Shown in pieces: positions 1-64,000 of a DNA stretch of 64,000 bases. Source of the stretch: an uncultured Elusimicrobia bacterium. Its GTDB lineage: Bacteria; Elusimicrobiota; Elusimicrobia; 2-01-FULL-59-12. Under the pieces are notes generated by a model. It saw nothing but the letters and a program-made list of their open reading frames with translations, was not told the origin of the DNA and did no database searches. The position numbers were made by a program, and so were the translations under genes. How positions within the stretch are numbered: the first letter of the stretch is position 1; every line of letters begins with the position of its first letter. Location of the stretch: the NCBI GenBank assembly GCA_963702895.1, contig OY969767.1:1568001-1632000 (forward strand). The letters run 5' to 3'.

Positions 1-577
1 GATCGTGGGAGTCCTTGGGATGGACGCGAGCTCCAATGGGTGCGACCGAAACACCCACGGCGAGCTGATGCTCCATGAAACTGTAGCCGGTCGCGACGTT
101 GCCGCTGAGGAGTTGCGCCTCCTGATCTTGAGGGAGGTCATTGGAGCCATAGACAGATAAAGACGCGACGCCGCCCAAACCAAAGTTTTTGTATTGACCC
201 ATGAGACCCACATCCATGAGGGCATGGTCGCTGTAGACGAGGCTCGTTGATCCACTGTTATCCGTATCATCGTCGGTGGTGGTGAGGGTGGAGAGCACCA
301 TGTCAAGTTCCCACGGACGCATAAAGGCCCGTGGACGATAAGCTACTGCAGCAGGGTTGTCGGGGATAGAAGCGTTTCCTTCGGCCAGACCGACAAAGGC
401 GCCGCCCATCGCGATTTTACGCGTGGAGCCTGTCGCGACGGTACGTGTCAAGTCGAGGCGATACTGATTGTCTAGGATCGGGTCACCGGTGGCGGCAAAA
501 ACAATCCCGCTGATTCCAATCATCAGAACCATCCTGATGACTGAACCAGCGGGGATGAACGTTTTCCTTGGTTGCAT
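1..577 (-). CDS. Outer-membrane beta-barrel, FadL/PorV-like (runs off the window edge)
   Basis: Manual translation from ATG 577 gives a signal peptide, then STRKIAMGGAFVGLAEGNASIPDNPAA, the typical FadL/PorV N-terminal motif. Confidence 0.6.
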   Translation of the reverse strand, partial: MQPRKTFIPAGSVIRMVLMIGISGIVFAATGDPILDNQYRLDLTRTVATGSTRKIAMGGAFVGLAEGNASIPDNPAAVAYRPRAFMRPWELDMVLSTLTTTDDDTDNSGSTSLVYSDHALMDVGLMGQYKNFGLGGVASLSVYGSNDLPQDQEAQLLSGNVATGYSFMEHQLAVGVSVAPIGARVHPKDSHD

Positions 578-615
578 GATGCCGATCCTAGGCGGCTGCC
601 TAGGAACGGGCCGAT

Positions 616-1203
616 TTACTTCCCAGGTTTACTGACGTCAATGGCGACCGTGCGGGTGCGTTTGATCACGAGTTGGTCACCTTTTTTCACGTTCTCAAGA
701 TTTTTCACATCGGGCGCGATGTCGATCGGAAAGGTTTTCCCATCGGGGCCTTTGAGGACGGCGGTCCTCTTTTTGGCATTGATTTTTTCGACCGTCGCCG
801 TGACAATTTCCGTCTCGACTTTCGTGCCAGAAGGTTTTTGTCCTTTGTTACGGATGATGACACTTCCTGAGCTTTCGGCGGAGGAAATCGTGTCGCTCGG
901 GGATTGCACCATGACCGCCACCGATTCCAGATAGTCAATTTTCACCTGATCGCCCTTCTTGACATCATTAAACCGGACAGCCTCGGGCCCGACTTCCATC
1001 GACACCGTTTGGCCATCCGTTCCTTTGAGGGTCATCATGCGGGTGGTGTAGTCTATGCTCTCGACAGTACCGGTATAATGGACCACTTCAGCTTCTACGA
1101 CGGCAGGCTTTGACACGTCTTTGGGTTGATCGGCAGCTGAGGCTATTCTAGGGGCGCTGAAGCTCATAACAACGGCGAAGCAAAATGCAGTGGATATTTT
1201 CAT
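616..1203 (-). CDS. Exported protein with two repeated OB-fold-like units
   Basis: Signal peptide; internal repeat TVESID..TLKG..G / TVEKIN..VLKG..G, each followed by VKKGDQ. Confidence 0.7.
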   Translation of the reverse strand: MKISTAFCFAVVMSFSAPRIASAADQPKDVSKPAVVEAEVVHYTGTVESIDYTTRMMTLKGTDGQTVSMEVGPEAVRFNDVKKGDQVKIDYLESVAVMVQSPSDTISSAESSGSVIIRNKGQKPSGTKVETEIVTATVEKINAKKRTAVLKGPDGKTFPIDIAPDVKNLENVKKGDQLVIKRTRTVAIDVSKPGK

Positions 1204-1311
1204 AACGATCTCCTTTAGGTCAATTCGGACGAACTGTCTTATGAGGTGATGGGAGTCCTGGAGACAGCCTTCTTGCAGGGCAACTGTACCAAAAATGCTA
1301 CAATCCGCGCA

Positions 1312-1857
1312 ATGAAACGGCTCCTTCCACTGACTACCGTCTGCTTCCTCTTGTCATCGGCCCTCGTGGAGGCGGAGGATCTGTCCAACCGTTTTGGTAT
1401 TGCAGGCATTGTGGGAGCCGCTTTCCCAGTGGCTCCGGACTACGTGACCTCGAACACCAGCAGTGTCGGGCTCGATATTGGCTTCGTGGGAAGTTTTTAT
1501 GTCAGCCCCTACATCGGCATGGGCCTGTCCTATGAAAGCATTCACCTGGGAGACGGACAGTGGGTGTCCCCCATCGATATCCTTTTTCTTTATCGCTTCC
1601 ACTCCGATAAAAACTGGACGCCCACGTTTCAATTTGGTGCGGGATCCGCCAAGGGCGTCAATTCCGATCGGATGGAAAACTTAAACTTCAAAACGGGCCT
1701 TGGCGTGGATTGGTTTGTGTCGCCTTCGGTGGCGGTCGGCCCGCAGATCAACTATTTCTTCATCTCCCACAGCGGCGACGCGTCGACCGAGGTGCATCTG
1801 GTCACCACCAATATACTCGTCTCCTATTACTTCGGTTCAACCTACTCCAAGAATTAA
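1312..1857 (+). CDS. Small outer-membrane beta-barrel (OmpA/OmpW-like)
   Basis: Signal peptide MKRLLPL...; amphipathic strands with Gly/aromatic pattern. Confidence 0.7.
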   Translation: MKRLLPLTTVCFLLSSALVEAEDLSNRFGIAGIVGAAFPVAPDYVTSNTSSVGLDIGFVGSFYVSPYIGMGLSYESIHLGDGQWVSPIDILFLYRFHSDKNWTPTFQFGAGSAKGVNSDRMENLNFKTGLGVDWFVSPSVAVGPQINYFFISHSGDASTEVHLVTTNILVSYYFGSTYSKN

Positions 1858-2163
1858 CCTCGAATCTTCTGTTGACGTCACCCCGGCGGATTGTTAGCCG
1901 GCCCTCCACACATCCGGCGGGCCGTCCGCCCTGCCGTGTGGCGGACGGGGTCTATTATCGACGTAAAAATATGATGGATCCGACACACTACGGTCGGACG
2001 CCTGTCGTCTGGCGTCCCCCCCCTTACCATCAGCCGATGCGTTACTGGCTGATGGCCATCGTCCTATAAAAATGGGATACGATAGCGGCCGGGGGGGATG
2101 ACGGCACTAAAAGGTGCGCCGGGTTGAGACGGAGAGAATTGGGCAAGTACAGGTTTCGGGCTA
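1855..2163. mobile_element. MITE/REP composite copy A with nested mini-hairpin inserts
   Basis: TA-ACCTCGAATCTTCTGTTGACGTCACCCCGG...GGGATGACGGCAC core shared with copies at 6401, 16807 and 20505. Confidence 0.7.
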
Positions 2164-2202
2164 ACGACATGCCGGGATGACGGCCCAAATGAATCTTTGC
2201 GA

Positions 2203-3627
2203 CTAGATCGCTCGGAAAGCCCAGGAGAGAAACACCTTGATGCCGGAATTGGCCTGGTTGACCTCCGGCAGGTGGTCATAGAGCGTACGGCGCTCCTGGA
2301 AGGACCACCCCAGACCCGCGTACAAATCTTTCATCAAGGGATAGCGCGCTTCCGCGTCCACCAAGATGAGGCGGTTCTCGCTTGAGATCCCGTCGTTCGT
2401 GTTGAACCACCCAGCCGACATGGAGAGCTTAAACCAATCAACCTCGTGACGACGGATACGGACATCGATTTTAGGGCCACCACCACTACCAAAGTCATAG
2501 TTTCGACCTGTGGCGTTGATGCTATCTTCTTCATAGTCGACCTGGATTCCCGCGAAGATAAAACCCTGGGCGGAGAGTTCGGTCCGCAGATCAAATTCCT
2601 CGGGAAGCTTCCAGCGTGACAGGAGCGTCAGATTCAGGCCTTGCCCCCCCAACGCCGAGGCCGTGTTGTTGAAATAGTTATAGCTCAAGGTGGGCGCCAG
2701 CATATGGTGTACGTCACCATCATCCTTGAGTTCCCACCCAGCGAGCAACCCTCGGTAGGTCACATAGGGTAAGAGGGGTCCTTTGGCCAGAGACATCGTC
2801 CCTTCCAGGTCAAAGTAATCAAAGGGTTTTTTGATCTCCGTTTCGTGAGGGTCGTTTTGGCGCAAGATGAGCGAGAAATACCCTTGATCCGGATGGGCTG
2901 ACATTTCACGGCCATGCTGGTAGCCACCGTCCACCATCACAAAGAGCATGTTCGGAAACCGGTCGGGAGGATTGTCTTTCTTTTTCCACATATCACCAAA
3001 CACGAGCCGGTCCACGAACCCCACCGGGTTCACGATCCCCGCGCCGAACTCACGCCAAAATCGTTCAGCGCCGGTCGCTCGGTTATCGCGGATGACATTG
3101 GACAAACGATAAGTCATTTCGCCACGGCTCATACCCCCAAACAAGGTATTGACCATATCGTTATAAGAGGGGAGCTCCGATTCCATGAAGAACTCCCAGC
3201 CGAAATCGCCCACAAGGGTAAAGAGCGACGACTCCCAGAAGTTAAACCCATTTTCGCGGCCAGCGTTGAAATACAGGGATCCCTGAAAGGGGTGGCCCCA
3301 TTGGTTGGTTTGGAAACTGTCCTGATCGAAGACAAAGCCCTCCTCAAAGTTGCGCCGGACTGAGTCCATGGAAATGTCCGCGTAGTCCGCGTCGAGGACG
3401 TAGTGGCTATAGAGCCAGGGCGAATACCCGACCACAATCATTTCGGCAGTTGCGCGCCAAAACCGTTTTTGAACACGAGGGGCCGCCGCGGCTGCTTCGC
3501 TTGGCAATGTCGTCGTTGATAAGCTCGGGGAGTCCGGCGCGGCAGCGGGCGTGGGACTCTGCGCGTAAGCGTGTGCGATGAAGAACAGGAAAACGCTAGC
3601 CGCAAGCGGAACCGGATACCTTTTCAT
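2203..3627 (-). CDS. DUF3943-like outer-membrane protein, paralog 1
   Basis: Signal peptide; D..F.TNQWGHPFQGSLYFNAGRENG and WEFFME.E.PS.ND motifs; C-terminal beta strand. Confidence 0.75.
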   Translation of the reverse strand: MKRYPVPLAASVFLFFIAHAYAQSPTPAAAPDSPSLSTTTLPSEAAAAAPRVQKRFWRATAEMIVVGYSPWLYSHYVLDADYADISMDSVRRNFEEGFVFDQDSFQTNQWGHPFQGSLYFNAGRENGFNFWESSLFTLVGDFGWEFFMESELPSYNDMVNTLFGGMSRGEMTYRLSNVIRDNRATGAERFWREFGAGIVNPVGFVDRLVFGDMWKKKDNPPDRFPNMLFVMVDGGYQHGREMSAHPDQGYFSLILRQNDPHETEIKKPFDYFDLEGTMSLAKGPLLPYVTYRGLLAGWELKDDGDVHHMLAPTLSYNYFNNTASALGGQGLNLTLLSRWKLPEEFDLRTELSAQGFIFAGIQVDYEEDSINATGRNYDFGSGGGPKIDVRIRRHEVDWFKLSMSAGWFNTNDGISSENRLILVDAEARYPLMKDLYAGLGWSFQERRTLYDHLPEVNQANSGIKVFLSWAFRAI

Positions 3628-3705
3628 AAAATAGCCTCTCTAGAAGTTAACCCAAAATCTTCCATTCACCAAGTCCTGCCGTCTGAGCCTGCAGCACTTT
3701 TTTAT

Positions 3706-3870
3706 CCCCTCTCCCGCCGCCAGGTGGGAGACCCGCGCTTCCGCAATTTCCTATAGCGCGCAGGTCCCACGGTCGTAAGTGGGAGGGTAAAGGGTGAGGG
3801 CACAGCCTCATCTTACGACGGAGCCTTGCCCTCACCCCCGCCCTCTCCCGCGTTCCGCGGGCGAGGGGGT
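3706..3870. repeat. CCCTCTCCC/GGGAGAGGG-type palindromic repeat pair
   Basis: CCCCTCTCCCG..GGGAG..GGGGTGAGGG followed by CCCTCACCCCCGCCCTCTCCCG..GGGCGAGGGGG. Confidence 0.55.
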
Positions 3871-3995
3871 TCCATAGAACCGAAGATTTTGAGTTAACGA
3901 TGCTCAACAACTTTTCAACATCGTATATTTTTGACACCCTACAGTTCCAGGCGAAAGACTCCCTATGAAAGTCCTCAGCTTGAGAGGACCTATCC

Positions 3996-5423
3996 TTATC
4001 CGATGATTCGGAAAGCCCAGGATAAGAAGGCTTTGATTCCGGAACTGGTTCGTGAGGTCGCGGGGAGGTCCTGATAATGCGTGTGGCGGTCCTGAAACGA
4101 CCACCCCAAGCCGACGAACAAGTCTTGGGTGATCGGGTAGCGGGCTTCCGTGTTGACAACAATGATCCGATTGTCCGATGAAATCCCATCATTGGTCTTG
4201 AACCATCCGGCCGAAAGTGAGCACCGGAACCAGTCAACGTCATGGCGGCGGATCCGGGCATCGAGGACCGGACCTCCACCAGAACCGAAATCATAATTGC
4301 GCCCCGTGGCAGCGATACTTTCCGCTTCGTAGTCGGTTTGGATCCCGGCAAAGATATAACCTAAAGCTCCCGCCTCTGTGCGAAGCTCAAAGTCCTTGGG
4401 AAGCATCCATCGGGAAAGGAGCGCCAGATCCAACCCCTGCCCCCCGAAGGCGGAATGACCGTTATCGAAGTAGTCAAAGGTCATCCCGGGCGAAAGCATA
4501 TGGTGGGCATCTGCATCCTCGAAGACATCCCAGCCGGCGACCAAGCCCCTGAAGGACGCGGCAGGAAGGGCTGGACCTTTCGCCGTACTGAGGGTGGCGT
4601 CGACGTGAAAATAATCAAATGGTTTTTGGATCGGCGTTTCATGGGGATCGTTTTGACGCATGGAGAACGAAAAATATCCCTGGTCTGGATGCGGCGTATT
4701 GCTTCTTCCATGTTGGTAACCACCGTCGACCGTCAGAAAAAGCTTGTTGGGAAACCGGTCCGGCGGGTTGTCTGCCTTTTTCCACATGTCCCCAAAGACC
4801 GCTCGGTCCGCAAATCCAACGGGGTTTAGGGCGCCGGCCACCACCTCACGCCAAAATCTGTCAAAACCCGTGGCGCGGTTGTCTCGGACCATTGTCGAAA
4901 GACGGTAGTTGATTTCCCCGTGACTGATACCGCCGAAAAAGGTGTTGGCCAGATCGTTGTAGGACGGTTGCTCGGCTTCCATGAAGAGTTCCCAGCCCAA
5001 ATCACCCACCAAGACGAAGGGAACGGATTCCCAGAACGTAAAGCCGTTTTCTCGGGCTGCGTTGAAATACATAGCCCCCTGATACGAATGGCCCCAGATA
5101 CTGGTTTGGAATTTGTCTTGGTCAAACACAAATCCCTCTTCAAAGTTATGGCGGACCGTATCCATGGAAATATCGGCGTAGTCCGCATCCAAGACGTAAT
5201 GGCTGTAGAGCCAAGGGGAATACCCGACCAGGATCATTTCACCGGTCGCCCGCCAGAACCGCTTTTGAACGACCGGGTCCACCGTGCCCCTTGCGCTTGG
5301 CGAAGTTGTCGTCGAAATAGTTGAAACGCTCGTCACATCAGGCAGTGAAGCGCTCTGCGCGTAAGCACTTGAACTGAGCAAGAGGCAGGCGCTGATCACT
5401 AAAAAAAGAGGGCGGATTTTCAT
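3996..5423 (-). CDS. DUF3943-like outer-membrane protein, paralog 2
   Basis: Colinear with and highly similar to 2203-3627 (e.g. VQKRFWRAT, TGRNYDFGSGGGP). Confidence 0.75.
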   Translation of the reverse strand: MKIRPLFLVISACLLLSSSAYAQSASLPDVTSVSTISTTTSPSARGTVDPVVQKRFWRATGEMILVGYSPWLYSHYVLDADYADISMDTVRHNFEEGFVFDQDKFQTSIWGHSYQGAMYFNAARENGFTFWESVPFVLVGDLGWELFMEAEQPSYNDLANTFFGGISHGEINYRLSTMVRDNRATGFDRFWREVVAGALNPVGFADRAVFGDMWKKADNPPDRFPNKLFLTVDGGYQHGRSNTPHPDQGYFSFSMRQNDPHETPIQKPFDYFHVDATLSTAKGPALPAASFRGLVAGWDVFEDADAHHMLSPGMTFDYFDNGHSAFGGQGLDLALLSRWMLPKDFELRTEAGALGYIFAGIQTDYEAESIAATGRNYDFGSGGGPVLDARIRRHDVDWFRCSLSAGWFKTNDGISSDNRIIVVNTEARYPITQDLFVGLGWSFQDRHTHYQDLPATSRTSSGIKAFLSWAFRIIG

Positions 5424-5512
5424 GGGATTGATATCGCCGTGGAATATACTTCAGTGGCAATCGTGCACATAATATATTTTTCCACGTGTTCTGTGTTAGG
5501 ATTAATCGCTCT

Positions 5513-6403
5513 ATGAGATCCCTTGGGCTTCGTCGGATCCATCGGTGTGGCATAGCTTTTGCAATCGCCAGCGTTCTCCCCTGGCTGCCACGCCAGGCCC
5601 TTGGCTCTTCCCCCAGCAGCCTGGAAGAACGTATCGCGAAAGAAGAGCGCTTGAAGCAGGTGGGGTATTTTATCCTTCCTCACCGGCCCAATTATTTGAT
5701 GCCGCTCAGCTACAACCCCCACCCTAACAATGAACCTTTTGCGCCAGAGACGCAGCCGCTTGATGAAATTGAGACGAAGTTTCAAATCAGCGTCAAAGTC
5801 CCCTTAGCCGAGCGCCTCTTCACGGTGCCTATCCAGACCTATATCGCCTATACACAGGTGTCCTTCTGGCAAACCTACAACGACCAAAAATCTTCTTTAT
5901 TCCGGAACACGGACTACGAGCCGGAGTTCTTTTTTCAATCGAACGCGACATGGAAGATCTCGGGCCTCACCAACCGCTATAGCCGGCTTGGCTTTACCCA
6001 TCAATCCAATGGACAAGCCACCCCCATCTCCCGGAGTTGGAACCGGATTTATGCCGAATTTGTCCTGGATTACGGCCCCAGCATGATTTCCATCAAGCCT
6101 TGGTTCCGCATCATCGGACCCGCCGAAGAAGACACGAATCCTGACATGTGGAAGTATTATGGTTACGGCGAATTGCGGGGCGCGGTCAAAGTTTGGGGCA
6201 AGCAGGAGTTCTCTTTGCTTTTCCGCAACAACTTGGACTTCCATGACAATAAGGGGGCCGTCGAACTCGGATGGTCCTTCCCCTTGATTCGCAGCATGAA
6301 CGGTTTTGTTCAGTACTTCAACGGCTACGGCGAGTCCCTTCTGGATTACAACGTTCCGGTGAGCCGCGTGAGCGTGGGCGTGTCGTTTTCGGGTTGGCTC
6401 TAG
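5513..6403 (+). CDS. pldA: Outer-membrane phospholipase A1
   Basis: KFQIS, YTQ.S.WQ, catalytic HQSNG, SRSWNR and QYFNGYGESLLDYN motifs. Confidence 0.92.
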   Translation: MRSLGLRRIHRCGIAFAIASVLPWLPRQALGSSPSSLEERIAKEERLKQVGYFILPHRPNYLMPLSYNPHPNNEPFAPETQPLDEIETKFQISVKVPLAERLFTVPIQTYIAYTQVSFWQTYNDQKSSLFRNTDYEPEFFFQSNATWKISGLTNRYSRLGFTHQSNGQATPISRSWNRIYAEFVLDYGPSMISIKPWFRIIGPAEEDTNPDMWKYYGYGELRGAVKVWGKQEFSLLFRNNLDFHDNKGAVELGWSFPLIRSMNGFVQYFNGYGESLLDYNVPVSRVSVGVSFSGWL

Positions 6404-6607
6404 CCGGGAATCCTCTGTTGGGTCGGTATTGTCGTCTGAGGTTAGTGGACTTTTTTGTGCCGTCATCCCGGCATGCCGTCAGCCGGGATCCATCATTTAC
6501 GTCGAAACGTGATAGACCCCGTCCGCCACACGGCAGGGCGGACGGTCCGCCGGAAGTCTGGAGGACCGGCTTTCGCCGGGGTGACATCAACAGATGATTC
6601 CGGGCTC
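6401..6607. mobile_element. MITE/REP composite copy B (reverse orientation)
   Basis: Imperfect terminal inverted repeats AGCCGGGAATCCTCTGTTG...CAACAGATGATTCCGGGCT; begins at the pldA stop codon. Confidence 0.7.
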
Positions 6608-6661
6608 GGATATCTGGTGCTAGGCACTATTGGCTAAAAAAGCAGGATGAGTGACAAGACG

Positions 6662-7846
6662 TTAGGATGGGAACAGCACATCCAGGCCTTCCTGCCAGGG
6701 TAGGATGTGAATGCCATGCGCCAAGCGCGGCCGGGGGGCGTTGGAGAAACAGTAGAGTTTTGCTTTGGGGTTTTCTTTCTGGAAGGCCAGAAGCCCTTTG
6801 AGTTCCTGTTCGGCCGGCGCCTCGCCGGATTTGATCTCGATGGCAACTGGCGCCTCCGCCGTATTGCGATAAAGGATCACATCCACCTCTAGGCCGGTGT
6901 TGGTCCGCCAATAAGCGAACCGGTATCCGGCGTCCGTATAGTCATTCAGGCGGATCATTTCGAGGAGGACCCAGGACTCGAACAGCTTGCCATAGCGGAA
7001 GGATCTCGAGCGCAGCTCGGTGCGCAATTCTCCCCGAAGGGCGTTCAGTACCCCGCAATCGAAGAAATAGAACTTGGGCGCCTGCATCAACTGCCGGCGC
7101 ACGGAGGTGGACCATCCGTCCAGCCGGAAGGCGATCAGCGTATCCTCGAGAATGGAAAAATAATCCTGAATGGTCGGGACCGAGGCAATACCCTGGCGGG
7201 CCATCTTGGAAAAATTCACCGGTTCCCCGTGCGCCTGTGCCGCGAATTCCAGAAATCGCGTAAAACGATCCAGCTTGCGAACCAGCGCTTCCTGCTGGAT
7301 TTCCTCTTTCAGATAGGTTCCCACGTAGGCGTCCAGCCAGGCTTCGGGTTTCGCTTCCGAAAGGTAGAGTCCTGGCAACGTCCCGAACTGCAGAGCCTTA
7401 GCCAGATCCAAACGCACTTCTCGGTGCGTCAAAGGATGCAGATGAGTGACATAAGCCCGACCCGCCAGGAGATTGGCGCCGCCTCGCTTGAGCTTGCGGG
7501 CGCTGGAGCCGGTCAGGAGAAACTGAACGTCTTTGGAACTCTCATTAAACAGGGAATGAACGACATCCAGCAGAGCGGGCACTTTCTGAACTTCATCGAT
7601 GAGCACAAAAAGAGGCTTTCCCGGCCTGCGCTCCCAGGCGGCATGAACTTCTTCTTTCAACGCCCCAGGGTGTTTGAGGTAACGTAAAAACGCCTTCTGA
7701 TCAAGGAGATCAATGGACAGAGCCGGCGGTCGCGTCTGAACCAACGCTTGAGCCAGATGTGTTTTTCCTGTTCCGCGCGCGCCAAAGAGGAAGGAAGAAC
7801 CCTCCTTCCCCAGAAGTTTTCCCAAGTCCAAGAGCCTCTTAACCAT
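6662..7846 (-). CDS. AAA+ ATPase (AAA_14 + DUF4143, C-terminal PD-(D/E)XK-like)
   Basis: Walker A GARGTGKT, Walker B IDEVQK, LTGSS, KFYFFDCG, EVD..AIEIK. Confidence 0.88.
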   Translation of the reverse strand: MVKRLLDLGKLLGKEGSSFLFGARGTGKTHLAQALVQTRPPALSIDLLDQKAFLRYLKHPGALKEEVHAAWERRPGKPLFVLIDEVQKVPALLDVVHSLFNESSKDVQFLLTGSSARKLKRGGANLLAGRAYVTHLHPLTHREVRLDLAKALQFGTLPGLYLSEAKPEAWLDAYVGTYLKEEIQQEALVRKLDRFTRFLEFAAQAHGEPVNFSKMARQGIASVPTIQDYFSILEDTLIAFRLDGWSTSVRRQLMQAPKFYFFDCGVLNALRGELRTELRSRSFRYGKLFESWVLLEMIRLNDYTDAGYRFAYWRTNTGLEVDVILYRNTAEAPVAIEIKSGEAPAEQELKGLLAFQKENPKAKLYCFSNAPRPRLAHGIHILPWQEGLDVLFPS

Positions 7847-7907
7847 GGTTTAAATATATCATATATATGTAAAGTCCTCTATAGGCTCCATCGCAGTGGC
7901 CGGGATT

Positions 7908-8846
7908 CTAACGGCCCCAGGAGTGCGTATAGACCGTCGCGACCGTTTGGAAATCCGCGCCGGTGCGCGTGACAATCCCATTACTGTAGTTGATCCCCAC
8001 AGAATCCCACCGCGACAGCGCCATCGTGAGAGTCCCCCCCAGACGGTGATTGGTTTGAAGGTCCGCTCTTTCGGCGCCATTGACACTTGTCTGACCGCCG
8101 GAAGCGATCCCATAGTTAAAAGCCAGCCATATCTTCTTGTCTAACGAATAGATGACGTCGCCCTTGAGATAGGCGATCGGCTTTTGAGTGAGCTCTTTGC
8201 CTCCGAAATAGTTATGGTTCGTCGTGAAGAACCAGGCTCCTCCCGCGACTTCGGCGCACCAAGGCCCCCAGGCCCGCGACACGCCGGTTTCCGGACGAAA
8301 CGACCAGCGGTTCGCCCCCAGGTTGATCATGCGCGTGGAATCATACTGTCCCAAGGGCGCCGCCATCATGAAACTCAGGCCCCAAATGGTGCGTTGTTGG
8401 TAACTCTGAAACTCTGACCGGCGGAGTGCCGGCGCGCCCGCCAAATTTACGGTTAAGCGAAAACGAGGATCAATGAGCCCCTGCGGATCGCGGGTCATGA
8501 ATTGGCCGTCCACCAAGCCCTCGTAATGGCCCCACGCCACCGCCGTGACGGCATCCGCGCGCGCCATTCGGCCGAAGAGGTTGAAATATCGTGCATACAA
8601 CATCAACGCCCCATGGAGATGTGCTTTCGCATCTTCAAGGGGGACCTGACTGTCTTCCGCAAGAATATTCCCACCGGTGTAGGCATAGCCGAGGGATAAG
8701 GCATTCAGGCCTACAGGCGCGTTCCTGTACAGACCCGGCTCGAGCTCCAGGGCATGGGCCACTGCCGCCGAATAGAGCACGAGTAGACCCAGGAGAAGTT
8801 CGCCCAGTCGCTTATGCTTGCAGTGCAAGACTTTTGTGTTCGGCAA
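7908..8846 (-). CDS. Outer-membrane transporter (phenol MetA-like barrel); start uncertain
   Basis: Hydrophobic signal; PLGQYD...NLGANRWSFRPE motif. Confidence 0.7.
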   Translation of the reverse strand: MPNTKVLHCKHKRLGELLLGLLVLYSAAVAHALELEPGLYRNAPVGLNALSLGYAYTGGNILAEDSQVPLEDAKAHLHGALMLYARYFNLFGRMARADAVTAVAWGHYEGLVDGQFMTRDPQGLIDPRFRLTVNLAGAPALRRSEFQSYQQRTIWGLSFMMAAPLGQYDSTRMINLGANRWSFRPETGVSRAWGPWCAEVAGGAWFFTTNHNYFGGKELTQKPIAYLKGDVIYSLDKKIWLAFNYGIASGGQTSVNGAERADLQTNHRLGGTLTMALSRWDSVGINYSNGIVTRTGADFQTVATVYTHSWGR

Positions 8847-8961
8847 GATGCCTACTGTTCTTCGGGTTGGATAGGTTGTAGCCTCACTTGGCGGCCCTTC
8901 CACGTCCGGTTCGCCAGCAGGCAATTCTTCATAGCACAACGCTGATACGCACTCGATATTC

Positions 8962-11424
8962 TCAATCTGACAGGCTCTTTCTATGATCGGCCTCATTTTT
9001 CGCTTTGGCTGCGGCCGCCTGATCTGACGACTTCAAATCGGCCACCGTAATGACCAACTTTGGAATATGGCCAGTGAATTTTGATTTCCGCTCAGCGCCA
9101 ATGGTTTCCACCACAGGCGAGGCAAGGTCAATGCCGACATCCGCGGTTTCATCCGCCGAGAAGATGGCCGGCTGGGTCCGGTCAACGCGCCCTTGCGCGA
9201 CTTTTTGTCCATTGACGCTGATCGTGCCAAGGCCCCCTTTGCCGAGACCGCCGCCGTCATAGGTAAAATCAAGCTTGACGGTAGCTTTGCCCGGCTTCAG
9301 TTTATTCTTCCCAGCGACCGTATAGCGCTGCATGCCGAGAAAGTTGTAGTCGAAAGAGGGGACGCCTTCGTTCACATACAGAGCAAAACCGCCAAAGCGT
9401 CCGCCCTGGGCAAAGACGATCCCATGTGCGCCCTTTTCAGGCACCTCAATGTCTGCCGTGATGGTATAAGACCGGTTCTTCATGTCCAGGAACGTATTCT
9501 CCGTCATCGCAACCATTCCTTCGGCCAGCGTAATGGAGTTCCTCCCGGGCATCAGCTCGGGGCGGCCCACATTGGCGGCAGTGAGGCGGTCAAAGAGCCG
9601 GTCATCGATCGGCAGCGCGTAGTTTTTCCCCGCCACCTTCATGAAGAGATCCTGAAGCTCGGCTAATTTCTTCGGCTCCTTCTTCGCCAAGTCGTGAACC
9701 AGGCTAAAGTCCTTGTTCAGATCATAGAGCTCCCAGATATCGTCTTTCAGCGGTCGGCGAGGCGTCGCCTCCCAGGGCGCGCGGTGGATGGTCCTGGCAT
9801 ACCAGCCGTCCTTGTACATCGCCCGGTTTCCGAACATCTCGAAATACTGTTCGGTGTGCCGGTCCTTTGCCCTGCCGTTGTTGAAGGAGTAGAGCATGCT
9901 GAGGCCGTCTATCGGGCGCTGCGCAACGCCGTTGACCACCTTGGGCTCCGGCAGCCCGGCCGCTTCAAGGATCGTTGGCGCCACATCGATCACGTGATGG
10001 AACTGCCGGCGGATTTCACCCTTGGCTTTGATGCCTTTAGGCCAACGAATCGTCGTGCCGACTTTCGTGCCGCCCGGATCGGAGCCAATCTGCTTGGTCC
10101 AGGTGTAGGGGGTATCGAGCGCGACCGCCCAGCCCGCTGCCATATGCGGATAGGTCATGGGGCCGCCCCATTGATCCATTTTCTTGAGCATGTCTTCGAC
10201 CTTCTCCTGGACGCCGTTAAAGTAGGTCATCTCGCTAAACATCCCGTTGGCTCCGCCTTCGGCGCTCGTCCCGTTGTCGCCGTAGACGAGAATGATCATG
10301 GTGTTGTCACGCTGTCCCGTTTCATCGATGGCCTTGATCAGCCGGCCGATGTGGTAGTCCGAGTATTCCAGATAAGCGGCGAACACTTCCATCTGCCGCG
10401 CGTAGAGCTTCTTCTGATCCGGAGAGAGCGTGTTCCAGTCGGGGATGGCCGCCGGTTTGGGAGCCAGAGGCGTTCCCTTGGGCGTGATGCCGAGCTTGAT
10501 CTGGCGCGCGAGGATTTCCTCGCGCATCTTGTCCCATCCGCCATCAAACTTTCCTTTGAAGTGCGCGATCCACTCTTGGGGGGCATGATGCGGCGCATGC
10601 GTGGCACCCGGCGCGAAATACATGAAGAAGGGCTTCTCGGGGCTGAGCGCCTTCAAGTGCTTAACCCAGGCAATCGATTTGTCGGTCATGTCCTGCATGA
10701 AATGGTAATTCGGGTCTTCGGGCATCTCGACAGGCGTGGTGCCGTCATAAACAAACGGCGCCCACTGGTTCGTTTCGCCTCCCAGAAAACCGTAAAACTT
10801 GTCGAACCCCTGGCGCGTCGGCCAGCGGTCGAAGGGGCCCGCCATCGTGGCTTCCCAGGCGGCCAGTTCGTGCCATTTACCGAAGGCGCCGGTCGCGTAG
10901 CCGTTTAAGCGCAGCGTCTCGGCCACGGGCGTCACGTTCTGCGGGATCTTCCCCGTATTGCCGGGAAAGGCCGTGCCCGTCTCGATGATGGATCCCATAT
11001 TGTTGACGTGGTGGTTGCGTCCGCTCTTTAAGGCCGCGCGCGTGGGCGAGGAGACAGCGCAGGTATGGAAGTTGTTGTAACGCAGGCCCTCCTTGGCGAT
11101 CTGGTCAAATGCTTTAGTCTCGACAGGTCCGCCAAAGGCGCTCGTGCCTCCGAAACCGAGGTCATCCATTAAAACGAGGAGCACGTTCGGCGCGCCGGCC
11201 GGAGCGTTGACGTTGAAGGCGGGAGGTGCCTTCGCGTTTCGGACGTCGAGAATATAGCTGGTAGGAGCCTCCGGCTCCCGAATCGGAAGAACGCTGCGGT
11301 CGATCGGCGTCCGGGTGTCGGAGGCCGCGGCGAAAGCGGGCCCCATGTTGCCGACAAGCAAAGCGCCTGTCGAAAAGCACGCACCGAGACGAGTCATCTT
11401 GATTTCCAAGTTTTTCATTTTCAT
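8962..11424 (-). CDS. Arylsulfatase, Ser-type, exported
   Basis: PNVLLVLMDDLG; SSPTRAAL (S-x-P-x-R); GKWH; GDNG. Confidence 0.92.
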   Translation of the reverse strand: MKMKNLEIKMTRLGACFSTGALLVGNMGPAFAAASDTRTPIDRSVLPIREPEAPTSYILDVRNAKAPPAFNVNAPAGAPNVLLVLMDDLGFGGTSAFGGPVETKAFDQIAKEGLRYNNFHTCAVSSPTRAALKSGRNHHVNNMGSIIETGTAFPGNTGKIPQNVTPVAETLRLNGYATGAFGKWHELAAWEATMAGPFDRWPTRQGFDKFYGFLGGETNQWAPFVYDGTTPVEMPEDPNYHFMQDMTDKSIAWVKHLKALSPEKPFFMYFAPGATHAPHHAPQEWIAHFKGKFDGGWDKMREEILARQIKLGITPKGTPLAPKPAAIPDWNTLSPDQKKLYARQMEVFAAYLEYSDYHIGRLIKAIDETGQRDNTMIILVYGDNGTSAEGGANGMFSEMTYFNGVQEKVEDMLKKMDQWGGPMTYPHMAAGWAVALDTPYTWTKQIGSDPGGTKVGTTIRWPKGIKAKGEIRRQFHHVIDVAPTILEAAGLPEPKVVNGVAQRPIDGLSMLYSFNNGRAKDRHTEQYFEMFGNRAMYKDGWYARTIHRAPWEATPRRPLKDDIWELYDLNKDFSLVHDLAKKEPKKLAELQDLFMKVAGKNYALPIDDRLFDRLTAANVGRPELMPGRNSITLAEGMVAMTENTFLDMKNRSYTITADIEVPEKGAHGIVFAQGGRFGGFALYVNEGVPSFDYNFLGMQRYTVAGKNKLKPGKATVKLDFTYDGGGLGKGGLGTISVNGQKVAQGRVDRTQPAIFSADETADVGIDLASPVVETIGAERKSKFTGHIPKLVITVADLKSSDQAAAAKAKNEADHRKSLSD

Positions 11425-11448
11425 GTCTCCCTGTTGTTGGATGTCTGC

Positions 11449-12612
11449 TTATGAACTTAGGTCTATTTCCTGGAGTCCCCTCATCCAGGGAAGGCAGTGA
11501 ACCCTACCGATTTTCTTGGGATGAGGATCCAGCGAAAAACAAAACGCGCGGCTGCCCGCCAGATTCGACTGGAAGCGGGCCAGGCTCAACACATCCCGTT
11601 CTCCCACCCGGTCCGTTGACTTGATTTCAATCAAGAGAAGCGGGTCCCCGGGCCGCTCGAGGATCAGATCCACCTCGGCATCGTCCTTCGTCCTCAAGTA
11701 CGAAAGGCTGAAGTCCTTTTGGAGATAGTCGTTGAGCCGGGCTATTTCAAGAACCAGGAGATGTTCGAAGGCATTTCCAAACTCGGTTGAGCGCGGCTCC
11801 AGGGAATGGTGGAACGAACGTTCCAGCGCCCGCTTGACTCCCGTATCAAACAGGTAGAACTTCGGATGGCTTTGCTGACGCTTGCGGATCGATCGATGAA
11901 ACGCGGGCAGGCGCCATCCCACCAGCGTATCTTCCAGAATCCCAAAATACATCTGTACGGTATGCGGGTCCACGCCAACGTCCTGGGCGATTCTCGCGTA
12001 GTTGAGGATCTGGCCATTCGATTGAGCCGCGACCTCGAGAAACCCCCGGAAGGGATTGAGCTTCCGCACGATCTGTTCCGCGGCGATTTCTTCTTTAAGG
12101 TAGGTGAGGCTGTACGCGCGCAGAAAGCTCGCTTTTTCCTCATCGCTGGCCAGCTGATACACTTTGGGAAGCGAACCCCATCGCAGCACGTCAAGCAGAT
12201 CAAACCGCTCGCCGATCTCCCGGTGGGTCAGCGGATGGAGATGATGAACAAACGCCCGTCCGGCCAAAAGGTTAGACACGCCGCGCTTGAGTTTCCTGGG
12301 GCTTGATCCGGTCAGCGCGAATCGCCGTGCCGACTTTTCAATCAGGCGGTGGACCAGGTCCAGGAGCCGCGGCGCCTTCTGGATCTCATCGATGACCACC
12401 CATTGGATTGCCGCCGGCAAGGCCGCGACCCGGCGCTCCAACTCCAGGGGGTCCCGGTTGAAAAGATCCTCTTCGACGGGATTGAGCAGATCGTAGACCT
12501 CGGCACGCTGGGCCGGCAGCTGGTGACTGAGCAACGTGGACTTGCCCGTGCCCCGGGGCCCGAACAGAAAGAAAGACTGCGTTTTGGATACGGAAAGAAG
12601 TCTTTGGAACAT
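11449..12612 (-). CDS. AAA+ ATPase (AAA_14 + DUF4143)
   Basis: GPRGTGKST, IDEIQK, LTGSS, KFYLFDTG, EVD..IEIK. Confidence 0.88.
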   Translation of the reverse strand: MFQRLLSVSKTQSFFLFGPRGTGKSTLLSHQLPAQRAEVYDLLNPVEEDLFNRDPLELERRVAALPAAIQWVVIDEIQKAPRLLDLVHRLIEKSARRFALTGSSPRKLKRGVSNLLAGRAFVHHLHPLTHREIGERFDLLDVLRWGSLPKVYQLASDEEKASFLRAYSLTYLKEEIAAEQIVRKLNPFRGFLEVAAQSNGQILNYARIAQDVGVDPHTVQMYFGILEDTLVGWRLPAFHRSIRKRQQSHPKFYLFDTGVKRALERSFHHSLEPRSTEFGNAFEHLLVLEIARLNDYLQKDFSLSYLRTKDDAEVDLILERPGDPLLLIEIKSTDRVGERDVLSLARFQSNLAGSRAFCFSLDPHPKKIGRVHCLPWMRGLQEIDLSS

Positions 12613-12816
12613 GCTCCATAATCGTACGCCATTTATGGAGTACGGTCAACCTCGTTGTTTTCGGCCCGTTTCAGCCGCGCGCGGGGCGCACAGGGTCGTC
12701 CCGCTTCTCATTCAGCTGTCGTTTAAAAAATCCACCGCAACGTCACCGTAATCAAGTGCAACGCCGTGTTAGGGTACATGCCGGCGCGATCGATGGGACC
12801 TGGCTCTGATCAGTTC

Positions 12817-12984
12817 CTATCGCCCGGCCATTCGTTGGACGGGATTGACGGGGGTTTGACGCAGACCTGCGGCTATCTTATCCACTTTTAGCAGCACGTG
12901 TTTAAAGTAATTTTTGAAACCACGGCAAAGGTAATTAAGTCCCGGTTCGCCGTCCTCGGCGCGGAGGATGCGGTTCTTGGGACA
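12817..12984 (-). pseudogene. Orphan duplicate 3' end of the anaerobic sulfatase maturase gene
   Basis: Translates CPKNRILRAEDGEPGLNYLCRGFKNYFKHVLLKVDKIAAGLR..*, matching 14353-14511. Confidence 0.85.
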
Positions 12985-12989
12985 CGTCT

Positions 12990-14162
12990 TCAAAAAACCT
13001 CGCCTGCGCGAAGTTGGCGCAGGAATTCAACCACGGGAAGGACGTCGAAGCCGTTGACGTGAAGGGTTTGCGTCCCTGCATAGACGCCGATCATGCGCTC
13101 CACGTTCACTTTCGGCTCGGCCGCCAGCGCACGGATCGGCCTTTCCCATTCGCTTTTCCAACGCTCGGAAAGTTTGACTTCAATGCAGATGAGGCGAGAA
13201 GGCTTATCGCCTTGGACGCTTTGGCGCTCAATAACAAAGTCAATTTCCTGATTGCCAGTCGTCCGGTAGTAGGCGATCTTTCGATGCTTGCGTGACACTT
13301 CGTTGTAGACCCGCAGTTCATGGAAGACCCATGTTTCCAGGGCATGGCCCTTGACCTGGCTGTCCAGGGGGTCGAAGAGGCGTCCGGCGGCCGCCCGCGC
13401 AACCCCCGCGTCAAACCAGTAGAACTTGGCGTGGGCACGCTCGCGCACCTTAAGTCTTGGCTGATACGCCGGCAGGAAATGCCCCACCAGAGTGTCCACC
13501 AGGATCGAAAAATATCCGTCCACGCTGGCCCTGGGCACGGCGGCTTCGCGGGCGATGTTCGATCCGTTCACAATGTGCCCGTTCAACTGTCCGGCGATGG
13601 TCAAGAACCGCACAAACGGGGGGTATTGGCGGACGATACCCTCTTCCTTGATTTCTTCACGCAGATAGGTATGTAAATACGCGGCTAATGTATCCGGAGC
13701 GTTCTCGCGCCGGGTCCAGACCAAAGGCAGCGAACCCCATTGAAGCGCATGCTCCGAATTCCAATCACCCTCCAATTCAGCGGCCGTAAGCCCCTCCAGG
13801 TTTTTTTCCAACGCGCGCCCCGCCAGCATATCGGCACCACCTCGGCGAAGTTTCCGCGCGGAAGAGCCGCAAAGGGCGAACCGCCACCGCTGGCTTTCCA
13901 TTAATCGGTGAACTTCATTCAGCAGCAGGGGGATTTTCTGAATCTCATCCAGCACCACCCATGATTCTGCCGGACGCTTCCCAATCAGCGCTTCCAACCG
14001 GTGAGGCTCGCGAGTCAGCTGAAGTGCCAGGGATGTATCAAGGAGATCAAACGTGAGCGCCTCAGGGAAGAACTGCTTGAGCCAAGTGCTTTTTCCTGCT
14101 CCTCTCGGACCAAAAAGGAAAAAAGACTGCTCTGGACGCTCCAGAAGACGATTCCACACCAT
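12990..14162 (-). CDS. AAA+ ATPase (AAA_14 + DUF4143)
   Basis: GPRGAGKST, LDEIQK, LCGSS, KFYWFDAG, EIDF..IEVK. Confidence 0.88.
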   Translation of the reverse strand: MVWNRLLERPEQSFFLFGPRGAGKSTWLKQFFPEALTFDLLDTSLALQLTREPHRLEALIGKRPAESWVVLDEIQKIPLLLNEVHRLMESQRWRFALCGSSARKLRRGGADMLAGRALEKNLEGLTAAELEGDWNSEHALQWGSLPLVWTRRENAPDTLAAYLHTYLREEIKEEGIVRQYPPFVRFLTIAGQLNGHIVNGSNIAREAAVPRASVDGYFSILVDTLVGHFLPAYQPRLKVRERAHAKFYWFDAGVARAAAGRLFDPLDSQVKGHALETWVFHELRVYNEVSRKHRKIAYYRTTGNQEIDFVIERQSVQGDKPSRLICIEVKLSERWKSEWERPIRALAAEPKVNVERMIGVYAGTQTLHVNGFDVLPVVEFLRQLRAGEVF

Positions 14163-14352
14163 AGTGTTAATAATTATTACATTTAATTGTAAATATGCAA
14201 TACATATTTACATGATGTTTTCTGCTCCGGGGATTCGCCAACCCCTTGTCTGCCTTCCCCGCTTCACAGAGCCTAATCCATCCTGCCCGACGCGGGAGAT
14301 CGGTGCGAGAATAACAACAGCGAGAACAGCCATGCGGCACATTCGGTTTATC

Positions 14353-15630
14353 TTAAAACCTCACTTTGAGATCGTTTGGTGTTGCGCGCAACCCCGCCAC
14401 AATCTTATCGACTTTCGGCAGCACGTGTTTAAAGTATTTTTTGAAACCACGGCAAAGGTAATTAAGTCCCGGTTCGCCGTCTTCGGTGCGGAGGATCCGG
14501 TTCTTTGGGCACTCCCCCCAGCAGTCGCTGAGATAAGGACACTTCCGGCAATACCCAGGCAGCGTTTCGTTTTTCGCATAGCCGAATCGGACCTGGGTCG
14601 GCGAGAAGACGAGCTCTGATAATTTCTGATTCGTAATCGTGCCGGTGCGGTACTCCGGATAGACGTAATGGTCGCAGGCGTAAACGCTTCCGTCGTGTTC
14701 GATGGCCAGCCCCTTGCCACAGATGTCGTTGTAGACGCACATCTGGGACCCCTGGCCCATGTGCTGGGACACCAGCGACTCGAAGTGATTCACCAGCACC
14801 TTTCCTAAATCCTTCTGGCACCACTCCTGGAACACCTTGATCAGAAAATCTCCCCAATCGTAGGGATCCACTGACCAATCGGTCACAATCGATTGGGGGT
14901 GGCCGGGGCGAGCCTCAGGTGTTCCGTCGATCGGGAGATCTTCGGGACGCCACGTCTGCGGCGCCTGGGTGGTGAATTGTTTGTATTCGACGATCGGAAT
15001 AAACTGCAAGTACGTGGAATCCAGCTCCCTCCGCAGGAACCGGTAGACTTTTAGGGGCTCTTTGGCGTTGAAGCGGTTCACGCACGTCAGAGTGTTAAAC
15101 GGCACCCCGACGCGTTTCAAGAGCTTGGCCGCGGCAAAAACTTTATCGAACGTAGGTTGGCCACCTTTGGTAAGACGATACTTGTCATGGAACTCACGCG
15201 GGCCATCGATGCTGAGACCCACAAGGAACCGATGTTCTTTCAAGAACGCGGCCCACTCTTCATTCATGAGCGTGCCGTTCGTTTGAAGATCGTTTTCGAT
15301 GCGTTGTCCGGGTTTGGCGTATTTTTTCTCAAGCTCCACCACTTTGCGGTAAAACTCGAGGCCGCGGAGCATCGGCTCCCCGCCTTGCCAGGAGAACACG
15401 ACCTCATCGCCCGTCACGCCTTCCATATATTGCAGGATGAAATGTTCGAGAGTCTCGTCCGACATGAGGCCCGCGCCCGGGCCACCTGGCAGGGTTTCCT
15501 TGCTCAAATAGAAGCAGTACGTGCAACCCAGGTTACAGACGGAGCTGTTGGGTTTGGCCATGACATGGAAACGCCTTTGGCCGAGCTTACCCAACAGAGA
15601 AGGCATACTGTATGGGTCGATGGGACTCAA
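14353..15630 (-). CDS. Anaerobic sulfatase-maturating radical SAM enzyme (anSME)
   Basis: CNLGCTYC motif, WQGGEP, LQTNG, SPASM-type cysteines (CDH, CRKC, CWGECP). Confidence 0.92.
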   Translation of the reverse strand: MSPIDPYSMPSLLGKLGQRRFHVMAKPNSSVCNLGCTYCFYLSKETLPGGPGAGLMSDETLEHFILQYMEGVTGDEVVFSWQGGEPMLRGLEFYRKVVELEKKYAKPGQRIENDLQTNGTLMNEEWAAFLKEHRFLVGLSIDGPREFHDKYRLTKGGQPTFDKVFAAAKLLKRVGVPFNTLTCVNRFNAKEPLKVYRFLRRELDSTYLQFIPIVEYKQFTTQAPQTWRPEDLPIDGTPEARPGHPQSIVTDWSVDPYDWGDFLIKVFQEWCQKDLGKVLVNHFESLVSQHMGQGSQMCVYNDICGKGLAIEHDGSVYACDHYVYPEYRTGTITNQKLSELVFSPTQVRFGYAKNETLPGYCRKCPYLSDCWGECPKNRILRTEDGEPGLNYLCRGFKKYFKHVLPKVDKIVAGLRATPNDLKVRF

Positions 15631-16010
15631 GGCTTTAACCTCGAGAAGGTCACCTCATAGAGTTCCTTGTCAAGTGCCTGGTAATAGGTTCCCGTAAGCT
15701 GATCAGTTTTTGGGTCGTACGTTAGTTTATAAGTGGACCCGGGGTAGTTGACGTCGCGAAGTTCGATCAAAATACTGAGGGTTCCTTGCTTGTGCGTCGC
15801 GCGGGCCTTCGCCACATGAATCGACCTGGGGTTGAAGTAGAAGGCGTCCATCTCGCCACTGGCCTGCACGTCCTGGACTTCGATCACGTATCCGCCATCG
15901 GGTCGCAGCCATTTTCCTTGAAGCTTCTGGAAGCTGGCATTTGGAGCCGCCCATGCCAGAGGAACCAAGAGGAGAACAAGCGAAGCGAAGAGAACGCGAT
16001 TCAGGTTCAA
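15627..16010 (-). CDS. Exported hypothetical protein
   Basis: Signal peptide; G.WLRPDGGY; overlaps the anSME start. Confidence 0.7.
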   Translation of the reverse strand: MNLNRVLFASLVLLLVPLAWAAPNASFQKLQGKWLRPDGGYVIEVQDVQASGEMDAFYFNPRSIHVAKARATHKQGTLSILIELRDVNYPGSTYKLTYDPKTDQLTGTYYQALDKELYEVTFSRLKP

Positions 16011-16060
16011 CGTGTCAATTCCTTTCGCATGATGACGTTGGGAAGGCGGCTACATCAACC

Positions 16061-16086
16061 AGGGGACAGTCCTGGGACTGTCCCCT
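16061..16086. repeat. GGGGACAGTCC/GGACTGTCCCC palindrome (REP-like)
   Basis: AGGGGACAGTCCTGGGACTGTCCCCT. Confidence 0.5.
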
Positions 16087-16113
16087 GATTCTCCGGATGG
16101 TCAGAAAGATTAT

Positions 16114-16776
16114 TTACCAGCGGAAACCGAAGTTGATCGGCATGAACGGCGTTGCGTTCTTCGAGGTCTCAGCCTGGTGATAACGGAGTTCCACGAAGAA
16201 TTCCGTGCCCCCGAGCAATTCGTAGCCGACCGAAGCCCCGACGTTCCACCCGAATTTGGTTTGTGACTTACTGTCGGTCACGTATGTAGTATCTCCCGAG
16301 CAATAGTAGTAGCCATACCAGGGGTCCCAGCAAGTCCCGCCGTATCGACCCTCTTCGGTCGTCTTAAGCACACGGTTGTAAACCCCGATCCCTCCGATGA
16401 GCCGTGGTTTGAGTCGCGCCTGCTTAAACTTTTCCGGCAACCAGGTGATGTTGGCGGTCCCCGCGGTCATCTGCATATAGCCTTCGGAACTGGCGAGTTC
16501 CTCCGCTTTGCCGTTGAACCCGAACCGGTAGGTCATGCCTTCGAACTGAAGGCCGATCGGCCAGGTGGCCTCCTGATAGCCAAACCCTCCCAGGATTCCA
16601 TACTCGCCGTCCATATACTGATGGGTGACGCCAACAGAAAACGGATAGGCGCCCGCGAAGAACACGGACCAGGGACCGTCCGCAAGAGCCATCGCCGACG
16701 GCGAAGTCGTACAGATAAGCGCATAGACAAGGGTGAGCCTTGTGACGAGACTGACAAACGAGACTTTTCGCTTCAT
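16114..16776 (-). CDS. Outer-membrane beta-barrel protein
   Basis: GAGGAG ribosome-binding site; signal peptide; C-terminal PINFGFRW. Confidence 0.75.
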   Translation of the reverse strand: MKRKVSFVSLVTRLTLVYALICTTSPSAMALADGPWSVFFAGAYPFSVGVTHQYMDGEYGILGGFGYQEATWPIGLQFEGMTYRFGFNGKAEELASSEGYMQMTAGTANITWLPEKFKQARLKPRLIGGIGVYNRVLKTTEEGRYGGTCWDPWYGYYYCSGDTTYVTDSKSQTKFGWNVGASVGYELLGGTEFFVELRYHQAETSKNATPFMPINFGFRW

Positions 16777-16806
16777 AATGATTCTCCTCTTCATGATGAT
16801 AAAGAC

Positions 16807-16972
16807 TAACCCGGAATCTTCGTTTGACGTCACCCCGGCGGATTGTTAGCCGGGGTCTATCATCGACGTATAAAACATGATGGATCCCCCCCTAGGACCG
16901 GGGGGGATGACGGCACGAAAAAGTCCCGAATTCTCTGTCGACAAGTCATGTTCAACTGTATTCTTTTTGCTA
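16807..16972. mobile_element. MITE/REP composite copy C
   Basis: TA-flanked; same core as copies A, B and D; lacks the CCGCC doublet inserts. Confidence 0.7.
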
Positions 16973-17063
16973 ATTATTCCAAATCTTTACATCGATCGTG
17001 CTTATCGACTGACAGACTGTTCCTTGAGGGCATCCCGGCATGTCTTAAGCCGGGGGTGACGTC

Positions 17064-19085
17064 TTAGCGACGGCCGCCGCCTCCGCGCATGCCCCCGCCG
17101 CTCCGCATGCCTCCTCCTGAGCCCGAACCAGAGTAGGACGGCCGACTGGAAGCTTGATAGTTCGAAGCGCGCTGCGCGCCGCGGTCGCGCGCTTGGGAAT
17201 CACGCTGCACATCCTGTCTGGGTGCAGCACTATCCTTCCAGCCGCCGCTCGAGCGATCTTGCCACTGCCCATCATCATTACGTCGGGACACGTTGCCGTC
17301 TCGGTCCGCATAAACATCTCTGTCCCGACTGCCGCCAGCAGTCGCCGCGCGGTCCCTTGAGTCAGCGCGTGCGCCACGGTCTGACGTGCTTGGTCTGGTG
17401 CTTGCGCGGTCTCCGCGGTTCTGGCCGCGGTCGTATAAATTCTGTTTAGCCTGGGCACGGTTTCCATTATAAGGCGTCGCATGCGGGCCGCCGGGCCGAT
17501 AACCCCCTGCCGGCCCATACCAGCCGCCGTAGTACCCCCCGCCCCACCCCACGCCGATGCCGATACCGATGCCCACGCTCATACCCCACCCGTAATACGG
17601 GCTGTAGCCGTAGCCAAATCCGTAGGTAACCATCGGTGGATAATAATAGACGGGTCCGTACCATCCCGAATAGTAATAGCCCGTTCCGTAAACGACGGTC
17701 CCGTAATAGGGGTAGGATCCCACGTAACCCGGGTAATAGCCGACGTAAACCGTGTCGGGCTGGGCGTCATAAATATGGACATAGCGGCAGTTGTAGTAGG
17801 GACAGCTCGGCGGGATCTGGTAGATGGCCTTCGGGACATAATTGGCAACCACCCAGGGCCCGGTGGCATTTTTCGAAGCGTACCAAATCCCTTCCGTGCA
17901 GGACCAATACCCTTCTTTTCCAACTCGAAAGACGGGCACGGACGCGTTGAGCGAATACGCCACCGACAAACCCTCGAGGTCCTCAAATTTTGGATCCCCG
18001 TCCCAGACGACGACCAGTTTGCCGTCTTTGTCCTTGCGGGACACGGCCGCCGTTTGAGGGATCTGGGCATCCAAGAGCGCTTCCTTGGCCTCCTCAGTCC
18101 CGGCAACGCTGGCACGGACGGACGCCTTGGGCGAAGCTGGCGGAATCTGCGAAAACGCCTTCGGCAGCTGGTCCGGACGCACAAAGGTCCAGGGCCCCTT
18201 CAAACTGGATGCCGTGAACCACCGGCCGGACAAGAGGACAAATACGTTGGAATTCGTCGTGTCGACGAATACGTTACTCTCGGTATTGCTCATATAAAGG
18301 AGGTTGCTGCCCGCTAGCGGAGTGTAGGCTGGCTCTCCCTTGGACACGATGAGCTCTGCCGGTTCCTTGGTTACGATGATCCTGGGGACCGCGGCAGTGG
18401 CGTTGGATTCATCTTTCCAAGGGCCATTCAAATCGGGCGCCCGCAGGTAGCGCTCGCCTGCTTTGAGTCTCCACTCTTTCGAACGGGTGAAGGTCAGCTG
18501 AAATGGCGTGTTGACGACGCGCTGATCGGGAGAATCCTTCATCGGGCGAAGCTGGGGCTCGCCATCGAGCAAGACAAGGACTGCGTCGGTCGTTTCCACA
18601 TAGATCTTGGGCGGGTCTGTTTTTAAGTTTTCGACAGACTTCATTTCCTTTTGGGCGTTTTCGAGACTCACCAAAAGTTTATCGAGTGAAAGCACGTATT
18701 GATGGCGCGCGAGCTCAGCCGTGAGAATCTGAGAAAGCACCTGCTCCTTCTCTGGCGTGGCCTCGGCAAAACGAGTGCGCGTCACTTGGACATCTTCCAC
18801 CGTGACGGTGCGAGCGTCCCGGTCCGTGGAGACGCGGGCTTCGATCCAAACAGCGCCAAAGACAGGATCCTTGCCATCCGGTTGAACAGAAACGGCGGCG
18901 CGGAACGTGATCTTGTTGTCTTTGAAAGACTCCGGCTGAGGCTGATAGAGCACGATGGGCACTCGCGCGCCTTCAATCTTGAGAGGCCATTCCTGGGCAG
19001 AAGGTTCCGCACTGACCACCCACGACGGCCACAGGATCAGACAGGACAAGAAGAACGCTAGGAATCTTTTCTGAATCTGGATCAC
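17064..19085 (-). CDS. Large exported protein with Tyr/Gly-rich and Arg/Gly-rich tail
   Basis: Signal peptide; YQPQ; YYPGY.G repeats; C-terminal GGGGRR. Confidence 0.75.
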   Translation of the reverse strand: MIQIQKRFLAFFLSCLILWPSWVVSAEPSAQEWPLKIEGARVPIVLYQPQPESFKDNKITFRAAVSVQPDGKDPVFGAVWIEARVSTDRDARTVTVEDVQVTRTRFAEATPEKEQVLSQILTAELARHQYVLSLDKLLVSLENAQKEMKSVENLKTDPPKIYVETTDAVLVLLDGEPQLRPMKDSPDQRVVNTPFQLTFTRSKEWRLKAGERYLRAPDLNGPWKDESNATAAVPRIIVTKEPAELIVSKGEPAYTPLAGSNLLYMSNTESNVFVDTTNSNVFVLLSGRWFTASSLKGPWTFVRPDQLPKAFSQIPPASPKASVRASVAGTEEAKEALLDAQIPQTAAVSRKDKDGKLVVVWDGDPKFEDLEGLSVAYSLNASVPVFRVGKEGYWSCTEGIWYASKNATGPWVVANYVPKAIYQIPPSCPYYNCRYVHIYDAQPDTVYVGYYPGYVGSYPYYGTVVYGTGYYYSGWYGPVYYYPPMVTYGFGYGYSPYYGWGMSVGIGIGIGVGWGGGYYGGWYGPAGGYRPGGPHATPYNGNRAQAKQNLYDRGQNRGDRASTRPSTSDRGARADSRDRAATAGGSRDRDVYADRDGNVSRRNDDGQWQDRSSGGWKDSAAPRQDVQRDSQARDRGAQRASNYQASSRPSYSGSGSGGGMRSGGGMRGGGGRR

Positions 19086-19756
19086 TGGGCACCTCCCTTG
19101 TCCGGTGTCGCGGCATCGGCCGGCGCATAGAGCGCCTCCGCCATCATCTCGGCAAAGGACCGGATGAGATCATCCAGATAGCCATTGATCAGTGTTTCCG
19201 AACGGCACGTCCAGACGTTCTTTCCCCCCGCAGTTTCGAAGACTTTCGTTTCCAAAACCGCCACGGTTTGATCGACCGTATATCCTGGGGTCGTCACAAC
19301 CTTGGCCGATTCGTTGTAGTACGCCAGAGGCCCTTCCAGAGGATCGGGCGGGACCTCGGACGTGCTTCCCGGGACCGAGGTTTCCACCGTTTTCCTGTCA
19401 ATCAAACGGGTGATGAGGACGGAACTGATTTGCTTCTGTCGGACCCAAGGCTCGAGCGTTGCGCGAGTGACGCCATCGATCGTCGGAAACGACTCGTAGG
19501 AACGCACGGCGATCATGCCTCTTTGCCGGAATTCCGACGCCACCAGAGCCTCAAACATTCGCCGCCGATCCGGGTTGGGTAAGACGCCGATCACGAGCAT
19601 CCGCCTCAACACGTCCGGCCGAAAGGCGGGATCTCTTTGGATCGCAGCCAGTCGCGTGGAGGGCCTCGTGGTGATGCAACCGGGCATCACGGCAAGCAAC
19701 ACCACGAGCCCCGCGAGAAGCCGTGTCCATGACATGAAAAGTCGTGCCATGTTCAC
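19082..19756 (-). CDS. Lipoprotein (DUF4136-like)
   Basis: Lipobox MPGC; RR.FE and LETKVF..W pattern. Confidence 0.65.
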   Translation of the reverse strand: MNMARLFMSWTRLLAGLVVLLAVMPGCITTRPSTRLAAIQRDPAFRPDVLRRMLVIGVLPNPDRRRMFEALVASEFRQRGMIAVRSYESFPTIDGVTRATLEPWVRQKQISSVLITRLIDRKTVETSVPGSTSEVPPDPLEGPLAYYNESAKVVTTPGYTVDQTVAVLETKVFETAGGKNVWTCRSETLINGYLDDLIRSFAEMMAEALYAPADAATPDKGGAQ

Positions 19757-19772
19757 TTCAGGAGAGACCCCC

Positions 19773-20456
19773 TTATTTCGCTTGAACGGATTCGGCTAGA
19801 TTTTTGTCAAGCAGCATGATTTCGATACGGCGGTTTCTCTGCTTGTTCTCAGGCGTATCATTGGGCGCGACGGGCGCATACTCGCCACGTCCGGAGATGA
19901 TGAGCCGTTCCGGCGGCACGCCGGCATCCTGAAGGAAGCGAACGACGTTGGTCGCGCGGATCGCCGAGAGTTCCCAGTTGGTCGGATAGGTGGCCTGGGT
20001 GCCCTTGGAGACGGGGACATTGTCCGTATGTCCCACCACACGAATGTACTTGTCCGCATAGGACCTTAAGGCGCTGGCGAGCTTCCGAAGCACTTCTTTG
20101 CCGCCCTCTTTGAGCATCGCACTGCCGGAAGCAAAGAAGATCTTTTCCGCCACGTCCACCGTGAGCATGTTCTGATACTGGGTCACTTTGAGCTGGCCCT
20201 TCTGGAGCTCATCCGAGAGTTGGCTCACCAGCTCGTTGTATTGCGTTTGCGTCTGAGCGCTGGCTTTGGCGAGAGCTTCTTTTTCGGCCGCGATCGCTGA
20301 TTTTTCCTGCTCCAGGCTTGACACCTGACCCTGGAGTTGAGAGATCTGCTGGTTCTTATCTGTTTCGAGCTTCTTGTATTTACCCGTACTGACACATCCG
20401 GTGAGCAGGGACAAACCTAAAACGCCGAAGAGTACCGCGTGGATGTTGCTATACAT
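19773..20456 (-). CDS. OmpA/MotB-family lipoprotein with coiled coil
   Basis: Lipobox LTGC; F.SGSA, VGHTDN, NWELSA.RA, NRRIEI. Confidence 0.88.
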   Translation of the reverse strand: MYSNIHAVLFGVLGLSLLTGCVSTGKYKKLETDKNQQISQLQGQVSSLEQEKSAIAAEKEALAKASAQTQTQYNELVSQLSDELQKGQLKVTQYQNMLTVDVAEKIFFASGSAMLKEGGKEVLRKLASALRSYADKYIRVVGHTDNVPVSKGTQATYPTNWELSAIRATNVVRFLQDAGVPPERLIISGRGEYAPVAPNDTPENKQRNRRIEIMLLDKNLAESVQAK

Positions 20457-20504
20457 AGGACAGCCTCCTTATTTAATGATGATGTCTTAAATCTTACTGA
20501 ACGC

Positions 20505-20659
20505 TAACCGGGAATCTTCTGTTGACGTCACCCCGGTGAAAACCGGGGTCTATCATGTTTCGACGGAAATGATGGATCCCGGCCTTCGCCGGGATGACGG
20601 CATTAAAAAATCCCGAAGTCTCATTCGATAAGCGACATTCAACTGAACTTTTCCGGCTA
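20505..20659. mobile_element. MITE/REP composite copy D (minimal 155-bp form)
   Basis: TA-ACCGGGAATCTTCTGTTGA...TCAACTGAACTTTTCCGGC-TA enclosing CGTCACCCCGG..GGGATGACG hairpins. Confidence 0.72.
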
Positions 20660-20663
20660 ACCT

Positions 20664-21557
20664 TTACCAATGGAACGACAGATAGCTGAACAGGCTGTTC
20701 CAGGCGTTGGTGATTTTGAACGTATTGTCGCCCGCGGGACCCTTGAGATCCAACGTAAACCGGTCGTACCCGACGCCCAAAGTCCAGCGCTTCGCGAGTT
20801 TGTACGTCAGGCCGATGTTAAGGTCGGATTGCGCACCTTCCCAGTCGCCGTAGGCGAAGTAAAACCAATCGGCGGAGAAAAACGTCCCCCAGCGCGGCGA
20901 CAGTTTACATTCCACGTTGATCCCGGCGGTCGGAAGCGGCGCCGCAAGCGTGGTGGACTGCGAAGCGATGCCGGTGGTCGTCGTTTGACTTCCATCGGCT
21001 GCCGTTCGGGTGATGGTGCCGTCTGCCGTCACGGTCATTTTGATTTTCCCGTAGTAAATGCCGCCGCCGATATCAAAGTTGATCTGGTCGGTCTTCACCA
21101 TGCTGTAACGGTAGAGCAGCCGGTTCAGCCGGATATCGATCTGGGTGTCCAGCTGCGCACCGGCGCCATAGGTCTGATCGCCAAAGTCAATCGACCGATC
21201 GATCCTCCTGACCCCGGTGCGATTGACGTCATACCAAGTGTAGGACAAGCCGTGCTTGCGATTGATGTGCCAGATACCGTCGAAGCGGAAGGTCGAATTG
21301 CTGGTCTCGCCATTCAATGTTTCATCGTAATCGACCACCGTCCCGAACCCGCTCGGTCGCGATAAAGACGCCGTCGTATTCGCGCCAAACACCCAGCCGC
21401 CGCCCAAGCGGATGTCAAACCGGTCATAATCCCGGGCCGACGCGACTTGCGGAGGTGGCTCTCCTTCGGTCTTCCCGATGGCGGGCACCATCATGAGAAT
21501 TCCCAACAGCGAGCAAGAGACAGCCAAGCGTTCCCAGATCCGAATAGTTGTGTGCAT
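20664..21557 (-). CDS. Outer-membrane beta-barrel protein
   Basis: Signal peptide; APLPT.G; C-terminal YLSFHW. Confidence 0.7.
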   Translation of the reverse strand: MHTTIRIWERLAVSCSLLGILMMVPAIGKTEGEPPPQVASARDYDRFDIRLGGGWVFGANTTASLSRPSGFGTVVDYDETLNGETSNSTFRFDGIWHINRKHGLSYTWYDVNRTGVRRIDRSIDFGDQTYGAGAQLDTQIDIRLNRLLYRYSMVKTDQINFDIGGGIYYGKIKMTVTADGTITRTAADGSQTTTTGIASQSTTLAAPLPTAGINVECKLSPRWGTFFSADWFYFAYGDWEGAQSDLNIGLTYKLAKRWTLGVGYDRFTLDLKGPAGDNTFKITNAWNSLFSYLSFHW

Positions 21558-21569
21558 GTTTGTTCTCCT

Positions 21570-22208
21570 TTAGAAAGTGAATGTAATTGTAAATTCTGGG
21601 TAGGCGGTTGAGCAATAAGTATTCACATCCGAGTCACAGTCCAATTGCTGTTCGTAGACGATGCCCACACCTCCGTAAAGACGATTTCCAAGAGGCATAT
21701 AGGCCCCCGCGCGACCGCCCCAAGAGTCGAGCGGGTCCTCATTGCTGTAAAAGACGCGTCGGTAAAAAGCGCCCAGGTAGGGGAAGATCTTTTGCTTGTA
21801 GGCAAAGACGTAACGCAGGCCCGGCGTAACCTTATAAATTTGAGGGGAATTGCCAAACCAGACTTCGCCATCAAGACCCGCCTCCAGCCCGTTCATCAAA
21901 AAATAGCCGTAGCCGCCGGAAATGAGGGCGTAGCTGCCATTGGAGGCAGATCCCCATCCGGCGCCTAAGCTGAGACGCGACCGGCCGCGGCTGATCCATC
22001 CGGAGGCCCCGAGCGAGCGCGTCGAGCCTCCTGTGGCGCTCATCCCCCCTCCGGAAGAGATCTCGGGACTGTCACTGACCGCATCGGGTGAAGCCGCCGC
22101 TTCGACGGCAGGCGGAGACTCCGCAACAGAGCCAGAGGCGACAAGACTCATAACGACACCCGCACATGCCAACCACTTCAGGCTTCGCTTCATATGATTG
22201 TTTTCCAT
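21570..22208 (-). CDS. Outer-membrane beta-barrel protein
   Basis: Signal peptide; Gly/aromatic strands; C-terminal FTITFTF. Confidence 0.7.
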   Translation of the reverse strand: MENNHMKRSLKWLACAGVVMSLVASGSVAESPPAVEAAASPDAVSDSPEISSGGGMSATGGSTRSLGASGWISRGRSRLSLGAGWGSASNGSYALISGGYGYFLMNGLEAGLDGEVWFGNSPQIYKVTPGLRYVFAYKQKIFPYLGAFYRRVFYSNEDPLDSWGGRAGAYMPLGNRLYGGVGIVYEQQLDCDSDVNTYCSTAYPEFTITFTF

Positions 22209-22229
22209 ATATAGGGAGGATCCAGAGTT

Positions 22230-22853
22230 TTAGTGTCGAAATATGGATCTGTCTACGCGTCCCGCAAATTCACGGATGAGGGCGTCCTTGTTAGCACCTT
22301 CTTGAACTTGGGTGCGCGAATCCGCTGACCAGAGCAGCTTCTCGGTCTTGGCGTCATAGAGCCGGGTTTCGACCACGGCTGTATTTTCCGTAATCGTATA
22401 ACCCGACTCATCGATCATCCGATACGTCGAATCGTAATAGCCGTAATACCCCGCGTGGCCAGAGGCGTGGAAAGAGGGACCGATTTGCGCCTGGGACGCG
22501 ACCTCTTTTTCCACCGTCTCCACATAGACTAAACGCGAGACGACCACGGTGTCAAAGGATTGTTCCGAGACGACTCGCTTAAGCCCTTCCTTATCCCAGC
22601 GGGCACCTTGCGGAGAAAGGGAAGAGGCAGCGGTCGCTTGGAGATTGCGTTTGGAAAAGTTTTTCACGAGAGACTCTTCGAGAAGCTGTTGCTTGTCCAG
22701 ACCTACTCCGAGGACAAGAATCTTCTTTATTTGACCGGGCGAAAAGGTTGGATCCTTCCATGATTTCACGACCTGGGTCGTCGCACACGAAGACAATAGC
22801 CCGATCAGCATGAGGAGTCCGGGTGCCATCGTAGCGCAATAGAGCTTCCTCAT
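22230..22853 (-). CDS. Lipoprotein (DUF4136-like)
   Basis: Lipobox LSSC; KKILVLG; ETRLYD..KLLWS. Confidence 0.68.
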   Translation of the reverse strand: MRKLYCATMAPGLLMLIGLLSSCATTQVVKSWKDPTFSPGQIKKILVLGVGLDKQQLLEESLVKNFSKRNLQATAASSLSPQGARWDKEGLKRVVSEQSFDTVVVSRLVYVETVEKEVASQAQIGPSFHASGHAGYYGYYDSTYRMIDESGYTITENTAVVETRLYDAKTEKLLWSADSRTQVQEGANKDALIREFAGRVDRSIFRH

Positions 22854-22940
22854 CGCACAGACTCCGTCATGAGCTGACCCATTCCGTGTACTGTCGAATG
22901 ATTAACATCAAAACGGATTATAGATTATATTGTTATTGTG

Positions 22941-22970
22941 TTGACGCGCGATTGCACCTGATGATACTAT
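22941..22970 (+). promoter_or_regulatory. Putative sigma70 promoter of the patatin gene
   Basis: TTGACG-N18-TACTAT in an AT-rich divergent intergenic region. Confidence 0.35.
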
Positions 22971-22978
22971 CATCATAG

Positions 22979-25192
22979 ATGTCACCCACTCGTCTCTCAT
23001 TAGCGCTCCTGCTGTTGATCGCCCCATGCACGAGCGCCTTCTCTGCCAACCCTCAACGACGAAAGATAGGACTCGTTCTCTCCGGAGGCGGCGCGCGCGG
23101 GGCTGCCCATGTCGGGGTGCTAAAAGTTTTGGAAGAACTGCGAATTCCGGTTGACTTCATCGCGGGAACCAGCATGGGCTCGGCCGTTGGTGGCCTCTAC
23201 GCGACAGGGCTTTCCGCCGAGGAAATGAACAAGATTTTTGAAAAGTTCGACTGGGACGCCGCGTTTAACGATTCTCCGCCGCGCCGAGAACGCTCCTTCC
23301 GCCGCAAGCAAGATGATCAGAATGGCCTGGTGAAAGCCCGCGTGGGCATTGGCGCAAACGGCCTTGAGTTCCCCCGCGGCATCGTGGAAGGGCAAAATTT
23401 CGTCACCGAGTTGCGAAAGCTGGGGCATATCACGCAGGACCTGCCTTCCTTTGATGAGCTGCCCACGCCCTTCCGGGCGCTGGCCACCGATGTCGTGACC
23501 GCGGAAAGCGTCGTCATCAGCTCCGGGGACCTCGCCATGGCCATTCGCGCGAGCGTCGCCATCGCGCCGCTTTTTTCTCCCGTCGAATACCAGGGTCGTC
23601 TCCTGTCGGATGGCGGCTATTTGAACAACATCCCCGTCAACGTCGCCCGGGACATGGGAGCCAACGAGGTGATTGTCGTCAATATCGGGACGCCGCTCGC
23701 CAAACGCGAAACGATCCGGTCCGTGATGGATGTGATGTCCCAAACAGCGCGAGTGGGAGGCACCCAATTTGATCAGCAGCAGATCAAGTCGATCACGTCC
23801 AAGGACCTCTTGATTGAGCCGGATCTGACGGGGCTTTCATTCGTCGATTTTGGGAAAGTCCCCGAGATGATCCAGCGCGGCGAAGCAACGGCGAGAGCGA
23901 TGATCGATCAGCTTCGCCGCTATTCCGTCTCCGAGGCAGAATACGCAGCGTGGAAATCGCGCCGCAAAGGCATACAGCCCTGGCCGGTGATCCAGGAAAT
24001 CGAGATACACAATCACAGCAACATTCACACCGATATTATCCGCCCTTTCATCAGTCAGCCGGTTGGAGCGCCGCTGGATCCCGTCGTGATGCAGCAGGAC
24101 CTCGGGCGCGTCTACGGACTCGGCTATTTCGAATTTGTCGACTATACGGTGGTCCCGAGCACCGCGGGAGCCAAGCTCATCATCAACGCCCCTCGCAAAT
24201 CTTGGGGACCGAATTATCTGCGCTTCGGGGTCAAATTTATCGATGATTTTAACGGCAGTTCGCAGTACCAACTGGCCTCGCGCTTTACGATGACCGAGCT
24301 CAACAAAATGGGCGGGGAGTTTCAGAGCGACCTGGGCATCGGGACCAATTCACGCCTGGGCCTAGAGTACTATCAGCCGTTTCTCTACAGCAAGCAGCGT
24401 TTCGACAAAGGCGCCGCTTATTTTGTCACGCCCGTCTTCGGTGCCGAGCGAGCGACAGAAGAGGTGATCGTCGACGGCGAACGCGCCCTTGAATACCGCG
24501 TTAACCGCTATCTCTCTGGGATCGACCTCGGGCGTCAATTCAGCAATTACGCCGAGCTGCGCGGCGGCTTCCGCAAGTCCATAACGGACTCTGATCTGCG
24601 GGTCGGCACACCACCGGCCGGCCTGGAAGACCCCCAGTTCGATGATGCCTACGTTAGGGCCATCCTCCGCTACGACACGCTTGACAAGGTGGCCTTCCCC
24701 ACCCGAGGCGGCATAGGATACCTGGAGTGGCGCAATACCGTCCAAGCCATGGGCTCCGATTTCGATTACCAGAGCCTCGACCTTTCCGCCCAGCACTTTT
24801 GGCCGTGGAAAAAGAACACCTTCGCCGCCCGCGGCGTTTACTCCACCAACCTGGATCGGAGTACCAGCCGTCCACGTCCCTACGATCTCGGGGGATTTCT
24901 CTTCATGTCCGGGTTTAAGGAAAATGAAATGGTGGGAACCGACCGCATACTCGGACAGCTCCAGTACTATTACGAAATGGGAAAACTCGCAAAGTCTCCT
25001 TGGTATCTAGGTGTTATCGCTGAAGCGGGAGGGACCTGGTTCGGAGAAAGCGATATCACGCTTTCTTCCACCAAGACCTCCGGCACTCTCTTTCTGGGTG
25101 TGGACAGCTTCTTCGGCCCACTCTACCTAGGCTACACGTACGCCAGCGGCGGCAACAGCAGCGCGGCCTTCCTCCTCGGCGTACGCTACTAA
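22979..25192 (+). CDS. Patatin-like phospholipase with POTRA and Omp85-type barrel (PlpD-like)
   Basis: GGGARG, GTSMG, DGG; POTRA-like segment; barrel ending LLGVRY. Confidence 0.85.
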   Translation: MSPTRLSLALLLLIAPCTSAFSANPQRRKIGLVLSGGGARGAAHVGVLKVLEELRIPVDFIAGTSMGSAVGGLYATGLSAEEMNKIFEKFDWDAAFNDSPPRRERSFRRKQDDQNGLVKARVGIGANGLEFPRGIVEGQNFVTELRKLGHITQDLPSFDELPTPFRALATDVVTAESVVISSGDLAMAIRASVAIAPLFSPVEYQGRLLSDGGYLNNIPVNVARDMGANEVIVVNIGTPLAKRETIRSVMDVMSQTARVGGTQFDQQQIKSITSKDLLIEPDLTGLSFVDFGKVPEMIQRGEATARAMIDQLRRYSVSEAEYAAWKSRRKGIQPWPVIQEIEIHNHSNIHTDIIRPFISQPVGAPLDPVVMQQDLGRVYGLGYFEFVDYTVVPSTAGAKLIINAPRKSWGPNYLRFGVKFIDDFNGSSQYQLASRFTMTELNKMGGEFQSDLGIGTNSRLGLEYYQPFLYSKQRFDKGAAYFVTPVFGAERATEEVIVDGERALEYRVNRYLSGIDLGRQFSNYAELRGGFRKSITDSDLRVGTPPAGLEDPQFDDAYVRAILRYDTLDKVAFPTRGGIGYLEWRNTVQAMGSDFDYQSLDLSAQHFWPWKKNTFAARGVYSTNLDRSTSRPRPYDLGGFLFMSGFKENEMVGTDRILGQLQYYYEMGKLAKSPWYLGVIAEAGGTWFGESDITLSSTKTSGTLFLGVDSFFGPLYLGYTYASGGNSSAAFLLGVRY

Positions 25193-25222
25193 TAGGGTCA
25201 GCTAATCGGAGACAATCGAAAG

Positions 25223-25813
25223 ATGTCCTATATGAAACGAATTGCTCCCTTTCTAACGGTCGCCTTTTTCTTAAGCGGCTGCGCCTCCACGCAAATGCAG
25301 AAGGTGGAGCGGGCTCCCGGTTTTCAGAGCGCACAGATCCGAAAGGTCCTCGTCATTTCGGCTGCGAAAATGCCGGAGCGGCGACGCGCGATTGAGGAGG
25401 AATTTTCCAGCCAATGGAAGAAGCGAAAGGTGAATGCAGTCGCCAGCTACACCTTGATTCAGGACCTCTCCTCGCAAAACAAAGAGAGCGTCGCGACACT
25501 CGCACGAGAACAGCGCTTCGATAGCGTTCTGCTCGGGCAGTTGAAGAAGCGCGGCGAGATCACGCCTCAATATCCCAACCAGGCCCAGAAAGATAGCGCG
25601 GGGATGACGGAGGACATTCAGGTCACCATCGCCTCCCCGCAGGATCCGATCGATTTCGAAGCGGCGATCATCACGACCAAGCTCTACGATGTCGCAACAG
25701 AACAACTGCAATGGACCGGAGTGAGCCAAACCATCATCATCAGCGGAAATGTCCAAGATGTGTTCAAGCCGCTCGTGAAGACCATCCTCAAAAGCCTCTA
25801 CGAAAAGCCCTAG
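25223..25813 (+). CDS. Lipoprotein (DUF4136-like)
   Basis: Lipobox LSGC; RKVLVI, RR.IEE, TKLYD..LQW. Confidence 0.68.
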   Translation: MSYMKRIAPFLTVAFFLSGCASTQMQKVERAPGFQSAQIRKVLVISAAKMPERRRAIEEEFSSQWKKRKVNAVASYTLIQDLSSQNKESVATLAREQRFDSVLLGQLKKRGEITPQYPNQAQKDSAGMTEDIQVTIASPQDPIDFEAAIITTKLYDVATEQLQWTGVSQTIIISGNVQDVFKPLVKTILKSLYEKP

Positions 25814-25821
25814 TCAGTTGA

Positions 25822-26020
25822 AGTATCGGAGTATCGGAGTATCGGAGTGCCGGAGTAACGGCGTAACGGAGTATCGGCGGAACGGGGTATCGGAGTAATG
25901 GCGTAACGGAGTAATGGGGTATCGGAGTGCCGTGCGTGGGGAGGAACGGAGTACCGGTTCGTCGGTTTAGCTCAAAACAGCTTTTGTGCTGTTACTCCGA
26001 TACTCCGATACCCCGTTACT
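25822..26020. repeat. Octamer tandem repeat (GTATCGGA/GTAACGGA) with inverted arm
   Basis: About 13 octamers, then reverse-complement TACTCCGA copies, between convergent genes. Confidence 0.8.
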
Positions 26021-26029
26021 TCTATCGCG

Positions 26030-26686
26030 TTAACGGGCGGGCAAGAGCCCCGCGGAGGCGGCTTCTTCGACACAACGTTTGGCGATGAGTTTTTGGACTT
26101 TGCTGGTAGGCAAATCGTGAGGAATTTTCACGGGGACAGTGTTGTGCCACTGCAGATGGCCCGTCGACGTTCGGTAAACGCTCATGCCCACCTTCATCAT
26201 CTGGTAGCCCGTCTGACCGCTTGACCCAGGGATCGGCTGTCTCCCCGGGGCTCTGGGCATTGTTTCCACATACGTCTCTCCCTTCACGGGCTCGATGAGG
26301 ATCGGCTCTGCTCCCGGTGCCTGCGGAACGGCTTGGGATTTCAAAAAGTCTTCGAAAGAAGCAGGCGTCTTGCGGCTCGGCATTCGGATGTTTCGTTGCG
26401 TGCGCAGCACAAGGATAGAATCAAAAAGCTCTTTCTTTAATTGATTTTGTATCTCCGAGGGCTTCCAGGTCTTCTCAGACGGAAAGAGGGTCTCATAGGA
26501 AGCCGACTCCACTTGCCGGCCGGCCAGAAGCGCGCGCACTTCAAGCTCCGTATCACGGACGACTTTCGGGTCATTCCCTACGACCATGACCGCGACTTTC
26601 TGCAGCGGCCCGGAGTCATTCGAAACGGCTGCCCCCATGGGGCGGGCCAGAGCGCTGACCAGGATCAAAAGGAAGACCTTTTTCAT
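26030..26686 (-). CDS. Exported hypothetical protein (distant DUF4136-like)
   Basis: Signal peptide MKKVFLL; FDSILV, .Y..TG.LQW. Confidence 0.55.
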   Translation of the reverse strand: MKKVFLLILVSALARPMGAAVSNDSGPLQKVAVMVVGNDPKVVRDTELEVRALLAGRQVESASYETLFPSEKTWKPSEIQNQLKKELFDSILVLRTQRNIRMPSRKTPASFEDFLKSQAVPQAPGAEPILIEPVKGETYVETMPRAPGRQPIPGSSGQTGYQMMKVGMSVYRTSTGHLQWHNTVPVKIPHDLPTSKVQKLIAKRCVEEAASAGLLPAR

Positions 26687-27027
26687 GGTTGGGGAGCAGA
26701 GCTCTTTTCGGGTTCCATGACCGCGCAGCCAACATTGCCTTCCTGGCACCAGATCACAAGCGTCTTGTTTTCACCACACCCAGACACAAGAATGGAGTAT
26801 TTCGCCTGACGACCACTGCCCGTCCAGGCAGCCTGACCGACGGGAGGTGTGGTGACTTCGCTGGTGATGACTTGGGTTTTGGGCGCTGGGCAGCGCCAGG
26901 TCAGCCTTGCCCTGTCCGTGGCTGCCTCCAAAGCGCTCGCTTCGTTGTCAATCAAAAGACGCGACTTGGTGGCGCAACCCGCCAGCAGCATCATTCCCAG
27001 AATCCCTATGTTGATGCGCTTGTCCAT
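26683..27027 (-). CDS. Small Cys-containing lipoprotein
   Basis: Lipobox LAGC; ribosome-binding site; overlaps the next gene. Confidence 0.7.
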   Translation of the reverse strand: MDKRINIGILGMMLLAGCATKSRLLIDNEASALEAATDRARLTWRCPAPKTQVITSEVTTPPVGQAAWTGSGRQAKYSILVSGCGENKTLVIWCQEGNVGCAVMEPEKSSAPQP

Positions 27028-27039
27028 GTCTTGCCTTCC

Positions 27040-27435
27040 TTAATAGTCCGGCTGTATCGGAAGCGCTAAGAGTTTGTCGTAGTGTTTCCGGCATTCCGGA
27101 ATCAGTTGGTTCTTCCACGCCTTGAGGCACTTAATCCGGGCAAGCGCGTCCTGGGGTTCCATGGCGCAATAGTGCTGTATGTCCGGAGCGCAGGCGTTAC
27201 GCGCCCTCTGGACATGCTTATCGATCTTGGCGATGCTTTTTTGACAAGCGGGTGAGAGATCCTCGAGATGCTCGACCATACAGGTAAAGATTCTCCCCTT
27301 TCCGCGATCGATCGTTCCGCAAAGGTTGGCTTCATCCAAAATACAAGGGTCGGTCTGGGCGCGCGCCGGCGAACTCGCCAAGGCACCGAAGATCCCCAAG
27401 GACATCAGAAAGATTCGTACGCATTCCTTCTTCAT
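27040..27435 (-). CDS. Exported cysteine-rich repeat protein
   Basis: Two C..D...C..C......L...C repeats; GGAGG ribosome-binding site. Confidence 0.75.
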   Translation of the reverse strand: MKKECVRIFLMSLGIFGALASSPARAQTDPCILDEANLCGTIDRGKGRIFTCMVEHLEDLSPACQKSIAKIDKHVQRARNACAPDIQHYCAMEPQDALARIKCLKAWKNQLIPECRKHYDKLLALPIQPDY

Positions 27436-27525
27436 GATTAGGCCTCCTTCGTTCACGCCGGTATATTCTAGCCGAACAAGACACCGAACACCAGCGCTGT
27501 TTCCGAGCGCGGAGATTGCGGTAAA

Positions 27526-29544
27526 ATGGCTCTCATGAAGATACGCAGGTCCGTACAGCGCATCGTCGCCTTAACCGTTCTCTTCGGCCTCCCCTTGCTT
27601 GTGCTGATCGCCGGCATGATGTTGCCACACTTCCTGAAGTTGGAAACATACCGGCCCCTGATTGAGGAACAGCTCCGGGAAGCGAGCGGCCGTCATGTGA
27701 CGGTCGGCGCGCTTCGCGCGAGGCTCGTGCCGCCTGGCGTGACGGCAGAGAAGGTCGGGGTCTTCGAGCGCGAACCGCCTCAACGACCGATTGTGACCGC
27801 CGAGCGAGTCCGTTTACGCTTGCGTCTGCTGCCGCTTCTGAGCGGGAAGATTAGCCTTCATACAGCAGCCTTTGAGCGTCCTGTGCTCATTCTGTATACC
27901 GATCGCACACCCAGCGCTCCGGCTTTGAAGGCACAGGGTGCTGGACCGAGCCACCGTCCCTCCCTGCGGGCATTGATTCATCAGGGCACCATCGAGCTTC
28001 GTGGTTCACTTTTCGGTCAGACCGTGCGCTGGCCCGTTGACAATGTCGAAGGTGAAATGGAAACAACGAAACGGCGCATCACGCTTACGGCAAGGCCATC
28101 GTTTCTCGGACGATCGGCGCGCCTGGTCGTCACCTTGGATCCCGAGGCCGAGGAGTCCTTTTATGCCGAGCTCAAAAATGCCAATCTCGATTCTCTCTTT
28201 GCGGTCCTCGGATCAACGCAGGCGGCTCCCTGGACCGGATCGACCCTCGACGCGCATGCCACGGCCCAGTGGCCGGATAAGAAGGGCATGGTGTTGTATC
28301 TGGATCGCCTTAGACTTTCCCCTCTCCCAGAGGCTTCGGCGCGAGGCAGTGTTCAGATTTCCACGACTTCCGTCAGCGGCAAGGTTCAGTTTGATGGGCT
28401 CGCCTCCACCATGACCCTACAAGGCAGATGGCGCTCACGCCGGTCGGGATGGGAAGCCACGGCCAACGTGAGCGAGTATTCTCCAGAAGTGCTGCGTCTT
28501 TTGATGGACAACTATTGGGTCAAGGCTTTGGAAGGACCGGGATCGCTCATGCTCACGGTTGCTAAAAAAGGGTCGAAGGCGCCGCAATACTCCCTCAAGG
28601 GATCCAGTTTTACATTCACCGGAAGCCGGCTGCTGGTCCCTTCCTGGTGGGCTTCCGATGATGGAGCGGGACTTCAGGTGGGAGTCGAGGCCAAGACGCC
28701 GGAAGGGGACGGGAAGGTCGAGGTCCGGTGGGCGCAAGCCTCTTCGTCCCCTTACGGGAACATTAGCATCGCGATGTCGACCGTCACGGTCGGGGACGTG
28801 TTCGATGTATTTTCCGTTCGCCCCTCGACGCCCCTAGGACTCGAACCCTGGCTGGTTCGGGAAGGACACTACACGGGACTTGTGCATGACGACGGACGGG
28901 TCGAGATTGAGAACACGCTCTTTGAGCTCCAGGAACTGCGTGTTGCAACCGCTGGCGAGATCGATCTGAGCACCTCGCCCGCCCTCGCACGATTCGAAGG
29001 GCAGCTCTCCAGAGTCAATTTATCTCCTGTTCTGGAAAGCCTCGGGGTGCGTCCTTCTCCCTTGTCGGGCCTTGCGAGTGCGGACTATTCGATCCAGTTT
29101 TCAGCCGATTCCCGGTGGCTCCAGAGCTTGAGTGGCCGAATCAGCACCCAAAGCCAGGATGGATTTTTGCGCGCTGGAAAATTGATCTACAAGATCGCGG
29201 GGGTGCTCAACCTCACCAACCTCGTCAAGTCATCGAACCAATCCAAGACCACCAAGGACGGGATTCCCTACCGCAGCGCCGCAGCGAGCGCAACGCTAAC
29301 CGATGGACTTCTGGACTGTGAGGACCTTAAGATCCGCACGCCCAATTACAACATCGGCGGCAAAGGGAAGGTAAATCTCCCCGAAAGCACCATCGACGCC
29401 AAGATCAAGCTGCAATTCCTGAATGTCCTCAAAGACAGCCTCAACGCGATCCCACTTGTCAAACGCGTCATAACGCCGGACACGGGGCTCCTCGAAGTGC
29501 CGGTGCGCCTGCGCGGCAAACTGGACAATCCCGAGATCGACTAA
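27526..29544 (+). CDS. AsmA-family protein
   Basis: N-terminal transmembrane helix, YRPLIE..L..ASGR.V, L.LLPLLSG; C-terminal V.LRG.LDNP. Confidence 0.75.
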   Translation: MALMKIRRSVQRIVALTVLFGLPLLVLIAGMMLPHFLKLETYRPLIEEQLREASGRHVTVGALRARLVPPGVTAEKVGVFEREPPQRPIVTAERVRLRLRLLPLLSGKISLHTAAFERPVLILYTDRTPSAPALKAQGAGPSHRPSLRALIHQGTIELRGSLFGQTVRWPVDNVEGEMETTKRRITLTARPSFLGRSARLVVTLDPEAEESFYAELKNANLDSLFAVLGSTQAAPWTGSTLDAHATAQWPDKKGMVLYLDRLRLSPLPEASARGSVQISTTSVSGKVQFDGLASTMTLQGRWRSRRSGWEATANVSEYSPEVLRLLMDNYWVKALEGPGSLMLTVAKKGSKAPQYSLKGSSFTFTGSRLLVPSWWASDDGAGLQVGVEAKTPEGDGKVEVRWAQASSSPYGNISIAMSTVTVGDVFDVFSVRPSTPLGLEPWLVREGHYTGLVHDDGRVEIENTLFELQELRVATAGEIDLSTSPALARFEGQLSRVNLSPVLESLGVRPSPLSGLASADYSIQFSADSRWLQSLSGRISTQSQDGFLRAGKLIYKIAGVLNLTNLVKSSNQSKTTKDGIPYRSAAASATLTDGLLDCEDLKIRTPNYNIGGKGKVNLPESTIDAKIKLQFLNVLKDSLNAIPLVKRVITPDTGLLEVPVRLRGKLDNPEID

Positions 29545-29730
29545 CTTGCTTGGATCGGCGATGGGGCGTATCGGCGTCCCGGCGCATCACGGAACGGCCT
29601 TGTCACGTGAGCAAGGAATAGCGGCTCGCTGGCGTTGGCAGGCTACGCGAGTCGAAGACTGTAGTTTTTTGTGTGAAGTTTGCATTGCGTGTCGGCCCTT
29701 AGGCTGGTACTATTTAGGCACAGGACCATC

Positions 29731-30021
29731 ATGGACATCAACGAATTCTTGAAAGACAAAAGAGAAGGCATTCTCCGGATTGCCACAAAGCACGGAGCGC
29801 ACCATGTCCGCGTGATTGGTTCTGTTGCGCGAGGAGAAGCGCGTCCCGAGAGCGATATCGACCTTTTGGTGGAGCTGGATCCTGATCGGAGCTTGATGGA
29901 CCATGCGGCCCTCATGATTGAGCTTGAATCTTTTTTGGGACGGAAAGTCGATGTGGCCACCGAGCGCGGTATGCGTCCTCATATTCGTCAACATGTCATA
30001 CAGGACGCCATCCCCCTATGA
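29731..30021 (+). CDS. MNT (minimal nucleotidyltransferase) antitoxin
   Basis: GSVARGEARPESDIDLLV. Confidence 0.88.
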   Translation: MDINEFLKDKREGILRIATKHGAHHVRVIGSVARGEARPESDIDLLVELDPDRSLMDHAALMIELESFLGRKVDVATERGMRPHIRQHVIQDAIPL

Positions 30022-30359
30022 GGCCTGATCGCGATCGGCTAGGAGATGTTTTGGAAGCCATTGAACGTATCGAGAAATACGTCGTTCACGGCAAGGCTCG
30101 GTTTCAAACAGACGAGCTCATTCAAAATTGGATCATTCATCACCTGCAAATCATCGGGGAAGCGTGCCGGGCTTTATCTCCCGATTTCCAGAAAGGCCAT
30201 CCTGAAGTGCCTTGGGCACAAATCGTCGGCATGCGCCACATTCTTGTCCATGACTATTTTGGGATTGATCTGGTTGAAGTGTGGAAAGCGGTCGAGCGCG
30301 ACTTGCCTATCCTCAAAACAAAAATCCAAGGCCTCGTCCATTCCTTACCGAAAAAATAA
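30018..30359 (+). CDS. HEPN/DUF86 toxin (intact)
   Basis: IIGEA, PW, RHILVHDY (Rx4HxY); ATGA overlap with the MNT gene. Confidence 0.88.
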   Translation: MRPDRDRLGDVLEAIERIEKYVVHGKARFQTDELIQNWIIHHLQIIGEACRALSPDFQKGHPEVPWAQIVGMRHILVHDYFGIDLVEVWKAVERDLPILKTKIQGLVHSLPKK

Positions 30360-30363
30360 TCTC

Positions 30364-30449
30364 TTCGCTGTTTCGCCTGTTCACCCACTCTCTGATTCCC
30401 CGATTCGCCGACATGCCGGCTCGCCGATTCCCCGTTTCGCCGGTTCGGC
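30364..30449. repeat. Octamer tandem repeat (TTCGCCGA-like)
   Basis: Degenerate 8-mers; complementary arm at 29555-29600. Confidence 0.6.
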
Positions 30450-30483
30450 AAAGGAAGATTGGCAAGAGAGATGACCGCAAAAA

Positions 30484-30576
30484 TGCAGAGAGCAGAGATG
30501 AAACAAGAGAGCTGTTTATCAAGCGGCCGACGCTTGGAGGCCGAGCGCATTTCTGCTCTCTGCTTTCTGCTCTGCC
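30484..30576. repeat. Heptamer inverted repeat (GCAGAGA/TCTCTGC)
   Basis: Same family at 33478-33570 and 54102-54136. Confidence 0.6.
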
Positions 30577-30582
30577 GTAAAA

Positions 30583-30732
30583 TGGTGGCAGGGGAGAGGA
30601 TCGTCCGCCACACAACAGGCGGACGCCCGACCGTCGTGTGTCGGGCGAACTCTCGACACCGAGCGCCACCACAACGCGGCGCTCGCCCGCCGGGCCCCAG
30701 TGGCGGGCGGTTTTTCAGTCCCGTCCACTCTA
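30583..30732 (-). pseudogene. Degenerate tRNA-Phe copy interrupted by two hairpin doublets
   Basis: Removing the inserts restores TGGTGGCAGGGGAGAGGATCGAACTCTCGACAC..GTTTTTCAG..CTCTA, matching the tRNA. Confidence 0.8.
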
Positions 30733-30806
30733 TAAGCGGCCTGAGGCCGCGTTCGATCGACGGGACAGCCCCGTCAATCACTGCATTTGCCGGGCGCGCT
30801 TAGATT

Positions 30807-31038
30807 TGGCAGGGGAGAGGATCGTCCGCCACACAACAGGCGGACGCCCGACCGTCGTGTGTCGGGCGAACTCTCGACTCATGATCTTCTGAACAGGACC
30901 ACGATCCTGCGCAAAGAAATGGTGGCAGGGGAGAGGATCGTCCGCCACACAACAGGCGGACGCCCGACCGTCGTGTGTCGGGCGAACTCTCGACTCATGA
31001 TCTTCTGAACAGGACCACGATCCTGCGCAAAGAAATGG
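30807..31038. repeat. Two tandem 116-bp repeats, each containing the tRNA-Phe 3' end with a T-loop insert
   Basis: TGGCAGGGGAGAGGATCG recurs at 30807, 30923 and 31039. Confidence 0.9.
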
Positions 31039-31110
31039 TGGCAGGGGAGAGGATCGAACTCTCGACACCTGGTTTTTCAGACCAGTGCTCTACCACTGAG
31101 CTACCCTGCC
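31036..31110 (-). tRNA. tRNA-Phe(GAA)
   Basis: GGCAGGGTAGCTCAGTGGTAGAGCACTGGTCT-GAA-AAACCAGGTGTCGAGAGTTCGATCCTCTCCCCTGCCACCA. Confidence 0.96.
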
Positions 31111-31144
31111 GGAAAACCACGAATCATATGGCGCTTTGAAGAAG

Positions 31145-31474
31145 CTAGCTGAGGCGTTTTACCGCTGTTGATAGCGGCGCCAGTTTATGATCGATGATAT
31201 CCCAAATGATTACAACATCGACCCCAAAGTACTCATGAATCAGGATATCACGAAGGCCGGCGATCTTCTTCCAATCGACTTCCGGGGCGCTTTGGCGAAC
31301 GGCCTCCGGGATGTGTTTGACGGCTTCACCAATCACTTCCAGATTGCGCACGACAGCATCCAAAGTTTTCGCGTCGGCCGCCAGGGCCTCCTTGCTGAGA
31401 CCCTTGGTGAACGTCTAAATCTTGGTGATGGCCTCCAGGATGTCCTCGAGATAGACTTTATAATCCCTGGGCAT
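31145..31474 (-). pseudogene. HEPN/DUF86 toxin with an in-frame TAG at codon 20
   Basis: MPRDYKVYLEDILEAITKI*TFTKG...RDILIHEY; stop at 31415-31417. Confidence 0.85.
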
Positions 31475-31757
31475 ACAAAGCTTCGGAAAGAATGGCCGGG
31501 CGCAACCGTGGCTTGATCGTGTTTTCTAACACCAGATCAACAGAATGTCCGAATAGCGTCTCGAGATAAAACTTCAAATCCATATAATTATCGAATGTCT
31601 TTTCTTTAAACTCCACGACAAAGTCGAGGTCGCTCTTATCGGTATTTTCCCCCCGCGCATACGAACCAAAGAGCCCCAGACGTTTCACTCGGTATTTCTG
31701 GAGCTCTTGCGTATGCTCTTCGAGCGTCTTCATGATTTCCTGCTGCTTCATTGGCAT
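31458..31757 (-). CDS. MNT antitoxin
   Basis: FGSYARGENTDKSDLDFVV. Confidence 0.88.
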   Translation of the reverse strand: MPMKQQEIMKTLEEHTQELQKYRVKRLGLFGSYARGENTDKSDLDFVVEFKEKTFDNYMDLKFYLETLFGHSVDLVLENTIKPRLRPAILSEALYAQGL

Positions 31758-31849
31758 AAACTCATTATAGAAAATACGCGCGCGAGCTCTTGGGTTGACT
31801 CTGTTCCAGGCGACGCTCCCGGCCTACCGAGATCGTGTAAAATTTCAGT

Positions 31850-32311
31850 ATGAAGCTCCCCCCGCTCCCATCGATGAGGCGACTGCTGAAGGATTTGCCC
31901 ATCAATACGGTCTACCTGTTTGGGTCTGCCGCCAGGAATGAACGTGGCCCTTTGAGCGATTTTGACTTTGCGATTCAAACCGCACCCGGCTTGAGCGCGT
32001 CACGGCGCTTTGCTGTGAAGCTGGCCGTCATGGAACGCTTATCGAAAGCGCTCAAAACAGATGCGATCGATGTGGTCCTCATGGATGAGGCACCGCCGCT
32101 CCTAGCGCACCGTATCTTGAGGGAAGGCAAAACCCTCTATTGCCGTAATCCCATTCTTCGCGTCCGCCAAGAATTCCGGCTGCTCAATGAATATCTGGAT
32201 ATGAAGGAAGACTTAGACGCTTTTGCCCAGGCCACGCTCCATCCACGACTACGTCAAGATCGATCGACGACGCGTTTACGAGTACTTACAATAGAATTTG
32301 CCGCAGTTTGA
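31850..32311 (+). CDS. MntA-type nucleotidyltransferase antitoxin; C-terminus probably altered by a deletion
   Basis: YLFGSAARNERGPLSDFDFA; IDVV..APPLL. Confidence 0.8.
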   Translation: MKLPPLPSMRRLLKDLPINTVYLFGSAARNERGPLSDFDFAIQTAPGLSASRRFAVKLAVMERLSKALKTDAIDVVLMDEAPPLLAHRILREGKTLYCRNPILRVRQEFRLLNEYLDMKEDLDAFAQATLHPRLRQDRSTTRLRVLTIEFAAV

Positions 32312-32357
32312 TCTCTTCTTAAAATACGTCAGCCGCTATATCAAGAAGAACCCCTAA
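32241..32357 (+). pseudogene. 3' remnant of a HepT/DUF86 toxin
   Basis: Alternative frame reads IHDYVKIDRRRVYEYLQ*NLPQFDLFLKYVSRYIKKNP*. Confidence 0.7.
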
Positions 32358-32405
32358 CACGCACAGGGAAGGAAGTACCAGACACACGTAAAGCCCTCGC
32401 CCCCA

Positions 32406-32588
32406 AAAGATTAGGTAGGTTCGCCGAGAGATTGAGCAGGTCCCTCGAAGATTAGGTAGGTTCCCCCAGAAAGATTAGGTAGGTTGGTGGAAAGATTAGG
32501 TAGGTTCGCCGGAAGATTGAGCAGCTCCCTCGAAGATTAGGTAGGTTGGTGGAAAAAGTGAGCAGGTTCCTCAAAGATTAGGTCGGTT
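32406..32588. repeat. Nine-copy ~21-bp direct repeat array (AGATTAGGTAGGTT / AGATTGAGCAGG)
   Basis: Cores at 32408, 32429, 32449, 32472, 32493, 32514, 32534, 32555 and 32575. Confidence 0.9.
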
Positions 32589-33318
32589 GGCCTCCCGTGG
32601 CCCGCGCCGTTTGGTAGAGCGTGGCGGGGTCCCCAGGGTCTCCGGAGCGCATTAGGAGGCCACGGTCCATGAGACCCCCCAGGATTCTTAACGTAGCCGT
32701 GCGCGAAAGCTGGAGCAGCTTTTCCACATCTTCCCGGCGAAGGCCGGCGCTCTTGCCCGCAGCGTCAAGGATCTTCTTCTCATAACGGTCCCTCTTCCGG
32801 GTGACCCAGCGAGTGCCACCGGTGGAAATCTTGGGTGAGGCGCCGGGGCTGGCGCCGGGAGATTCCGCTTCAAGCTGCTCTTCGAGTTCTTGGTGCGCCT
32901 TTTTCTCGACGCGCACGCTCAGCCACCGGGAGGCGCTTGAGCCGATATAGAACCCGAGGACTTCGAAGGCGATGAGCGTGAGCCCTTTCGGGTACGTCAA
33001 GCGCGCCGGCCAGATCTCGGAACCCAGGACCGCCGCCAAGAGGAACACCGCCCAAAGTCCGACGAACCATTCCCCTTTGAGCCGGAACGGCGCGGGCTGG
33101 CTCTCGCCTACAGCCGCCGACCCCTCGGGATGAAACCCGATCGTCCACCGCTGGACTTCCTTGCCCCCCACATAGGCCGATAGCAGGGCGAGGTAGAAGG
33201 CGTTGGCGGTGCTCACGTTGATCTGGAAATTCCCGGCCGTGGCGAACTCCGCGACCTGCACACCGAAGAGCGCCAGGGTGTAAAGGGCACTCAGCCAGAA
33301 GAGGAAGGTCATGCTCAT
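32578..33318 (-). CDS. Membrane protein (~4 transmembrane helices) with C-terminal winged helix-turn-helix
   Basis: Hydrophobic helices; KILD...LRREDVEKLLQLSRTATLRILGGLMDRGLL..G.....Y; AAGGA ribosome-binding site. Confidence 0.75.
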   Translation of the reverse strand: MSMTFLFWLSALYTLALFGVQVAEFATAGNFQINVSTANAFYLALLSAYVGGKEVQRWTIGFHPEGSAAVGESQPAPFRLKGEWFVGLWAVFLLAAVLGSEIWPARLTYPKGLTLIAFEVLGFYIGSSASRWLSVRVEKKAHQELEEQLEAESPGASPGASPKISTGGTRWVTRKRDRYEKKILDAAGKSAGLRREDVEKLLQLSRTATLRILGGLMDRGLLMRSGDPGDPATLYQTARATGGQPT

Positions 33319-33642
33319 GGTTTAGGTTCCTTTCGGAGGTCGGCCGCCGAAGGCAGCTCGCAACCCTCATGAAATTGCGGCAGCTTGCAACGATTATGCA
33401 ACACTTAGAGCCCTTTTGAACGAAGTTTGCTAAGAAGCCTGAGGCACCTTTCTAGCCCTCACGAGCCCACAGTCATAGAGAGCAGAAAAACAAAGCAGAG
33501 AAACGAAAGCAAAAAGCAGAAAGCGGCAATTTCTGCCTTCCTTGTTCTGCTTTCGTCGTTCTGCTTTGATGATTCTGCGTTGTTTACATCGATCCCCCCT
33601 CATGCCCGACACCGCCAGTCGCAAAAATGGTAACTTCTTCGC

Positions 33643-34578
33643 GTGGCACGCTCAAAATCCCAACTGGCCATTGTGAGCGAATACGCGTTCGTCCGCCTCT
33701 TTGCGGAATTCTTGCGGCGGTTTCCCCTTCTCTGGGCCGAAAGGGTCGCAAGGCAGTTGATCTCGCTCATTCTCTTCTTTATTCCAGAACGCCGAACGCT
33801 CATGCTCGCCAACATCGCGCGTTCTTTCCCCGAATTATCCAACGTGGCCCACGCGCGAATCGCGCAGGAATCCATGGACAACCTCGCGCGTGGAACAGCC
33901 GTCTTTCTGCGATTGCCTCAGCTCTTTCGGAAGGGCAGTCCCGTGTGGATCGACGCGGATGGACTTTCCCTTGTCGAAGAGGGCTTCCAGCGGGGAAAAG
34001 GGATCCTCGTCTTTACCGCTCACTACGGCTGCTGGGAATTGATGTCGGCTTGGATCATGAAACGCTGGCCCAGGATCGCGGCGGTCTACCGGGCGCTCGA
34101 CAACCCCCGCATCGACGCCTATGTCAAAACGCTGCGCTGCTCCTCGGGCGGCACGATGATTGAAAGAAAAGATATTCTTCGGAAAACGCCACGGTGGCTC
34201 AAAGCCAACGGACTCATCGGGTTCCTGGTGGACCAAAATTTTGCGCCAGGCGGCGCCTTCGTAGAGTTTTTTGGACGGATAGCGGCCACCACCCCCGCCC
34301 TCGCGATTCTGGCCAGGCGCACCGGCGCGACGTTCCTTCACGCCCATACCCGCTGGGAGGGAAGCCGGCTGAGGCTTTTATGGGGAAAGGCTCCCCCGTT
34401 CAGTGAGAATCCCAACATCGAAAAGGCGATCCTCGAAGACACGCAGGCCATGACCAAAGTTGTGGAAGGGTGGATCCGCGAGGACCCGGGACAATGGCTC
34501 TGGCTGCACAACCGCTGGAAACGCCAACCCCAGCCCGGCGAAACCATTTTCGGAAAACCCTCCTCAAACATGCCTTGA
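33643..34578 (+). CDS. Lipid A late acyltransferase (LpxL/HtrB family)
   Basis: AHYGCWE, DQ, FFG and PGQWLWLHNRWK motifs. Confidence 0.88.
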   Translation: MARSKSQLAIVSEYAFVRLFAEFLRRFPLLWAERVARQLISLILFFIPERRTLMLANIARSFPELSNVAHARIAQESMDNLARGTAVFLRLPQLFRKGSPVWIDADGLSLVEEGFQRGKGILVFTAHYGCWELMSAWIMKRWPRIAAVYRALDNPRIDAYVKTLRCSSGGTMIERKDILRKTPRWLKANGLIGFLVDQNFAPGGAFVEFFGRIAATTPALAILARRTGATFLHAHTRWEGSRLRLLWGKAPPFSENPNIEKAILEDTQAMTKVVEGWIREDPGQWLWLHNRWKRQPQPGETIFGKPSSNMP

Positions 34579-34608
34579 AGGACCCAATAACTTAATATAT
34601 ACTGTGTT

Positions 34609-34884
34609 ATGAAGTTCGAATGGGATGACCGGAAAGCGGCCATCAATTTTGCGAAGCATGGTGTGTCGTTTCTGGAGGCGGCAGCCGCATTTGATGACCC
34701 CAGGGCGCTTTACCGTGATGATCCGGGTCATTCCAAGACCGAGCCCCGCCTGCATGTGATGGGGCGCTCCGGACGTAAACTCCTCGCCGTCAGTTACACC
34801 TTAAGAGGAGAAAATGTCAGACTCATCAGCGCACGCTTTGCCAGCAGACAAGAGAGGAGATGGTATGCGACAACGCAAGGATAA
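34609..34884 (+). CDS. brnT: BrnT-family toxin
   Basis: FEWD..K...N..KHGVSF; R.ISAR.A...ER..Y. Confidence 0.9.
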   Translation: MKFEWDDRKAAINFAKHGVSFLEAAAAFDDPRALYRDDPGHSKTEPRLHVMGRSGRKLLAVSYTLRGENVRLISARFASRQERRWYATTQG

Positions 34885-35170
34885 GAAAATGGATTTTGGT
34901 GATATTGCGGAATGGTCGGCAGAAGACTTTTCCCGTGCACGCCGCTCAAATCCAGATGAACGCAAGCGATTTCGAGCTGCATATGTTCAGACGTTCGGGC
35001 ACCCTCCGCCGAAGCGTGGACCAGTACATAAGCTTGCCTCAGAGCGCTATATCCCGACCTATATCAAATTGCACCCAAAAGTCATCGAGTGGGCCAAGAG
35101 CGAAGCGAAGCGCCGCGGCATCGGCTATCAAACCGTCATCAATCAGTCACTTCTCAATCACGCAGAATAA
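34865..35170 (+). CDS. brnA: BrnA-family antitoxin
   Basis: IKL.P.VIEW.K....GIGYQT.IN; overlaps brnT. Confidence 0.82.
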   Translation: MRQRKDKKMDFGDIAEWSAEDFSRARRSNPDERKRFRAAYVQTFGHPPPKRGPVHKLASERYIPTYIKLHPKVIEWAKSEAKRRGIGYQTVINQSLLNHAE

Positions 35171-35246
35171 GATCCGCAAGCGCGGTATACTTCAGCCAGC
35201 GTGCGTGCCAACGAATCAATGGCGCGCAATCCGTTCAACCCTCTCC

Positions 35247-35374
35247 CGGCGCAGTCGACGCCCACGACTCCACCACGGCGGGCGTCCGCCGAGTCTAGAG
35301 TGGCGGACGGGATTTGCCGCCACGACGTCTTTGGCGGGCGCGCCAACGCCTCAGTGGCGCGGAACACGCGATCT
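35247..35374 (-). pseudogene. Degenerate tRNA-Asp 3'-half copy interrupted by two hairpin doublets
   Basis: After removing the inserts, 25 of 33 nt match the adjacent tRNA-Asp 3' end (counted by hand). Confidence 0.7.
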
Positions 35375-35384
35375 TTCCTCAAAG

Positions 35385-35461
35385 TGGCGGAGCGGACGGG
35401 ACTCGAACCCGCGACCTCTGCCTTGACAGGGCAGCGTTCTAACCAACTGAACTACCGCTCC
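35385..35461 (-). tRNA. tRNA-Asp(GTC)
   Basis: GGAGCGGTAGTTCAGTTGGTTAGAACGCTGCCCT-GTC-AAGGCAGAGGTCGCGGGTTCGAGTCCCGTCCGCTCCGCCA. Confidence 0.96.
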
Positions 35462-35682
35462 AAAACTGGTCCCATACAATACAAGTAATCGCTTAATTCC
35501 AAATCGTGGTGTCGTAATTGGTGTCGTAAAACACCCCCTGCGCCACCCCCTCTTTGTCGAGGGTCCTTCCAAAAAACGTTAACCGCGCTACACCACCGTT
35601 GCTTCCTATCTTTTAAGAAGCAACGGCCATCGCCAAGCGCTCGAGGGAGAGGGCCTGAGTCCCCTTATGAACCCAACCCCTG

Positions 35683-35934
35683 CTACTTGATGCGCTGCAG
35701 GGCCTGAGGTATGGCCATTTCAGAGAGAATGAGCTCTCGACTATCGTACACCTTCTGGACGATCATGCCCGATAGACCGATGATGAGAGATCCCGCAATC
35801 ACGAGTGTCGTTAAAAACGAATACAACCGAACTTCATTTCTGTCCTTGACGTACTGCTTGACAGCGCCAAGCACATTCATGGCAATCAAGTAGCACGTCA
35901 AAATGACGATGGTCGCGTAGGCGCTTGCAAACAT
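35683..35934 (-). CDS. Small two-helix membrane hypothetical protein
   Basis: AAGGAG ribosome-binding site; two hydrophobic segments. Confidence 0.6.
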   Translation of the reverse strand: MFASAYATIVILTCYLIAMNVLGAVKQYVKDRNEVRLYSFLTTLVIAGSLIIGLSGMIVQKVYDSRELILSEMAIPQALQRIK

Positions 35935-36013
35935 ACTCTCTCTCCTTAATAGGCTTAGGATATATCAGGATCGCCCGCTCATGCCCTTAGGGCGGGGAAC
36001 CCACGTGTAAATT

Positions 36014-36085
36014 TGGGCGGTGCAGGATTTGAACCTGCGACCCCTGCCTTGTAAGGGCAGTGCTCTACCGCTGAGCTAACCGCCC
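36014..36085 (-). tRNA. tRNA-Val(TAC), CCA not encoded
   Basis: GGGCGGTTAGCTCAGCGGTAGAGCACTGCCCT-TAC-AAGGCAGGGGTCGCAGGTTCAAATCCTGCACCGCCCA. Confidence 0.95.
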
Positions 36086-36214
36086 GACCGATTCTGCCGC
36101 AGACGTTTGGTGGACCATTTCATCGGGACTGCACAGGCCCCCATACTGCCTGTGCCTGCACTCCACGAACAGAGACCGAATTTTACCAGATTTACATGAA
36201 GGAGATTTTCGGGA

Positions 36215-39200
36215 TCAGGCCGCTGCGCAAAGGAGGGCTGTCGTTCGGCTGTTCCCGCCAGGTCTTGGCTGATGGTCTTGGAAGGAAGGTGGGGGCGTCC
36301 CCGTGGGAGCAGGCGGCGTCATGGCTCGTTGGATGAGGTCCAGGACCGCTTGGCGGTACGCGACGCAAGGCGTAAAGAGATGCCACGTCCACCACATCGC
36401 GCCAAGGCCGATCGCGGCCAATTTCGCACGGAAGGAACGGCGGCCTTTACGATATTGCAGGATCTCAAAAGCAATCCGTACCGGCGTCATCCAGACCACA
36501 CGAAGGGGAATGCCTGGACGGACTCCTTCTTCGAAAAAGTCCAAGACCGCTTGTGCCGTCAAGCGCTCCGGACCTGCATCTTTCCACCAGAAGGAGCTGC
36601 CTCCCGGGAACAGTCGCACCTCGAGGGACTTGGCTTGGTCGATATCCCAGGAGGGAATCTCGGGCAAGATCATCGCGAATAGACTCAAGTAGATGGCTGC
36701 CAGGCCGACCAAGACCTGCCCGGGAACGAAGATGATCAATAGACACAGAAACATCACCGCTTGGATGGAATAACCGAGATAGTTCGCAAACTGCTCATGT
36801 TCTGCTCGATTCCACCCAAGATTAGACCGTGAAGAGCGTCTTTGGACAAATCTCTCCCACACCAGGCCCCAGAGGGCCGCTGACAGGGCGCCGAAGACAG
36901 ATCCCCTGTAGACAGGCGGTTCCCCATGCCTGTCGCGGAGCGCCGGATTGTGGGGCCGCGGCTTGCTTCCCGGCTCAGATGTCTCATCATGATTGAGCCC
37001 TGGGGGTGTATGGGGCAACTGAATGGTAAAGGTTGTTCCGATCGCAGTGCGGCGGTGTTCGCGAAGCCGTGTGTACATAGCCAGAATTCTTCGATGCATA
37101 TCTATATGCTCCGACAAATGGGAAAGCACTTCCTTCGGAGGCTCTCCACCTTTCCACATCATTTGCCATAAATCAGAGGACATCAGCGTGTTGGCGTTCA
37201 GATGAGTGCTCGCATGGCCGAGGCTCGAAATCACGGGAGCTAGTGAAGGAGACGACCCGAAGGGCATTGCCATTCTGGCTATTGCAGGACTCAGGGCAGG
37301 AACCTTTTCCCTAAACTGCCGTATTATCGAGCGTGCCGTGGCAAGATCGTTAGCCTGTAACGCATTGTGCAATTCGTTCAAAACATTTCGAGATGTTTCG
37401 TAGGTCGCGATAATCAGGTCTAACACTTGTCGCGTTTCCGGGACAATCGGAATATCTTCGCTCGGGAAATGGCCGCCTTGCGGCAATTTAATCGAATCAT
37501 ATTCCTCGGCAGACAGAGAATCGACCCCGACGGTCGCGCCCAGACGGTCGGCGGCTTGCCGAACAATCCACAGACCGAGGCCGTGCCGATCACCTTCCGC
37601 GTCAACTCGCAGGGGCATGGCTTCCGGGGAATCGACTGAAAACAGCGCATTGATACGGTCCAGTTTTTCGCGCTCGATGCCCTGCCCGTCATCCATGACA
37701 CGAATCATGATTCCCGAGTCCGGCGGGGAGGCCTCCAGTTCGATAACAATGTGTGACGCATGAGCCTTTCTGGCGTTTTTGATGAGATTCGACAACGCCC
37801 GGTAAAGCGCCGCTTCGTCAAAGGTCGCTCTGGGAAGCGGTGACCGGCTCACCACCTGCACTTTACCTTGATTTGACATCACCTGCCGGGTCCACTGTTC
37901 CAAATCCGCGTCCCGGATGATCATCGGTGATCCGGCTATCACCAACTGTGCCCTGCGAAGGCCGGATAAAAGGCTATTTCCCAAATCGTACGAAAGGCCT
38001 TGCCTGGCGGATGCGATGGAGGAGGCATTGCCTAAGCAAATCCTCTCGATCTCAAGAAGCTGATTTCTTACTCGTGTCCGCAGCTCATCCGCATCACGAC
38101 GCAGGGTTCTCGTGACAGTCGGGTGTCGATACAGTTTCGAGAACGAATTCTCTGTTGCCATCTCAGCATCGACGCGGCCAGCCCATGCCCTGTTGCCCAC
38201 ATCGATGCTCGCGATACGATCACCCATCTCTCTTGCCTGCGTTATAAATTCGTCATCGGCAGATTCGCGTTTCTCAAGCTGCATTGCAAGCAAGGACAAG
38301 TTACCTTTGATGCTTGCAAGTTCATTTCCTAAATCATGAAGCATTTCCCTAAATTCATAGACGTTCAGCAGATCAGCGGAGGGCGACGACGTAGTCCGGG
38401 TCCAGAGATGCTGCAGCCTGTGCCAAAGGAACGCAAACAGAACCCCGAGACCCGCTCCCATGTAGGTCGGCGCTGCGCCGTTGTCGCCCGGTCCACGCGC
38501 GGCGGGGGCGCCGGTCCGGAGGCCTCTCATCACGTTCACGTGGGTGAGGGGACTCATATCGCAGCCGGAACTTATGATGAAAGGACGCTTCCCCATTGAA
38601 TCTGTCAAAGCCGTCACCTTGGCCGCGGCCTGGTTGGAAGGGTCTTCTCCCAACGATTCGAGCTCCTTCGCGCTCAGATTCCCCATCACGATCTTGCCGT
38701 TAGGCCTGCCATCTGGATCCAGGGCCAGTTTGTCATAAGCCTCCGCCATCGAGATGTTTTCCGCAAGGCTGTAGCCCTGAACGTTCATCGCTTGCCAAAA
38801 AGGAAACATGAGTCCCGGCTTGGTTTCGCGCTTGCACGTGTGGATGATGACGGCGGCGCCGGCGGCGTTGATGGTGCCGGCCAGGCGATTCACCGGACCC
38901 ACACAGAACCGCCGCAGACTGCTGGGTTCGCTTGGTTTGTCTTTGGGAAAGAGGGTCGAGAGAAACTCCGATGAGGGGTCGGCAATCACGATCACGTCCG
39001 CCCCAGCCGCCACGAGGGCCTTGGCATAGGCTTCCTGCACGCGGACAGCATAATCCACCAGGGCATCCATCAGGTCGGGGTCACTTTTGGCGAGGGCTGC
39101 GGCGTTGGTTTCTTCCATCACGCGCGCCGCCAATGAGAAGGGACCGATCACATAAGCCACGAGAGGTTTCCGTCGGCCGAAGCCTGTCCTGAGTTTGGCC

Positions 39201-40903
39201 ATGGCCTTCAAAAAGACAGGCATCCGACCGGTCGTCTCTGGAGACGGGACCTGAAGCCCGCGGATCTTCTCAATCCATTCGGACCGTTGGGCATCGCTAG
39301 TAAATCAATCGGGCAAATCTTTGAAGAAATCGAAGCGGGTCTTCAGTTCCGGTACGCCCAGGTCATAAATCCATTCCAGGCTCTCGGGCCGGTGGCCGTT
39401 GGCCAAATAGACCGCTTCCTTCTCCAGAGAAAGGTCCATAGGGGTGTTGGCGGCATCGGTTTGGACATGCGTCGTCGACCAGGCCATCACCTCGGCCATC
39501 AGCTCGGCATCTTGCGTCACCTGTTCACAGGTGTAGTGGGTGCCGTGCTCCCGGTTATAGTGGGATAGCGCGCCCAGCCCCAGGACGGGGACGAAGGCCC
39601 GCCGCTCGGCGAGCGATTGCAGGAGACGCGTTCTTTCCGCTAGACCGGCAGCCAGCGGAAGAGGCGCGGCATTCTGCAACGGCACCGGATGCTGCCGGCC
39701 GCGGCGGCCGTCGGGCGCATGCCGCCCGAGAAATCCCGGTTCATGGCCCACGGCGATGCCGTCAATGGTGAAGTGCCTGCCTGACCATTGCCCCATCTTC
39801 CGCTCCTCGCCCGGTTGCTGCGACCTATGCACACCCGGGCCCATTCCCATGTCGACGTCTCCACCCTTGGCAAGGCGTGCTTGAGAGGCGCTGCTAATTC
39901 TTGTTGAACTTTCCCTCCTTTCCAGCAAGCTCCGATAGTTCTCCGCTATCTGTACTTGTTCATCCAGTTTCGCAAGCCGCCTAGATCGTTCTTTAGGGCT
40001 ATTCCGGTACTCATATTGAAGGCGCTCTCGGATGCGCCGCGCGTTCAGCGGCACACCGCGCAAGTGAAACAGAGCCATCTCTTGATGCCCGAGTCGGCTC
40101 TGGACAAGGCCCAGCAGGATGCGGGCTCTGAGAACTTCTTGAATCCAGTAATAAGTACTGCGGCCGGCAAGTATGAGCGTTTGCTTCAACTCAAGGCTCA
40201 CGGCATTGAGTTCATCGGGGTCATTATTCCTCAGAGCCTGTTCCGCCTGTCGGATGGAATTAACGGCCATGTCATGCACGCCGGCACGCGCGAGATGCCT
40301 CATCACACGATCCAGATTCGCCTGTCTTTCACGAACGGCCGCTGGGATATGACTGTCCGGCCTAAGACCTCTGATGACCCCCTTGAATATTTGTGAGAGG
40401 GCGTCCTGATGAGCGGGATCTGTCGTGAACGCATCAAGCGCAGCAAACACTTGTTCAAACGGCTGACCCGTCCAGTCCGCTATCCGACGGCTGATCACCC
40501 TACGCATAGTTATGCGCTTTGGATTCTCTGGTGAAGCGGACCGTACGGTTGAAGCTTGTTCCCTTCTGGAAGGAGCTTTCGGTGGCATCGCCGCTGCTGG
40601 AGCGATTGGCGCTTCAGAGATGTCCTGGGTTTCCGGGACGTGAGCGGGCCCCAACGATGGGGCGGGTTCGACGGTTTGGCGGCGAAGTTACTGAAAACTC
40701 TGACGCATGCGCTGCATGATCGAGTGGCGAGGCGAGAGCAAAAATGGCACAACCGCCTGTTCGGCATAGAGCGAGGAGGCGGTGAGGGACGCTCGAGAAT
40801 CAAGCCGCCCGCCCGCCGCGGAGAATGCCGACGCGGGGACGGAACCCGGCAACAGGCAGGGGATGAGAAGCAGCGCGAAAAGCCTAAGCAGAGGTCTTGG
40901 CAT
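36215..40903 (-). pseudogene. Giant mosaic protein (signal peptide, URO-D/MtaA-like domain, His-kinase, membrane segments) with two in-frame stops
   Basis: ORFs 40688-40903, 39305-40654 and 36215-39223 share one frame; the URO-D-like domain spans the TGA. Confidence 0.75.
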
Positions 40904-41101
40904 GGGTGAACAACCACGGCACGGAACGATTGATACGCTTCCGCGAATACCCGTGAATCGTTGCTTCTATTTTAGGGCACGGTCATCGGAGAAGAAATGG
41001 GCTGGAGGGCTACAAAAAAGGGACTATTTGGCCTAGGCCTAAAGGCCCTCTTGGAGATTAAAAAACCGGGGTATTTCATTAGCAGTTCCGCGAGCGGGCA
41101 A

Positions 41102-41235
41102 GGCGCTTGGGGGTGTTTTGTCGTGCGTAGCCCGCCATAGGGGAAGGGGGACCCGCCCGATGTCTGGCGGGGGGAACCGCGGGATGGTTCCCTTAGAGGG
41201 ACTGGCGGGCGGCACGACAAAACACCCCGGGCGCC
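41102..41235. repeat. Long nested palindrome downstream of purB
   Basis: GGCGCTTGGGGGTGTTTTGTCGTGC..GCCCGCCA / TGGCGGGC..GCACGACAAAACACCCCGGGCGCC. Confidence 0.75.
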
Positions 41236-41282
41236 CTTTTAGAAAGTCGCGAAATCACGAAAGAGATACAAAACGTGGATAT

Positions 41283-42578
41283 TTAGAGACCCAGCCGCTT
41301 GAAGATGTCGCGGACGTGGCGCACGTAATAGGCGGGATCAAAAACCTGGTCAAGCTCCGCTTTGCTCAGCTTCCCTTTGAAGCGGGGGTCTGACGAGACC
41401 AATTGGCGGAAGCTCTCCCCCTCCTGCCACGCTTTCATCGCGTGTTCCTGGACCGTGCGATACGCCTCGTCGCGTCCCACGCCTTTGTCCACGAGCGCAA
41501 GCAAGAGCCGCTGCGAAGCGATCAGTTCGACTGTCTTGAGCATATTGCGCTTCATGTTCTGTGGGTAGACCTGCAGACCGCGCAGGACGTTGTTCAACCG
41601 CACGATCATGAAGTCGAGCAGGATCGTCGAATCCGGCAGGATCACCCGCTCCACCGACGAATGGCTGATATCGCGCTCATGCCAGAGCGCGACATTCTCC
41701 AGGGCCGCCATCGCGTTGCTGCGGACCAGGCGCGCCAAACCGCAGAGATTCTCGCAGGCGATCGGGTTGCGCTTGTGCGGCATCGCGGAGCTCCCCTTCT
41801 GGCCTTTGCTGAAGGGCTCTTCCACCTCCAGGACTTCCGTGCGCTGCAGGTGCCGGATTTCCAGCGCGATCCGTTCAATGCCGGCCGCCACGATGGCCAG
41901 TTCGGCCATGTACTCGGCATGCCGGTCCCGCGGGATGACTTGCGTGGCTGCCGGCTCGGCCTTGAGCCCCAGCTGTTTGCAGATATATTCTTCGATGGAA
42001 GGATCGAGGTGCGCGAAGGTCCCCATCGCCCCGGAGATCGATCCATAGCCCGCGACCTCGCGGGCGCGCCTTAGCCGCTCTTCGGAGCGGCGCAACTCGC
42101 TGTACCAGCCGGCGACCTTGAAACCGAAGGTGATCGGCTCGCCGTGAATGCCGTGCGAACGCCCGATCATGAGCGTTTTCTCGTGCGCCTTGGCGAGTGC
42201 GGCGACCGTCTTCTGCAGTTCGGAAAGATCTTTCAACAGCAGGTCCGCCGCTTCCACCATTTGGACCGCCAGCGCGGTGTCGAGAACGTCCGACGACGTC
42301 AGCCCAAAATGCAGGTACTGCTGGGCTTCGGGACCCACGGTCTCGGCCACCTGGGTCACAAAAGCGATGACGTCGTGCTTGACCTCTTTTTCGATCTCGC
42401 GGATGCGCGGCACATCGATGCGCGCCTTGTCGCGGATCTTCGCCAGCGCGGCGGCCGGGACCTTCTTTTGCTTCACCAGCGCCTCGGTGGAGAGCAGCTC
42501 CACTTCCAGCATCTTTTCAAAGCGGTATTCGTCCGTCCACAGACGGGTCATTTCGGGCCGGGCGTAGCGTTCAATCAT
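41283..42578 (-). CDS. purB: Adenylosuccinate lyase
   Basis: MIERY, GRSHG, GSSAMPHKRNP, WHERDISHSS. Confidence 0.97.
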   Translation of the reverse strand: MIERYARPEMTRLWTDEYRFEKMLEVELLSTEALVKQKKVPAAALAKIRDKARIDVPRIREIEKEVKHDVIAFVTQVAETVGPEAQQYLHFGLTSSDVLDTALAVQMVEAADLLLKDLSELQKTVAALAKAHEKTLMIGRSHGIHGEPITFGFKVAGWYSELRRSEERLRRAREVAGYGSISGAMGTFAHLDPSIEEYICKQLGLKAEPAATQVIPRDRHAEYMAELAIVAAGIERIALEIRHLQRTEVLEVEEPFSKGQKGSSAMPHKRNPIACENLCGLARLVRSNAMAALENVALWHERDISHSSVERVILPDSTILLDFMIVRLNNVLRGLQVYPQNMKRNMLKTVELIASQRLLLALVDKGVGRDEAYRTVQEHAMKAWQEGESFRQLVSSDPRFKGKLSKAELDQVFDPAYYVRHVRDIFKRLGL

Positions 42579-42602
42579 TGGATTAACCTCTTCAGTCGAG
42601 TA

Positions 42603-42715
42603 CGTCATTCCGGCGGAAGCCGTCCGCCAGACGTCTGGCGGACTGTCCCTTCCTATGATCTCTAGGGATGGGGACGGAATCTATCATGATAGACCCCGGC
42701 TTTCGCCGGGGTGAC
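42603..42715. repeat. CGTC-type REP doublet with nested inserts (left of purN)
   Basis: Inverted near-identical copy at 43348-43465. Confidence 0.85.
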
Positions 42716-43316
42716 AGCCGATGATCGGCAGATTCTCACAGAACTGTCTAAGGGTTTCTGGATAGAGCTGATGTTCCTGCTCTAAAACTCTCTGCGCGAG
42801 CGTCTCCGCGGTATCGCCGGGGAGGACGGGGACTTTCGCCTGCGCGAGCGTCTTCCCATGATCATACTCCTCATCCACCACATGCACGGTACATCCCGAT
42901 TCTTTCTCCCCCGCGGCGAGCACCGCCTCATGGACAAAATGGCCGTACATTCCGGGCCCGCCAAACTTCGGGAGCAGCGCGGGATGGATGTTGAGGATGC
43001 GGCCTCGAAAACCCCTGACAATCTGGGGCCCCAACTTCCGTAAGTAGCCCGCCAGGCAAATCACATCAGGCGCCGCGGCTTTTAAGCGGGTGAAGACCTC
43101 GGCCTGAAACGCTTCTTCGGTGGCGAAGGCCTTCGGTTCGACGACAGCCGTCGGGACCCCATGTTTGGCTGCCCGCTCCAGAGCGAACACCCCCGGTTTG
43201 CTTGAAAGAACGAGCACGAATTCGAGGAGCGGTATTCTGGCATCCAAGAGCGCCTGCAAGTTGGACCCACTGCCCGACACCAGGACTGCCACACGTACTG
43301 TTCTATTGCCAGACAC
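42684..43316 (-). CDS. purN: Phosphoribosylglycinamide formyltransferase
   Basis: SGSGSNLQA, NIHPALLP, GCTVH.V..YD.G. Confidence 0.96.
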   Translation of the reverse strand: MSGNRTVRVAVLVSGSGSNLQALLDARIPLLEFVLVLSSKPGVFALERAAKHGVPTAVVEPKAFATEEAFQAEVFTRLKAAAPDVICLAGYLRKLGPQIVRGFRGRILNIHPALLPKFGGPGMYGHFVHEAVLAAGEKESGCTVHVVDEEYDHGKTLAQAKVPVLPGDTAETLAQRVLEQEHQLYPETLRQFCENLPIIGCHPGESRGLS

Positions 43317-43347
43317 GATTTAACTCTCCCCATGCAAAGTGACAAAT

Positions 43348-43465
43348 CGTCACCCCGGCGCACGCCGGGGTCCAGTCGATGTTCTGGATTCCGTCCCCAT
43401 CCCTAGAGATCATAGGAAGGGACAGTCCGCCAGACGTCTGGCGGACGGCTTTCGCCGGAATGACG
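43348..43465. repeat. CGTC-type REP doublet with nested inserts (right of purN)
   Basis: Reverse complement of 42603-42715. Confidence 0.85.
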
Positions 43466-43485
43466 TTTCACTACAGAGCATTGCA

Positions 43486-44445
43486 CTAACTGAATCGGAT
43501 CCCTTTGGACCCTTCCTCTATGACGCCGATGGGATAAACCGGACGGAGGTGCTCTTCCACGACGGCCACATCCTTGGGTGAGACCACCAGCACCATGCCA
43601 ATGCCCATGTTGAGCGTATTGAACATCTCCTCGTCCGGGATGCCGGCGCGCCGCTGGATCTCATGGAAAAGCTCCGGCACCGGCCAGCTGCGGAGCGTGA
43701 TCCGCGCCTGGACGCCTCGGGGCAGCACGCGCGGGATATTGCCGATGAAGCTCTCGCCCGTGATGTGCGCCATGGCCTTGATGAGCGGCCTCTTGCGCTC
43801 GATGAGTGGCATGAGGGCCTTCACATAAATGCGGGTGGGCTCCAGGAACTCCGCCATCCGGCGCCGGAGCTCAGGCTCCGTATAAAGTTTGCGGACCAAA
43901 GAATAGCCGTTGGAATGAAGGCCCGAGGACGGAAGACCAAGGACCACGTCCCCCGGCCGCACGCTTTTCCCGGTGATCACGCGGGGCTTATCCACCACGC
44001 CCACCGCGAAACCGGCGAGGTCGTATTCGCCTTCGGCATAGAACCCCGGCATCTCCGCGGTTTCCCCGCCCAGAAGAACACAGTTCGATTGCTCACAGCC
44101 GTGGACAATGCCGCGGACCACCTTTTCAGCCCGGTCGACATCGAGCTTGCCGCAGGCAAAGTAATCCAGGAAAAAGAGGGGTTTGGCGCCCGAACAGAGA
44201 AGGTCGTTGACGTTCATCGCGACAAGGTCAAGGCCCACCGTGTCGTGCTTGTCCGCGAGAAACGCCAGCTTGAGCTTGGTGCCCACACCGTCCGTGCAGC
44301 CGACGAGCTGCGGGCTCTTCATGCCTTTGGCTGGAAACGGAAAGAGCCCGGCAAAGCCACCGATCAAGGGGGACATCTTTTTGATGCGTTCAACGAGCGC
44401 GTCACCCGCCTCGACATCCACGCCCGCTTTTTTATAGGTGATCAT
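43486..44445 (-). CDS. purM: AIR synthetase
   Basis: YKKAGVD, TDGVGTK, GGETAEMPG, SSGLHSNGYSL. Confidence 0.97.
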   Translation of the reverse strand: MITYKKAGVDVEAGDALVERIKKMSPLIGGFAGLFPFPAKGMKSPQLVGCTDGVGTKLKLAFLADKHDTVGLDLVAMNVNDLLCSGAKPLFFLDYFACGKLDVDRAEKVVRGIVHGCEQSNCVLLGGETAEMPGFYAEGEYDLAGFAVGVVDKPRVITGKSVRPGDVVLGLPSSGLHSNGYSLVRKLYTEPELRRRMAEFLEPTRIYVKALMPLIERKRPLIKAMAHITGESFIGNIPRVLPRGVQARITLRSWPVPELFHEIQRRAGIPDEEMFNTLNMGIGMVLVVSPKDVAVVEEHLRPVYPIGVIEEGSKGIRFS

Positions 44446-45041
44446 GCTTTCTTCGCCGGTTCGGGCCGGCTGCCCGGTTTGACCAGCAGGAGCCCTTCCT
44501 TGCACAGGGGACAGTTGTCCGGCGCGTACGTGACCAGGGGCAACCGCAAAAGAACATGTTTCGGCGCTGAGAAGCGGGCGTCCGATTCCCCCCGCTCAGC
44601 TAAAGCCGCATAGCCTGCCACGTGAGCGCCGGCGTTTTCCACGAGTCTCGCCACTTCACGGACCGAACCGCCGGTGGTGATCACGTCTTCGGCCACGATG
44701 ACCTCTTCTCCGGGAGCAAGCGCGAAACCCCGCCGCAGGACGAATTGGCCATCGACCCGCTCCGCGAAAATGGCCCTCGCGCCGAGGGCGCGGCCAATCA
44801 CGTACCCCATCACAATACCGCCAATGGCGGGTGTGACAACGGCTGTCACGGGCTTGTCGATGGAGACGGCCTTGATTTTTCGCGCGAGCGCCGCTCCCAG
44901 CCGGTCCGCGTCACAGCCGTGCTGAAGAAGAAGCGCGCATTGCAAATAGCTGTCCGAGTGAAGGCCGCTCGTGAGCTTGAAATGACCCTGCAAGAGCGCT
45001 CCGCGCTCCTTGAACATCTTGAGCACATCTTCTTGTTTCAT
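44442..45041 (-). CDS. pyrE: Orotate phosphoribosyltransferase
   Basis: GHFKLTSGLHS; EDVITTGGS. Confidence 0.95.
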   Translation of the reverse strand: MKQEDVLKMFKERGALLQGHFKLTSGLHSDSYLQCALLLQHGCDADRLGAALARKIKAVSIDKPVTAVVTPAIGGIVMGYVIGRALGARAIFAERVDGQFVLRRGFALAPGEEVIVAEDVITTGGSVREVARLVENAGAHVAGYAALAERGESDARFSAPKHVLLRLPLVTYAPDNCPLCKEGLLLVKPGSRPEPAKKA

Positions 45042-45718
45042 CGTTTCACCTTGAGGGATTGATAAATCTCTTGGACAGTCTCCATCGGACTCCTCGATTC
45101 TATCACGGGCCGGCCCATCACAAAAAAGTCAACACCCTGCCGGACGGCTTCGAGCGGTGTTTCCACCCGTTTCTGGTCGTCGCTGGCCTTCGCGAGGCGA
45201 ATGCCGGGGGTCACAACCTGAAAGCTCTTCCCGCAGGCATTCTTAATGGCCAACGCCTCCCGCACCGAGGAGATCACGCCCTCCAGGCCACACTCGGCGG
45301 CCGCCGTCGCGAGCATGAGCGTCTGGTCCTGAATACTGCGGGTGATGCCCAAGCGTTCCAGGTCCTTCTCGTCGAGACTCGTCAGGACCGTCACGCCCCA
45401 AAGCTTCGGGCGCTTCGTGACAGCCGCGGCTTCCTTCATCATGCCCTTGCCGCCGCAGGTGTGAAGGGTGGCGCTGTAGACACCCCACTCGCCCGCCCGT
45501 GCGATGGCCTTGGCCACGACGCTCGGGATGTCATGAAACTTCATATCGAGGAAGATCTCAGCGCCCAGGGCGCGGATCTGCGAAAGAAGCGCTCCGCCGT
45601 ATTTTAGGAAAAGGACCGGCCCCACCTTGAACAAATCCACCTGGGGCTTGAGCTCCCGCACCAGGCGCAGGGCCTCCTGGTCGGTCTCCACATCGAGGGC
45701 CACAATCAGCGGTTTCAT
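45038..45718 (-). CDS. pyrF: Orotidine-5'-phosphate decarboxylase
   Basis: [26 protein letters not shown]. Confidence 0.96.
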
Positions 45719-46650
45719 ACTCTCAAGCTCCCGACGAGGCTGTTGATGTCCCGGATGCCCTCGGTCCGGCAATAGTCTTCCAATCCCCGGGCGATCTGAC
45801 CCGAGGCGTCCGGGTGGTAAAAGTTGGCCGTCCCCACTTGAACGGCATGCGCTCCGGCGATCATAAACTCCAGAGCATCTTCCGTACGGGCGATGCCGCC
45901 GATCCCAATCACCGGAATTTTGACCGCGCGCGAGGCTTCCCAGACCATACGCAGAGCCACCGGTTTGATGGCCGGGCCCGAAAGGCCCCCCGTGACAAAT
46001 CGCAGGCGCGGGCGCCGGGTCTTGACATTGACCGCCATGCCGACGAACGTGTTCACGGCCGAAATGGCGTCGGCTCCCGCCTCTTCGCAGGCCCGGGCGA
46101 ACGGGCGGATGTCCGTGACATTCGGCGAGAGCTTCACCCACAGAGGGATCTTCGGGGAGGCCTTCCTGGTTCGGGCGGTCACCTTGAACGTGTCGCGGGG
46201 GTCCTTGTTGAAGTGAAAGCCGCCGTGCTTCACATTCGGACAGGAGATGTTCAGTTCGAGCGCGGCAATCCCCGGGACATCGTTCAGGAACCGGGCCACC
46301 TCGAGATAGTCCTCGAGCGTAAACCCCACGATGTTCACGACGACCTGGGTGTCGAACTTCCGCAGGGCCGGCAGTTTCTTCGCGACAAACTCCCGGGCCC
46401 CGATGTTCTGCCAGCCGATCGCGTTGAGCATGCCGGAAGCCGTCTCATAAATGCGCGGCGGGGGGTTGCCCTCGATCGGCTTCATCGAAATCCCCTTGAC
46501 CACCACGCCCCCGATCGAATGGAGATCCACGAGGTGCGTAAACTCAACCCCGTAGGCAAAGGTGCCACTGGCGGTCAAGACCGGGTTTTTAAAGCGGACT
46601 CCGCCAATCTCGACGGCCATCTTCGGATGTATGTTGGGTTTAGTCATCAT
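45715..46650 (-). CDS. pyrD: Dihydroorotate dehydrogenase 1B catalytic subunit
   Basis: [29 protein letters not shown]. Confidence 0.96.
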
Positions 46651-46653
46651 GAT

Positions 46654-47493
46654 TCACATCGGGGAAGAAGCCCAGTCGATGAGGCGGCTGTTCATGACCG
46701 GCCCTTCCATGCAGACCCGGAGGTAGCGCGCGGACGGCCGGTTGTCCTTCATCCGGACCACACATCCCAGGCACGCACCGACCGAGCATCCCATGCGCGC
46801 TTCGAGGCTCACGACACAAGGCACGTCATATTTCCGGGCCAATTGATCTGCCGCGCGCATCATCGCCCAGGGTCCGCAGGCGTACATCTGAATCCCCTGA
46901 TGACGATGCTCCTTGAGAAAACGCTGGAGAGGGACGGTCACGAGGCCCTTCATGCCCTTGGAGCCGTCTTCTGTCGCGTAAAAAGTCCGGACCCCCAGGC
47001 GTTCGAAATAGTCGCGCAGGACCAAGTCCTTCGCCGTGCGGGCGCCGTAAAAAAGGACTGGGGTGGCGCCGAGCGCGGACAATTCTCTCGCCAGAAGGTA
47101 GAGGGCCGCAATGCCGACTCCGCCGGCGACGAGGCACGCGTAGCGGACCTTGCTGTTCGGGTCTTGGCGGATCTCAAAGGGACGCCCTTGTGGACCCAGA
47201 GCAAACAGTGCCTGACCGGGCTTCACCTTCGCTAACTTGTGCGTCCCAAGACCGATGTCCTTGACCAGGATCTTGATGCCGGAAGGACTCTTGGCGCGCG
47301 GGGGATGGTCGATCGCGAAGATGCTAAAGGGGCGACGCAACAGCGGACCTTCATCCACGTCTTCGGCGCATTTGATCATCAGGAACTGACCCGGCTGCAC
47401 GTGGCGGGCTTGCTCAGGGGACCTGAGCGTCAGGAGGTAGTTGGCCGCGCCCAGGTTCTGAACTTTCTGGACGATGACTTTTCGGTCCATCAT
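46654..47493 (-). CDS. pyrK: Dihydroorotate dehydrogenase electron-transfer subunit
   Basis: RRPFS, AGGVG, ACGP, MGCSVGACLGC..C.EGP. Confidence 0.93.
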   Translation of the reverse strand: MMDRKVIVQKVQNLGAANYLLTLRSPEQARHVQPGQFLMIKCAEDVDEGPLLRRPFSIFAIDHPPRAKSPSGIKILVKDIGLGTHKLAKVKPGQALFALGPQGRPFEIRQDPNSKVRYACLVAGGVGIAALYLLARELSALGATPVLFYGARTAKDLVLRDYFERLGVRTFYATEDGSKGMKGLVTVPLQRFLKEHRHQGIQMYACGPWAMMRAADQLARKYDVPCVVSLEARMGCSVGACLGCVVRMKDNRPSARYLRVCMEGPVMNSRLIDWASSPM

Positions 47494-47597
47494 GGGGTCA
47501 AACCCTGCGCACGCCGACGGTCCCCAGCGCGGCCCCGACGGGCTCTTTGAGCGCAAGCGGCTCCCGTGATGTGGATGGTTCAGACATCAAATTCGTG

Positions 47598-48962
47598 TTA
47601 ATGGAGTTCCGGCTTCTTGAGCAGGCGGCCGTTTTGCATGACGAGCTTGCCGCCCACGAGGGTCGCGACCGCTCGTCCCTGCAGCGTCCAGCCCTTAAAG
47701 GGTGAATTCTGACTCTTGGAAACAAACTGGTCGACCGTGTGCTTCGCCTTCAGGTTGATGAGGGTGAGGTCCGCGGGCGCCCCCGGCGAAAGGTGCCCGC
47801 CGGGCAGATTCAAGGCCCTGGCCGGCGCGTCCGTGAGCGCGCGCACAGCAGCGCTCAGCGACAGGACCTTGGCCTGGACCAGATGGGTCAGGACGACGCT
47901 CAGGGTGGTCTCAAGACCGATGACGCCGAAGGGCGCGAAATCAAACTCCCGCGACTTTTGGGGCATGGTATGCGGCGCGTGGTCGGAGGCGATCACCTCC
48001 AGCGTTCCGTCCGCAAGCCCCTCGAGGATCGCCTGCCGGTCTTCGGAGGTCCTGAGCGGCGGGTTCATCTTGGCATTCGTATCGTAGCCCGAGACCGCTT
48101 CCTCGGTCAGCGTGAAGTAATGGGGGCAGGTCTCCGCGGTGATGGGCAGGCCGCGCTTTTTGGCCTGGCGAACGAGCGCCACCGATTCCTTCGTCGACAT
48201 GTGCGCCAGATGCAAACGCGCGCCGGTCAGCTCACAGAGCGCGATGTTGCGCCCGACCACAATATATTCGGCCTGGCGCGGGATGCCCTTGAGTCCCAGG
48301 AGCGCGGAGAGTTTCCCCTCATTCATGACGCCGCCTTTGGCGAGGTCCGCGTCCTCGCAGTGATCGATCACCGTGAGCCCGAAGGTTTTGGCATACTCCA
48401 GCGCCCGGCGAAAAAGCTTGGCGTTTGTGACGGGCTTGCCGTCATCGGAGATGGCGACGCAGCCGGCCCGGACCATGGCGCCGATCTCGGTGAGCTCCGC
48501 GCCCTCCTGGCCTTTCGTGATGGCGCCGATGGGAAAGACCCGCACATAGCCTTCGCTTTGCGCCTTCATGAGAACAAACTGGATCTGGGAAACGTTATCG
48601 AGGGGCGGCGTGGTGTTGGGCATGCAGGCCACGGAGGTGAAGCCTCCCATGGCGGCCGCCGCGGTGCCCGTGGCGATCGTCTCTTTTTCTTCCTGCCCCG
48701 GCTCGCGCAGGTGCACATGGACATCGATCAGGCCGGGCGTGATCACCAGCCCCGCCGCGTTGATGATGTCGGCGTCTTTGGAGACCTTGATCTCCTTGGC
48801 GACTTTCTGGACATGCTGGCCTTCGATCAGCACATCCATGAGCGTGTCGATGTGATTGCGCGGGTCAACGAGATGCCCGCCCCGGATCAGGAGCTGAGGC
48901 TTGTTCTCAGACGCTTTGCTCGGGGTTTGTTTTTTCGCCCAGCTTACGGTAGCGCTTTTCAT
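47598..48962 (-). CDS. pyrC: Dihydroorotase
   Basis: [27 protein letters not shown]. Confidence 0.96.
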
Positions 48963-49942
48963 AGGGTTTTCTTCTCCGCCAGAAAGTCCGCCGGTGACCC
49001 GACCGGAAGATGGCTGGTGCTGCCGGCAAGAAGGTAAAGAGAGGCCATGCGCACGGCGATACCATTGGTCACCTGCTCCAGGATGACCGACTGTGGGCCG
49101 TCCGCCACCGCGGAGGAAATTTCCACGCCGCGGTTCATGGGGCCGGGGTGCATCACGAGACAATCCTTCTTCGCCCAAGAGAGTTTCTTCGCGTCGAGGC
49201 CATAAAATTCGTGATATTCCCGCAGGCTCGGAAAGAGGTTTTCCTGCTGGCGCTCCATTTGCAGCCGCAGCACGTAAGCCACGTCCGCGCCCTCCAAGGC
49301 CTCTTTCATATTGTAGGTGACTTGAACGTGGTCTCCGAAAGCGGCCTTCATGTCCTGGGGGATCAGCGTCGCCGGGCCGCACAGCCGGACGTTGGCCCCG
49401 AGCTTTGTGAGCCCCCAGATATTCGAGCGCGCCACGCGCGAGTGGACAATGTCGCCGATGATGGTCACGGTCAGCCCCTGGATCCTCTTTTTCTTCTCGC
49501 GGATGGTAAAAAGATCGAGCAGCCCCTGGGTGGGGTGCTCGTGATTGCCATCACCGGCATTGACCACGTGGGCTTTGACACCACGCGCCAGAAGCTCCGG
49601 CGCCCCAGAGACCGAGTGGCGCAGAACGATGTAGTCCACCTTCATCGCCTCAAGGTTGCGGGCCGTATCCATAAGGGTTTCCCCTTTCTGGACGCTCGAG
49701 GAGGAGACCGACAGGCTCAAGACGTCGGCGGAAAGCCTCGTCGCGGCGAGCTCAAAGGACGTGCGCGTGCGGGTCGAAGGCTCGTAAAAGAGAAGCGCGA
49801 CGGTTTTGCCGCGCAAGGGGGGCACTTTCTTGATGGAACGTGTAAAGAGTCGCTTAAAGGGGATGGCGGTATTGAGGATCAGCTCGATTTCTTCGGCGGT
49901 CAGGTGGGCAAGCCCCAGAAGATCTTTATGCCGAAGTTTCAT
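48959..49942 (-). CDS. pyrB: Aspartate carbamoyltransferase catalytic subunit
   Basis: [16 protein letters not shown]. Confidence 0.97.
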
Positions 49943-50517
49943 TTGGCCTTGCGGTCCTCATATTTTCGTACACGGATGCTATCTTCTTCATCAATTTCTT
50001 TCAAGTTGACGTCCACGACATCGTCGGGCTGCGTCTTGAGGACCAGGCCCGCATAATCCGCCGAGATGGGAAGTTCGCGATGCCCCCGATCGACCAGCAC
50101 CGCCAGGCGAATGCAATGAGGACGACTGTAATCGATGAGCGCGTTCATGGCGGACCGTATGGTTCGTCCGGTGAAGAGGACGTCATCGACCAAGACCAGC
50201 GGGCGTCCTTCAATATCAAAAGGCAGATCGGTTTCTTTGACTTCCGGTTGGGCCGCGATGTCGCCCACATCGTCACGGTAGAGGGTGATGTCGAGAATGC
50301 CCACGGGAATGTCCTGGCCCGCTTCTTCGCCGAGGAGCTTGGCAATTCTTCGAGCCAGGTGCGCCCCCCTTGTTTGAATGCCGACCAGCGCCAGTTTTGA
50401 AAGGTCCGCGGAAAATTCCTTTCGGATGGCCTCCACGAGCGAGCGGACCTTCTGGTCAATTTTGGCAGCGTCCATCACCAATCGGCCAGCCCCGACATTG
50501 GTGGCCGTTCGGTTCAT
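49939..50517 (-). CDS. pyrR: PyrR bifunctional regulator / uracil phosphoribosyltransferase
   Basis: [25 protein letters not shown]. Confidence 0.96.
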
Positions 50518-51803
50518 CGTGATCCGCCCGCAACCGCCAGGGCCTTGGCCCCGATATCTTTCCGGAAGATCTTTCCCTCATAGGAGATCTTGTCCGACGC
50601 TTGATAGGCCCCGACGCGAGCGGCTTCCAGGGTCTCCGCGAGGGTCGTCACGCCCAGCACCCGCCCGCCCGCGGTGACAATGTCGCTTCCCGCTTTCTCG
50701 GTCCCGGCGTGAAAGACTTTCGTGAGGGCCGCTTGCCTGGGTTTGAGCCCGCGGATGGGCTTTCCCTTCTCATAGGCCCCGGGGTAGCCCTCGGAGGCAA
50801 GCACCACGCACAGGGAATGTTTCTTTTTCCAGCGGACGTGCTGGGAGGCCAGCCGTCTTTCGGCGACGGCCAGGAGGACATCGATGAGGTCGCTCTCGAG
50901 GAGCGGCAGAACGGCTTGAGTTTCGGGATCGCCAAAGCGCACGTTAAACTCCAGGACCCGAGGCCCGGAGGGCGTGATCATGAGACCAAAGTAGATGATG
51001 CCGCGATAATCAAAACCCTCGGCCGCGATCCCTTTGAGAAAGGGCTGAAAAATCTCTTCTTCGAGGCGGTCGGTGAGGGATGGCGAGACCATGGGCGCTG
51101 GCGCGTAAGCGCCCATACCGCCCGTATTCGGACCTTCGTCATGGTCCTGGAGGCGTTTATGGTCCTGTGAGGCGGGCATGGCGACGAGGGTCTTGCCGTC
51201 GCAGAAAGCCATGACGGTGGCCTCTTCTCCCGTGAGACACTCCTCCAGAACAGCCGTGGAGCCTGCCGAGCCGAACACTTCCTTTTCCATCACCTCAAAA
51301 AGAAACGCTTTGGCTTCCGTGGTGCCCTGGCACACTTTCACGCCTTTGCCAGCGGCCAGCCCATCGGCTTTGACCACACAGGCGCCCTTCCAGTGTTGGA
51401 GAAGATAGGAGCCCTTTTGGAGGTTCGGGACCACCTCATAGCGGGCGGTTGGAATACCGTACTTGCGCATGAATTCTTTGGCAAAGGATTTGCTGCCTTC
51501 CAGGCGCGCAGCTGTTTTGGTGGGCCCGACAATAGCAAGGCCTCCTTGACGAAAATGGTCGACGATGCCGGCCACAAGAGGCGCTTCGGGGCCGACGAGG
51601 GTGAGATCGATTTCGCGGTCCTTGGCGAATTTGAAGAGGGCCGGGATATTGCCGGCGGAAAGGGCGACGCATTCAGCTTCCTGGGCGATGCCGGCGTTGC
51701 CTGGAGCGCAGTATATTTTAGGCGCTTGGCGGCTTTGGGCCAGGGTATGGACGAGGGCATGCTCCCGCCCGCCGCCACCAATGACAAGGATTTTGATGCT
51801 CAT
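50514..51803 (-). CDS. purD: Phosphoribosylamine-glycine ligase
   Basis: GGGGREHA, KADGLAAGKGV, GPNTGGMG, EFNVRFGDPE. Confidence 0.97.
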   Translation of the reverse strand: MSIKILVIGGGGREHALVHTLAQSRQAPKIYCAPGNAGIAQEAECVALSAGNIPALFKFAKDREIDLTLVGPEAPLVAGIVDHFRQGGLAIVGPTKTAARLEGSKSFAKEFMRKYGIPTARYEVVPNLQKGSYLLQHWKGACVVKADGLAAGKGVKVCQGTTEAKAFLFEVMEKEVFGSAGSTAVLEECLTGEEATVMAFCDGKTLVAMPASQDHKRLQDHDEGPNTGGMGAYAPAPMVSPSLTDRLEEEIFQPFLKGIAAEGFDYRGIIYFGLMITPSGPRVLEFNVRFGDPETQAVLPLLESDLIDVLLAVAERRLASQHVRWKKKHSLCVVLASEGYPGAYEKGKPIRGLKPRQAALTKVFHAGTEKAGSDIVTAGGRVLGVTTLAETLEAARVGAYQASDKISYEGKIFRKDIGAKALAVAGGSR

Positions 51804-51826
51804 GATTGGGGGTTTTACAGCGAACT

Positions 51827-51835
51827 TATTATACC
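51827..51835 (-). promoter_or_regulatory. Extended -10 element upstream of purD
   Basis: TGGTATAAT on the minus strand. Confidence 0.45.
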
Positions 51836-51938
51836 AATTTGAGGCAGACGCCCCAGAGCCGATGCCCCGGGTGTTGGAGGTTGCTCAGGTCTTGTGCCCC
51901 GAGCGCCGGGGAGAGATTCTCTTACGTAGCCTGGAAGT

Positions 51939-53342
51939 CTAGCAGACGGGTTTGCGGTCTTTTTGGGCAAAGTCCACGAGCGGCACAGGGTACTGGTCCG
52001 TGAAGCAGCCGACGCAGAAGGTTTTCGAAGTCCCCCCGCAGCACTTGAGGAGCCCTTCCACGGAAAGATAAGCAAGACTCTCGACCCCGAGATACTCCTG
52101 GATTTCCTGGACGGAGTAGCGGGCCGCGATCAACTCTTTCTTGGTGGGCGTATCAATGCCGTAGTAACAGGACCCGACGATAGGCGGCGAGCTGACCCGC
52201 ATGTGGATCGCTTGGACCCCCACCCGCCGAAGCATCCGGACGAGTTTGCGGCTGGTCGTCCCACGAACGATCGAGTCATCCACCAGCACAATGCTTTTTC
52301 CTTTTAACGCTTCCCGGACTGCGTTGTATTTGATGCGCACACCAAAATCGCGAATCGTCTGTGACGGCTCGATAAAGGTACGGCCAATGTAGTGGCTTCG
52401 AATGAGCCCCAAGCCATAAGGTATGCCGGACTCCTCAGCATAGCCCACCGCGGCGACGTTTGCGGAATCCGGAACCGCCACCACCCAGTCCGCTTTCGCA
52501 GGCGCCTCTCGGGCAAGCTGGCGGCCCAGTTCGGTCCTCACCGCATAGACGCTCTTGCCGAAAAGAAGTCCGTCAGGGCGGGCGAAATAAATGTTTTCAA
52601 AGCTGCAGAACGCGCTCTGCGAGCGTTGAGCAAACATAGTCGATTTGATGCCGCCGCCGTTCACATAGAGGAGCTCCCCGGGCTTCACCTCCCGCACAAA
52701 CTTCGCGTCCACGAGGTCCAAAGCGCAGGTTTCCGAGACGATCATCGTCGCTTTGCCGAGCTTACCGAGAATCAGCGGCCTGACACCATAAGGGTCGCGC
52801 GCGGCAATCAGTTCTTTCTTGGTGCAGAACACGAGGGAATAAGCGCCCTCCACCTGCCGTAGCGCCTCCAAAATGGCCTCCCGGAGCGTCCTGGCTTTGG
52901 ATCGCGCGACCAGATGCAGAATCACTTCCGTATCCGATGTGGTCTGAAAAATAGAGCCCTGACTTTCCAGCTGTTTGCGAATCGTCAGGGCGTTGGTCAG
53001 ATTGCCGTTGTGCGCAAGAGCCAGCACGCCATGGGAGGTATTGGCGAGCAGTGGCTGGGCGTTTCGGAGTGTGGTGTCGCCCGCCGTCGAGTAGCGAACG
53101 TGGCCAATCGCGAGGGGACCTTTGAGAGGCTCGAGGGTCTTTTTGTTGAAGATATCGGCCGCAAGACCCATCGCCACATGGCGGGAAACCGTCGAGCCAT
53201 CCGAAGCCACAATGCCCGCGGATTCCTGACCGCGGTGCTGCAGCGCGTAGAGGCTCAGGTAAGTGATACGCGCCGCCTCAGGATGATGCTGCACGCCGAC
53301 GACGCCGCACTCATCGTGAAAATGATCGTCCAATGGTCTCAT
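51939..53342 (-). CDS. purF: Amidophosphoribosyltransferase
   Basis: ECGVVG, QHRGQE, GHVRYST, DDSIVRGTT. Confidence 0.97.
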   Translation of the reverse strand: MRPLDDHFHDECGVVGVQHHPEAARITYLSLYALQHRGQESAGIVASDGSTVSRHVAMGLAADIFNKKTLEPLKGPLAIGHVRYSTAGDTTLRNAQPLLANTSHGVLALAHNGNLTNALTIRKQLESQGSIFQTTSDTEVILHLVARSKARTLREAILEALRQVEGAYSLVFCTKKELIAARDPYGVRPLILGKLGKATMIVSETCALDLVDAKFVREVKPGELLYVNGGGIKSTMFAQRSQSAFCSFENIYFARPDGLLFGKSVYAVRTELGRQLAREAPAKADWVVAVPDSANVAAVGYAEESGIPYGLGLIRSHYIGRTFIEPSQTIRDFGVRIKYNAVREALKGKSIVLVDDSIVRGTTSRKLVRMLRRVGVQAIHMRVSSPPIVGSCYYGIDTPTKKELIAARYSVQEIQEYLGVESLAYLSVEGLLKCCGGTSKTFCVGCFTDQYPVPLVDFAQKDRKPVC

Positions 53343-53352
53343 GAGTCTCCCT

Positions 53353-54099
53353 TCAATTCAAAACAGCCGCCTGGAAAAACTGCAGGCCCACCGGGACCCT
53401 GCCTTTGCCCGGCTCACGAGAGCGTGTCCATTCCGGATGCTGCAAGCGTGAGACATGCCGCTCCGGATGCGGCATGAGCCCCACGACGTTGCCATCCGCG
53501 CTGCAGATGCCGGCAATGGCATGGACCGACCCGTTCGGGTTGGGCCCCTCGTAACGAAAAACGATCTGCCTGTTTTTCTCGAGCGTGGCAAGGGTCGCGG
53601 CGTCACGCGCCACAAACTTTCCCTCCCCGTGAGCAATCGGCAGGTCCCACGCGAGGTCGGTGTTGTTCAACCATTGGCAGGCCGACTTTTCCCGTTTCAT
53701 CGTGACCCACTGACATTGGAAACGACCGGAATCATTCGAGGCAAGCGTCACCACCTGCGTCCTGTCGGGCGTGCCCGGCAAGTAACCTGTTTTGACGAGA
53801 ACCTGAAAACCATTGCAGATACCCATGATGCGCTTGCCCTGGGCCACAAAGGCGTCCAGAGCCTCACGCAGTTTAAAGCGCATCTCATTGGCCAGGATTT
53901 TTCCTGCCGCCACGTCATCCCCATACGAGAACCCTCCCGGGATGATCATGAGCTTATAGGGATCAAGGCTCACCTTGCGGCTGAGGAGCTGGTTGATATG
54001 AACAATGTCCGGCTCAGCCCCGGCCATGCGCAGCGCGTGGGCCGACTCCTGGTCACAGTTCGTCCCCGCTGTCCTCAAAATAATGGCTTTCACACTCAT
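53353..54099 (-). CDS. purQ: FGAM synthase glutaminase subunit
   Basis: GTNCD, GGFSYGD, GICNGFQ, MPHPER. Confidence 0.96.
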
Positions 54100-54136
54100 G
54101 CCTTTCTGCTCTCTGCTCTCGGCCCTCTGCTCTGCC

Positions 54137-56560
54137 TCATATTTCCCACGCCTTCCGAAGGGCCTCCACCGACAGTTGAACCATCGGGGCCTTGGATCGT
54201 CCACTCCGAAGAACAAGGGCCTTTGATCGGGTCACCCGGCCCAAGAGCGCCACATGCCCTTTGAGCAGGGTCTCAAAGCCTTTGCGAGCGACGGGAGGTA
54301 CCTCCACGAGGAAACGGCTGGGCGTTTCAGAAAAGAGGAGCGCGAGGTCCGACACCTTCGTCGTGACGGGCGCCCGGGAGATATCGAGGCTCATGCCGAG
54401 TTCTCCCGCAAAGGCCATTTCGGCCGCGGCCACCGCGAGGCCGCCTTCAGAAAGATCATGGCAGGCACGGACGTATCCGCGCGTGATCGCCTGATGCAGA
54501 AGCGCAAAGGTTTCCGTCGCGCGCTGGACCATCACCCGAGGGACGCATCCTCGCGCGGCAAGGCCTTTCGGGGACTTCTCCAGCACCTTCCAGAGATGCG
54601 CGCCGCCCAGCTCCTCCCTTGTTTCACCCACGAGATACACCCCGTCACCGGGTTCCTTTAAATCCATGGTGACCGTGCGCCTCGCGTCTTTGAGGACGCC
54701 GATGGCAGAAATCAGCAGGCTCCGCGGGATAGACTGGAGTTTGCCAGCCGGGTCGCGCCAGGTGTTGTTCAGGCTGTCCTTGCCGGAAATAAATGGGACA
54801 CCGTAGCCTTTGGCCATGTCATAGCAAGCCTGGCAGGCGCGGACCAATGCCGCGAGCTCCTGCTCATCCTCGGGATTTCCCCAACAGAAGTTATCCAAAA
54901 TGGCGGCATGACGGATATCGCCCCCCACCGCCACAAGGTTCCGAAGCGCCTCATCGATCGCGCAAGCGCTCATCCAATACGGGTCGCTGTCTCCATAGGA
55001 AGGGTTAAAACCATTGCTGATCACGACCGCGCGCTCGGAATCCAACCGCGGTCGAAAGACCGCCGCGTCCGACGGCCCGCGCTGATCCAGGCCGACAAAA
55101 GGTTTGATGACGCTTCCGCCCTGCACTTCGTGATCATATTGTCGGACGATCCATCGTTTGGACGCGATGTTCGGATGGGACAGGAGGCTGATCAAAACCC
55201 GTCCGAGGTCCGACGTCCGAAGCCCCAGATCTTTGATTTTGATCTCAGACGTCGGACGTGGGACGTCGGACGACCCGTTCCAAATCGCTTTCCGGTGCAC
55301 GCGGGGCATGCCGCCATGCAAAAAGTCCATCTCGATTTGGCCAGCGACTTCACCGCCGTAGCGGACCGTGAGCTTCTTGTCCTGGGTGAACACTCCGATC
55401 GCGGTCGCTTCGACATTTTCGGAGTCCGCCAGGGTTTTGAGCGCCGGCCAGTGTTCAGGCGGGACAGCGATCACCATGCGTTCTTGGCTCTCCGAGAGCC
55501 AGATTTCCCAGGGCAGAAGTCCCTCGTATTTGAGTGGCGCTTTTTCAAGGTCCACGACGACCCCCGTCTCCGATCCAAGCTCTCCCACGGCAGATGAGAA
55601 ACCGCCCGCGCCGCAATCCGTCACCGCGCGATAAAGTCCCAGATCGCGCGCCTGAAGCAGCACGTCCATGGTCCTCTTTTCCATGATGGCGTGCCCAATC
55701 TGCACCACCGAGGAGGAAATCCCCTCTTCGAGCGCGGCGGATGAAAAAGTCGCGCCGTGAATGCCGTCACGGCCCGTCCTTCCACCCAGACAGACCACAA
55801 GGTCCCCGGCGTGGATTTCCTTATTGACTTTGTCCTTGGGAATGAGGCCCACGGTGCCGCAGAAGACAAGGGGATTGGCCACAAATCGATCGTCATAATA
55901 AACGGCACCGTTGGCCGTTGGAATGCCCATCCGGTTGCCGTAGTCCCGCACGCCCGCGACAACCCCTTGGATAATACGCCGGGGGTGCAGCACGCCACGG
56001 GGAATTTTTCTTGCCGGCATGTCCGGCGGCGCGAACGCGAACACGTCCGTGTTCATGACGGGTTTCGCCCCAAGCCCCACGCCCAGAATATCCCGGGTCA
56101 CCCCGCCGAGCCCCGTTCCCGCGCCGCCGTAGGGCTCCAGCGCCGAAGGATGGTTGTGGGTCTCCACTTTAAAGGCCACACCCCACTCGTCATCGAACTC
56201 GATGACGCCGGCGTTGTCTTTAAAGGTGGAAAGGCACCAGGGCTTGTCGAGCTCCTGGGTGGCCTTCATGATCGTGGATTTAAGGAGATTGTCATACACA
56301 CGCGAGCCGCGTCCCTTCTCCTCATACTCAATGACGCCGCTGAAGGTCTTGTGCTTGCAGTGCTCGCTCCAGGTTTGCGCGATGGTCTCCAGTTCCACGT
56401 CCGTCGGGTCCCGCCCGACGCGGTCAAAATAGGCCTGGATGGCCTTCATTTCCTGGAGGTTGAGCGAGAGGAGCCCTTTTCGGCTGATCTCAAGAAGCTG
56501 CGAATCCTCCGAAGAAAGAAGCGGAACTTGCTTGACGCGTGTGGGGTCTTTAGTCAGCAT
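54137..56560 (-). CDS. purL: FGAM synthase synthetase subunit
   Basis: WSEHC.HK, ETHNHPS, DCGAGG, SESQERM, QYDHEV. Confidence 0.97.
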   Translation of the reverse strand: MLTKDPTRVKQVPLLSSEDSQLLEISRKGLLSLNLQEMKAIQAYFDRVGRDPTDVELETIAQTWSEHCKHKTFSGVIEYEEKGRGSRVYDNLLKSTIMKATQELDKPWCLSTFKDNAGVIEFDDEWGVAFKVETHNHPSALEPYGGAGTGLGGVTRDILGVGLGAKPVMNTDVFAFAPPDMPARKIPRGVLHPRRIIQGVVAGVRDYGNRMGIPTANGAVYYDDRFVANPLVFCGTVGLIPKDKVNKEIHAGDLVVCLGGRTGRDGIHGATFSSAALEEGISSSVVQIGHAIMEKRTMDVLLQARDLGLYRAVTDCGAGGFSSAVGELGSETGVVVDLEKAPLKYEGLLPWEIWLSESQERMVIAVPPEHWPALKTLADSENVEATAIGVFTQDKKLTVRYGGEVAGQIEMDFLHGGMPRVHRKAIWNGSSDVPRPTSEIKIKDLGLRTSDLGRVLISLLSHPNIASKRWIVRQYDHEVQGGSVIKPFVGLDQRGPSDAAVFRPRLDSERAVVISNGFNPSYGDSDPYWMSACAIDEALRNLVAVGGDIRHAAILDNFCWGNPEDEQELAALVRACQACYDMAKGYGVPFISGKDSLNNTWRDPAGKLQSIPRSLLISAIGVLKDARRTVTMDLKEPGDGVYLVGETREELGGAHLWKVLEKSPKGLAARGCVPRVMVQRATETFALLHQAITRGYVRACHDLSEGGLAVAAAEMAFAGELGMSLDISRAPVTTKVSDLALLFSETPSRFLVEVPPVARKGFETLLKGHVALLGRVTRSKALVLRSGRSKAPMVQLSVEALRKAWEI

Positions 56561-57011
56561 GGATCACCAAATCGTGAACGAGGGGATTGACGAGAAGTGA
56601 AAGGGCGACCTTCTCAGCGGTTTCGCGCTTCGTGATGCCTTCAAGATGATAGCGCATGCCGGTGCGAACCTCTTGCACCCCCGAAATGTCCAGGTCCTCA
56701 ATCCCTTTTTTGACGCTCTCCCCCACCACGTCGGTGACACCGGCCTTGTACCAGACGTCCAGGACCATGGACCGGGTTTTCTCGAACGCCTTGTCCCGCG
56801 GTTCATGGAGGATCGGATCGCAGAGGAGGTCCCTGGCAATGCGGACCCTCTGTTCAGCGGTGAGGGTGCCGGAGATCTTGTAGAGCTGGGCACTCGCCAC
56901 TTTTTTGACCTTGGCCAGGCGTAAATGCTCCAAATCAGACTTCAGACCCTCTCCGACAGGGTCTTTCACGCCCGGCTTATAGCCAATCTCAAATAAAAAT
57001 GTTCGTGGCAT
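56550..57011 (-). CDS. purS: FGAM synthase PurS subunit, double-domain form
   Basis: Two PurS-like halves: KPGVKDPVG..LLCDPI and KAGVTDVVG..LLVNPL. Confidence 0.85.
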   Translation of the reverse strand: MPRTFLFEIGYKPGVKDPVGEGLKSDLEHLRLAKVKKVASAQLYKISGTLTAEQRVRIARDLLCDPILHEPRDKAFEKTRSMVLDVWYKAGVTDVVGESVKKGIEDLDISGVQEVRTGMRYHLEGITKRETAEKVALSLLVNPLVHDLVIHAD

Positions 57012-57901
57012 CAGCACTCAAACGGAACACCGGTCAGGCGCTCAAAAGCCTCGATGTATTTGGCCCTCGTTTTCCGGACCACCTCCTCAGGCAGGGTGGG
57101 CACGGGGGGCTGCTTGTTCCATTGGATACGCTCAAGGTAGTCTCGGACATATTGCTTGTCGATGCTGTCTTGGGCTTTCCCTTCCTGATACTTCGATTGT
57201 TCCCAGAAACGGGAAGAATCGGGCGTTAAGACCTCATCGATGAGGATGACCTGGCCGCTCAGCTGCCCGAACTCAAACTTGGTGTCGCAGAGAATGAGCC
57301 CGCGGGCCTCCGAGATCTGGGCGGCCTTCTGATAAATGGCAAGGCTCGTGTCCTTGAGCTGGGTCGCGAGGGCCCGTCCGACGATCTGGGCCATGCGCTC
57401 GAAGGAAATATTTTCGTCGTGTTTGCCGCCTTCTTCCTTGGTCGCCGGGGTGAAGATCGGTTGAGGCAACCGACTGGATTCTTTGAGCCCCGAGGGAAGC
57501 GGCACACCGCAGACGCTTTGCGTCTTCTGGTATTCTTTCCAGCCGCTTCCGGCCAGGTACCCACGCACGACGCACTCAATCATGATCTTGTCCGTCTTCT
57601 TGACCAGCATCGTACGACCCTCCAGGGCTTCGGCATAGCCATGGAGATTTGCGGGAAAACGCTCAACGTCCGCGGTGATGAGGTGATGAGGAACAACACC
57701 TTCGAGCTGTTGGAACCACCAGGTGGAGATCTGGGTGAGGATTTTCCCCTTGTCCGGAACGGGGGTACCCAGCACGTAATCAAACGCCGAGATCCGGTCC
57801 GAGGCCACCATCAGGAGACGGTCGCCCAGATCGTAAACGTCTCGAACTTTCCCGCGGATAAAAAGCGGAAGCGGCAAGGTTTCTAATACAGACATGGTCA
57901 T
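57011..57901 (-). CDS. purC: SAICAR synthetase
   Basis: GKVRDVY, DRISAFD, DTKFEFG, DEVLTPDSSRFW. Confidence 0.97.
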   Translation of the reverse strand: MTMSVLETLPLPLFIRGKVRDVYDLGDRLLMVASDRISAFDYVLGTPVPDKGKILTQISTWWFQQLEGVVPHHLITADVERFPANLHGYAEALEGRTMLVKKTDKIMIECVVRGYLAGSGWKEYQKTQSVCGVPLPSGLKESSRLPQPIFTPATKEEGGKHDENISFERMAQIVGRALATQLKDTSLAIYQKAAQISEARGLILCDTKFEFGQLSGQVILIDEVLTPDSSRFWEQSKYQEGKAQDSIDKQYVRDYLERIQWNKQPPVPTLPEEVVRKTRAKYIEAFERLTGVPFEC

Positions 57902-57916
57902 GTGTTCTCCTTTCTC

Positions 57917-58032
57917 CGTCAACCCGGCAGGTCGTCAGCCGGGACGCCACACAACAGGCGTCCGACCGCAGTGTGTCGGATCCATCATGATCGGTGCGTG
58001 ATGGGCCCCGGCTAACAAGCCGCCGGGGTGAG
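57917..58032. repeat. REP doublet with nested hairpin doublet
   Basis: GGGA-CGCCACACAACAGGCG-TCC-GACCGCAGTGTGTC-GGATCC. Confidence 0.75.
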
Positions 58033-58037
58033 GCCGC

Positions 58038-59564
58038 TCATTCCCATTCAATCGTCGCGGGCGGCTTGGACGAGATGTCATAGGCCACTCGGTTAATCCC
58101 CCGCACTTCATTGATGATGCGGTTGGACATCTTCGCCAGCACCTCATAAGGCATCTTGACCCAGTCGGCGGTCATACCATCCGTCGAGGTGACGGCTCTC
58201 ACCGCGACCACGTTCTCGTAGGTCCGCTCATCGCCCATCACACCCACCGAACTCACCGGCAGCAGGACCGCAAAGGCCTGCCACATCTGGTTATAGAGCC
58301 CCGCCGCGCGAACCTCTTCTTCGACGATCGAGTCTGCTCGCCGCAGCAGATCCAGGCGTTCCGCTGTCACAGGGCCGAGGATCCGGACCCCAAGGCCAGG
58401 CCCAGGGAAGGGATGGCGCTGGAGGATTTCCTCTGGAATACCGAGCTCCTTGCCCAGAGCGCGGACTTCGTCCTTAAAGAGAAAACGGAGAGGTTCGATC
58501 AGTTTGAGCTTCATCCGCTCGGGTAAGCCTCCCACGTTGTGGTGGGTTTTGATCGTGGCGGAAGGACCTTTGACGGACACACTTTCGATCACGTCGGGAT
58601 AGAGCGTCCCTTGAACCAGGAAGTCGACCGGCCCAAGCTTTTGAGCTTCATCGTCGAAAACAGAAATGAACTCGTTGCCAATGATCTTGCGTTTCTTTTC
58701 AGGATCATCCACCCCCGCGAGCTTTTGAAGGAAGCGAGCCGACGCGTCGATTATTCGCAGTTCCCCCTTGAACCTGTTCTTAAAGATTCTTTCGACCCGT
58801 TCCTTTTCCCCTTTTCGCAGGAGCCCGTTGTCGACGAAGACGCAGGTGAGCTGCTTCCCGACCGCTTTGTCGACAAGCATCGCCGCGACGGACGAATCGA
58901 CCCCGCCGGACATGGCGCAGATCACATGGTCCTTTCCAACTTGAGACCGGATCTCCTTGAGCTGCCCCTGGATAAAGGACTCCATGGTCCAGATCGGCTT
59001 TTCCCTACAGACGCGGCTCAAGAAATTCTTGAGGATCTGGGGGCCACTCGGGGTATGGTGCACTTCCGGATGGAACTGAACACCGTAAAATTTTTGTTTG
59101 AGATTGGCGATGGCGGCAAATCGCGCGTTACGCGAGTGGGCCAGGCGTACAAAATCCGTCGGCATCTCGTCCGCCGCGTCCCCATGGCTCATCCAGACAG
59201 GCATTTTTTCGTCAAGGCCATGGAAAAGACCATTGGAATGATCGATTTCCAGATCCGCATGGCCATACTCGCGGTGATCGGCCTTCTTCACGCGGCCGCC
59301 GAAATGTTCGGTCATGAGCTGCATGCCGTAACAAATCCCCAGCACCGGCACGCCGAGGTTCCAAAGGGCGGCATCCGGCCGCGGGGCATCCGCCGCGTAG
59401 ACACTCGAGGGCCCGCCGGAGAGAATAATGCCGGAGGGGGCCTTGCTCTTGATCTCCTGGGCGCTGGCCCGAAAGGGCAGAATTTCACAATAGACCTTGG
59501 CTTCTCTCACGCGTCTGGCGATGAGCTGCGTGTATTGGCTGCCAAAATCAAGAATGACAATCAT
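58038..59564 (-). CDS. guaA: GMP synthase
   Basis: [26 protein letters not shown]. Confidence 0.98.
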
Positions 59565-59571
59565 CGAGGTC

Positions 59572-59656
59572 GTCCTGAGTCCCGCGTCCTGAGTCCCGCG
59601 TCATCGTAGGCAGCCTTCCGAAAGACCCGGGACACGAGACCCGGGACGCGAGACGC
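59572..59656. repeat. Heptamer inverted repeat (GTCCTGA/GTCCCGC)
   Basis: Left-arm heptamers and right-arm GACCCGG/GACACGA heptamers. Confidence 0.7.
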
Positions 59657-59661
59657 TGTAT

Positions 59662-60822
59662 TCATTTGCCCATCCCAACTCTTTGCGCTTTCTGGAAGAT
59701 TTTCCCCTCATGCTGAATGGCGGGCGCGATGATGAGCTCGGTCAACTGCATTTCTTTGATGTTGCGCGCGCCGACGGTGCCCATGCAGGTCCTGAGCGCT
59801 CCCACGAGATTCTGTGTTCCGTCGTCGGTACGCGCGGGCCCGTAGAGGATTTCTTCAAGCGAGCCGCTCGTGCCCACATGAATACGCGTCCCACGCGGGA
59901 GGTTGTGGTGTGGAGTCGCCATGCCCCAGTGATAGCCGCGGCCGGGAGCTTCTTTGGCCCTGGCAAAGGCGGAGCCTACCATGACGGCGTCGGCACCCGA
60001 GGCGAAGGCCTTGCAGATTTCGCCCCCCATGTTCATGCCCCCGTCGGTAATGATCGGGACATAGTGGCCGGATTTCTTGAAATGGAAGTCGCGTGCCGCT
60101 GCGCAATCAACGGTTGCGGTCACCTGCGGCACACCAATGCCCAAGACGCCCCGCGAGGTACAGGCCGCTCCCGGTCCCACACCTACGAGAACGGCTGCGC
60201 AGCCTGTTTCCATGAGTTCCAAACAGGCGGTATAGTTCACCGTATTGCCAATGACGACCGGCACTTTGAGACTTTTGACGAGCTTCGGGAGGTCCACCAC
60301 TTTGTATTTCGAGGCGATGTGACGAACCGTGGCGACGGTGGATTGGACGAAGAACAGATCCGCTCCCGCTTCCTGAGCAATCGGCGCGAATTTCTCTGCG
60401 TTGGTCGGGATGCAGGAGACGGCCGCCGCGACGCCGCCTTTTTTCATTTCTTTGACCCGCTTTTCGATCAGCTCTTCTTTGACCGGTTCTTTATAGAGTT
60501 TCTGTACAAGCTCTGTAGCCATTTCCGGCGGCGCTGCAGCGATGCGTTCATAGACCTCTTCGACGTTCTCATAGCGGGAGTGGATGCCGTCCAAGTTCAG
60601 GACCGCCAGCCCCCCCTGCTTGCCCATGGCGATCGCGAATTTGGCGTCGACCACGCCATCCATGGCGCTTGCTAAAAATGGGATTTCGAGCTTGACCGAG
60701 CCGATCTTGATCGAGATATCGACTTCTTCCGGATTGACCGTGACGGCCCCCGGAACGAGCGCAATTTCATCAAACCCATAAGCGCGCCGTGCTTCACGAT
60801 CACGGCCAACAAAGAATGCCAT
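59662..60822 (-). CDS. GuaB3-family IMP dehydrogenase-related protein
   Basis: RRAYGFDEIALVP, SAMDGV, GVGPGAACTSR, GMATP; lacks CBS domains. Confidence 0.9.
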   Translation of the reverse strand: MAFFVGRDREARRAYGFDEIALVPGAVTVNPEEVDISIKIGSVKLEIPFLASAMDGVVDAKFAIAMGKQGGLAVLNLDGIHSRYENVEEVYERIAAAPPEMATELVQKLYKEPVKEELIEKRVKEMKKGGVAAAVSCIPTNAEKFAPIAQEAGADLFFVQSTVATVRHIASKYKVVDLPKLVKSLKVPVVIGNTVNYTACLELMETGCAAVLVGVGPGAACTSRGVLGIGVPQVTATVDCAAARDFHFKKSGHYVPIITDGGMNMGGEICKAFASGADAVMVGSAFARAKEAPGRGYHWGMATPHHNLPRGTRIHVGTSGSLEEILYGPARTDDGTQNLVGALRTCMGTVGARNIKEMQLTELIIAPAIQHEGKIFQKAQRVGMGK

Positions 60823-60881
60823 ATGCCTCTCCTCCTCCGCCATTGTGCCGTTGGCGGACTCGCCAGCGACGTCGTGGCGAG

Positions 60882-61463
60882 CTAGACGGTGGGTGGGGTA
60901 AAAGCGGCCTGGCGCTGATACTTTCCCTTTTTATCTGCGTACGAGGTCTCACACACCTCATCCGATTCCAAAAACAAAATCTGGGCAATGCCTTCTTCGG
61001 CATACACTTTGGCCGGCAGGGCCGTGGTGTTGGTAATGGAAAAGGTGAGGCGGCCCTCCCACTCCGGCTCCAGCGGCGCGATGGACACCTGGATCCCACA
61101 GCGCGAGTAAGTGGATTTCCCATGGCAAACCACGAGAATCTCACGAGGGATTCGAAAATATTCGAGCGACTGGGCTATCGCCATGCCATGCGGCGGGAGG
61201 ATACAGATATCGGTTTCGACATCTTGATAGGCGCTCGTGTCAAAGTTTTTAGGGTCCGTCAAACCCGCCTGCATGTGAGCGGGATCCAGGACTTTAAATT
61301 GCCGAGCCACCCGGATGTCATAGCCATAAGAGGAGACACCATAAGAGATCACGGGAGTGGGACCTCCCGGACGCTCGACCACTTTGACCTGTTTCGGCTC
61401 AAAGGGCTCGATCATGCCCTTTTCATTGGCCATTCGGGTGATCCAGCGGTCCGATTTCAGCAT
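60882..61463 (-). CDS. dcd: dCTP deaminase
   Basis: [32 protein letters not shown]. Confidence 0.95.
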
Positions 61464-61494
61464 GGATCGCCTTGGCGTCTGGCGCAGGGGGAGA

Positions 61495-62037
61495 TCATGC
61501 GATTTCTGCCTTGGACCGTTTTTCAATTTTATGGCTTTTGCGTCCGCGGCCAGGATGAAAGTCGGGCGCCAATTTCTGGGCTTCTTTTTTGCTCTTCTCG
61601 AGAGTCATCAGTTCCTCAAGGAAGGCCTGCGGATCGGCGAACTGGCGGTACACGGAAGCGAATCGGATATAGGCCACGGTATCCAAGTCCTTGAGTTTCT
61701 TCAGGACTTTCTCCCCGATCACGCGCGAGGGAACCTGCATCACGTAATCTTGGAGCTCGTACTCAATCTCCGCGATGATGCGCTCGATGACATCCGGGCC
61801 AATGGGGCGCTTTTCGCAGGCGCGCAGAATCCCTTCGCGCAGTTTATCGCGATTAAAAGGTTCTCGCCGCTCATTGGATTTGAGGACCATGAGGGGCACT
61901 TCTTCGAGACGTTCGTAGGTCGTGAATCGTTTGTGGCAGGCCTGGCACTCCCGGCGACGTCGGATAATACTCGCGCCCTCCAACGGCCTCGAATCGAGTA
62001 CTCTATCCTCTTGGTGTCCACAATACGGACATTTCAT
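61495..62037 (-). CDS. nrdR: NrdR transcriptional repressor
   Basis: [27 protein letters not shown]. Confidence 0.97.
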
Positions 62038-62209
62038 GAAGGAACGGCCTCCGGGTCTCCAGTGCTTAAGGGGATACAACCTGTAGGGACTGATGAACTA
62101 TAACAACTAGCTCTGGTAGGGGTCAAGCATCATACGACAGCAAGCACCGCAAAGCGCATAGCGGAAAGCTGATCGATGTTCGCTGCTCGCTTTTCGCTGT
62201 GCGCTGCCG

Positions 62210-63313
62210 TCAGAGAATTCGTTCCTGGGTTTCTTTGTCAAAGAGACGGATTTTCTCGAGATTAAAGAGAATTTCAATCTCCTGGTTGACTTTGGCTTCG
62301 GACTGAGGTTCGACACGGGCCACCAGGGTGTTTTTGCCGGTGTTGAGATACAGAAGCACTTCACTCCCCATCGGTTCAACGACTTCGACCGTCGAGACGG
62401 CCGTACGGCCTTCGGTCGCGATGTTGCCCGCGTAGACTTTGTCGTAGATATCTTCAGGCCGAACGCCGAGCGTCACCACTTTGCCCACATACGATGCGAC
62501 GGCTTTGCCCATCGCCGGCAAAAGCTCAAGCGTAAACTTGCCTTCTTCAAGATAGAAATGGCCCGACCGACGAACCACCTGGACATCCATAAAGTTCATC
62601 GGCGGACTACCGATAAAGCTGGCCACGAATTTATTGGCCGGCTTGTTGTAGATGTCCAAGGGCTTATCCACCTGCATAATGGATCCATCCTTCATCACGC
62701 AGATCCGGTCTCCCATCGTCATCGCCTCGACCTGATCGTGCGTGACGTAGATCATGGTTGTTTGCAGACGATCATGGAGTTTGGAGAGTTCCGTACGCAT
62801 CTGTACGCGGAGTTTTGCGTCCAGGTTCGAGAGGGGCTCGTCAAAGAGAAAAACTTTGGGCTTGCGCACAATCGCCCGGCCCACCGCGACCCGCTGGCGC
62901 TGGCCGCCGGAGAGGTCCTTCGGCTTTCGCTCCAGCAAGTGGGTGAGGTTGAGGATTTCCGCCGTCTCGCGCACACGCGCGTCGATTTCCTTCTTCTTAT
63001 AGCCCCGGAGTTTGAGTCCAAAAGCCATGTTCTCATAGGCCGTCATGTGCGGATAGAGCGCGTAATTCTGGAACACCATGGCGATATCCCGCTCTTTGGG
63101 AGGAACACCATTGACCAGGCGATTGCCAATCCAGATCTCCCCTGACGTGAGCTCCTCAAGACCGGCGATCATGCGCAGCGTCGTGCTTTTTCCGCATCCC
63201 GAAGGGCCTACGAGTACACAGAATTCGCGGTCCGGGATCTCCAGGTTGATCCCGGTGACAATCACATGACCGTTGATCACTTTCCTGACGCTGCGTAAGA
63301 CAACGTTAGCCAT
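62210..63313 (-). CDS. Sugar ABC transporter ATP-binding protein (MalK/UgpC family)
   Basis: [34 protein letters not shown]. Confidence 0.95.
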
Positions 63314-63344
63314 AAATTAGAAACAAGAGGATAGGCTTTGGACC

Positions 63345-64000
63345 CTAGACCTGTGCCCTGATCCCTTGGTCCTTTGTCCTTTGATAGTATTCTTGTAAAG
63401 AGGCCACGGTGACGCGGTCTTCCCGGATGCTGCGCAGACCCGCCAGCGCCGCGCGTGCGGCAGCGAGCGTCGTCACAATCGGCACGTTGTGCTGCAGGGC
63501 GGCTTGACGGATGGTAAAACCTTCGGAATGGGACCGTCTGCCTGAGGGCGTGTTGATCACAAGGGCCGCCTCCCGGTTTTTGATCACGTCCGCGACGTTG
63601 GGTCGTCCCTCATTCAGTTTTTGGACCGTCCGCACCTCAAGCCCCTGTTCACGGAGGCAAGCCGCTGTCGAGCTCGTCGCCAGAAGCTCGAAACCTAGCT
63701 TGGCCATTTCCTTGGCGATGTGTGCGCCCGCTTTCTTATCGCGGTCCGCTAAACTGAAAAGAACGCCGCCAGCTTTTGGCAACTGCGAGCCTGCCGCGGA
63801 CTGGGATTTTGCGAAGGCCCTTGAGAAGTCCTGATCGATACCCATCACTTCGCCTGTCGAGCGCATCTCAGGGCCAAGCACGGCGTCGACACCCGGGAAA
63901 CGCGACCAGGGAAGAACGGCTTCCTTCACCGCCACCCAGGACATCTTCGGGCCCTCCTTAAGAAGATGGGGCGACAGCAATTCCCTGAGCTTGCGACCCA
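63345..64000 (-). CDS. carB: Carbamoyl-phosphate synthase large subunit, C-terminal part (5'-partial)
   Basis: VKEAVLPW.RFPGVD..LGPEMRSTGEVMG; MGS domain INTP. Confidence 0.95.
   Translation of the reverse strand, partial: GRKLRELLSPHLLKEGPKMSWVAVKEAVLPWSRFPGVDAVLGPEMRSTGEVMGIDQDFSRAFAKSQSAAGSQLPKAGGVLFSLADRDKKAGAHIAKEMAKLGFELLATSSTAACLREQGLEVRTVQKLNEGRPNVADVIKNREAALVINTPSGRRSHSEGFTIRQAALQHNVPIVTTLAAARAALAGLRSIREDRVTVASLQEYYQRTKDQGIRAQV

What the first reader, a model, noticed from the sequence alone, without database searches (positions are those of the whole stretch)
30602..30709. Candidate miniature mobile element: a head-to-head doublet of 20-23 bp hairpins inserted into structured DNA
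Seen: the same ~45-50 bp architecture CG-[hairpin 1]-CG-[hairpin 2]-CG occurs at 30602-30647, 30660-30709, both 116-bp repeats, 35259-35309, ~1899-1947 and ~6519-6567. Variants occur at 35316-35362 (single G repeated), ~1976-2017, ~57942-57983 and in both purN flanks. The hairpin consensus is CCGCC-A(C/G)-N6-9-GGCGG. In the clear doublets the left unit starts its loop with A(C/G) and the right unit ends with (G/C)T, so the units are inverted. Empty target sites are present in the same window: the intact tRNA T-loop GTTCGA, and REP copies C and D (AGCCGGGGTC/AACCGGGGTC). All hits lie in stem-loop sequences (tRNA arms, REP stems). Inference: a non-autonomous REPIN-like element, moved in trans by an unknown enzyme that recognises ssDNA hairpins. 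I do not recognise it as a named family.
Basis: partly seen in the sequence, partly recalled or inferred. Interest (0 to 1): 0.82.

Follow-up and report, generated by a model that had tools for sequence, protein, structure and literature searches.

The report
Tiny double-hairpin jumping DNA in Elusimicrobiota
A gene-less 36-51-base piece of DNA made of two head-to-head hairpins has inserted itself cleanly more than a hundred times into this uncultured bacterium's genome and into distant relatives, and the way its joints match the target suggests it enters through a four-way DNA junction, by an enzyme that is still unknown.

Summary
In detail: 127 closed head-to-head doublets genome-wide against 0 in three Markov nulls; 9 in the window against 0 in 200 nulls. 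The rule is wider than CG-hairpin-CG-hairpin-CG. A core of 0-4 target bases is repeated on both sides and appears reverse-complemented between the hairpins (25 of 26 six-base joints in relatives). The insert alone therefore closes into a fully paired dumbbell, and the filled strand on an empty strand is a Holliday junction. Two subfamilies pair only with their own kind. A filled/empty orthologous site exists at the dcd-guaB junction (filled in 2 of 11 genomes). The element occurs in at least two classes of Elusimicrobiota. Targets follow a two-sided TTY^RAA dyad and are not confined to stem-loops. No mobiliser was found: Y1/RAYT, IS110, reverse transcriptase, Ku and Cas1 do not track it, and GIY-YIG is inconclusive. 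It fails the tested REP/REPIN criteria and resembles mitochondrial double-hairpin elements in shape only. Best model: a dumbbell circle inserted by one strand exchange (about 45%). New variant of miniature insertion elements; the mechanism may be new.

The parts
30602..30647 (.). Type A doublet, CG core, arms TC/GA and CC/GG, in the T-loop of a tRNA-Phe 3' tail copy
   Evidence: folds as two hairpins on both strands, z -3.2 and -2.6
30660..30709 (.). Type B doublet, CG core, arms AG/CT and CC/GG, between variable loop and anticodon stem of the same tail copy
   Evidence: reconstructed empty site is one base short of the real tRNA
30716..30768 (.). Single long-armed hairpin of a third kind (type C) between two CAG words, at the anticodon of the tail copy
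30823..30868 (.). Type A doublet in first 116-bp repeat (30807-30922), identical to 30602-30647
30939..30984 (.). Type A doublet in second 116-bp repeat (30923-31038), identical
31036..31110 (-). Intact tRNA-Phe; its T-loop is the exact empty site
35259..35309 (.). Type B doublet, CG core, left stem degenerate, in a tRNA-Asp-like tail copy
35316..35361 (.). Type B doublet, blunt (no core), one arm base mutated, in the T-loop of the same copy
1899..1947 (.). Type A doublet in the 3' arm of a CGTC-type REP
1979..2016 (.). Minimal 36-nt type A doublet, TC/GA core, no extra arm bases, at the foot of a REP
6520..6568 (.). Type A doublet in the 3' arm of a REP on the minus strand
16828..16857 (+).
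20526..20550 (+).
42621..42676 (.). Hybrid: self-symmetric family hairpin plus type C arm, CG outside, CTG joint, in a REP beside purN
43392..43447 (.). Inverted copy of the same hybrid on the other side of purN
57943..57980 (.). Minimal 36-nt type A doublet, GA/TC core, at the foot of a REP between purC and guaA
60836..60881 (.). Blunt type B doublet between the dcd stop codon and the guaB Shine-Dalgarno motif; filled in G000 and G001, absent in 9 other family genomes

Best explanation
It is a non-autonomous mobile element (about 90% sure of this much). Shown: the layout is target-left, core O, arm-hairpin-arm, reverse complement of O, arm-hairpin-arm, O, target-right, with O of 0-4 bases. 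The insert by itself closes into a fully paired dumbbell, and a filled strand laid on an empty strand is a four-way junction whose O pairs can branch-migrate. Inferred: the element leaves as a single-stranded circle folded as that dumbbell; a protein supplied in trans reads the CGCC/GGCG stems and the loop (A.AC..C) on both ends, and joins the circle into one strand of a duplex at a TTY^RAA-like dyad by a single strand exchange, blunt or with a 1-2-base core that must match the target (chosen by pairing, or refilled from the target). Replication then fixes it in one daughter, as for integron cassettes and CTX phage (established knowledge, recalled). Survivors are those in tolerant places: tRNA tail copies, REPs, spacers, riboswitch helices, in-frame protein loops. 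The two halves are kept different so that the unit does not become one long palindrome.
For: Core rule holds in 135 of 158 loosely called copies in G000 and, in relatives and metagenome loci, in 25 of 26 six-base, 8 of 10 five-base and 7 of 8 two-base joints with paired arms. Strict head-to-head polarity. Subfamilies pair with their own kind: AA 90, BB 36, AB 1. The five-base-joint form has a G/C core in 8 of 8 obeying cases and AG+TC arms in 7 of them, at unrelated targets. One identical doublet at three unrelated targets (L198, L231, L245), and 38 doublet pairs within 2 differences against 14-16 for shuffled halves. L400 (G007) differs by one base from 30602-30647 at another tRNA. Target match is two-sided in 56 of 113 sites; full TTY in 36% of sides against 5% background. 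Halves differ by at least 3 positions in 113 of 113 (about 9.6 closer pairs expected); the long cross-paired fold wins in 60 of 110 real against 76-96 shuffled doublets. Filled/empty orthologous site.
Against: No circle, excision read or enzyme was observed. Within single genomes halves are not significantly linked (G071: 5 pairs within 2 differences against 2.5, P 0.09; G059, G001, G002 no excess; G000 3 against 0.36), and nearly every copy is a new pair (110 distinct of 113). The across-metagenome excess may reflect organisms sharing a pool of halves. The CA/TG core occurs with 6 different arm pairs in 7 cases, so the core follows the target rather than an arm lineage. A core length that varies from 0 to 4 fits no fixed-geometry recombinase I know (recalled). 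Hybrids with unrelated arms exist. The long single hairpin is still the predicted fold in 60 of 110.
Confidence: 0.45

Rival explanations
1. Two-ended capture: a nuclease cuts the dyad blunt or with a short 3' overhang O; each 3' end gains one separate hairpin, folds back to copy O, and the ends rejoin through O and its complement. The doublet is a scar made anew each time.
For: Core follows the target and not the arms; arms unrelated to flanks in 39-41 of 41 classes and left/right arms not linked, P 0.16; one half has up to 8 partners in G000 and 10 in metagenomes; weak within-genome linkage; hybrids with type C arms.
Against: A-A and B-B pairing 126 of 127; lineage-like five-base form and identical trio; Ku found in 1 of 11 family genomes and not in G000; needs repair of a chromosome break each time.
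Confidence: 0.25
2. REPIN-like peel-and-paste by a Y1/HUH transposase on single-stranded DNA, the middle core acting as the guide that pairs with both cleavage sites.
For: Inverted hairpin doublet, blunt insertion 3' of a TTC-like word; Y1 genes in 10 of 11 family genomes; a 'clover' fold was proposed for RAYT recognition (PMC3116915, legend passage).
Against: None of 20 Y1 loci examined (of 32 matches) is flanked by the hairpin, two have a distant single; G000 has only an 84-aa remnant; Y1 genes are also in doublet-free genomes; target is two-sided; no spacer or tag.
Confidence: 0.15
3. Not actively mobile: old GC-rich hairpins spread with their host repeats and are reshaped by gene conversion and template switching, or are kept as RNA structure.
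For: About 45 copies ride in a few REP variants; loops vary at constant sites; REP loops share the GNNGT word (30 of 47); 16 of 22 Shine-Dalgarno-adjacent copies end in the GA arm.
Against: 46 target classes in one genome; precise insertion in unique and AT-rich DNA; nested copies; patchy presence across classes.
Confidence: 0.08
4. RNA-mediated copying by a group II intron reverse transcriptase that jumps onto processed hairpin RNAs.
For: Three group II intron RTs in G000; an RNA route was suggested for Allomyces elements (PMC2800124, passages).
Against: RT not found in G001, G002, G006, G007, which carry doublets, and found in G003, which has none by the strict patterns (incomplete assemblies); does not explain strict polarity or the inverted core.
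Confidence: 0.07

Closest known systems
Double-hairpin elements (DHEs) of fungal mitochondria (PMC10085805 and PMC2800124, passages read; Paquin 2000 not read)
   Same: Short GC-rich two-hairpin units, gene-less, in spacers and rRNA genes, thought mobile, mechanism unknown, flanking duplication lacking in Allomyces.
   Different: Organellar; no inverted-core rule or head-to-head loop polarity in the passages seen; no sequence relation tested.
REPINs with RAYT (PMC3116915, passages) and GTAG/CGTC REP dimers (PMC3733652, passages)
   Same: Non-autonomous inverted doublet of small palindromes, extragenic, doublet as unit.
   Different: REPINs have 71-110-bp spacing, fold as one long hairpin and lie beside RAYT genes; here no spacer, halves kept dissimilar, no tag, no flanked Y1. 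The CGTC-type REP here is a target, not the element.
Yeast mitochondrial GC clusters (PMC4478555, passages)
   Same: About 42-nt palindromic GC-rich insertions with a 2-3-nt flanking repeat, merger and shuffling of units.
   Different: Fixed AG or ACT repeat; no complement of it in the middle reported in the passages seen.
Cyanobacterial small dispersed repeats, SDR (name from earlier finding e1-7051537 and recall; paper not held)
   Same: Recalled as 20-30-nt mobile repeats inserting precisely into other repeats.
   Different: Recalled as single units; could not be compared.
E. coli tyrT/tyrV terminal repeats (rttR region, L057)
   Same: tRNA 3' tail copies with a multi-hairpin insert at the same T-loop position.
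   Different: Other hairpin sequences, longer and nested; the core rule was not tested and the joints carry extra bases. TRIP1 is not this repeat (PMC10888264, first part read).

Membership tests
GTAG/CGTC REP | Terminal GTAG or CGTC tag on a single palindrome | tested here: not met
   Halves begin with a variable 2-nt arm and CGCC; the tag belongs to the host REP.
REPIN/RAYT | Two inverted palindromes as the unit | tested here: met
   127 closed head-to-head pairs, polarity strict.
REPIN/RAYT | Spacer between the REPs, whole unit folds as one long hairpin | tested here: not met
   Joint of 2-8 nt; halves less alike than chance; long fold less frequent than in shuffles though still 60 of 110.
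REPIN/RAYT | RAYT gene flanked by the same repeat | tested here: not met
   0 of 20 Y1 loci examined, of 32 matches in 11 genomes.
MITE of a DDE transposase | Terminal inverted repeats | tested here: met
   The halves are inverted repeats of each other.
MITE of a DDE transposase | Fixed-length target duplication with an interior independent of the target | tested here: not met
   Duplication 0-4 nt and mirrored inside.
IS200/IS605 non-autonomous derivative | One-sided target word, no duplication, dissimilar left and right ends | tested here: inconclusive
   Blunt form lacks duplication, but target is two-sided and ends are not polar.
IS110 family | Cognate IS110 transposase sharing the ends | tested here: not met
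   Two IS110 groups of G000 inspected have other ends; one targets the REP; PF02371 not found in G001, G006, G007, G008.
Ssn (GIY-YIG) recognition motif | Cut upstream of the CGTC hairpin in ssDNA | tested here: not met
   SsnA cuts upstream (PMC11893778 section 8); doublets sit in the 3' arm or foot.
Mitochondrial DHE | Two adjacent GC-rich hairpins, dispersed, mobile | tested here: met
Mitochondrial DHE | Sequence or mechanistic homology | not tested
   No DHE sequences were fetched.
Cyanobacterial SDR | Family consensus and target words | not testable with these tools
   Paper not held; search listing only.

The most novel reading that the evidence does not exclude
A new class of mobile DNA: a protein-free 36-50-nt covalently closed dumbbell that integrates by one strand exchange into a Holliday junction, its central 0-2 base pairs selecting the target, moved by an unrecognised or housekeeping enzyme, and shared in design with the double-hairpin elements of mitochondria and with those that other notes of this scan report in CPR bacteria and giant viruses.
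Probability: 0.3. Interest if true: 0.9.

Novelty: new variant of a known kind. Interest (0 to 1): 0.7.

Why it matters
How gene-less double-hairpin elements move has been open since they were described in fungal mitochondria. Here hundreds of copies with variable joints give a rule (target core outside, its complement inside) that predicts a specific intermediate, a dumbbell or Holliday junction, and so makes the question testable. If the central base pairs choose the target, it would be one of the smallest known transposable units and a possible scarless or programmable insertion chemistry. It also explains why tRNA tails, riboswitches and protein loops in this lineage look disrupted.

Tried and rejected
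Sequencing runs: none was listed, so no reads were laid. Viral contigs: 0 matches with two strict patterns. Plasmids: no match. Rfam: only tRNAs in the window. A loose pattern across 301 phylum genomes was at control level outside the family and was dropped. DNA search of five relatives showed about 70% identity in genes, too far for strain-level polymorphism. CRISPR origin: no Cas1 and no array in G000, Cas1 in 2 of 11. Tyrosine recombinases: four in G000; the two inspected are phage-like or small and not bound by the hairpin in a consistent way. GIY-YIG: present in 11 of 11 family genomes; 9 in G000 and 4-7 in other carriers against 2 in three of four non-carriers, but G056 has 7 with no strict doublet (one type B half in a tRNA tail), so inconclusive. 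Genes next to doublets in other genomes: only tRNA-linked GIY-YIG recurs among mobile-type genes. Genes between single hairpins in G000 look like toxin-antitoxin or DUF1016-type genes by inspection, no recombinase. Polar left/right ends rejected: 27 of 110 pairs have neither half of the commonest loop type. TRIP1 as the E. coli analogue rejected. Coding constraint on loops considered and dropped: the commonest half has a stop in the suggestive frame (inspection). Ten literature searches listed no description of this element; the library lacks most subscription papers, and supplements of PMC3733652 and PMC11893778 were not opened and could list related repeats.

Full report
Setting. The window is G000:C1:1568001-1632000, one contig of 2.72 Mb, 57% GC. 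Of 34 GTDB loci matching a strict doublet pattern, 28 are titled Elusimicrobiota; the other 6 do not have closed joints. The finding lies in 3' tail copies of tRNA-Phe downstream of the intact gene at 31036-31110.

Observation. The named doublets are present. Apparent tandem (53) and tail-to-tail (7) hits are mostly the same doublets read twice or nested copies (46 of 53 and 7 of 7).

Anatomy. Each half is a 4-bp stem CGCC/GGCG (variants CGAC/GTCG, CTCC), usually extended by a 2-bp arm that varies in both strands (CC, TC, AG, GT, CG, CT, TG, GG). Type A has an 8-9-nt loop with fixed A1, A3, C7; type B a 10-11-nt loop starting ACT with fixed C8. Pairs are AA 90, BB 36, AB 1. The repeated word is not always CG. 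It is a core of 0-4 target bases that stands on both sides and, reverse-complemented, between the hairpins. This parse holds for 135 of 158 loosely called copies in G000 (the set includes false calls). Among 67 distinct type A copies from relatives and metagenome loci, those with paired arms obey it in 25 of 26 six-base joints (CG 17, CA/TG 7, GG 1), 8 of 10 five-base, 7 of 8 two-base, 1 of 2 three-base and 0 of 3 eight-base joints; 8 copies with unpaired arms were set aside. By geometry, the insert alone closes into a fully paired dumbbell, and a filled strand annealed to an empty one is a four-way junction with a mobile core. That is a direct consequence of the sequence; that such molecules exist is inference.

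Targets. The 123 well-parsed copies of G000 fall into 46 target classes; about 45 copies sit at three REP positions and probably spread with the REP. No doublet of 158 lies inside a called tRNA gene, 33 of 48 tRNA genes have one within 700 nt, and of the tail copies found 22 were scored filled and none empty; relatives do have empty tails. Their consensus is TTY^RAA: both sides match at least 2 of 3 positions in 56 of 113, and a full match occurs on 36% of sides against 5% in flanks. Blunt and CG/CA-core copies centre on the same T-loop dyad. Twenty-two copies lie just 5' of a Shine-Dalgarno motif, 16 with the GA arm towards it. Others lie in c-di-GMP riboswitch-like regions, inside other doublets, and in frame in long ORFs. 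So the target is not confined to stem-loops.

Mobility. At the dcd-guaB junction (60836-60881) G000 and G001 are filled at the same base with different arms and loops; the other 9 family genomes have no doublet there, 4 of them with the stop codon abutting the Shine-Dalgarno motif. G003, whose GuaB is closer to G000 (91-94%) than G001's (85%), is empty, so the site was hit twice or lost once; one gene is not a tree. Strict type A copies are in 5 of 10 family genomes and 0 of 30 outside; type B in 6 of 10 and in 12 of 401 phylum genomes, including families of other classes, up to 21 copies, controls 0. No match in viral contigs or plasmids. No sequencing run was listed, so strain-level polymorphism is untested.

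Unit or two halves? For a unit: assortment by subfamily; a five-base form with G/C core and AG+TC arms at unrelated targets; one identical doublet at three targets and 38 near-identical pairs against 14-16 expected; a one-base variant of 30602-30647 in G007 at another tRNA. Against: 110 of 113 copies are distinct pairs, one half has 10 partners; linkage is not significant within G071, G059, G001 or G002; the CA/TG core comes with 6 arm pairs in 7 cases; hybrids with unrelated arms exist. In both views the halves are kept apart: minimum distance 3 in 113 copies, 3-5 within genomes, which lowers the share of long-palindrome folds from 76-96 to 60 of 110. I favour a dumbbell unit whose halves are reshuffled by conversion or nesting (45%) over two-ended capture (25%).

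Enzyme. Not found. Y1/RAYT: 0 of 20 loci flanked, only a remnant in G000. IS110: other ends, not found in four carriers. RT, Ku and Cas1 do not track carriers. Small GIY-YIG genes are more numerous in carriers and recur beside filled tRNA tails, but also occur without strict doublets, and SsnA cuts upstream of its hairpin rather than where doublets sit (PMC11893778 section 8). Most of these genomes are incomplete, so absence is weak evidence.

Comparison. It works like a miniature non-autonomous element but fails the tested features of REP, REPIN and DDE-type MITE (membership table). In shape it is nearest to mitochondrial double-hairpin elements (PMC10085805, PMC2800124; passages) and yeast GC clusters (PMC4478555; passages). 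E. coli tyrT repeats carry a multi-hairpin insert at the same T-loop position, an analogy only. PMC2700814, PMC5910586 and PMC3184786 (passages) gave no match. Ten searches listed no description of this element or of the inverted-core rule; cyanobacterial SDRs could not be read. Earlier notes of this scan report the same element at other loci of this genome and similar double hairpins elsewhere; they are leads, not support.

Verdict. Real, mobile with about 90% confidence, apparently undescribed, mechanism open but now testable. New variant of a known kind; interest 0.7; 30% chance that it defines a new dumbbell-integration class (interest 0.9).

Noticed in passing
window 30716-30768, 42643-42676, 43392-43426; G000 C1:220788, 974511, 2338420, 2582779, 2590185; L065: A third, long-armed hairpin (type C) with CTG/CAG joints; partnered by a family hairpin or by a REP-like arm; in L065 two such arms with three CTG words sit in a tRNA-Phe D-loop copy.
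   Followed up: partly
G000 genome-wide REPs: Long REP loops share the GNNGT word with the element's loops (30 of 47 distinct loops), hinting at a common binder or origin.
   Followed up: partly
G000 C1:93191, 709601, 1891743, 2153130, 2274531, 2466370: Single, often self-symmetric family hairpins sit inside other dispersed repeats in place of their usual small hairpin (the usual form is recalled).
   Followed up: no
G000 C1:290386, 481180, 503379-503455, 510950, 1565167, 2368527, 2535435: Nine copies of a longer-loop relative of the type B hairpin, some with the same CAAG tail as type B singles.
   Followed up: partly
G000 C1:1813100-1814030 (L007): tRNA-Asn with a full upstream copy carrying three doublets and two downstream units of small GIY-YIG gene plus filled tail.
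   Followed up: partly
G000 C1:90476, 152479, 445382, 504687, 1715409: Five identical IS110-type elements inserted at one position of the REP stem; three of these REPs also carry a doublet.
   Followed up: partly
G000 C1:1963958, 2047405; L015, L040, L395: Variant in which both halves have a bulged A at the stem foot, found in four genomes.
   Followed up: no
G000 C1:1099384 and 1102486: Two 45-nt doublets in frame in a 2625-aa ORF.
   Followed up: no
window 41131-41172: Hybrid of a family hairpin with a purine-rich hairpin inside another dispersed repeat.
   Followed up: no
window 25811-26030, 32406-32588, 30480-30575: Octamer and heptamer tandem repeats in convergent inverted pairs.
   Followed up: no
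G000 C1:1700710-1700830: Long GATA microsatellite beside tRNA-Ala.
   Followed up: no
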